Part shown: in pieces, positions 1-37,802 of the stretch | Position numbering within the stretch: position 1 is the first letter of the stretch | Layout: every line of letters begins with the position of its first letter | Virus record (IMG/VR): IMGVR_UViG_3300035494_000040 | Span: 1 to 37,802 of that record | Origin: a virus | Lineage: Duplodnaviria > Caudoviricetes | Strand: one strand, 5' to 3' | Length of the DNA: 37,802 bases | Notes under the pieces: model-generated | What the model was told of the DNA's origin: nothing | The model's database searches: none | Seen by the model: the letters and a program-made list of their open reading frames with translations, nothing else | Translations under genes and position numbers: made by a program

Positions 1-133
1 CTTTCCGTAGTGTCATGACCGTTAACCGCGTCACCCGGTAATGCGATTGATGGTGCTGTCTTCTCTTGAACCAGCGCGTCACCTGCGCGTGTTTCCACCT
101 CGGAATTTGTTAGCACGCGATTTCGTCCATCAT
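1..133 (-). CDS. Possible early-left ORF, truncated by window edge (MMDENRVLTNSEVETRAG...)
   Basis: Open frame from ATG at 133/130 to the edge; weak RBS; no motif. Confidence 0.35.
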
Positions 134-289
134 CTGTTCTCGATGTAATCGCATTGGTGAAGGTGACTGGCAGGTCTCTACTCCTGCGGCTCCGATAACA
201 CGTCCATATCACGTTGGCCTAACATGACAGTCAATCACCTTCCCAATGCGCCCTGATAACAGGGACATTGTGTTCTATTTGATATGTTT

Positions 290-445
290 TCAGTTAGTTT
301 GGAATTCTTCATACTCCCTAATAAATGACATTGCTGCGCTAGCGTTGAATGCGCAATACAAAATATTGCTAAAATCACCTATACGAACTACAAAACATCT
401 TCCAAATCCATCTCTAGCCCATGTTAGTCGATTTAATTCAGACAT
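290..445 (-). CDS. Small early-left hypothetical protein (51 aa)
   Basis: AAGGAG RBS before ATG at 445 (better than TTG at 484); first ORF downstream of PL. Confidence 0.65.
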   Translation of the reverse strand: MSELNRLTWARDGFGRCFVVRIGDFSNILYCAFNASAAMSFIREYEEFQTN

Positions 446-773
446 TTGTTTCTCCTTAGTGGCTTTATCGCTGACTCTCGCCAAGTAGGTGCGAAAGAGC
501 CAGCTGTAAAACCTGTTCCTACCTCACCGCCGGAACGGGGCGGGGCCAATAGCAAAGCGGGTCATTCACACGGTTAAGGCATCCACCACATATCAGCCGC
601 CACAGTTCTCTGTAACGTTGTTTACCGCCAAGGCAATCTGATACCCGGTCGCCGTTTGAAGCTAGTTGGGTCTATTTACGCAGATTTCTGTCCTCCGCTG
701 CGTGTTCCTCGGAGTGACCTAGTTTGGTTCCCTCATTGGTGAGGGTGCCAAGGTTAGTCGTTCATGGGCCTGT

Positions 774-786
774 TTGTTAAAGAGCG
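774..786 (-). promoter_or_regulatory. boxA antitermination element (nutL-like)
   Basis: Minus strand reads CGCTCTTTAACAA, consensus boxA, just downstream of PL. Confidence 0.85.
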
Positions 787-808
787 TGGCGTAGTGCCGA
801 TTGATTTA

Positions 809-859
809 AGTTTAATCAATTAAACACCTCAGTCAAGTAAAAAGTTTAATGAGTTAAAC
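809..859 (-). promoter_or_regulatory. PL promoter with two OL operators
   Basis: 16-bp palindromes GTTTAATCAATTAAAC (810-825) and GTTTAATGAGTTAAAC (844-859); minus-strand TTGACT (836-831) and TAAACT (814-809). Confidence 0.8.
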
Positions 860-932
860 ATTTTTTTAATGAGTGATTTTTACTGGCAATGAAAAACTAT
901 GCGAATGCAGGGTGTGTAGGTGAGCGATGGGC

Positions 933-957
933 AATAAAAAACCCGCCGAAGCGGGTT
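933..957 (-). terminator. Rho-independent terminator closing the immunity operon
   Basis: AACCCGC-TTCG-GCGGGTT followed by T run on the minus strand. Confidence 0.8.
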
Positions 958-1035
958 AGGTGTATATATTGTGTACAATTAAATTGTTGTATAACATTTT
1001 TTCGTAAATACCATCTTTGCTTACGAGGCTGTTTA

Positions 1036-1469
1036 TGAGTTTTCTCAAATCTGCATCAGATAGAAACTGCTCCATCATACGCCTGTACACACTTCACGGT
1101 TTGATTGACGACAGACTGCGTTTTGCACAAAAATCCGATGACGGAACCGTCAGGTGTGATGCCAAGGTGCTTTCTGACAATGCCGCTGGCGTCGATGCTT
1201 TTATTGATATAATCACTAGACGTTTCAGCCGTGTCAGAAATATCCACGTGAAGCTCAAGAAGCTTCAAGATGCGATTGATTTCAGCCAAACCGGGATTGC
1301 CGTGTGCTTCGGCTTGGATAGCGACAACAATAAATATGCTTTTGTCATCAAGCGTGGCCTTGTAGATGTTATCTACGATCTTCGTGATACTGATCATGAA
1401 CTAATCCCTGTTGGTAAAATTGTTAAATCAAAAAAACAAAGGCCAAAAGTAATAGATAAAGCCGCTTAG
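1036..1469 (+). CDS. Accessory hypothetical protein in immunity region
   Basis: Long ORF; GAGG before ATG 1036; AT-rich upstream region; convergent with 1466-1789. Confidence 0.7.
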
Positions 1470-1789
1470 TCTGTTATACGTCTAATAACATCCATAGCAC
1501 TAAATAGAATTGCTTGTCCGCATTTACTGCATGTAATTTGGTAATAAAAATTCTGCAAGCTTGGTGTCGAAAACTGAATGTTGTTATCTTCTGCAATACT
1601 TGCCGATGGAATAGATAAAATGCGCGGTCGTTTCATTTCACGATCAATACTTAATAGAAATATTCCATTACCATGAGTATTGCCACATACATTGCAATTT
1701 ATTGTTTTTATATAGGTGTTTATGTGTTCTTCAAATTGTTTATTAGTAATACCAAACACCTTTTCAACGTCAGAATTTTCCATAATCAC
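1466..1789 (-). CDS. Zn-ribbon hypothetical protein downstream of cI (rex position)
   Basis: CNVCG and CSKCG motifs; AAGGAG RBS; AT-rich. Confidence 0.75.
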   Translation of the reverse strand: MIMENSDVEKVFGITNKQFEEHINTYIKTINCNVCGNTHGNGIFLLSIDREMKRPRILSIPSASIAEDNNIQFSTPSLQNFYYQITCSKCGQAILFSAMDVIRRITD

Positions 1790-1822
1790 TCCTTGATTTA
1801 TCTACTTTTTTTAAGATGCAGT

Positions 1823-2518
1823 TCAGTAAAGCACTGATAACCAGAACACCTGGCCGATAATGCGCACCTGATCAATTTCCTTTCCTGATATGTCTTCGTC
1901 AGGCCATTCTTCTCTGTTGAAGCTGCGCAAGCGGATCCCGCCGTTAAGGAGGCGATATAGGAGCTTTACCCTAAGCATTCCGCCATGATCTATGGCAAAC
2001 ATTTTGCCGTCTTTGATCGCGGTCTTTTCAGTGTCTATGCCTACTGTTGCTCCATCCGGTAAAACAGGTTCCATGGAGTTTCCAGATACGGTTACACAAG
2101 CCGCAAAATCTTCATTTACACCACATTTCTTAAGTGTCGATTTAGCAAATCTCAGCTTAGATCCACCGTTTTCCTGTACCATGCAGTATCTATTTCCAGC
2201 ACTAAGCTGAACTTCTATAAAGAAAGGCAGAGCAACTTCATCATCATTAAGCGGCGTATCGTCATCCCATAAATCAAAGCTAGAATATGTCCGTGATAAT
2301 TCGTTCTTCCCTACTGGCATATCATTACCAGTCAAAACCCAACTTTCGCTTTTCTTAAGAGCGCGAGCTAGTGGGCCTATAAAGTCGGCTTTTGGTGAAC
2401 TACTTCCGTTGAACCAGTTGCTGACAGTGCCTTTAGTAGCTCCAGTCAGTTTGACGATGTCAACCTGCTTCAAACCAAGTTCTTTAGCGCGTAGCGCAAT
2501 TCTATTTGATCTGTCCAT
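1823..2518 (-). CDS. cI: CI-like repressor (Cro/C1 HTH + S24 autopeptidase)
   Basis: HTH LKQVDIVKLTGATKGTVSNWFNG, AG cleavage site, GNSMEP serine and RVK lysine; start 2518 preferred over 2536. Confidence 0.95.
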   Translation of the reverse strand: MDRSNRIALRAKELGLKQVDIVKLTGATKGTVSNWFNGSSSPKADFIGPLARALKKSESWVLTGNDMPVGKNELSRTYSSFDLWDDDTPLNDDEVALPFFIEVQLSAGNRYCMVQENGGSKLRFAKSTLKKCGVNEDFAACVTVSGNSMEPVLPDGATVGIDTEKTAIKDGKMFAIDHGGMLRVKLLYRLLNGGIRLRSFNREEWPDEDISGKEIDQVRIIGQVFWLSVLY

Positions 2519-2582
2519 GTTTAGTATTTTAAACATCCTTTAGTTTAATTACTTGCACTCTTATGGTTTAATCAATTAAACT
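2519..2582. promoter_or_regulatory. OR region: three operators with divergent PRM/PR
   Basis: GTTTAGTATTTTAAAC (2519-2534), GTTTAATTACTTGCAC (2543-2558), GTTTAATCAATTAAAC (2566-2581, identical to OL 810-825). Confidence 0.85.
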
Positions 2583-2610
2583 TCTGTGAGTATTTCTATA
2601 GGAGATTCCA

Positions 2611-2805
2611 ATGAAAACTAGCGAAGCTGTAGGTTTTTTTGGTACGAAGGCCGAAGTAGCACGTCAGGCCGGGGTATCACGAAGCCGAGTAAGCCAATGG
2701 GGAGAATATGTTCCTGAGCTTCAAGCTTATCGGCTTGAAAGGGCGTCAGGAGGAAAGCTTAAGGCTGATACCTACGCAAACCAGCAAGTAGCGGTTGCGA
2801 GTTAA
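2611..2805 (+). CDS. cro: Cro-like repressor
   Basis: Short HTH (KAEVARQAGVSRSRVSQWGEYVP) divergent from cI; AGGAG RBS. Confidence 0.9.
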   Translation: MKTSEAVGFFGTKAEVARQAGVSRSRVSQWGEYVPELQAYRLERASGGKLKADTYANQQVAVAS

Positions 2806-2838
2806 TCACCGATACACAGGATACCCAATGCCATTGCC

Positions 2839-3327
2839 ATGCTTAAACAAACATTAAAACACCGCCACACCGCATGTATCGAGCCGGAAGATGCGGCGCA
2901 CGTTGTCGGATTGGAACACGGTACGAAAGAACTTGCTGAGCAGATGAATATCCGCCCGGCAGTGCTGGCCAACAAACTCAACCCGGATAACGAAACCAAT
3001 TTTCTCTATTTGCGTGATGCCGTTTTTCTGACAGAGCTCACCGACGACAACCGCATATTGGAAGCCTGGTGCGCCAAACGCGGCGGCGTTTTTGTCCAGT
3101 TGCCTGAAGGCATTCAGAGCGACGAAGAATTTAGCGACCAACTGCTGGAAGTCATGGCGGTTGTTGGCGAGGCAATGGCGACTATCAAGGAGTCTCGGGC
3201 TGACGGGATCGTGACGCCACAGGAACGGAAGCAGATTGGCTTACACCTGCGTAAAGCAGTTACTGAATTGCTGAAACTTGACTCTGCTGTTGATGGGCAA
3301 GTAAGGCATTTGCCAAGCAGAGGTTGA
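2839..3327 (+). CDS. CII-type phage regulatory protein
   Basis: HTH-like LAEQMNIRPAVLANKLNP and DGIVTPQE motif; position after cro. Confidence 0.75.
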   Translation: MLKQTLKHRHTACIEPEDAAHVVGLEHGTKELAEQMNIRPAVLANKLNPDNETNFLYLRDAVFLTELTDDNRILEAWCAKRGGVFVQLPEGIQSDEEFSDQLLEVMAVVGEAMATIKESRADGIVTPQERKQIGLHLRKAVTELLKLDSAVDGQVRHLPSRG

Positions 3328-3328
3328 T

Positions 3329-4192
3329 ATGGCTCGGATAAGAACGGTTAAACCAGAACTTTTCAGACATGAAGATTTGTTTGAAGCAGAAATAGAGACT
3401 GGGTTGCCATTGCGACTGGCTTTTATAGGCATGTTTTGTTGCTGTGATCGCGAAGGTCGTTTTGTGTGGAAGCCTCGCCAACTGAAACTCGATGTTTTGC
3501 CATGGGATAACACTGACTTTTCACGCGTGCTTGACGCGTTAATGACGCGTGGTTTTATTCGTAAGTATTCAGTTGGTGGCGTGAATTACGGTTGCATACC
3601 TTCATTTACGCGTCATCAAGTAGTTAATAACCGGGAAAAAGCGAGTGATATCCCTGAACCACCAGAATATATCGAAGAATTGCCAGCAAACACTGATTCT
3701 ATCGCATTAGATAACGATGAAGATTCACGCGTCAACCACGCGTCAACCACGCGTCACGGAAATTACTCAGTGGAAGGGGAAGGGAAGGGAAGGGAAAAGG
3801 AAGGGAATAAAGGATCTTGCGCCGAGTTAAAAAACTCGCCGCCACCACCCGAAGAAAAAACCGTGATTGTTTTGCCGCTAACGGCGAAAGACGGTGAGTA
3901 CAAAGTCCCAGAATCGGACTTTAAGAAATACATCGAGTGTTTCCCAGCGTTGGACATCATGCAAGAGCTGCGGCAGATGCTGGCATGGCTCGATGCAAAT
4001 CCCACTAACCGCAAAACACGCACTGGCATCAAGGCGTTTATCACGCGCTGGCTAAGCAAATCTCAAAACAGGGCACCTGCACAGCATAACGGCGGATCCG
4101 GTGGATACCGACCGCCAGACATTGACTGGGACGACAAGAGCTGGGCTGACGGGCTAGTTATCGAAGTTCCAACGGGAGGACCGCACTCATGA
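3329..4192 (+). CDS. Replication initiator (O analogue)
   Basis: MARIRTVKPE N-terminus typical of phage initiators; internal iterons; C-terminal FITRWL motif. Confidence 0.85.
   Translation: MARIRTVKPELFRHEDLFEAEIETGLPLRLAFIGMFCCCDREGRFVWKPRQLKLDVLPWDNTDFSRVLDALMTRGFIRKYSVGGVNYGCIPSFTRHQVVNNREKASDIPEPPEYIEELPANTDSIALDNDEDSRVNHASTTRHGNYSVEGEGKGREKEGNKGSCAELKNSPPPPEEKTVIVLPLTAKDGEYKVPESDFKKYIECFPALDIMQELRQMLAWLDANPTNRKTRTGIKAFITRWLSKSQNRAPAQHNGGSGGYRPPDIDWDDKSWADGLVIEVPTGGPHS
3521..3813. repeat. Putative origin iterons and purine tract
   Basis: ACGCGT-core repeats at 11-bp period (3522-3551; CACGCGTCAAC repeats 3726-3756), a single copy near 3608, GGGAA run 3772-3813. Confidence 0.75.
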
Positions 4193-4917
4193 CCACAAAA
4201 TCACTGAGCCAGATTGCCGGAACTGCGATGCAGCAGATTGGCGCTGCTGAAGTGTCGCGCGTTGAACTGGCACAAGATAACCCGGTAGTGCAAATCATCA
4301 GCGATACGCTGGAACGCCTGAAAGCCTGCAAGCCTGCATGGCGAAACAGCCTGAGCAGCAGCCGCGAAGTTATTGCTTGGAAACGCGAGTGGACACAGTC
4401 CATTGCCAGAGCTGGCGTTGTATCACAGTCACAGCTTGACCGCGGCATTGCTGCTGCGCAGATGGACCCAAAACCGTTCATGCCGTCAGTAGGGCAGTTC
4501 ATCCAGTGGTGCCTTGGCACTGAGTCAAGCGACGACCAGATCCGCGCAGCGTTCGACCGCTGCCGCAGCAAACAGCCATATGCCGATGATATCGAGTACG
4601 CTGCTTGGCTTGACGTTGGTTTCGAGTGCCGCCGGTTGCCAATTGGCAAAGACTTCGACCTGTTCAAAACCGTGTATCTGCGCAAGTTATCAATGGCCCA
4701 GCGTGGGGAACGTCTGCCTAGTCGTGACGTGAAGATGATCGCCAATGAAGCACCCAGCGCCAGAGATTACATCGAAGACGAAATTAACAAGCGATTGGCA
4801 GATGGAAGTCGTACCCTGACGAGTATTGAACAACGCATGGCAGCGCTTAGGCAACAGAATCGCACGAATGGCCGCGGTGAAACGTTCAAATACCGGAGGT
4901 CCGCAAATGCTCGCTAA
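4189..4917 (+). CDS. Replication protein P-like helicase loader
   Basis: PAWR...WKREW...GI...PFMPSVGQFIQWC motif; ATGA overlap with initiator. Confidence 0.85.
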   Translation: MTTKSLSQIAGTAMQQIGAAEVSRVELAQDNPVVQIISDTLERLKACKPAWRNSLSSSREVIAWKREWTQSIARAGVVSQSQLDRGIAAAQMDPKPFMPSVGQFIQWCLGTESSDDQIRAAFDRCRSKQPYADDIEYAAWLDVGFECRRLPIGKDFDLFKTVYLRKLSMAQRGERLPSRDVKMIANEAPSARDYIEDEINKRLADGSRTLTSIEQRMAALRQQNRTNGRGETFKYRRSANAR

Positions 4918-5251
4918 ACGTTTACCAGATGATGCACCGACAGGGTTTGAGTTTTTGAAAGCGGCTAACAGCCAAGTTGGTGCCGCCAACGATGACGCTA
5001 CGATCGATGTTTTCCCGCTGCCGTCATACGTGGGAACAATGTCACCGCTGAAAACGATGCCGATCATGTACTTCTGCCGCGGTGGAGTATCGGACAGACA
5101 TTGGATAGCCCAGCGGATGCGTTGCATACCGGAACACTTGAAACACTTTGCTGCCGAGCAGTACGAAAGGCTTTACCAGAATGGTACTGGCCGGGAGCAG
5201 GCTAACAGATGGTTGGATGCCGTAGCGCGTAAGTATCGGGGTGGATTATGA
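4907..5251 (+). CDS. Hypothetical phage protein
   Basis: GGAGG RBS before ATG 4907; coupled to neighbours. Confidence 0.7.
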   Translation: MLAKRLPDDAPTGFEFLKAANSQVGAANDDATIDVFPLPSYVGTMSPLKTMPIMYFCRGGVSDRHWIAQRMRCIPEHLKHFAAEQYERLYQNGTGREQANRWLDAVARKYRGGL

Positions 5252-5736
5252 GTAAATCCAGCAAGCCACACAAAACCCTGGCTAAACGGTATTACAACGT
5301 TGCTCGGGCATTATTGCGTGATTTAGTCGTTGTGTTTGTTGCCGGGAAGAATGACAGCAAGGTACAGGTATGGAACCGCAAACGCGAGAAAGTTGAGTCC
5401 ATTAGCAGACCTACCGCATTGGCTATTGCTGATACCCCGATGCCATGGAGCGTTCTCTGTGCGGTAACCTGCCGCCGACAGGACGGGCAGCAGTACATGC
5501 GCACCGAAGAACTATCCGCTCCGCACCACATCACCCAATCACAGATAGCCAAACACTGCAACGAGCTGCACATGCAGTTGCTAAAAGCGTGCAACCCAAT
5601 ACACAGGTTAACCGCCGCATGGATAGCAGTACCAACAGGCGAAGAGCTGTCACTGGAGGAAGCGGACCGCATTATCACCGCATTGGGCGCCTATGAATTT
5701 TTAGCGCAATGGGAAGCTGACGAGGTGGCCGCATGA
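5248..5736 (+). CDS. Hypothetical phage protein
   Basis: ATGA-coupled ORF in operon. Confidence 0.75.
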   Translation: MSKSSKPHKTLAKRYYNVARALLRDLVVVFVAGKNDSKVQVWNRKREKVESISRPTALAIADTPMPWSVLCAVTCRRQDGQQYMRTEELSAPHHITQSQIAKHCNELHMQLLKACNPIHRLTAAWIAVPTGEELSLEEADRIITALGAYEFLAQWEADEVAA

Positions 5737-6176
5737 ACTACGTGATCGGCATTGACCCGGATGCACAAGCCTCTGGCGTAGCCTTAACCGAAGGCTCGCA
5801 CATAGTCTCAATGCAGAAAATGACACTTCCAGCATTGATTGAATACTGCGTTGAAATGGCAGTCAGCCACAACATCATCGTGAAAATTGAGGACGTGGAA
5901 AATTGGAAGAATGTTCGCCAGCGCCAAGGGCAAAACTTCGCGGCCATGCGCAAAATTTCGCAGAACGTAGGGCAGGTTAAACAGGCTGCTCGCTCAATCG
6001 TTGAAATGCTGATTTCCAAAGGCATCACACCAGTGATGGTTAAGCCTCTGCGTGGGCCTATTAAGCAAGCCAAGAAGAACAGTGCCTATTTCAATAAAGT
6101 CACCGGATGGACTGGACGAAGCAATGAAGATTGCCGGGATGCCGCACTGATTGCCATTTATGGGGTAGGTAAGTGA
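5733..6176 (+). CDS. RuvC-like Holliday junction resolvase
   Basis: VIGIDPD, IEDV and NEDCRDAALIA acidic motifs. Confidence 0.75.
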   Translation: MNYVIGIDPDAQASGVALTEGSHIVSMQKMTLPALIEYCVEMAVSHNIIVKIEDVENWKNVRQRQGQNFAAMRKISQNVGQVKQAARSIVEMLISKGITPVMVKPLRGPIKQAKKNSAYFNKVTGWTGRSNEDCRDAALIAIYGVGK

Positions 6177-6652
6177 TGGCTGAGCTCGCGCTGGTAAAAC
6201 ATCATTCAGGCATATTACTGCCTCTTGCCGCCAACGATGCTGAACTGGTGAATGACAAACTTAACGTAGGAGATGTTATTCGCGCAGATTTCAAGAAAGC
6301 GCGAAACGGCAAATTCCATCGCAAGTACATGTCTCTGCTTAACCTTGCATTCGATTACTTCGAACCAGTACCAGTGATGTATCGCGGCCAGCAGCTTATG
6401 CCGATGAAGAACTTCAATGAGTTTCGCAAGTGGTTAGCAGTGCAGGCTGGATTCTATGACGTAGTTGGCTATCCGGATGGAACTGTGCGGATCCGCGCCA
6501 AGTCAATCAGCTTCGCAAACATGGACGACATTGAATTTGATGCGCTCTATAGCGCCAGCATCGATGTGCTGCTGCCAAATGTGTTGTTCGGAAAATTCAA
6601 GAATGCCGCCGCTGTCGATAACGCGGTGAATCAATTACTGGGGTATGTGTGA
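6173..6652 (+). CDS. DUF1367-like nin-region protein
   Basis: RNGKFHRKY...FRKWL...KSISFANMD motifs. Confidence 0.8.
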   Translation: MMAELALVKHHSGILLPLAANDAELVNDKLNVGDVIRADFKKARNGKFHRKYMSLLNLAFDYFEPVPVMYRGQQLMPMKNFNEFRKWLAVQAGFYDVVGYPDGTVRIRAKSISFANMDDIEFDALYSASIDVLLPNVLFGKFKNAAAVDNAVNQLLGYV

Positions 6653-6951
6653 TGTTGGCCCGTAGCAAGAAAATCACCGACAGCGCCAAAGGCCAAGATT
6701 GCTCTGTGCGTTTGCCTGGCATATGCAATGGCAACAATGAAACGGTGGTGTTTGCGCATATTGGCAAACGCCGAGGAATGGCAATCAAGTGCGCTGACTA
6801 CTTCGGCGTGTACACCTGCAGCGCGTGCCATGACGAAATAGACCGCCGTACTCGGCATATGGATCCGCAAGATTTGAAAGCTGATTTGCTGGCGGCATTG
6901 GAAGAAACACAAGAGCGGCTATTTGATGCCGAATTGTTGATGATTAAGTGA
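6649..6951 (+). CDS. DUF1364/YbcO-like Zn-binding nuclease-fold protein
   Basis: SAKGQDCSVRLPGIC...ETVVFAH...CSACHDEID. Confidence 0.85.
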   Translation: MMLARSKKITDSAKGQDCSVRLPGICNGNNETVVFAHIGKRRGMAIKCADYFGVYTCSACHDEIDRRTRHMDPQDLKADLLAALEETQERLFDAELLMIK

Positions 6952-6958
6952 GGTTGGT

Positions 6959-7303
6959 ATGGCTAAGTTTAGAAAGAAACCTGTAGTTATCGAAGCTACA
7001 CAGTGGTTCAAGAATGGTGATCATCCAGAAGATAATTGCGTGGAGATTCCATCAAACAAAGATGGCGACTACCAATCAAATTTATCTGAAGGAGCAATTG
7101 TTCGTTATTACAGACTTCCTAATCTTGATGGAAACGTACCTTGCAAGCACTGCGGAAAGGTTATGCATGTTCACGGTTGGATAGATACCCTAGAAGGTGG
7201 TCATGTTGTTTGTCCAGGTGACTTCGTTATCACTGGCGTTAAAGGTGAACACTATCCATGTAAGCCGGATATCTTCGAACAGACCTATGAGCTAGTGGAG
7301 TAA
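6959..7303 (+). CDS. Conserved phage protein ([10 protein letters not shown]...YPCKPDIF family) with CKHC insert
   Basis: Recognisable terminal motifs; GAGG RBS. Confidence 0.8.
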
Positions 7304-7308
7304 TCACC

Positions 7309-7821
7309 ATGGGACAACGCGGAGTAAACAAAGTCATTATCGTTGGCAACTTAGGCCAAGACCCTGAAGTACGTTACATGCCTAACGGTAATGCAGTAGC
7401 GAATATCACTGTGGCCACAAGTGAAACTTGGAAGGACCAGCAGGGGCAGCAGCAGGACCGTACTGAATGGCACCGAATTGTTATCTTCGGAAAGCTGGCA
7501 GAGATAGCGGGTGAGTATTTGCGAAAAGGTGCGCAAGTGTACATGGAGGGGAGGCTTCAGACTCGTAAGTGGAAAGACCAACAGGGTGTTGACCGCTTCA
7601 CTACTGAGGTTATCGCTGACACTATGCAGATGTTAGGTTCTCGCCAGTCAAGCAACGGTCAAGCAAATAACGATTATCAAGCCCAGGCGCACCAAGGACA
7701 ACATCGGGCACCGCAACAACAGCGACCGGCACAGAATCAACCTGCGCAACATCAGCCGCAACCACAGCAGAATTACACGCCAGATTTGGATGATGGTTGG
7801 GACTCGGATATTCCATTCTGA
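7309..7821 (+). CDS. ssb: Single-stranded DNA-binding protein
   Basis: [22 protein letters not shown] fold; acidic DIPF tail. Confidence 0.97.
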
Positions 7822-7831
7822 GGGGTGAACA

Positions 7832-8282
7832 ATGAAAAAGTGTGGTCAGTGCAATCTAACTAAACCGTATTCTCAATTTCATAAAAGAAGCGCGTCAAAA
7901 GATGGACTATCGGCTTGTTGCAAAACCTGCCAAAAGAAATATGACGATGCCCGTCTTCGCGATCCAAAAAAGAATGAAAATGCGGATTGATTACCAGAAA
8001 ACAGAACGCGGTAAAGCTGCTCATAAGCGAGCGGTAAATAAATGGTTGGATAAAAACGATATTAAACGCAAGTCTCACATTATTGTTGGCAATGCCATCA
8101 AATATGGGAAGTTGAAAAAAGAGCCATGTGAAGTTTGTGGGTGTTTAGATGTTCATGCTCACCATGATGATTACGCAAAACCTTTAGATATTCGTTGGTT
8201 ATGCGACATTCATCATAACGAGTGGCACTCAAAATATGGCGAAGCTGCCAATTCTGAAAGATACAACGATAATGCAGCATAA
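7832..8282 (+). pseudogene. Zn-finger/HNH-like protein split by a +1 frameshift at A6 run 7966-7971
   Basis: 7832-7990 encodes MKKCGQC...CKTCQKKYDDARLRDPK; the +1 frame continues RMKMRIDY...CEVCG...HAHHDDY...WLCDIHH. Confidence 0.7.
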
Positions 8283-8359
8283 CTCATTGATGCGCTGTTA
8301 ATTTTTGAAATGCGCAGATTGATAGTGGATGTAGATAACAATAGATTGGAGCGCTTCTG

Positions 8360-8935
8360 ATGATTTATATAGCAAATCTGTTTCTTCTGACTGCACCGAA
8401 GGGCATGCCGCTGCAAATTATCAGCGGTCGCGGTGTGTTTACCAAGGATGATGCGCTAAACCTTATCGCTCAGGCCCAGGGTAAGTTTCCAGTTGGGATA
8501 AAAGTGCTTGAGGCAAGGATAGGTGGAATCGAACAGGCAGCTTTCACTCTGAGAGAAACATTGACATCTGCGCTACTTCAAGATGATGTAGAAATGCCGG
8601 AAGCCAAAGCATTATCAAGAATGGCCGTTGATGAAGTTTGTGGCACCCGTATCTGTCAAAAGTGCAAGGGACGAGGGTACAGTATCAGCAATTGGAACGG
8701 CTCGGCAAAGCAAGTGTTGTGTAAGCGGTGCTATGGAGTGGGTCACATACTAAAAACGTCACTTGAGCTTGCTCAGACAATATCTGTGCTGCTACAAAGA
8801 GAAGTCACAGAAGACGTATTCACGCAGATGTACTATGACCAGTATATGGACTGTGTGAACCAGCTATGGCAGGAGTCAGGAGAAGCAGAACGCGAGTGCA
8901 AACGGTTGATGCGACTATGGCGGGAAGTGGCTTAG
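8360..8935 (+). CDS. Late antiterminator Q-like protein
   Basis: Two CxxCxGxG motifs; lies before a promoter, terminators and lysis genes. Confidence 0.8.
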   Translation: MIYIANLFLLTAPKGMPLQIISGRGVFTKDDALNLIAQAQGKFPVGIKVLEARIGGIEQAAFTLRETLTSALLQDDVEMPEAKALSRMAVDEVCGTRICQKCKGRGYSISNWNGSAKQVLCKRCYGVGHILKTSLELAQTISVLLQREVTEDVFTQMYYDQYMDCVNQLWQESGEAERECKRLMRLWREVA

Positions 8936-8978
8936 TCAATTAAGTGGTAACTTTTAACTAAAAATGAATAGACTGCCA

Positions 8979-9030
8979 TTGACAACTTAAAATCAGTTGT
9001 TGACACAAAACCTCTACAGTGATTGAATAT
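8979..9030 (+). promoter_or_regulatory. Putative late promoter PR'
   Basis: TTGACA at 8979 and 9000; weak -10 near 9023. Confidence 0.55.
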
Positions 9031-9063
9031 TTCTAGGGTGGGAAAGTACCACCAAATCCATTT

Positions 9064-9123
9064 AAACCGCATTAATTGAGCGGTTTTTTCGTTTTCAGGC
9101 CTCAGCATTAGCTGGGGCTTTTT
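9064..9123 (+). terminator. Tandem tR'-like terminators
   Basis: AAACCGC...GCGGTTTTTT and GGCCTCAGC-ATTA-GCTGGGGC-TTTTT. Confidence 0.75.
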
Positions 9124-9146
9124 CGTTTCTGGACTCTGAGGGCTCC

Positions 9147-9650
9147 GTGATGAACCAATCTGATTGCGATGTAAATATAGCCGACTGCATCAAAAATAAA
9201 AGCATGAATATGGTGGCGATGCCGTATTACAAATGCCACAAGCAAGTGCATGCAATTCCTTTGACTCGCGGCGTTTATAACAAGGTGCGTGGTTGGGATA
9301 TTCCAGAGAATGAAGATCCTGATGATGACGGCTACTTAGTCGTCTATAACCGCGGTACTGCTGATGAGTACGTGAGTTGGTCACCTAAGCATGTGTTCGA
9401 TGATGGTTATTCGTTTAATGATTCAGAGCTAGATAGCGGTTCAACAGAGCCTCCATTCATTCAGCGCATGCGGGCTGAATACTCTGAGCTTGTTGAACGT
9501 GGCGATAACCTGTCAGGTTTTACTAATTCACAAAAGTTCTTTGAACTTGATATGGATATGCGACAAGCAATGTGTGAGCAACTCCATGCTATGACGAAAT
9601 ACAGAAATGCACTTAAACACCGATTTTCCTTGTTGGGTATCGAGGTTTAG
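9147..9650 (+). CDS. Two-domain phage protein (GYLV.Y...SWSPK domain plus crAss001_48-like helical domain); start uncertain
   Basis: Motif recognition in both halves. Confidence 0.7.
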   Translation: MMNQSDCDVNIADCIKNKSMNMVAMPYYKCHKQVHAIPLTRGVYNKVRGWDIPENEDPDDDGYLVVYNRGTADEYVSWSPKHVFDDGYSFNDSELDSGSTEPPFIQRMRAEYSELVERGDNLSGFTNSQKFFELDMDMRQAMCEQLHAMTKYRNALKHRFSLLGIEV

Positions 9651-9653
9651 CCA

Positions 9654-10175
9654 ATGAAGCGTATCGGTGTTGCCAGTCTCAGTATGTCTGCTGCTGCACT
9701 AGTAACCCTTGTTGTCTCCGAATGGTTTACCCCAGTGGCCACGATTCCAGTTAAAGGCGACCGTCCTACTGTTGGATTCGGTTCCACATATCACATCGAC
9801 GGAACGCCGGTTAAAGCCGGTGACAAGTTGACGCCTGTTCAAGCATTAAAGACAGCCCAATCCCATATCTCAAAAGATGAACAGCGGTTCCGCGATTCAC
9901 TGCCTGGTGTCGAGATGACACAAGCAGAATACGACAACTATATCGACTGGGTGTACCAGTATGGCATAGGCAGGTGGATTAACTCACCTATGCGTAAATC
10001 GCTGGTATCTGGTGACCACGCCGCCGCATGTGATGCGCTATTGCTGCCGCAATATCAGACTATCGCAGGATATGACTGTTCAACACCTGGTAACAAGCGC
10101 TGTTATGGCGTTTATACCCGCAACTTAAAACGCCACCAAACGTGCCTTGATGCACAGGAGAAAACCGATGATTGA
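9654..10175 (+). CDS. Endolysin, GH24 lysozyme, probable SAR type
   Basis: Ala/Ser-rich hydrophobic N-terminus, then E...GDRPTVGFGST. Confidence 0.9.
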   Translation: MKRIGVASLSMSAAALVTLVVSEWFTPVATIPVKGDRPTVGFGSTYHIDGTPVKAGDKLTPVQALKTAQSHISKDEQRFRDSLPGVEMTQAEYDNYIDWVYQYGIGRWINSPMRKSLVSGDHAAACDALLLPQYQTIAGYDCSTPGNKRCYGVYTRNLKRHQTCLDAQEKTDD

Positions 10176-10758
10176 ATTTTTAAAAGGGAAGGCCACTGCA
10201 CTGCTTGGTATTGCGCTGTTGGTAGTTATGGCAATGTTCATGATGGTAAAAGTTGACCTTTCTACGACTACCACAGCACTGACGGACGCCAACGCTGCCA
10301 AACAGGTTCTGCAGACTGACTCTGACCGGTTGGCAAGCGAAGTCACTGAATTATCCAAGCAGGTCGCCTATGCCAATGCAGAACGTGACCGGCTGGCAAC
10401 CGCATTGAAATCGACGGAGCAAAGCAAGCAGCAATTGTCTGAACAGTATGCGGTACTTGATAAACGGATGACTGTGATGCTTCAGGAGGCTACCGATGAA
10501 CATACGCAAAACTGGCGCAATGATTACGTGCCTGATGACGCTGTGCGGCTGCTCGTCAATGCCGCCAGTTGTGCGGAACATCCCGACTCCGCACGTTGTT
10601 TACGTACTGACGCCGGAAGCATTGATAACGCGGTGCCACGTAACCATTCCGGATCATCAAGTAATCCAGTGCCTACAGCAAAGCTCAGGCCGATGTCTTT
10701 CAAACCCGGCAATGTTGTCGCTGATAACTGGTCTGTACGCAGATCTTGGCAGATGTAA
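10168..10758 (+). CDS. Inner-membrane spanin (Rz-like)
   Basis: N-terminal TM, coiled coil, W...VPDDAVRLL; AGGAG RBS. Confidence 0.8.
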   Translation: MIEFLKGKATALLGIALLVVMAMFMMVKVDLSTTTTALTDANAAKQVLQTDSDRLASEVTELSKQVAYANAERDRLATALKSTEQSKQQLSEQYAVLDKRMTVMLQEATDEHTQNWRNDYVPDDAVRLLVNAASCAEHPDSARCLRTDAGSIDNAVPRNHSGSSSNPVPTAKLRPMSFKPGNVVADNWSVRRSWQM

Positions 10759-10825
10759 CCTGGACTGGCAGGCATTAGAGAAGTGGCAGGCTGAAAAGAA
10801 AGCTGAGTTAAAGCGAGCTAACTAA
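10496..10825 (+). CDS. Outer-membrane spanin lipoprotein (Rz1-like), overlapping Rz
   Basis: Lipobox LCGC, Pro-rich segment, CNLDWQAL; GGAGG RBS. Confidence 0.8.
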   Translation: MNIRKTGAMITCLMTLCGCSSMPPVVRNIPTPHVVYVLTPEALITRCHVTIPDHQVIQCLQQSSGRCLSNPAMLSLITGLYADLGRCNLDWQALEKWQAEKKAELKRAN

Positions 10826-10845
10826 ATATATGAGGACATCATGAA

Positions 10846-11277
10846 ATGAATATTCTTCTTGTAATTATCGCTGCTTCTACCAGTGTCATAACATTCTTTA
10901 TCCTGTTATATGCAGCAAAATCTGAGATTAAAAACGCTAACGAGACAATAGAAAACATGTTGCAACAGCATGATTTATTGCTCAAATCCCAGCAATCCAC
11001 TATCAATTACCTGACATCGCAAAATGCGCATTTTGTTGACGCTGACAAGCTGTTTTCAACACACGATAATCGACATAAGAACTCTGTGGAAGTGCATTCT
11101 CTACGGGGTAAAATTAATCCAACTGGTAGTGTTATCGTAACCCTATCAAGCGGGGAGCAGGACATAATCGAGGGTCGATGCTCTTCAATTTACACGCGTT
11201 ATTATCCTGAACACATTGTTTCAGCACTGCCTGACGATCATTCTATTGCAGCAGTCTCAGTTCACAACGCTGAATAA
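10846..11277 (+). CDS. Hypothetical membrane-anchored protein
   Basis: N-terminal TM helix; GAGGA RBS. Confidence 0.65.
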   Translation: MNILLVIIAASTSVITFFILLYAAKSEIKNANETIENMLQQHDLLLKSQQSTINYLTSQNAHFVDADKLFSTHDNRHKNSVEVHSLRGKINPTGSVIVTLSSGEQDIIEGRCSSIYTRYYPEHIVSALPDDHSIAAVSVHNAE

Positions 11278-11313
11278 ATAGCAACAAACTGGCCACCACC
11301 GGAGGCCGCAACT

Positions 11314-11601
11314 ATGAGAATAGTCGAGAGAATACGCATGGACAGAACAACATCGGCGGTTAGCTATACAGCCTCAGGGATTAGTTTCTTCGGTGGACTC
11401 ATGACATTAAATGACCTGGCACTGATAGTAGGTATTTTCTGCGCCATTGCCACACTGTTAATCAACAAGTGGTATCAGAAGCGCGAAGATATAAGGAAAG
11501 CTAAGTTCATGGAAGAGCAAAGCATCAGGGAAAAGGCTCAGGAAGAGCGAGAAAAGGAACTTCATGCTGCGCGGATGAAGCAGCTAAACACTGGAAGTTA
11601 A
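11314..11601 (+). CDS. Putative holin
   Basis: Hydrophobic segments followed by INKWYQKRE and a charged tail. Confidence 0.75.
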   Translation: MRIVERIRMDRTTSAVSYTASGISFFGGLMTLNDLALIVGIFCAIATLLINKWYQKREDIRKAKFMEEQSIREKAQEEREKELHAARMKQLNTGS

Positions 11602-11673
11602 CCGCCGGGGCCGCGCTGGGAAGCGCCGCTGCATGATGCACCCGGCACCTATTTTTTATCAGCAGGTAATCAG

Positions 11674-12291
11674 ATGAATCGACCAACGCCACCGCGATCA
11701 CTGCTGGATGCTGAGGCAATTCTGTTCCCTGTTGTTGCGCCAGCGCCAGAATTAAAGGCATGGGTATACGAAACATTTCTTGCTGACACTGGCGAGCTGC
11801 ACAATCCACAGCACTGGCACCTGATTGATTCTGATGTCGAATTTATGTGGGCATCAACGGCGTTTGAAAAGAAAGGCCGTGTGGTTTTAGGTCAATGCGA
11901 GCAGGTGATGTTACGCGCTGGTGGCTGGCAAAAAGTCAGACTAGAGCAGCAATATCGCGACTGGTTCGGTCGCATTCCGAAATTCCTAATCACAATTGCA
12001 GCAGATTACAGCTCTGAGTGCTCAGATACCGACTTCTGCGCGTTGGTAGAGCACGAGCTGTATCACATCGCTCAGGCCGTGGATATCGATGGTGAGCCGA
12101 AATTCAATGATGAAGGCATGCCAGTGCTGACAATGCGTGACCACGATGTAAACGAGTTCACTGCCATTGTGAGCCGATATGGTGCCAGCGCAGACGTTGC
12201 AGAAATGGTAGCGGCTGCAAATCAACAGCCAACAGTGGCTAAATCAAATATCGCGCGAGCGTGTGGAACCTGCATCCGCGCTGTAGCGTAG
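11674..12291 (+). CDS. Putative phage metallopeptidase
   Basis: LVEHELYHI HExxH and RDHDVNEF motifs; precedes terminase. Confidence 0.85.
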   Translation: MNRPTPPRSLLDAEAILFPVVAPAPELKAWVYETFLADTGELHNPQHWHLIDSDVEFMWASTAFEKKGRVVLGQCEQVMLRAGGWQKVRLEQQYRDWFGRIPKFLITIAADYSSECSDTDFCALVEHELYHIAQAVDIDGEPKFNDEGMPVLTMRDHDVNEFTAIVSRYGASADVAEMVAAANQQPTVAKSNIARACGTCIRAVA

Positions 12292-12304
12292 GAAAGGCAG
12301 GACG

Positions 12305-12745
12305 ATGAAAAGAGCGCTACCGCCAGAAGTTAAAGTTTTCATCGTCCAGTGTGTCGCCTGTTATGACACACCACTTATGGTTGTTAAAAAGGTAAAGGAA
12401 GAGTTCGGACTCGACATGATACGTCAGCATGTCGAGCAGTACGATCCCACTAAAAAGATGGGCAAAAACCTATCTAAGCGGCTTTGCGACTTATTCTACG
12501 CGACCCGCAAACGCTTCAACGATGATATCACCGATATTGCCATTGCCAACAAAGCATATCGGCTGCGCGTTCTTGACCGCATGGCCGCTGACACTGAGGG
12601 CCGCAAGAACTACAAAATGACGGCCGCATTTTTGGAGCAGGCAGCTAAAGAAGTTGGTGATGCTTATGCGCCACAGAAGCAGCAATCAAGCGGAAATGAT
12701 GTTGCTGAGGCTTTATCTGCACTCATTGACAAACTGCCGGGGTAG
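12305..12745 (+). CDS. terS: Terminase small subunit (DUF2280-like)
   Basis: KVFIVQCVACYDTP...YDPTK...IANKAYRLR...LEQAAKEVG; directly before terL. Confidence 0.8.
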   Translation: MKRALPPEVKVFIVQCVACYDTPLMVVKKVKEEFGLDMIRQHVEQYDPTKKMGKNLSKRLCDLFYATRKRFNDDITDIAIANKAYRLRVLDRMAADTEGRKNYKMTAAFLEQAAKEVGDAYAPQKQQSSGNDVAEALSALIDKLPG

Positions 12746-12747
12746 CA

Positions 12748-14088
12748 ATGACGGCATTAACGACTGGCAATCTGCTGCTCGATAGACAACTATCGCGATG
12801 GTATCCGCTAAAAGACCATCCTGTTCAATTAGCGCTTATACAGGCTGTTCATGATGGCATTAGGTTTCCACTGGTTCCAGCTGGTCGCCGCAGTGGCAAG
12901 ACTGAGCGATTCAAGCGTTTTTTGGTTAAGCAGGCCAACGCTGTAGTTGGGCAGTATTTCGCAGCCGCTCCAACGCACGACCAAGCAAAAAAGATTTATT
13001 GGAATGACCTGAAAGCCTTCACGCTCTCAAGCATTCATCCTAAGCGACCGTCAGAGTCTGACCGGATTATATACCTGCCAAACGGCAGCGAAATCCACGT
13101 TTTCGGGCTTGATAAGCCGCAGCGTATTGAGGGTATCCCATGGAAGGGGGGCGGCATTGATGAATTTGCCGACATCAAAGCTGATGCGTGGGAAGCGAAC
13201 ATTCTACCAGCGCTGAACACGGTAAACCCGTTAGACCCTGATTATCGCGCATGGTGCTGGCTTCTCGGTGTTCCAGACGGCTTAAATCATTATTACGATT
13301 TGTGCCATAAGGCCGAAGCTGGTGAGGACAGTAATTTCAAAGTCTTTCACTGGACGTCAGCCGAGATTTTGCCACCTGACGTAATCAAAGCTATGAAAAT
13401 GGCGATGTCTGCTAAGCAATTCAGGCAGGAATTTGAAGCCAGCTTTGAAACTGCCAGCGGCAGGATTTACGAAGACTACAGCAAGGCTAATCACACGACT
13501 GAGCGTATTCAGCCGCATGAGCAATTGCTGTGGATGCACGACCAGAACTTTACGCCGCTGTCGTCTGCGATAGGAGTTAGGCGTAACGATGGCAAAGACC
13601 TATACCTGCTTGATGAAATCGTGCTGATAAGCGCTGTTTCCGCTCAGTCAGCAATGGAATTTGTTGAGAAATTCAAGAGCCACCAAAACAAAACTGTGCT
13701 GCTTTACGGCGACCCGGCAGGCCGCGCAGGTGAAAAGCATGGTCACGCATCTGATTACACCGACATTAAGCGCATCTTGACCGCTGCTGGATGGAAAGTT
13801 GTTGACCGGGTGCAGAAAAGTCATCCGGCTATCAAAGACCGCCAAAACGCCGTTAGGGCCAAGATTAAAACCGCTGCCGGAACAACAAGCCTCTATGTTA
13901 ATCCGGTCACCGCCCCATGGTGTGACAAGGGGCTGGCAACTGTTCAGCTTAAAAAAGGCTCTACGTTTCAGGAAGAGCAGAAAGATAACGATTACCAACA
14001 CATCACGACAGCGATCGGCTACTGCGTTGCTGTCGAATGGCCTATTGACAGAAAAGCTGTCGGCACTATGCAAATACGGGGTTTATGA
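12748..14088 (+). CDS. terL: Terminase large subunit
   Basis: Walker A AGRRSGKT, Walker B IDEFAD, nuclease-domain GDPAG. Confidence 0.93.
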   Translation: MTALTTGNLLLDRQLSRWYPLKDHPVQLALIQAVHDGIRFPLVPAGRRSGKTERFKRFLVKQANAVVGQYFAAAPTHDQAKKIYWNDLKAFTLSSIHPKRPSESDRIIYLPNGSEIHVFGLDKPQRIEGIPWKGGGIDEFADIKADAWEANILPALNTVNPLDPDYRAWCWLLGVPDGLNHYYDLCHKAEAGEDSNFKVFHWTSAEILPPDVIKAMKMAMSAKQFRQEFEASFETASGRIYEDYSKANHTTERIQPHEQLLWMHDQNFTPLSSAIGVRRNDGKDLYLLDEIVLISAVSAQSAMEFVEKFKSHQNKTVLLYGDPAGRAGEKHGHASDYTDIKRILTAAGWKVVDRVQKSHPAIKDRQNAVRAKIKTAAGTTSLYVNPVTAPWCDKGLATVQLKKGSTFQEEQKDNDYQHITTAIGYCVAVEWPIDRKAVGTMQIRGL

Positions 14089-15440
14089 TGCCAGTTAACA
14101 CGCTCCATCCGCGATATAGTGAAATGCAGGCTGATTGGGAAATCATGCTGGAAGCAATTGGCGGTGAGCATATTGTTAAGGCTAACGAGTTGCGTTTGCC
14201 GAAAACCGAAGGCATGAAAGAAGCCGAAAAGCTTAGCCAAGACAACTCATACATCTACAAAAGCTACGTTCAGCGCGCTGAATACCCGCACTGGGTGAAA
14301 GATGGGCTCAGAACGATGATGGGGCTAGTCACTAGGCTAGTGCCAGAGATTGAACTGCCTTCGCGTCTTGAGCATATGCGAAACAATGCTACTGCTGATG
14401 GTTTTGGCCTAACGCAGTTGTTCCAGCGCACAGTTGCAGCCGGTTTAGTATGCGGACGCAGTGAGCTGCTGGCTGATGTTGATGCCAAAGGGTTACCATT
14501 TATTGCCGTATACGGTGCACTTGATGCCATTAACTGGAAAGAGTCAGCCGTTGATGGCCGTAAAGATTTGACGCTTACGGTACTGCATGAGCTAAAGAGC
14601 AAAGACAATGACGAGTTTAGTCACGATTCAGAAATTGTTTATCGCATTCTCGATTTAGAAGAGGGGCTATACCGGGTGCGGGTGGTAAATTCCGCTGGTG
14701 AAGATATTGAAGATCCAAAGATACCAGGCAGCTATAATGCAGACGGATCTCTGGCAAGAGGCCTTGAATATATCCCGATTGTGTTTGCTGGATCTACCGA
14801 TAATGCCCCAGATCCTGACGAAATCCCGCTGTTGTCTATGGCAAAGGCCGCTCTGAAATACTACGAACTGTCAGCAGATTACTATCAGTCATTACACCGA
14901 ACAGCTCACCCGCAGCCGTGGGTATCTGGATTAAGTGAAGACCAGAACCTGCGCGTTACTGGGCCATCTGCCGCGTGGGCGCTTCCGGCTGATGCCGAGT
15001 GCGGCTATCTGGAAATCACCGGCGCTGGTATCGATAAAATCAAGGCGGCAATGGATGCGCAGAAAACATCCGCGCTTGAGTCTGGCGCCCGTGTAATTGA
15101 TGTTCAAGGCGTGGAGTCTGGCGATGCTCGCCGCGCCCGTCAGGATGACCAACAAGCCACGCTGCACACAGTTGTAATGAACGCAGCCGAGGCAGTAGAA
15201 CAAGCGCTGAGATTCGCGGCAAACTTCATCGGCATTGATGAAAAAGAGGTTAAATTCACGGTAAAACCAGATTTTTCCGTTGCCAACGTAGATCCGCAGA
15301 TGGCATCCCAGATATTGCAAGCGGTGATGGCTGGCAAGGTCAGCAACGAATCCTACTGGACGTACATCTCAACTGGGAAACTGCCGGAACGCGGTTGGAA
15401 TGATGAAGTCCTGATGATTGAAAACCCAAGCGGTGTTTAA
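14085..15440 (+). CDS. Portal protein (DUF4055-like)
   Basis: Size, position after terL, IPIVFAGS...PLL motifs. Confidence 0.88.
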   Translation: MMPVNTLHPRYSEMQADWEIMLEAIGGEHIVKANELRLPKTEGMKEAEKLSQDNSYIYKSYVQRAEYPHWVKDGLRTMMGLVTRLVPEIELPSRLEHMRNNATADGFGLTQLFQRTVAAGLVCGRSELLADVDAKGLPFIAVYGALDAINWKESAVDGRKDLTLTVLHELKSKDNDEFSHDSEIVYRILDLEEGLYRVRVVNSAGEDIEDPKIPGSYNADGSLARGLEYIPIVFAGSTDNAPDPDEIPLLSMAKAALKYYELSADYYQSLHRTAHPQPWVSGLSEDQNLRVTGPSAAWALPADAECGYLEITGAGIDKIKAAMDAQKTSALESGARVIDVQGVESGDARRARQDDQQATLHTVVMNAAEAVEQALRFAANFIGIDEKEVKFTVKPDFSVANVDPQMASQILQAVMAGKVSNESYWTYISTGKLPERGWNDEVLMIENPSGV

Positions 15441-16633
15441 TGTCAGCCAATAGTGATGTTATCGCCGCACAGAATGCGATTGCAGCGGCCATATCTCAAC
15501 ACGTCAGTTATCAGTACCGGGCATCTACAGCCGTTGTTAATAGCCTAAGCGATGAAATTGATGAACTGGCGGAAAAGCTAGCAAAGGACTTGCTGCACCG
15601 GCTGGATAATATCAGCCAGACAGAAATGCAGAATTTCCTTGTTGGTCGTTACAACACTACGCGGCTGCAAGGTCTACGAGACCAGATTGATGACTATGCG
15701 ACCTGGTTAGCTACTGCGCTGTCATCCAACTGGACCGATACAGCGATTGTGCTTGCAGGGTACGAAGCTACCTATATTGCTGAACTGCTGGGTAAAGTCA
15801 TTAGCGACTTACCATCAATAAAATTCACAGATAAAAATGTGTATCGCGCCGCGATGGACACGCCGTTTTCTGGCGGCGCTCCATATGGCGGCAGGTTAGT
15901 CGATACGTTGCTACAGGATTTTTCAGAGCCAAAACGACAGGCGATTTACGCAGCAATCCGCGCCGGTGTGGTTGCTGGTGACACTAACAGCGATATCGTC
16001 AAAACCATTCGCGGCACCAAGGCGCTGAATTATCAAGACGGTCTGGTTTATCAGACCAAGATGGACGCCGAAAGACTGGTGAGAACGGCACGCAGCCATA
16101 TCAGTAACCAGTCGTATAGCTACATCTATGACGAACTTGATGTTGAGTATCTAGTATTTACCGCCACGCTTGACGGCAGAACATCGAAGTTGTGCGCGTC
16201 ACTAGATGGAAAACGTTATGAACGAGATCAACCGCATCCAACGCCGCCACTGCACCCGCACTGCCGTAGCCAGTTGATACCTTCTTTAGATGGCAATTTG
16301 ATGGGCAATCGCCCATACGTTCGCGCTCTTAAAGTCAAAGGTCGTGATGGTGAACGCAAGTTCCGTAGCGTTGGCAACATGACTAAGAACCAGCGAGAAA
16401 AAGCTGGGCTTGAAGTTGGTCAGGTATCAGGAACAACAGATTATTCTAAGTGGTTTAGCGACCAAGACACCACATTTCAGCGTGAGTGGCTCGGGCCAAC
16501 GCGATATAAGCTCTATAGCGAAGGCAATTACAGCATAAGTCGCTTTGTAGATCCGCGCACTGGGCACCAATACACGATTGATGAGTTACGCATGCGGGAC
16601 GCTGATACGTTCCGGCAGATATTTGGCGAATAA
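15440..16633 (+). CDS. Head morphogenesis protein (SPP1 gp7/Mu F-like)
   Basis: ATLDGRTSKLC...PPLHPHCRS. Confidence 0.92.
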   Translation: MSANSDVIAAQNAIAAAISQHVSYQYRASTAVVNSLSDEIDELAEKLAKDLLHRLDNISQTEMQNFLVGRYNTTRLQGLRDQIDDYATWLATALSSNWTDTAIVLAGYEATYIAELLGKVISDLPSIKFTDKNVYRAAMDTPFSGGAPYGGRLVDTLLQDFSEPKRQAIYAAIRAGVVAGDTNSDIVKTIRGTKALNYQDGLVYQTKMDAERLVRTARSHISNQSYSYIYDELDVEYLVFTATLDGRTSKLCASLDGKRYERDQPHPTPPLHPHCRSQLIPSLDGNLMGNRPYVRALKVKGRDGERKFRSVGNMTKNQREKAGLEVGQVSGTTDYSKWFSDQDTTFQREWLGPTRYKLYSEGNYSISRFVDPRTGHQYTIDELRMRDADTFRQIFGE

Positions 16634-16652
16634 CCACCACAGATTTTAAACC

Positions 16653-16677
16653 AACCCGCTTCGGCGGGTTTTTTATT
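16653..16677 (+). terminator. Rho-independent terminator
   Basis: AACCCGC-TTCG-GCGGGTT plus T run. Confidence 0.75.
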
Positions 16678-16719
16678 GCCTGCTAGGCGGGCGCAAACTA
16701 ATCCCAAGGGGATACAGCT

Positions 16720-17484
16720 ATGCCATTAGAAATTGACTTGGCCGAACTTGGCCTCGAACTTGACGAAACAAAAGGTACTGCTCTCAAGGAGAAGCTTACC
16801 GGCTTGTTTCAGTCAGCCTTGGATAAGGAAGTTACTGGCCTAAAAACCAAAAACGGCGAACTTATCCAAAACAGTAAGGCCACTAAGCAGGAACTTGATG
16901 CGCTCAAGGCCCAGTTTGAAGGGCTCGATATTGAGTCTGTCAAAGGGCTGCTGGCCAGAGCATCGCAGGATGAAGAAACCAAGCTTATTGCCGAGGGCAA
17001 GCTTGATCAAGTCATTCAGCGCCGCACTGAGCGCTTACGTGCCGAGCTGGAAAAGAAATTCAATGCCGAAGTCGAAGGACGCACCAAGGCAGAGAAGAAA
17101 GCCAAGTCGCTAGAAGGTCGGGCAATTTCTGATGCAATCAAAAGCGGTGCCATTGAAGCAGGTGCGGAGAAATCTGCTCTTGATGACTTCGTGTATCGCG
17201 GAAACGGTTTCTGGCAATTGGACGATGAAGGCAATCTTGTCGCAATGAAAGATGGCGAAATCGTCTACGGCAAAGACGCCAAAACCCCGTTGACTCCCAA
17301 GGAGTGGGCGGAATCTCTGCGCGAAAGCGCTCCGCACTTGTTCCCTCACCAACAGGGGGCCGGTGCTGCTGGTGGCGGTAATGGTAAGGCCGTGAAGCCA
17401 CGTTCTCAAATGACCCCTGAAGAAAAACGCGCTTTTATTCAAAAGCACGGTCAGGAAGCTTTTCTCAAATTACCAAAGGAATAG
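16720..17484 (+). CDS. Capsid scaffolding protein
   Basis: Coiled coil, PHLFP-Gly linker, MTPEEK...HG tail; precedes capsid gene. Confidence 0.85.
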   Translation: MPLEIDLAELGLELDETKGTALKEKLTGLFQSALDKEVTGLKTKNGELIQNSKATKQELDALKAQFEGLDIESVKGLLARASQDEETKLIAEGKLDQVIQRRTERLRAELEKKFNAEVEGRTKAEKKAKSLEGRAISDAIKSGAIEAGAEKSALDDFVYRGNGFWQLDDEGNLVAMKDGEIVYGKDAKTPLTPKEWAESLRESAPHLFPHQQGAGAAGGGNGKAVKPRSQMTPEEKRAFIQKHGQEAFLKLPKE

Positions 17485-17494
17485 GAGAGTCTGA

Positions 17495-18445
17495 ATGGCT
17501 ACTACCGTAAATAGCGACTTGATCATTTATAACGATCTAGCGCAAACCGCATATCTGGAGCGTCTGCAAGATGTTCTGGACGTTTTCAACGCCGCCTCTA
17601 ACGGCGCAATCGTGCTGCGTAACGAACTGATTGAAGGTGATCTGCGTAAGCGTTCATTCTACAAAATCGGTGGTTCGCTTGGGCACCGTGACGTGAACTC
17701 TACCGCTACCGTTTCCGGGTCAAAGATCGGTGCTGGTGAGATGATCGGCATTAAATCGCCTTGGAAATATGGCCCTTATGAGACTACCGAAGAAGCCTTT
17801 AAGCGCCGGGCACGTTCACCAGAAGAGTTTTCCATGCTGGTAGGTCAGGATATGGCTGATGCGGCAATGGATTACTACATTCAGGCAGCATTCGCCGCAC
17901 TGAATGGCGCCATCGGCTCCAACGCCAGCATGGTGACCACCGCTGCTTTCGCTACAGACCACAAAAAGGTGCTGACCAAGGGCATGCGCAAATTTGGTGA
18001 TCGTTTCAACCGTATTGCCATGTTTGGCATGAGTTCTGCCGTGTACTTCGATCTGGTTGATGATGCTATCGACCAGAAGATTTACGAAGAAGCCGGCGTG
18101 GTCATTTATGGCGGTGTACCTGGCACTATGGGTAAACCAGTACTGGTATCTGACACCATCCCAGAAGAAAGCATCTACGGATTGCAGGCTGGCGCTGTCA
18201 GCATTACAGAATCGCAGGCTCCCGGAATCCGTTCGTACAATATCGACACACAGGAAAACTTGGCGTTGGGCTACCGCGCTGAGGGCGTGTTTAACGTCGA
18301 TATTCTCGGCTACAGCTGGAATGAAACTGCTGGCGGTGTTAATCCTAATCTGGCAGCACTGGCAGCAGTTGCTAACTGGGGCAAGTACGCTACCAGTGAC
18401 AAAGCAACCGCAGGTGTGTTGATTGACCTGTCAACTGCACCTTAA
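17495..18445 (+). CDS. Major capsid protein
   Basis: 316 aa after scaffold, strong RBS, followed by terminator. Confidence 0.9.
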   Translation: MATTVNSDLIIYNDLAQTAYLERLQDVLDVFNAASNGAIVLRNELIEGDLRKRSFYKIGGSLGHRDVNSTATVSGSKIGAGEMIGIKSPWKYGPYETTEEAFKRRARSPEEFSMLVGQDMADAAMDYYIQAAFAALNGAIGSNASMVTTAAFATDHKKVLTKGMRKFGDRFNRIAMFGMSSAVYFDLVDDAIDQKIYEEAGVVIYGGVPGTMGKPVLVSDTIPEESIYGLQAGAVSITESQAPGIRSYNIDTQENLALGYRAEGVFNVDILGYSWNETAGGVNPNLAALAAVANWGKYATSDKATAGVLIDLSTAP

Positions 18446-18453
18446 CCAAATAT

Positions 18454-18479
18454 GGCGGGGTAACTCCCGCCTATTTTTC
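18454..18479 (+). terminator. Terminator after capsid gene
   Basis: GGCGGG...CCCGCC plus T-rich tail. Confidence 0.6.
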
Positions 18480-18490
18480 TGGAGAAGATC

Positions 18491-18808
18491 ATGAAAAAAC
18501 TGTGTTATTCAAAACGTGGCGCTAAAACACCTGAAGGTTTTGCTGCTCGCAGCGCTGCTTACTTCGCTGGTGTTGAAAACGGTGTCGATGAAGTGGTTAT
18601 TGTGGGCGATTACCCAAACATCAAAGATGCCTACACCAAAGCAGAAGTAAAGGTGACGGTAGAAGAGGTGGAAACCGATACCAAAAAGGAAAAATCATTG
18701 AGTCTGACGGCGTTACGCAAGTTGCTGACATCTGCCAATGTTGAGTTTCCTGCTGACGCTTCGAAAGAAGATCTGCAAGCATTGGTTGATGCATTACCTA
18801 AGGCGTAA
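18491..18808 (+). CDS. Head-associated protein with HeH/LEM-like C-terminus
   Basis: LRKLLTSANVEFPADASKEDLQALV. Confidence 0.75.
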   Translation: MKKLCYSKRGAKTPEGFAARSAAYFAGVENGVDEVVIVGDYPNIKDAYTKAEVKVTVEEVETDTKKEKSLSLTALRKLLTSANVEFPADASKEDLQALVDALPKA

Positions 18809-18813
18809 TAACC

Positions 18814-19218
18814 ATGATCGAATACATCACTGTCGCGGATGTTGACGAAAAGCTGGGTGATAGCTGGACTGATACCAGCAAGAAGTCACGCGCAGTGATG
18901 ATCGCCAACGTCTGGTTAACCAATCAGTCTTTGCCATCGCGTGATAGTGATGGCAAGACATACCCAGATCAGGTTGCTTATCCGGATGAATGGATCCAAG
19001 CGGGGGCAGAAATTGCCAAAGCGGCTGCTATTGGCACTATCTACGGTGCCAAGGAAACTGGCGTTCTGAGCAAGACAGTTAAGGCAGACACGGTGTCCAG
19101 TAGCAAAACCTTTACTGCTACCGCGAAAAAATACACTGCCGCTGAGTCGCTGGCGCTGGCATTGCTGAAACCGTGGATTAGTGGACTTGCCAACGTAATG
19201 CTACTAAAGAGGGTGTGA
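18814..19218 (+). CDS. Head-tail adaptor
   Basis: YITVADVD N-terminus, LLKPW; position. Confidence 0.75.
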   Translation: MIEYITVADVDEKLGDSWTDTSKKSRAVMIANVWLTNQSLPSRDSDGKTYPDQVAYPDEWIQAGAEIAKAAAIGTIYGAKETGVLSKTVKADTVSSSKTFTATAKKYTAAESLALALLKPWISGLANVMLLKRV

Positions 19219-19219
19219 T

Positions 19220-19591
19220 ATGGGCTTACGCGAAGATCTGCAAGCCGACATTGCAGAAGCCTTTGATGACGATTTGGCCGATGCTGTTCCGTCATTTTCT
19301 GGTTTCAGAGTTATTGGAACTGAATACGATCCAGTGACCGAAACGCAGGTTGAGCAGAAAGTTACTTTTAGTGGTCGCGGCGTGTTTGGCAGTTACTCAA
19401 CAGATATTGCCGATGGCATCAATATCCTGCTGACAGATACCAAACTAACTGCTTTGCAGAATGAAGTTGTTGATGCTGATAGCGTAGCTTTCACGCCTGC
19501 TATCGATGACATAATCAATGGGCTTAAGGTTATCAGCGTTGGTAAGGATCCTGCAGGCGCTTCTTGGTCGATTCAGTTGAGGAAGGCTTGA
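19220..19591 (+). CDS. Head-closure/head-tail joining protein
   Basis: YDPVT...DPAGASWSIQLRK; position. Confidence 0.75.
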   Translation: MGLREDLQADIAEAFDDDLADAVPSFSGFRVIGTEYDPVTETQVEQKVTFSGRGVFGSYSTDIADGINILLTDTKLTALQNEVVDADSVAFTPAIDDIINGLKVISVGKDPAGASWSIQLRKA

Positions 19592-19980
19592 TGGCTAAGT
19601 ACCGTCCTCATATTTACCAAACACCATTTGATCATGTGCTTTATGCGTTGGCACGTAACCAAAAGCAGTTGAATCAGATAACTGGAAGTTGTCAGGAAAA
19701 GTTTTTGGATGTGCAAGCAGACGCTTGTGTGACGTACTTTGAAAATGAAAGCAATAAGTCACTGTGCATTGTTCAACTGCCAGATGTCGCTGATAAAACC
19801 ATCGTGCAAATTCATGGCTTGTTACTGCACGAAGCTGTTCATATTTGGCAGAAGTTGAAGAATAAAATGTACGAGGATCACCCAAGCATTGAGTTTGAGG
19901 CCTACTCAATACAGCGTATTGCGCTTGATTTATTTGAAGCGTTTCAAGATAGCGATCGCGCAGGAGGTGTCAATGGCTAA
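19591..19980 (+). CDS. HExxH-motif protein inserted among neck genes
   Basis: LLHEAVHIWQ...EFEAYSIQ; ATG 19591 coupled to upstream stop. Confidence 0.75.
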   Translation: MAKYRPHIYQTPFDHVLYALARNQKQLNQITGSCQEKFLDVQADACVTYFENESNKSLCIVQLPDVADKTIVQIHGLLLHEAVHIWQKLKNKMYEDHPSIEFEAYSIQRIALDLFEAFQDSDRAGGVNG

Positions 19981-20371
19981 AGGCGGCTGGTCTAATCCTC
20001 CTTCTGGATTCATGACGGAAGTTGAAGGCTATATCAACGGATTTCAGCGCCGCATAGCCACAGATGCGCTATCGATGGTGGTAATGGGTTCGCCTGTCGA
20101 TAAAGGGGCGTATCGTGGAAATCACCGGGTTACTATCAACGGAATTGATATCAGTTATTCACTGGATGACGTTGACAAAGCAGGGCAGGAAACTATCGCG
20201 CGCGGAACTGGCGTGATTGATGGAGCCAACCTTATTTACAAGGAAATCGTTATCCAAAACAACCTGTCGTATGGCGAAGAATTAGAAAACGGGCACTCAC
20301 AGCAGGCACCGCAAGGGATTTATGGTCCAGCAATGGCAACTCTCGCAGCAAAATATGGTGGCAAGCAATGA
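19973..20371 (+). CDS. HK97 gp10-like tail completion protein
   Basis: SPVDKGAYR...NNLSYGEELENGHSQQAPQG; AGGAGG RBS. Confidence 0.85.
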   Translation: MAKGGWSNPPSGFMTEVEGYINGFQRRIATDALSMVVMGSPVDKGAYRGNHRVTINGIDISYSLDDVDKAGQETIARGTGVIDGANLIYKEIVIQNNLSYGEELENGHSQQAPQGIYGPAMATLAAKYGGKQ

Positions 20372-20787
20372 CATTTGAAGAAATCCGCCAAGCCATTGTT
20401 GGCCGCATGGTGTCGTTTACTGGCATTGAGCAGTCACGCATTGACTATCCAAACCAGCCACAACGATTTACGCCGCCTGAAACTGGCCTTTGGTGTCGGC
20501 TGAGCATTCAGCATGGCACGTCATTTTTTACTGGGGTAGGTGATAAGCCATGTACGCGCCGACCAGGGCAGATAGTTGTCCAGTGCTTCGCCTATCTGCA
20601 ATCAGGGACAAAAGGGCTGAATCAGCTAACGGACAGTCTCGTTGAACATTTCCAATACTGGTCAAATGGTAAGCTTGAATGTTGGGAAGCCAGCCAGATA
20701 GATATCGGCAGCGATGCCTCCGCCGGTGATACCGCTGGTTCTGGCTTCTATCAAATCAACGTATCAATCCGGTTTGTAGCCGATTAA
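20368..20787 (+). CDS. Tail terminator protein (DUF4128-like)
   Basis: YPNQPQRFTPP...WCRL...YQINVSIRF; precedes tail tube. Confidence 0.8.
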   Translation: MTFEEIRQAIVGRMVSFTGIEQSRIDYPNQPQRFTPPETGLWCRLSIQHGTSFFTGVGDKPCTRRPGQIVVQCFAYLQSGTKGLNQLTDSLVEHFQYWSNGKLECWEASQIDIGSDASAGDTAGSGFYQINVSIRFVAD

Positions 20788-20807
20788 CAATCAAATTAAT
20801 TCACAAC

Positions 20808-20837
20808 AAGGTCAGCCATGTGCTGGCCTTTTTTATT
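20808..20837 (+). terminator. Rho-independent terminator
   Basis: AAGGTCAGC...GCTGGCCTT plus T run. Confidence 0.65.
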
Positions 20838-20877
20838 GCCACGCCGAGAGGCGTTTACTCTCATAGGAGATAAATCC

Positions 20878-22029
20878 ATGTCTAGTGGAGCTAAAGTCAT
20901 TTCTCACATTGCGCGTGAGCAAAGTCCAGGTGTGCTGCCAGCGTTACCGACTTGGCAAGTCATGCGACTGACGAGCAACGCGCTAACACCAACCATTAAC
21001 ACCAGCGAATCAGAAGAAATCACTGACACTCGTTTAGGTCAGGGTAGTTCTGCTGATAGCGTTGATATTGGCGGGGATCTGGCTGGCGAGTTTTCATTCG
21101 GAACGTTTGATAGCTTGCTGGCTGCTGCGTTCTACAACGAGTGGAACAACGACCAGTTAACCATCGGTGAAACACGGATTACTCACGCGATTGCCAAAGG
21201 GTACAAAGACGTTGGCGTTTACGCCATGTTCAAGGGTGCTCATGTATCAACTTGGGCGCTGGATATCCCGGAAGAAGGCAAGGTGACTACAACATTCACC
21301 ATGTCATGCCTCGATTATGAGGATGCCAACACCGTGATCGTGGTTTCTGCTGATGCTGCCACAGATACACCAGTTATGAGTTCTCTCAGCGTTGGTACAG
21401 TTAAGGCTGACGGCCAGAGTCTGGAAGGCGTGGCATGTGTGTCAGCACTCAGCTTATCGTTAGATAACTCGCTGCAGACTCAGCGCTGTCTAGGTTCTGG
21501 TAAGTTGGGTCCAGGCGCACTGATTGAAACTGCGGCTAACTTCACCGGTTCTGTTACTCTCGCGTTCTCTGCCAAAGCGTGGGAGATCTGGAAAAACCAG
21601 TTTACCCGAGCAACTATTGCCATTGAGTTTCCAATCGTTGATAGCTTGGGTAACTCATACGACATCCTGCTGCCGAAGTGCGAAGTCGATGGGGATCTGC
21701 CAAGCGGTGGACGTACAGACATTCTGCAGATTGAGTTAAATCTTACCATCGCCAAGCAAAGCCCGGTGATCACCCGTATTCCTGCGCCTACCGCGTTAAC
21801 CATTAGCGGCGGCACTTCTGTAGCAGAAGCGGCAACGCTGCAACTGTCTGTGGCGGCCACTCCATCTAATGGCAATACATCTGTCACTTGGTCATCTGAC
21901 AACGAAGCCGTGGCAACTGTCAGCGCTACCGGGTTAGTCACTGGCGTTTCTGCCGGTACTGCCAATATCACCGCTACCAGTTCAGTGTTGAGTACCATCA
22001 CTGACAGCGTAGAAATCACCGTTTCTTAA
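20878..22029 (+). CDS. Major tail tube protein with C-terminal Ig-like (Big_2) domain
   Basis: MSSGAKV start with AGGAG RBS; VTWSSDNEAVATVSATGLVTGVSAGTANITAT. Confidence 0.9.
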   Translation: MSSGAKVISHIAREQSPGVLPALPTWQVMRLTSNALTPTINTSESEEITDTRLGQGSSADSVDIGGDLAGEFSFGTFDSLLAAAFYNEWNNDQLTIGETRITHAIAKGYKDVGVYAMFKGAHVSTWALDIPEEGKVTTTFTMSCLDYEDANTVIVVSADAATDTPVMSSLSVGTVKADGQSLEGVACVSALSLSLDNSLQTQRCLGSGKLGPGALIETAANFTGSVTLAFSAKAWEIWKNQFTRATIAIEFPIVDSLGNSYDILLPKCEVDGDLPSGGRTDILQIELNLTIAKQSPVITRIPAPTALTISGGTSVAEAATLQLSVAATPSNGNTSVTWSSDNEAVATVSATGLVTGVSAGTANITATSSVLSTITDSVEITVS

Positions 22030-22047
22030 TTTGCTCACACAAGCATT

Positions 22048-22075
22048 GCCCGGTTAATAGCCGGGCTTTTTTATT
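22048..22075 (+). terminator. Rho-independent terminator
   Basis: GCCCGG...CCGGGC plus T run. Confidence 0.7.
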
Positions 22076-22088
22076 GGAGATAACCAAC

Positions 22089-22583
22089 ATGGGCTTATCG
22101 CTCGCTAACCACGACCTGATCGCCTCCGGTATCCGTTGGATTGATTACGACAAAAACACGCGCATTAAAATTGCTGGTATTGATGACCAGAAATACCAGA
22201 TTGCCGCAGACCGTGCCCGCCGCCTTATTTCACAGTCTGACGCCAGACAATCCCTACACAACATTTCCGTTTCTGATGCTGATGCCACTGAGTTTGATAT
22301 CCAGTGCCAGCTAATGAGCCGTTACATTGTGCTGGATTGGGATGGGGTGACAGATGAAAACGGAAACGAAACCGAATTTAGCCCGCAAAAAGCCGAAAAG
22401 CTGCTTAAAGGCAATGCTGCTTTCTTCGCTTGGGTGCTTGAACAGGCAACAAAAGTCACCATCGACAAAGCAAAAGAGATTGCTGATGCGAAAAAAAAGC
22501 CATTGAACGCTTCAATTGGGAGCGTGAGTGGCGCGGCAAGTCGGAAAAGAAAGCCATCATCTACCGCAAACTTGGAAGCGTAA
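22089..22583 (+). CDS. Tail assembly chaperone (G-like)
   Basis: Follows tail tube; LDWDGV motif; slippery site near 3' end. Confidence 0.85.
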   Translation: MGLSLANHDLIASGIRWIDYDKNTRIKIAGIDDQKYQIAADRARRLISQSDARQSLHNISVSDADATEFDIQCQLMSRYIVLDWDGVTDENGNETEFSPQKAEKLLKGNAAFFAWVLEQATKVTIDKAKEIADAKKKPLNASIGSVSGAASRKRKPSSTANLEA

Positions 22584-22816
22584 TCCCTGAAGAGCCAGAA
22601 AGCGATCCGCTCACTGACTACATTATTGGCCTGTTCTGGCAGTTAGAAGCTGGGCGGCGGATTGTGGTTTCAGCTACAGCCGTTGTGCCTTGCCGAATAT
22701 CCATACCTGAAATCACAGGCGTTGTGGAAGTGATCGGTGAAGTTATGGCTCGGCCAGCGCTAGATAGCATCATTTTTGCAATGGACGGCGAATATATGGA
22801 GTCAATCAAGAAATGA
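22493..22816 (+). CDS. -1 frameshift extension of the chaperone (T-like; fusion 22089-22816)
   Basis: A AAA AAG at 22493-22499; the -1 frame is open to TGA 22816, which overlaps the next ATG. Confidence 0.85.
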   Translation, partial: KKAIERFNWEREWRGKSEKKAIIYRKLGSVIPEEPESDPLTDYIIGLFWQLEAGRRIVVSATAVVPCRISIPEITGVVEVIGEVMARPALDSIIFAMDGEYMESIKK

Positions 22817-23166
22817 CGGAAACGTTTAACTGGCCTGTTAATGTCGGCGCTAGCGGCGAGATAACCCACAAGATCCTCAAAAATGAGTTTGGCGATGGCT
22901 ACACCCAAGCCTTTGGACTTGGCATTAACAGCCGTTCAGCGAGCTACAACGTGTCGGTGACAGGGTTTGTGGATGGGGTAAGAGAGCCAAACATTAAGCC
23001 AATCATCGATTTTCTTGATGCCAGAAAAGGCTATGAGTCTTTTTACTGGACAGCACCAGATGGAAAAACAGGCCTGTACCGGGTAGAAAGTTACTCGCCA
23101 ACTAATGACTCGCAGAACGGCAAGACTACTGTTAGTTGGACAATGCAGGAGACATTTCAGCCATGA
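22813..23166 (+). CDS. Minor tail protein M-like
   Basis: FGDGYTQ...GIN...FLD...SFYWTAP. Confidence 0.9.
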   Translation: MTETFNWPVNVGASGEITHKILKNEFGDGYTQAFGLGINSRSASYNVSVTGFVDGVREPNIKPIIDFLDARKGYESFYWTAPDGKTGLYRVESYSPTNDSQNGKTTVSWTMQETFQP

Positions 23167-23861
23167 GCATGAAATCTGATGTTCAAAAACTTGAACCAGG
23201 AAACCTTATCCGCCTGTTTGAGTTGGACTTGAGCAACTACAGCGGCGGCATTCAGCGATTCCACGGCCACATGCAGCAAGGTGAAATCATTTGGCAGGGT
23301 GAAACCTATTCACCGGTAAACGTCGATGTTTCCGGCATGGAAATGAACGGCGGCAAGACTGTGGCACCGGTTCTCACCATCGGCAATATGATTGATGGAA
23401 CTCGCGGTGCTGTTTCTGCACTATGCCTGTACTTCAATGACTTTGTTGGGTCAAAACTCACAGTACATGAAACATTCGCGCATTACCTAGATGCTGATAA
23501 TTTCCCAGAGGGGAATCCAACAGCATCAGACAGCGAAGTTACTAGCACTTGGTACATCGAACAGAAGACCAGCGAAAATGTCCAGCAAGTGCAGTTCGAA
23601 CTTGCATCACCAGCCAGCTATGCCGATATGCTGATCCCCACTCGACAAATCACTAACCGATGTACTTGGTGCGTGCGTGGTGAGTACCGCGGCGACTCTT
23701 GCGGGTACACCGGCGGATATGTGGATAAAGACGGTAATCCAACCACAGATCCGGCATTAGATAAATGCTCTGGGCTTATCGACTCCGGGTGCAAACCTCG
23801 ATTTGGTGAAGATGCAGAATTACCGTTCGGCGGATTCCCAAGCGCAGGCCTATTGAGGTAA
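23163..23861 (+). CDS. Minor tail protein L-like
   Basis: CTWCVRGEYRGDSCGY...C...C..RFG...FGGFP. Confidence 0.93.
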   Translation: MSMKSDVQKLEPGNLIRLFELDLSNYSGGIQRFHGHMQQGEIIWQGETYSPVNVDVSGMEMNGGKTVAPVLTIGNMIDGTRGAVSALCLYFNDFVGSKLTVHETFAHYLDADNFPEGNPTASDSEVTSTWYIEQKTSENVQQVQFELASPASYADMLIPTRQITNRCTWCVRGEYRGDSCGYTGGYVDKDGNPTTDPALDKCSGLIDSGCKPRFGEDAELPFGGFPSAGLLR

Positions 23862-23866
23862 CAACC

Positions 23867-24646
23867 ATGATAAAAGTACCTGATGCCGTAATGGCGGAAA
23901 TATTCTCACATGCCGCCGAAGTAGCACTACAAGAATGCTGCGGTCTGCTGGTAAAGGTAGGGCGAAAAGTGCAGTATCGCCGCTGCCGCAATATTGCAGA
24001 TGATCCGCTGAATCACTTCCAGCTTGATACTGATGATCAATGCGCAGCAGAGGATGCCGGAAAGCTATTGGCAATCGTCCACAGCCATCCTGACGCACTG
24101 CCAAAGCCATCCATTGTTGACCGTATAGAGTGCGAAAAACACGAATTACCGTGGCTGATTGTTGGCCGAGACAATGAATTTGAATGGTTAGAACCCACTG
24201 GTTACACAGCGCCGCTACTTGGCCGCCAGTTCGTCCATGGTGTACTTGATTGCTATCAAGCAATTTCAGACTTCTACGCGCGTGAATTAGGCATTTTACT
24301 CGGGCACTATGAGCGCAATGACCGCTGGTGGGAGAACAAAGACGGGCCAAGCCTGTATCTGGACAACTTCGAGAAAGAGGGGTTTGCCCGTGTGGATTCA
24401 CCGCGCCGTGGCGACATCCTCATTATGCGCATCAAAACACCTGGCTTGCCGTGCTATCACCCAAATCATGCCGGGGTGTTCCTTGGCGATAACCCGCTAT
24501 TCAAGAGCGAAGCGGCAACCGCACTATGTGGTGCTGGCCCGTTCTTCTATCACCACCTTTATGGCCGCTTGGCTACCCGCGAAATATACGGACACAGCTG
24601 GGCCACGCGCACTGAGCTAGTTCTGCGCCACGAATCAATGATTTGA
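23867..24646 (+). CDS. Tail assembly protein K-like (JAB + NlpC/P60)
   Basis: ECCG, HSHPD, DCY, NHAG motifs. Confidence 0.93.
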   Translation: MIKVPDAVMAEIFSHAAEVALQECCGLLVKVGRKVQYRRCRNIADDPLNHFQLDTDDQCAAEDAGKLLAIVHSHPDALPKPSIVDRIECEKHELPWLIVGRDNEFEWLEPTGYTAPLLGRQFVHGVLDCYQAISDFYARELGILLGHYERNDRWWENKDGPSLYLDNFEKEGFARVDSPRRGDILIMRIKTPGLPCYHPNHAGVFLGDNPLFKSEAATALCGAGPFFYHHLYGRLATREIYGHSWATRTELVLRHESMI

Positions 24647-24653
24647 GGTAATT

Positions 24654-25238
24654 ATGGGATTACGTACTGTGCGCCTGTACGGCGTTTTGGGCACTAAGTT
24701 TGGCCGCGAATGGAAACTAGACTGCAAGTCACCGGCGGATGCCGTGCAGGCGCTTTGCCACATGGTGCCTGGTTTTGAAAAGTTCATGCGCGAAGCAGAG
24801 CAGTGCGGACTTGTATTTTCAGTGTTCAGCGGAAAGCGAAATCTGTCAGAGGAAGAGCTGATATTCCGTGGCACTGAACATGAAGCTATCCGCATTGCAC
24901 CAATAATCAAGGGCAGTAAACAAGGCGGGCTATTTCAGACGATCCTTGGTGTCGCATTAGTTGGCATTGGTTTTTTTGCGTTTGGTACAACATCGGCCCT
25001 TGGGCTTGGACTAATTGCTGCTGGTGCCGGAATTGGGCTTGGTGGAATAGTTCAAATGCTCTCGCCAATGCCTGAATCAGCAGGAGTTGGGGAACAGGAT
25101 GGAAATAACCCTAGCACCGGTTTCGGCGGTCCGGTAACGACCACATCTATGGGACACCCTGTGCCATTGCTATACGGTGAATTTATGGTAGGTGGTGCTG
25201 TTCTTTCTGCCGGAAACTACACCGAAGACAAATCCTAA
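24654..25238 (+). CDS. Tail assembly protein I-like
   Basis: VRLYGVLGTKFGR...PVPLLYGE. Confidence 0.92.
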   Translation: MGLRTVRLYGVLGTKFGREWKLDCKSPADAVQALCHMVPGFEKFMREAEQCGLVFSVFSGKRNLSEEELIFRGTEHEAIRIAPIIKGSKQGGLFQTILGVALVGIGFFAFGTTSALGLGLIAAGAGIGLGGIVQMLSPMPESAGVGEQDGNNPSTGFGGPVTTTSMGHPVPLLYGEFMVGGAVLSAGNYTEDKS

Positions 25239-25254
25239 TTATCATCAATATCGT

Positions 25255-25279
25255 AACCGCCATAAGGCGGTTTTTTATT
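25255..25279 (+). terminator. Rho-independent terminator
   Basis: AACCGCC-ATAA-GGCGGTT plus T run. Confidence 0.7.
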
Positions 25280-25316
25280 ACCTGAAATCTGCCACATTCC
25301 GTGAGGAACCACATTA

Positions 25317-28300
25317 ATGGCCTATGAATCAAGACTGTCGATCACTATCGATAGCCGCACTGCTGAGCAGAAAGCTCAGGATCTGCAGTCAGCATTACAG
25401 CTACTTGAAAACGCTGGAATACGCCTAACTAATACCAACCAAAAGGTATCAAGCACCAGCAAAGCCGCTGGCTCCGCTATGGGTGAGGCAGGTAATCAGG
25501 CAAATAAAGGTACATCAGGCGTTAATAGGTTAAACAAATCATTGCGCGACACCGATACTGGCGCAGCACAATTAGCTGCCACCATTCGCCGCAGTCTGAT
25601 TGGTGCCTTTGCTGGCATCAGCACCATCAATGTATACAAGTCTGTTACTGATAATCTAAAAGCTTATCAGGACATGCGTACCCGCCTTACACAACTTGTC
25701 GGAACAAGTCAGCAATACCAGAAAGAAGAAGAATACCTGATTCAGCTTTCTAAGGATCACCATAAAGAGTTGATCCCGCTTGCCGATAGCTATGTCCGCC
25801 TTATCGCGCTGCAAAAACAAGGCATCATTACCACAGAAGAAGCCCGCAAGATAACCGAAGGGTTCAGCAACGCACAGAGCGCGTTGGGGATCACCACTGA
25901 ACAACAGGGATTTATCCTTTACGGTTTGTCGCAGGCTCTGTCACAGGGCACAGTACAGGCTCAGGAACTTAACCAAGTAATTGAGCCAATGCCAGGATTA
26001 TTGGATGCTTTAGGCCGCGCGGCTGGATTTACTGGCAAAGGTGTTGGTGTCCAGTTCCGCAACATGGTTAAGGAAGGCAAGGTAACAAGTGACTTTCTGA
26101 AAGATACCTTGATCAAGGCATTGCAGGACTATAACGGAGCTGCCGCTGCAACTGCTGACAACTTATCTGCCAAATACCGCGACCTTTCAAACTCATATCA
26201 GTTATTGGTTGTTGCATTTGAAAAGCCAATTGCTAGCACGTTAACACCAATCCTTGATTCAATAACACAAGCTACTAATTACTTTTCTGGTGAGGCATCA
26301 ACGCTTTCAGATGGGCTGCAAACAATTGGCAAGATAGCCGGAGGCGCTGCCGCCGCTGGCGTTGCCTTCTACGGTACAAAGCTGGCTTATGCCACTCAAG
26401 CAGCCATCACTCATCAGCTTGCCATCGCTAACGAAACCAGAACGCTATTACTTGAGGCTCAGGCTGAACAACGCGCTGCCGAAGCTATTCAAATGTCGGC
26501 CAAGCAAGAGTTGGCAAGGGCCAACGCTGCCGTAGCCAGTGCTGAAGCTAAGGTGATGGCAGATAAAGAGGCTCAGGCTTCTGAAATTGCCAGAATGCGC
26601 ACCACTCAGCAGCTAATGACGGTTGAGAATGCGCTAGAAGTACAGCGCATGAAGTCGCAAATTAGCGATATTGGCAGACAGCAAGCCACCGCACGTATGG
26701 CTGAAATTCGCCTTGCAGAAGTTGCGCTTACCAAGAAGATAGAAGCGGCTGAACGAAGCCTTGCCGCCACAACCACGGCAACAAGCGTAGCAGTTCAGGC
26801 GGCATACGCGCAAAGAACAGCCGCTGTTGAGGCTTATGGTATAGCGACAGCTACAGTTAACCGTGCCGTTGTCCAGACTGAAAAGGCTGTTGCTGCTGCC
26901 AGCCTACTTTCTCGCGCAACAACAGCATTGACTGGATTCTTAACTGGCCCAGTAGGATTGGCAATATCTGTAGGACTGGTTGCTGCATCATTTATTGATT
27001 TCTCTGATAAATCAAAAACAGCTAAGGAAGCAGCTAAAGAACTTTCAGAAAAAGTTGATTCTCTTACGGAATCTTTCTCTGGACTAAATGAAGTTCAGAG
27101 ACAGGTGCAGGTTGCCAAGTTTAATTCACAGATGGCGACCATTCGCGAGCAGATTAACAATAATAATGACGCAATAATCCAACTTAATGAGTTGGTAAAG
27201 TCAACATTTAATGAATCGACAAGATTTGGTCTTATTAACCAGATTGATCAGCTAAAGAAAAAAAATGATGAACTTGAAAAGCAGCTAAACGAAATATCAC
27301 TTAAACAACAGGCTGTGTTTAAATCTGGTTTACCAGATATAAAAAACACAACGGCAGCAACCGATGAAGCCGCTAAGTCCACAGAAAAATTGGACAAATC
27401 ATCAGAAAAGTTGCTCCAGTCTCTACGCGATGAATATGCTGAGGTAACGCTAGGGAAAGAGGCACTAAAGCAATACAACGCCGAGAAAGTTATAGCCCAG
27501 ATAGAATCATCAAAACTTGAAGGCGGGCTGAAGTCAGAAGCATTATTGCTGGTTGAGGAAATTCAGAAACGCAAGGATGCCAAAAAGGCACTTGAGGAAC
27601 AGCGACAGGCGGCCCAAGAATATGCAGCGATTCAGCAAAAGCTAGCAGTATTCCAAGAGCAGCAGAATCTATCAATCACTGGTATGGGCCGTGGTGATAA
27701 GTGGCGGAAGCAGCAAGAGCAGGAATTGCAGGTAAGGCAGCAATCAGCTAATGCTATATTGGCGTTAGAACAGGCTCAACAAGTCGAATCTACACGCATT
27801 AGTGACGCCGCTTACAAACAACGTCTTACTAATATTCAGTATCAAGAAAGTCAGCAGATAGAAGCTATACGCAATGCGGCAATGCAAAAGGCTGCAGCAG
27901 AGCAAAACTGGATGACGGGATCAATGGAGGCTCTGCAGAACTATGCCGATGCCGCAGCCAATACTTACCAGAACGTTCAGGATGCCACCGCTAATGTACT
28001 GAGTGAAACCACATCAACGATCAGCAGCAGCCTATATGACTTAGCGACAGGTGCAGAAACACTAGGCGGATCCCTACAAAATATGGTGAAAGGCTTTGCC
28101 TCTTCCATGCTGCAAGCTTTGACTGATTTAGCTGCGCAGTGGCTGGTGTATCAAACTGTTCAGATGTTGGTAGGTAGTACAACTCAGGCGCTTGCAGGTT
28201 CACAAATGTTTTCCAATGCGATTGCTGCGCAACAGATGGCGGCTTTGAACGCATACGCTTCAACAGCAGCTATTCCGTTAATTGGTCCTGCCGCTGCACC

Positions 28301-28685
28301 AGCCGCAGCAGGTTTAGCAATTGCAGAAACTACGCCATTTGTTACTACTATTGCATCCTCTGCTTTTGCTGGGTTGTTCGACAGCGGTGGTAATATTCCA
28401 TCAAACAAATGGGGTATTGTTGGCGAGTACGGTCCTGAAATTGTGTCAGGTGCCAATGTTACCAGTAGGCAGACAACTGCTGATATTTTGAAGCAGGCGG
28501 GCAGTTCAAGCGGAAGCCCAGTAAACGTTTATGTATCAGTAAATCCACAAACAGGCCAGACGGAAGTTACCGGGGATCAAACATCTCAGTACAAACAGCT
28601 AGGTGTGATGATTGGCAACGCTGTACGCAAGATCATTATCGAGGAACAGCGGCCAATGGGATTACTGGATTCAAGAAAGCGTTAA
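25317..28685 (+). CDS. Tail tape measure protein
   Basis: 1122 aa Ala/Gln-rich helical protein; LSQALSQGTVQAQELNQ; FDSGG...GIVGEYGPE C-terminus. Confidence 0.93.
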   Translation: MAYESRLSITIDSRTAEQKAQDLQSALQLLENAGIRLTNTNQKVSSTSKAAGSAMGEAGNQANKGTSGVNRLNKSLRDTDTGAAQLAATIRRSLIGAFAGISTINVYKSVTDNLKAYQDMRTRLTQLVGTSQQYQKEEEYLIQLSKDHHKELIPLADSYVRLIALQKQGIITTEEARKITEGFSNAQSALGITTEQQGFILYGLSQALSQGTVQAQELNQVIEPMPGLLDALGRAAGFTGKGVGVQFRNMVKEGKVTSDFLKDTLIKALQDYNGAAAATADNLSAKYRDLSNSYQLLVVAFEKPIASTLTPILDSITQATNYFSGEASTLSDGLQTIGKIAGGAAAAGVAFYGTKLAYATQAAITHQLAIANETRTLLLEAQAEQRAAEAIQMSAKQELARANAAVASAEAKVMADKEAQASEIARMRTTQQLMTVENALEVQRMKSQISDIGRQQATARMAEIRLAEVALTKKIEAAERSLAATTTATSVAVQAAYAQRTAAVEAYGIATATVNRAVVQTEKAVAAASLLSRATTALTGFLTGPVGLAISVGLVAASFIDFSDKSKTAKEAAKELSEKVDSLTESFSGLNEVQRQVQVAKFNSQMATIREQINNNNDAIIQLNELVKSTFNESTRFGLINQIDQLKKKNDELEKQLNEISLKQQAVFKSGLPDIKNTTAATDEAAKSTEKLDKSSEKLLQSLRDEYAEVTLGKEALKQYNAEKVIAQIESSKLEGGLKSEALLLVEEIQKRKDAKKALEEQRQAAQEYAAIQQKLAVFQEQQNLSITGMGRGDKWRKQQEQELQVRQQSANAILALEQAQQVESTRISDAAYKQRLTNIQYQESQQIEAIRNAAMQKAAAEQNWMTGSMEALQNYADAAANTYQNVQDATANVLSETTSTISSSLYDLATGAETLGGSLQNMVKGFASSMLQALTDLAAQWLVYQTVQMLVGSTTQALAGSQMFSNAIAAQQMAALNAYASTAAIPLIGPAAAPAAAGLAIAETTPFVTTIASSAFAGLFDSGGNIPSNKWGIVGEYGPEIVSGANVTSRQTTADILKQAGSSSGSPVNVYVSVNPQTGQTEVTGDQTSQYKQLGVMIGNAVRKIIIEEQRPMGLLDSRKR

Positions 28686-29023
28686 TTTATTTCTAATGAA
28701 ATTACTTTCCACATATCATTTGGCAATCCAATAATTTTGCATGTATATGTGTTTCTAATCATAGCACCAAAACTATTTTGGGCATCTACAGTTCCAGAAA
28801 CTATAAATGTTTTTGACATCGATCCATCTTTATTAGTTACAGTATCAAAAGGTATAACATCAGAATCAGTATAGCTTCCAAACTCAGCAGTTGAAGGTGC
28901 CTTTAGTTTGTATGAAACAGCTTTGTTGCATTGAACAAATGCCATTGTAGCTGATGGCTCATGTGGTTTGCATCCACTACATATACTAGTAATAAGTACC
29001 ACAACGATAGCGAGTTTTTTCAT
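28682..29023 (-). CDS. Accessory lipoprotein
   Basis: MKK + hydrophobic + CSGC lipobox; LKAPSTAEF...VDAQNSFGAMIR; AT-rich. Confidence 0.8.
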   Translation of the reverse strand: MKKLAIVVVLITSICSGCKPHEPSATMAFVQCNKAVSYKLKAPSTAEFGSYTDSDVIPFDTVTNKDGSMSKTFIVSGTVDAQNSFGAMIRNTYTCKIIGLPNDMWKVISLEIN

Positions 29024-29484
29024 GATCTTTCCTTAGCGCTTATCCATTCTTTTACTTTACGTTGACACACGGTATAGGTATTTAGCATCCCTGTTCTGAC
29101 ATAAACAAAACACTCAACCTCATAAAACGATATGTGTTTTTTGAAAGATGTGCGATTGAAATATGATTTAAGCTTGCTGGCATGTGATTTTTTAGGTTTA
29201 TCTGATTGAGCTGTTACCCAATAGAGAATATTAACGAAAGCATCATCGTGCTTCTTTTCTAAACGAAGGATATTGGCAAGCTCAACATGAACTTCAGCAT
29301 CTAGTGCCAGGGTATGTTTTTTGGTAAATCTCTGCCTATTGGCATGGCTCAAGTAGAAATCTTTTTGGGCGTGAAGATATCCCCATGCATCATCATATCT
29401 TCCTTCGCTGATAGCTTCCTTAGCTGCATGTTTCGCTGTTGCTGCTGGGCCTAAAAAGTCTTCATACTCGAATTCACTATCCAT
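29020..29484 (-). CDS. Accessory helical hypothetical protein
   Basis: AAAGGA RBS; overlaps both neighbours; AT-rich. Confidence 0.75.
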   Translation of the reverse strand: MDSEFEYEDFLGPAATAKHAAKEAISEGRYDDAWGYLHAQKDFYLSHANRQRFTKKHTLALDAEVHVELANILRLEKKHDDAFVNILYWVTAQSDKPKKSHASKLKSYFNRTSFKKHISFYEVECFVYVRTGMLNTYTVCQRKVKEWISAKERS

Positions 29485-29761
29485 GTTCCTTTAGCCTCTC
29501 AATGGCCTGTTCAATCTGTTCTTTGATCGCCTCAAGCTCAGCTATCGCTGGGTTCTGTATTTTGTGCAGGTTTAACTTTTGGCGAATGGTATCTGCTGTT
29601 TTTATAGTCGAGTCTATGCGTATAACTAATTCCGCATTTACTGATCTTCCATTTTCCTTTGCCTTTTGTTCAATCACATCTCTTAGGTTGTCAGGCATTC
29701 GTAATGGGAATGGTGTTTGAGATCGCATAGTCATAAATGTCCAGTTAGTTAACTGGCTCAT
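29477..29761 (-). CDS. Mnt-like Arc-family repressor (start may be 29734 or 29728)
   Basis: PFPLRMPDNLRDVIEQKAKENGRSVNAELVIRI plus C-terminal helical extension. Confidence 0.85.
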   Translation of the reverse strand: MSQLTNWTFMTMRSQTPFPLRMPDNLRDVIEQKAKENGRSVNAELVIRIDSTIKTADTIRQKLNLHKIQNPAIAELEAIKEQIEQAIERLKEHG

Positions 29762-29846
29762 AATGATTCAAGCATAAAAAAATCAATGAATCATATTGAA
29801 TCATACGTAAAGTAGCCATACTCTTTGTGTGAGTCATAATGAATCA
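29754..29846. promoter_or_regulatory. Three 17-bp operators between divergent Arc-family genes
   Basis: TGGCTCA-TAA-TGATTCA (29754), TGAATCA-TAT-TGAATCA (29787), TGAGTCA-TAA-TGAATCA (29830). Confidence 0.75.
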
Positions 29847-29860
29847 CGGAGGCATATTTG

Positions 29861-30010
29861 ATGGTTGTAAAAAAAGCAAAATCACCTTTTCCGCTAAGAG
29901 CACCAGATGAATTGATGGATATCATCAAGCGTAAAAGTGCTGAAAGTGAGCGCTCTGTTAATGCAGAGATCATCTTCCAATTGAAGAAGCTATATCGGGA
30001 AGCAGCATGA
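29861..30010 (+). CDS. arc: Arc-like repressor (49 aa, missing from ORF track)
   Basis: MVVKKAKSPFPLRAPDELMDIIKRKSAESERSVNAEIIFQLKKLYREAA; GGAGG RBS. Confidence 0.88.
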   Translation: MVVKKAKSPFPLRAPDELMDIIKRKSAESERSVNAEIIFQLKKLYREAA

Positions 30011-30019
30011 TCGCCATAA

Positions 30020-30087
30020 ACAGCGAAGCCCCAACTGCGGGAACAGTCAGGGCTTCAATATCAACAAATCTAAGCGGAGTCATTGAC
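30020..30087 (-). ncRNA. sar: sar-like antisense RNA to ant (ends approximate)
   Basis: GAAGCCCCAACTGCGGGAACAGTCAGGGCTTC hairpin resembling P22 sar as recalled; minus-strand TATACT within the first ant codons. Confidence 0.7.
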
Positions 30088-30939
30088 ATGACTAGTATAG
30101 CAACTCTTGAAGCAGTTAACACTACCGTAGTGCCATTTAACGGTCAGCAGGTAATCACTGCAATGAATGATGGTATGGCCTATGTTGGTATGAAGGCTAT
30201 TGTTGAGAATCTTGGAATGAGTTGGTCAACTCAGCAATCCAAGTTAATGAAAAGTAGTGATAAATTCAACTGTGTTCATATGAACATGGTTGCTGCTGAC
30301 AGCAAAATTCGAGAAGTTTTATGCATCCCACTGCGAAAACTGAACGGCTGGTTGTTCAGCATCAATCCGGCGAAGGTGAGGGCTGATATTCGTGATCGCC
30401 TGATCACCTATCAGGAAGAATGTTTTACCGTACTTTACAACTACTGGTCGAATGCCAGTAAACCAAAGCAGCGCCAGTGCAATACCAAACAGTTGGCACC
30501 GCTACGGCAAAAAGTTGAGGCATTAATCGGAACGGGTGTTGGCAACATTTATCCGGATATCTGGAAGTTGATCCACAAACGTTTCGACATCGATACCATC
30601 AACCAGTTAGCTCCGGAACAAGTTCCAGAGGCGATAAGTTATCTTGATGCGTTGGAAGGCGAGTTGTTGCCAAGACAGGATAATGAGGTGTTTACCATCA
30701 ACCGTGAACAGGCAATGTCTATTTGTCACTTGCTGTGCCATGTTTATTGGGTAGAACAGCGTTGGCAGAACGGTATTGGTGCAGGGTTGAAAGAGATGGG
30801 CAGCCCGTTGTATGGGCAGACGCATGAGCACGTCATTCACATGGCGAGATTTGGCAGGATATTGGACCGTGAGCTTGCGCCTATGCTTAAGCAATTCGAG
30901 CATTTAAGCGGTGAGCGATTGCAGTTGTTGCAATCTTGA
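30088..30939 (+). CDS. ant: P22 Ant-like antirepressor
   Basis: MTSIATLEAVNTTVVPFNGQ...LNGWLFSINPAKVRADIRD...YQEECF; GGAG RBS before 30088. Confidence 0.92.
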   Translation: MTSIATLEAVNTTVVPFNGQQVITAMNDGMAYVGMKAIVENLGMSWSTQQSKLMKSSDKFNCVHMNMVAADSKIREVLCIPLRKLNGWLFSINPAKVRADIRDRLITYQEECFTVLYNYWSNASKPKQRQCNTKQLAPLRQKVEALIGTGVGNIYPDIWKLIHKRFDIDTINQLAPEQVPEAISYLDALEGELLPRQDNEVFTINREQAMSICHLLCHVYWVEQRWQNGIGAGLKEMGSPLYGQTHEHVIHMARFGRILDRELAPMLKQFEHLSGERLQLLQS

Positions 30940-30990
30940 CCCAACAGTGATTAAATTTTCCCAGAGTGGAAGAAAAGTAGTAGTACCCTG

Positions 30991-31052
30991 AAAACCGTCC
31001 TTTGTGGCGGTTTTTGCGTTTTTGGCCTCGGCATTTTATCGGGGCTTTTTTG
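30991..31052 (+). terminator. Tandem terminators after ant
   Basis: Two GC hairpins each followed by T runs. Confidence 0.65.
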
Positions 31053-31183
31053 TTTCTGAAATTCACCGCGCCTTAGCACGCGCAAACCACCAAGAGCCTA
31101 CAGACAATGAGCCTGAGAGATCCCGTTATCTCTTGGGGCGGTATCTCTGTGCTAACAGGCTCATTCTCTATAGGAGCTTTACT

Positions 31184-31726
31184 ATGGAACACCACGAATT
31201 GGATATGACTATTGACCTGCGTTGTCTGGTCACTGCGGCTAATGGCATGCCTTCAACTGACACGATGCAAATTGCCAAAGCGTTTGGTAAGCGTCATCAA
31301 CACGTAGTTCGTGCATTAGAAAATCTGCAATGTTCCGAAGAGTTCTCGAAGGCCCACTTTTGGGCTGTCGAGAAAATCAATGACTTAGGCATCTTTGACA
31401 AGAAGCAAAAATACTATCGAATGGATTTTAGCGGTTTTGTTATGGTGGTGATGGGGTTTAATGGTGCCAAGGCCGCAGCAATCAAAGAAGCCTATATCAA
31501 CGCCTTTAACTGGATGACGGAAGAGTTGCATAAACTCAGCCGCAACTACGAAGCTGAACGCAACGCCGTAATGCTGGAATACATGAAAGAAAGTGATGTT
31601 GCCAGTATGTCAGGCCGCTTGCTTAACCGCTGGGGAAGGGTGAAGAAGCCATCGCTTTTAGCGCGAATAGAAATGTTAGAGCAAGAAGGGCAGTTCACAC
31701 TGCCGTTTTTCAAAATAGCAAGTTAG
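31184..31726 (+). CDS. Rha-family regulatory protein
   Basis: IAKAFGKRHQHVVRAL...GFVMVVMGFNGAKAAAIKEAYINAFN; AGGAG RBS. Confidence 0.9.
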   Translation: MEHHELDMTIDLRCLVTAANGMPSTDTMQIAKAFGKRHQHVVRALENLQCSEEFSKAHFWAVEKINDLGIFDKKQKYYRMDFSGFVMVVMGFNGAKAAAIKEAYINAFNWMTEELHKLSRNYEAERNAVMLEYMKESDVASMSGRLLNRWGRVKKPSLLARIEMLEQEGQFTLPFFKIAS

Positions 31727-31735
31727 CCAATAGAT

Positions 31736-31755
31736 GCCGCGAAAGCGGTTTTTTT
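31736..31755 (+). terminator. Rho-independent terminator
   Basis: GCCGC-GAAA-GCGGT plus T run. Confidence 0.7.
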
Positions 31756-31783
31756 GTACCTGAATGTCGGGAGACATTAATCC

Positions 31784-34700
31784 ATGATGCAGCAATCTGC
31801 GCAGCCAATAAAAGGCGCTAAATCTGGTGGTTCTGGTTCACAGACGCCATATACTGCACCAGACACGCTGCGTTCTGTCGCCACTGCAAAACTGCTGTAT
31901 GCCATCAGTGAAGGCGAGATAGAAGGGCTGGTAAATGGCTATAACTCGGTGTACCTGGATGGAACACCTGTTAAAAACTCCGATGACAGCTCCAATATCG
32001 AAGGCGTTACCGTTGATTTTCGCGCCGGGACTGTTGACCAAAGCTATATCCAAGGCTTCCCGGAAACCAACAATGAAATATCTGTAGGGGTAGAACTACG
32101 CTACGGTACTCCTTGGGTACGCCAGTTCACTAATCCACAGTTATCGGCGGTACGGTTACGTTTTGCGTGGCCTTCTTTGCTGACTCAGAAGGACAATGGT
32201 GATCGTGTTGGATACCGTATTACCTATGCCATAGATGTTTCCACCGATGGCGGCAGTTACACCACTGTACTTACCACAGCCGTAGACGGAAAGACAGAAT
32301 CTGAGTACGAGCGCAGCCACCGCATTGATTTACCGCAGCAAGGTTCAAGCTGGCAGATCCGCGTTAGACGATTGACTGAAAATGCCGATTCTGTAACGAC
32401 TGGCGACACTATGAATGTGGTGTCGTACACGGAAGTTGTTGATGCCAAGTTACGCTATCCGCACACTGCATTACTGGCCGTTCAATACAACTCTGAGCAG
32501 TTTTCTAGCGTTCCGAAATTCGCGGCACTGTGCCGGGGACGCATTATCCAAGTGCCGACCAACTACGATCCTGAGTTGCGCACGTACGCCACCTCTGGCG
32601 CAGGAACCACTAACGGCGTATGGGATGGCACATTTAAGCTGGCATACACCAATAACCCGGCATGGGTTTGGTATGACTTAATCCTGCATAAACGTTATGG
32701 TCTCGGCAATCGCATCAATGCCAATATGGTGAATAAATGGAAGCTGTACCAGATCGCCCAATACTGCGATGTGATGGTCGATGACGGTAAAGGCGGTACC
32801 GAGCCACGCTATACCTGCAACGTCTACATACAGACGCAATCACAGGCTTACAAACTGCTCAATGAGATCACCAGCATTTTCCACGGCAGTAGTTACTGGG
32901 ATGGCAGTCAGATGGTAGTCAATGCCGACATGCCAGAAGACCCGATTTACAACTATACCAATGCCAACGTTATTAATGGGATTTTCGAGTACAAAGGGAC
33001 AGCTTTACGTGATCGACATAGCGTGGCCACTGCCAAGTGGAGTAACCCAGATTTAAACTACGAAGACGATACCGCCGTTGTTTTTGATGATTCAGCAGTA
33101 ACACTAGGGATATCACAGCTTGATGTTGACGTTGTCGGATGTACGTCAGAAGGTCAGGCGCAACGGGCTGGATTATGGGCGCTTAAGTCTGAGCAGTTAG
33201 AAACCCGTACAGTGACATTCGCTGTCGGATTAGATGGGCAGATACCGCGCCCATTCAACATCATCAATATTGCTGACCAGATGTTGCAGGGCGCAATGAA
33301 TGGTGGACGCATCAAAACTGCTAATGCTTCAGTTATTCAGCTTGACCGTATCTCGGATGCATCCGTTGGCGATCGCCTGATTGTCAACCTGCCATCAGGC
33401 AAGGCTGAGTCACGCAATATCACCGACATTGACGGCTATCATGTCACTGTTTCGCCAGATTACTCCGAGGTGCCTCAAGCGCAATCTGTGTGGGTAGTTG
33501 ACTCTGATAATTTGGCTGTGATGCAGTTTCGCGTACTTTCAATCAAGCGGTCTGAAGAACAACAGTACGAGATAAACGGCGTTATCAGTGTGCCTGGCAA
33601 GCATGCTGCCATCGACAGCGGCGCAAAAATCGATGTTAAGCCAATATCAGTAATCCCGGCAAAAATCCAAGATCCGCCAACAAATGTCACTATCGGCCAG
33701 AGAACGTTAGTCGAACAGACGCTATCTGTAACGGTAATGACAATCCAATGGGATGCTGCAGATGGGGCTGTGGCTTATGATGTGGAGTGGCGTAAGGACA
33801 ATAGCGACTGGATAAAAGTGCCGAGAACTGGCACCAGAAGTGTTGAAGTGCGTGGGGTTTATATCGGGCAATATCTGGCCAGAGTTACCGCGATAAATGC
33901 TGCTGATATTTCATCTAAATATGCCACATCAGCACTTACAGATATCACCGGCAAAACCGGAGCCCCGCCGGCACTCGCCAGCCTTACCACATCATCAATC
34001 GTCTTTGGCATCGATTTAAACTGGAGCTTTCCGGCAGGAGCAGAGGACACGCTTTACACCGAAATTTACTATGCAACCAATGGCAACGGAGATAATGAAA
34101 CACTGCTCGGTCAATATGCCTATCCACTGGATAACCATACGCTGAATGGGTTAGCTGCCGGCGTAAGTTTTTGGTTTAAGGCGCGCATTGTAGACAGAAC
34201 AGGAAATATCGGTCCATGGACTGATTATGTGCAAGGTTCATCATCGTCAGATGCCGGAGCCATTCTCGATTATCTAACCGGTAAAATCACCGAGAGCGAA
34301 CTTGCTCAAGACTTGCTGCAACCCATTCAGAGCATTCCAACGCTCACGGCCAACATCGATTCAATCAATCAGCAGTTGGCAGAGATAACAGGCGCTGGCG
34401 CATGGGTAAATACCACTGTTTATGATAGTGGTGATTACGTCACTTATGACGATGGCACAGGCGTTTCGCTGTACCGAGCTAAACAAGATGCCATCCCCGC
34501 CGGAACGCTACCCACTAATACCACTTATTGGGAGTACGTTGGCGACTATGCCAGCATCGGAGAAGCGGTCGCCGCGCTTACGGCATCAGTCACTGACATT
34601 GAAAATTCCATTGATGTACTCGATGGACAACTCACTGCCAACGTTCGCCGCACAGACACGATGATCAGCGCCTATCGTGATGATGATAACGGCGAAGGCC

Positions 34701-35875
34701 GTCTAGCTGACGTGTTAGCGGGCTGGAAAGCAAAAGCTGCTATTAAGCTTGAGCAGAAGACTCGTGCTTCTGAAATCGAAGCGGAGGCACAGCAGCGGCT
34801 AAATCTAACAGCTACAGTTAATAGTAATTATTCGGATATTACTCAACAGTTAACAGTGCTGAGTAATGACCAGCAGTCAACAGCACAATCTCTAGAGCAA
34901 GTTGTCTCAACTGTCGGCGACAACACCGCTGCTGTGCAGCAAGTGTCACAAGCACAAGCAGATCTAGAAGGCAACGTATCAGCGATGTGGAAAGTCAGCA
35001 TGAACGTAACTGCTGATGGGAAATATTACGCGGCCGGGTTTGGAGTTGGTTTTGATAATGGAGATCAGGGATTACAGTCAGCATTTTATGTACTGGCTAA
35101 TAAGTTTGCCATATTAAATCAGGTTACAGGTACCAGTGCTGTAACATTGCCTTTTGCAGTTCAAAACGGCCAGGTACTGATAAATAATGCTGTGATCGGA
35201 ACGCTGCAAAATAAAACAATTATCCAGCGTGTAGGCACATCAATGCAGGTATTTGGCATTGGATTTGGGAGTTCAGGGCAATTCATTGAGTGGTTTGGTC
35301 CTGATGTTGGCGATCCGAGTAACTGCACAGAAGCGAATGCTACATCTTATAAAAAAACCAACGGTGATCAGTTTACCGGCGGTTCATTTAGGAGCGGAGT
35401 GCTGCAGAACGGTTATCAAAATACTGGAATTAGCGCATATACAGTTGGCGATTACCCAGTATCATTCGGCCCATTCGGCACAAATGGCCGCAGCAAAACA
35501 GTATTGCTATCCATCAGTGCAGTAGCACCTACAGTGCAGTTTGGTACGCATCTAGACGGTTGGTCACCTGGTACGCTTCCAACACCTGTTTTTGGGTGGG
35601 CAATAGAGAGAAAGATCGGGTCTGGCTCATGGACGCAAATAGCTGCCGGAACGATCACTGGGTCAACAGTAGTTCATCAGGATGAAATACCTGATACTAA
35701 TCAATACAATTACTACTCAACATCATCGATTGATGGATCGTATACATACACAGATAACTCTGTATCTATGGACAACTTTAATTACAGAGTTAGAGTTACT
35801 GCATGGACAAGTGTTTATTCAGGATCAAATCCGACAGCGCGTCAAAGTATTGGGCTAACATCTATTGAGTCTTAA
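31784..35875 (+). CDS. Central tail tip / host specificity protein J-like
   Basis: SEGEIEGLV, WDGTFKLAYTNNPAW, GCTSEGQAQRAG, FNIII-like segments, DUF1983-like region. Confidence 0.95.
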   Translation: MMQQSAQPIKGAKSGGSGSQTPYTAPDTLRSVATAKLLYAISEGEIEGLVNGYNSVYLDGTPVKNSDDSSNIEGVTVDFRAGTVDQSYIQGFPETNNEISVGVELRYGTPWVRQFTNPQLSAVRLRFAWPSLLTQKDNGDRVGYRITYAIDVSTDGGSYTTVLTTAVDGKTESEYERSHRIDLPQQGSSWQIRVRRLTENADSVTTGDTMNVVSYTEVVDAKLRYPHTALLAVQYNSEQFSSVPKFAALCRGRIIQVPTNYDPELRTYATSGAGTTNGVWDGTFKLAYTNNPAWVWYDLILHKRYGLGNRINANMVNKWKLYQIAQYCDVMVDDGKGGTEPRYTCNVYIQTQSQAYKLLNEITSIFHGSSYWDGSQMVVNADMPEDPIYNYTNANVINGIFEYKGTALRDRHSVATAKWSNPDLNYEDDTAVVFDDSAVTLGISQLDVDVVGCTSEGQAQRAGLWALKSEQLETRTVTFAVGLDGQIPRPFNIINIADQMLQGAMNGGRIKTANASVIQLDRISDASVGDRLIVNLPSGKAESRNITDIDGYHVTVSPDYSEVPQAQSVWVVDSDNLAVMQFRVLSIKRSEEQQYEINGVISVPGKHAAIDSGAKIDVKPISVIPAKIQDPPTNVTIGQRTLVEQTLSVTVMTIQWDAADGAVAYDVEWRKDNSDWIKVPRTGTRSVEVRGVYIGQYLARVTAINAADISSKYATSALTDITGKTGAPPALASLTTSSIVFGIDLNWSFPAGAEDTLYTEIYYATNGNGDNETLLGQYAYPLDNHTLNGLAAGVSFWFKARIVDRTGNIGPWTDYVQGSSSSDAGAILDYLTGKITESELAQDLLQPIQSIPTLTANIDSINQQLAEITGAGAWVNTTVYDSGDYVTYDDGTGVSLYRAKQDAIPAGTLPTNTTYWEYVGDYASIGEAVAALTASVTDIENSIDVLDGQLTANVRRTDTMISAYRDDDNGEGRLADVLAGWKAKAAIKLEQKTRASEIEAEAQQRLNLTATVNSNYSDITQQLTVLSNDQQSTAQSLEQVVSTVGDNTAAVQQVSQAQADLEGNVSAMWKVSMNVTADGKYYAAGFGVGFDNGDQGLQSAFYVLANKFAILNQVTGTSAVTLPFAVQNGQVLINNAVIGTLQNKTIIQRVGTSMQVFGIGFGSSGQFIEWFGPDVGDPSNCTEANATSYKKTNGDQFTGGSFRSGVLQNGYQNTGISAYTVGDYPVSFGPFGTNGRSKTVLLSISAVAPTVQFGTHLDGWSPGTLPTPVFGWAIERKIGSGSWTQIAAGTITGSTVVHQDEIPDTNQYNYYSTSSIDGSYTYTDNSVSMDNFNYRVRVTAWTSVYSGSNPTARQSIGLTSIES

Positions 35876-36165
35876 TGACTCTTTAATGACCAATATTTAT
35901 CACAAATTATTTTACCAGTTGATTTATATTTTCTGCACTTTTTAAAAACGGTGTCACCAACATTCACAATGACAGTTTTATTAACTGATCCTTTTTTTGA
36001 TGCTTCAGCAAATGATGTGATGATACGGCATTCGTCACCTTGGACAATACACTGACTTTTATCAGTAATTGTCATTTCCTTTATAAATGTAACAGGTTTT
36101 TCACTGCTTATTGCACTGAAAGAAAAACCAATAAGTAAAGCTGCAAATAATTTTGATTTTTTCAT
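35872..36165 (-). CDS. Small exported accessory protein
   Basis: Signal peptide, four Cys, AGGAG RBS, very AT-rich. Confidence 0.75.
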   Translation of the reverse strand: MKKSKLFAALLIGFSFSAISSEKPVTFIKEMTITDKSQCIVQGDECRIITSFAEASKKGSVNKTVIVNVGDTVFKKCRKYKSTGKIICDKYWSLKSH

Positions 36166-36282
36166 GATATAGCTCCTTTTTACAGTTTATTTTACGAACG
36201 ATTTAAAAATTCATTTCATTAAACTTTTATAGGTTTTAATGAATTGCTCTGATTAATAAGTCAGGATTTATTGGAGATAAAA

Positions 36283-37653
36283 ATGGCATGGTACAGAACA
36301 GGCACAGTAACCGTCACTAACGGCCAGACTGCTGTTACAGGAAGCGGAACGGCATGGGTGGAAAACAGCCGGGTAGGTGATGCATTCGTTGGTCCTGATG
36401 GGCTGACCTATGAGATAACGAATATTGCCAGTGATTCGGCACTATCAATTTATCCGGGTTACAAAAGCAATTCTCAGTCAGGCCAAGGGTACTCTATCAT
36501 TCCTGTCCAAGGTTATACCAAGAAATTGGCAGACCAGGCATCCGAACTGATAAATGACTATGATGACGCGCTGAATACACTTGAGACTGACTATAACCAG
36601 AACGTCAGCAACTTAACGATTATCGCAACGGATGGCTATCGAAAGTCGATCGAGCAAAATTCAGGGGGTAGAAATACTGTCGTATATGATGCACAGGGAA
36701 ATCCAAATATCATGTGTGTGATACCAAGGTTCAACGTTGAAGATCTCGGCCTGACGGCATTAAATCTTGGCACCGGAACGCATCCTGCATTCATCACAAA
36801 TGGGGCACCTCGTGGCGAAATCCTTGTCGGCAAATATCTGGCGTCATCGGCGGCTGGCGGCACTGCTGTTATCGGCGGCCCTCAGCCGCGAACCTCGGTT
36901 AACTACGACCAGGCCAAGCAGCTTTGCACCCAGAAGGGCAGTAACTGGCACCTTATGTCGATCCACGAATGGGCCGCTATTGCACTATGGTCTCTGGCTA
37001 ATGGCACTGTGCCTCGCGGCAACACAAACTATGGCCGCAGCCATGAGGCGAAGTGGGAAACCGCTCGCCGCGCCGATAATGGATTGCCTGGAGATACCAG
37101 TGGCACAGGTCGAACAGACACAGGCAAGGGCCCAGCAACGTGGAATCACGATCATACTGAGTTCGGTGTATGTGATCTGGTCGGAAACGTCTGGGAATGG
37201 ATTGACCAGATGAAATTGGATGACGGCCAAATCCTGACAACGCTGGATAACAACCCATCATTAACAGAGGCTGGATGGAATCGTCACACAGCGTATTACG
37301 ATTCAACTTCAACTACCGGCGGCTCACCTATCCTCAATTCAACAGTGACAAATCGCATGGGTAATGTCGGTGACGACGCAAGCTCTGGATATAGCAACTC
37401 TGTCGAATTCAAGCTTCTGCAAAAATCTGCTGGTTATACTCCTGTTGAACTGCTCAGACAGCTGCTGCTAGAGACTGCATCAGCCCAGACTGTTGGAGGG
37501 TTTCTATACACTAGAAACTATGGTGACCGATTCCCGCTTCGCGGGGGCAGCTGGAGCAATGGCTCGAGCGCCGGGTTGGGCGCGCTCATTCTGGGCGATG
37601 CGCGGTCGCTCTCGGCCAGTTACGTCGGTTTTCGCCCCGCTTTCTTTGTGTAA
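36283..37653 (+). CDS. Tail fibre/receptor-binding protein with C-terminal CLec (FGE-like) domain; DGR target
   Basis: MAWYRTGTVTVTNG anchor; HLMSIHEWAA, DLVGNVWEW, RGGSW...GFRPAF. Confidence 0.9.
   Translation: MAWYRTGTVTVTNGQTAVTGSGTAWVENSRVGDAFVGPDGLTYEITNIASDSALSIYPGYKSNSQSGQGYSIIPVQGYTKKLADQASELINDYDDALNTLETDYNQNVSNLTIIATDGYRKSIEQNSGGRNTVVYDAQGNPNIMCVIPRFNVEDLGLTALNLGTGTHPAFITNGAPRGEILVGKYLASSAAGGTAVIGGPQPRTSVNYDQAKQLCTQKGSNWHLMSIHEWAAIALWSLANGTVPRGNTNYGRSHEAKWETARRADNGLPGDTSGTGRTDTGKGPATWNHDHTEFGVCDLVGNVWEWIDQMKLDDGQILTTLDNNPSLTEAGWNRHTAYYDSTSTTGGSPILNSTVTNRMGNVGDDASSGYSNSVEFKLLQKSAGYTPVELLRQLLLETASAQTVGGFLYTRNYGDRFPLRGGSWSNGSSAGLGALILGDARSLSASYVGFRPAFFV
37528..37653 (+). repeat. DGR variable repeat (VR) and start of IMH region
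   Basis: Last 40 sense codons are GC-rich with only 9 A, none at third positions; partner TR not in window. Confidence 0.8.
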
Positions 37654-37674
37654 CTGTTAACTGATTCTTTGGAT

Positions 37675-37692
37675 GGCGCACGGTAGTGCGCC
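37675..37692 (+). other. DGR target-recognition hairpin
   Basis: GGCGCAC-GGTA-GTGCGCC, 7-bp stem with GRNA loop, no U-tract typical of a terminator. Confidence 0.8.
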
Positions 37693-37713
37693 CTTTAGTT
37701 GTGCGGAGGCAAG

Positions 37714-37802
37714 TTGACAACGCTAATCATTGAAGAAAAATGCCGAGAAATGATGATGTACGGCTATCAAGCAATAAAGCAGTTTCCAAAACATGAGCGC
37801 CA
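37714..37802 (+). CDS. avd: Avd-like accessory variability determinant, truncated by window edge
   Basis: GGAGG RBS, TTG start, MTTLIIEEKCREMMMYGYQAIKQFPKHER; L.I..K...Y......FPK.ER pattern of Avd four-helix proteins. Confidence 0.8.
   Translation, partial: MTTLIIEEKCREMMMYGYQAIKQFPKHER

Follow-up and report, generated by a model that had tools for sequence, protein, structure and literature searches.

The window analysed here is an entire viral contig of 37,802 nt, and its last full gene (36283-37653, +) encodes the predicted target of a diversity-generating retroelement (DGR). The 456-aa product was assigned by Pfam, PHROG, phmmer and Foldseek as a predicted side fibre with a C-terminal CLec (FGE-type) domain; it contains GNVWEW, RGGSW and GFRPAFFV and matches FGE-sulfatase (PF03781) above the cut-off (E 1.7e-7). 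The initial annotation had described a CLec/FGE-type fibre end depleted in A, then a GGTA-loop hairpin and an ORF taken for the start of avd, and all of these features were recovered. There are only 10 A in the 118 nt at 37528-37645, and the most A-poor 118-mer anywhere on the + strand begins at 37531, with 9 A (window mean 33, sd 5.6). We placed the variable repeat (VR) at 37525-37641 (+), with changes within 37525-37624. When it was compared with the ancestral-type template (TR) of a sister locus, L002, 14/117 positions differed and all 14, the boundary base 37525 among them, were TR adenines (P about 1e-11); this boundary base is G in all 11 close VRs. The spectrum of changes was G9 T3 C2. 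As judged from these alignments, the cassette is a VHML-type DGR, with adenine-specific rewriting visible in the last 40 codons of the predicted tail side fibre.

The IMH (37625-37653, +) consists of a GC-rich 3' end common to the TR up to 37641, after which the TR departs, and of a VR-specific tail that runs to the stop codon. This region showed 0 differences to the related loci L001-L003, versus 14-18 in the preceding 100 nt. A DNA hairpin with a 7-bp GC-rich stem and a GGTA (GRNA-type) loop was found at 37675-37692 (+), 33 nt past the end of VR/TR homology. It fits the rule given in the Fig. 5 legend of PMC3240598 (7-10 bp stem, GRNA loop, 4-34 bp distance), a source that already lists the VHML hairpin and a Shewanella one. 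The 81-nt stretch around it gave a z of -2.6, with 2/200 shuffles as good, and the 18-mer itself is identical in VHML, VP58.5 and the close loci. Next comes the 5' part of avd (37714-37802, +), which has a TTG start preceded by GGAGG at 37705-37709 and is cut by the contig end after 29 codons. This 29-aa fragment matched bAvd (PF22296) at E 3e-4, below the cut-off, and the PHROG family 'Avd protein of DGR' at E 6e-9. The stretch 37654-37802 is 100% identical to L002, whose full Avd scores E 6e-31 against bAvd.

Inside the window no TR-like repeat was detected, the best A-tolerant match (87/123) being at background level. TR and RT had been predicted to lie just beyond the contig, where a search for the complete Avd, a near-copy of the VR and an RT was advised; the remainder of avd, the TR and the RT were all found in a separate 9,619-nt record, G001 (locus L032), which surfaced in our RT scan. 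The two parts of avd overlap exactly, and are followed by the TR and, next to it, an intact 425-codon RT frame with YMDD (RVT_1, E 1e-19). The proposal of a DGR acting on a tail fibre of a lambda-like siphophage is thereby borne out: the window supplies the target, VR, IMH, hairpin and the beginning of avd, and G001 the rest. By homology, the element would be expected to drive tropism switching. L002 and L003 likewise continue with full avd, TR and RT. The RT frame begins at an ATG on the avd stop and reads through the TR (L002:7455-8732) in 13/15 loci tested; the exceptions are the VHML record, in which the frame breaks ~45 codons after the TR, and L024, which has a separate RT. We considered the TR as an extension of the RT to be a new trait and rejected this, as the ACA phage cassette has been described in print with its TR translated as an N-terminal extension of the RT (PMC10612066). 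In L003 the spacer right after the TR (L003:7582-7701) gave a sub-threshold match to the Rfam RT-14 RNA (37.4 bits, gathering 48.1, E 0.079).

G001 overlaps exactly with the last 48 nt and the first 63 nt of the window, and together the two would close into a 47,310-bp circle. The 63-nt overlap is unique to this pair among the contigs compared, whereas the 48-nt overlap is common to other contigs with close cassettes. Both records have a G+C content of 47.5%. Pfam matches in the window (cI, CII, replication P, lysis, terminase, capsid, tube, M, L, K, I, tape measure, J) are those of a lambda-like siphophage. After avd, TR and RT, G001 encodes a small conserved ORF, a xis-integrase fusion, Dam, RecT (E 6.5e-37) and a RecE-like nuclease. 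Given the fusion, which arose by a deletion of ~810 nt relative to G002 (L106:6902-7357), the G001 lineage is probably unable to integrate; by visual inspection, a tRNA-like att core is situated between the fusion and the tail end. A Shewanella is the likely host, the nearest named proteins coming from Shewanella algae (93%).

Several other features of the genome were observed. The tail genes at 22813-28685 run in the order M, L, K, I, with the tape measure gene last; lambda has it ahead of M. Between the tape measure gene and J are antirepressor and Rha genes (30007-31726) as well as four ORFs on the reverse strand. Short repeats resembling origin iterons are found within the replication gene (3501-3756), and two identical 28-nt terminator-like hairpins (930-957 and 16653-16680), separated by 15.7 kb, point in opposite directions. 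L001-L004 gave no tRNA in an ARAGORN search. In a run search the window stretch was absent from RNA runs; runs with small word shares were left out as habitat evidence.

The target protein joins a PyoF13-like N-terminus to a TaqVP-like CLec domain. Residues 1-96 (36283-36570, +) form an attachment module homologous to the OB/stem of the F2-pyocin side fibre PyoF13 (phmmer to 25VE, E 2e-22); PyoF13 itself terminates in an R-pyocin-like binding domain and lacks a DGR. The CLec domain (aa 115-455; 36625-37647, +) has as its nearest solved relative TaqVP (5VF4; phmmer E 2e-61, Foldseek E 2e-22), a single-domain monomer described as a CLec-fold DGR variable protein (PMC6328139). TaqVP is thus matched by both sequence and fold, with the Foldseek match resting on an AlphaFold model of modest confidence (mean pLDDT 61) that is low in the VR part itself (<50). 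By tblastn the N-terminal module was found in L001-L003 only, and by DNA it was present in 2/2 J-tipped loci tested and missing from 6 others with the same cassette.

Upstream lies a lambda-J-type central tail fibre of 1363 aa (31784-35875, +) with Pfam GpJ domains, whose best PDB match is the F2-pyocin central fibre (E 8e-301). The F2-pyocin side fibre has been described as docking on a glycine kink in the helical shaft of its J-type central fibre (PMC13455828). The kink residue of the pyocin, Gly955, aligns with Gly970 of the window's J (counted from the alignment), and the window holds both an OB/stem module at the target N-terminus and a J-type shaft with the glycine kink. J is likely to be the docking shaft for the DGR target, and the target probably functions as a side fibre next to J. 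If the F2 pyocin structure is a guide, the target would dock as a trimer on the helical J shaft and serve as the first, variable receptor binder, with J staying fixed. Between the two genes we observed an A+T-rich 97-aa ORF (35872-36165, -) with a signal-peptide-like start; it gave no match in Pfam or PHROG and resembles an accessory gene insertion.

Searching with the CLec part yielded 19 loci from viruses and 6 from genomes. L001-L003, in which J lies upstream, show 92% identity over the last 1.5 kb; six close copies of the cassette lack the window's target N-terminus and have sheath or baseplate genes as neighbours. RT DNA of the window lineage is 97-99% identical to 9/10 close copies tested and 94% identical to VHML. 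Annotated versions of the cassette exist in VHML, VP58.5 and ACA2. As to the suggestion that this instance might be undescribed, the cassette is a near copy of the VHML/VP58.5 DGR and, by an RT DNA identity of 94-99% to these and other close copies, is not new as such; no description of the phage was found. VHML (NC_004456) and VP58.5 (NC_027981), Vibrio phages of the genus Vhmlvirus, have the same order target-VR-IMH-hairpin-avd-TR-RT-small ORF and an identical hairpin, with DNA identities of 98.7% in the hairpin/avd start and of 93.8% (VHML) and 99.0% (VP58.5) in the RT. Their TR is one base from that of L002. They differ from the window in being contractile-tailed with a different target N-terminus; in the window, an F2-pyocin-like attachment module goes with a J tail of the lambda type.

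The DGR of Pseudoalteromonas phages ACA1/ACA2 belongs to the same family (target 59% identical in aa), but in a P2-like phage and with an intact TR. The DGR of Bordetella phage BPP-1 (mtd, avd, TR, brt) is described with the same parts, order, GRNA-loop hairpin, adenine-only rule and CLec target (PMC3240598, PMC5758913). In contrast to BPP-1, the TR of the present cassette sits within the RT reading frame. Six other loci (L006, L010, L018, L021, L022, L023) keep the target with no avd, TR or RT behind it, and three of these (L006, L010, L022) carry two target copies with different VRs.

The TR of G001 has TR flanks on both sides, yet it is VR-like. VHML and VP58.5 TRs keep 25 adenines; in G001 16/25 are changed and 9 are left. 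Within the 100-nt mutable span all differences to the L002 TR, 16/16, fall at A (P about 2e-12), with a spectrum (G7 T6 C3) like that of the window VR. No AAY codon is left, and the theoretical protein diversity, counted as codon outcomes, falls from about 9e12 for the ancestral TR to about 2e4 (1.6e4). The window VR has 16 mismatches to this TR, of which 5 are at adenines of the G001 TR and 15/16 at ancestral adenines, so that the adenine rule does not hold for the pair; the 11 non-A-to-N differences equal the maximum given in PMC5758913. The shared flanks place the branch between the alleles from the first TR adenine (L002 7467) to the last mutable one (7566); upstream, the avd 3' DNA of G001 differs from L002 at 1/324 positions. 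On this basis the cassette is classed as a DGR with a departed TR allele and not as a canonical one, and ongoing diversification in the G001 sub-lineage would be much reduced.

Both TR alleles were found in the runs. In run X2 two contigs cover L002 7437-7596, one with 18 differences (depth 27) and one with 2 (depth 7.9); we identified these alleles from difference counts and boundaries. G001 predicts 18 differences over this stretch, and 24 and 19 over the X1 and X2 RT contigs, as observed. The X1 RT contig ends in a 12-nt loose end equal to the G001 sequence at that place. X1 matches the window with 0 differences over the pieces listed, and its mutated TR end is the sole RT-linked one among those listed; X1, the window and G001 may all derive from a single sample. 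Run X3 has a near-ancestral TR, with 3 differences over 518 nt. Its VR carries 14 changes from the window VR, all at TR adenines among the positions listed (n=11), and such a VR/TR pair suggests past DGR activity in the lineage. We ruled out that the X3 VR was copied from the eroded TR, as it lacks the bases at 37589 and 37624 that this TR would give. Depth, a poor measure, was 9-11, 21-32 and 6-10 for the window lineage in X1, X2 and X3, and 7, 23 and 5.5-8 for the RT contigs.

We consider it probable that one mutagenised cDNA recombined back into the TR locus, and that the eroded TR is linked to the window's genome. By analogy with BPP-1, Avd and RT would make cDNA from TR RNA, introducing errors at adenines, and this copy would replace the VR under the guidance of IMH and hairpin. 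The window VR has A where the eroded TR has other bases, which argues that it was written from the ancestral TR; a later cDNA carrying TR flanks would then have annealed at the TR locus itself. The eroded TR would still be copied, but its reach would drop from about 9e12 protein variants to about 2e4. Among possible helpers in this overwrite the phage's own RecT is the likeliest, although we put its involvement at slightly below even odds. In engineered DGRs a RecT-type protein is reported to make the TR overwrite itself at rates like those of the target (10.1101/2025.03.24.644984), and a TR combined with RecT to be stripped of adenines (10.64898/2026.07.21.739853). DGRec and related systems thus resemble the proposed event in TR self-overwriting and adenine loss; as described, they are synthetic, with RecT overexpressed and mismatch repair suppressed, whereas here the phage is natural and a role of RecT is only proposed. 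RecT would not be sufficient, given that in G003 a RecE- and RecT-like pair occurs together with a TR changed by a single A>G.

A DNA-level route, in which the TR was converted by recombination from a mutated VR (an earlier or unsampled allele), aided by RecET and with no cDNA at the TR locus, appears unlikely. Conversion would be favoured by the 87-90% identity of VR and TR, by their spacing of about 550 nt and by the presence of the RecE-like and RecT genes; it would also suit L070, whose TR and VR share the same non-A codons, and L003, whose single A>G is also in its VR. The first changed base of the eroded TR speaks against it: this is A>C, with G in the window and in 10 close VRs, and homology ends there, VR and TR being unalike upstream. 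A cDNA with TR flanks can carry this A>C and a VR donor not easily, which favours the cDNA overwrite, although the argument leans on one base. Moreover, the VRs compared (n=11) all stand at least 15 positions away from the eroded TR (range 15-20/100).

It is also quite improbable that the window's genome has the ancestral TR and is an ordinary intact DGR, the eroded allele belonging to a sibling lineage or an assembly chimera. A near-ancestral TR does occur in X3 and, as the minor allele, in X2, and the window VR cannot be copied from the eroded TR. Its link to the eroded TR rests on the unique 63-nt end and on contig depths, not on a single molecule. This reading is opposed by X1, where the RT-linked TR end listed is the mutated one, and by the occurrence of the eroded allele in an IMG/VR record as well as in unitigs of two runs; since only 18 nt separate the last TR change from TR-specific sequence, 31-mers leave no room for a graph chimera. 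Stepwise loss of TR adenines by point mutation and selection in a stable environment is predicted by theory (10.64898/2026.02.18.706561) and would suit the outright deletion of the cassette in a co-occurring phage, but it is very improbable in view of 16 changes, all at A, between two alleles with shared flanks, of an avd 3' DNA that is almost unchanged upstream, and of the lack of an intermediate among the contigs listed.

The deletion was seen in 4/4 L002-mapped runs (X1, X2, X3, X6), in which a high-depth contig skips 1,342 nt (L002 7268-8609) comprising the avd 3' half, the TR and most of the RT. Its junction is carried by a complete 37.5-kb record with a baseplate-J homologue (L004:7200-7469, G004). 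This phage shares the target end, IMH, hairpin and avd start with the window, and its depth is roughly 10 to 20 times the window's in X1-X3. We infer that the shared stretch acted as an assembler repeat, which would be why the window contig broke. With its hairpin intact, the L004 phage could be a target in trans during co-infection. Derivation of the eroded TR from the VR of this abundant phage was ruled out by 20/100 differences.

We then surveyed 101 non-duplicate loci, 90 with an RT match and 48 with a motif-defined TR site; 42 RT loci with no motif match were left unscored. L004 was dropped (a VR beside a deleted RT), leaving 47 sites, 32 of them distinct. AAY codons numbered 0 in two sites (L032, that is G001, and L074), 5 in one (L070) and 7-11 in 44. 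With 44/47 sites keeping 7-11 AAY codons, apparent TR erosion is rare. The TR of L074 (L074:539-649), a distant DGR, has 17 differences to that of its sister L073, 16 of them at A. L070 (about 5007-5107) has a partly eroded TR and its genome, G007, encodes RecT; the L005 TR has 3 A>G changes. TR pattern scans returned 2 metagenome and 6 viral matches and only one new contig, L111 (intact TR, VR identical to that of L008), so the frequency of erosion in the close clade rests on about 11 TRs. A Pfam search for RecT in 5 records, three of them short fragments, gave 1 match, G007, and missed the RecT-like gene of G003 seen by tblastn; from this 5-record search no association between RecT and TR erosion can be claimed.

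The TR is described as unaltered in DGRs, including that of BPP-1 (PMC10907252), and its loss has been modelled through point mutation at the spontaneous rate (10.64898/2026.02.18.706561). The survey PMC5758913 reports non-A-to-N differences in 86/372 DGRs, at most 11; the available portion of its text does not name TR overwriting, and term look-ups in the available portions of PMC8144416, PMC12875486 and 10.1101/2024.11.15.621889 found no self-overwritten TR. Our literature searches, with supplements outside their scope, found no natural self-overwritten TR in print and no description of this phage. The DGR family is known; what is new is a mutagenised template caught beside its ancestral allele. 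Three states are present in the population: an intact TR, a putatively self-overwritten TR and, in a co-occurring phage, a deleted cassette. It is conceivable, though we hold the idea only tentatively, that temperate phages equipped with a DGR plus a RecT-type recombinase burn out their TR periodically, the cDNA pasting over it and freezing the fibre tip, as a built-in DGR life cycle.

The cassette is evidently modular, being 97-99% identical in RT DNA on contractile- and lambda-tailed phages while the N-terminal 100 residues of the target are swapped. Overwriting of the TR would breach a one-way rule, as DGR templates are taken to be invariant and models let the TR change at the spontaneous rate only. 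If it is true, burnt-out DGRs would fail the adenine-only filter of DGR finders, and A-to-N filters would miss such spent elements; some of the 'non-A-to-N' cases in surveys could be of this kind. With both TR alleles, an intact RT and a phage RecT in one natural population, it becomes testable what protects the TR in nature and whether phage recombinases contribute to integrating the cDNA.
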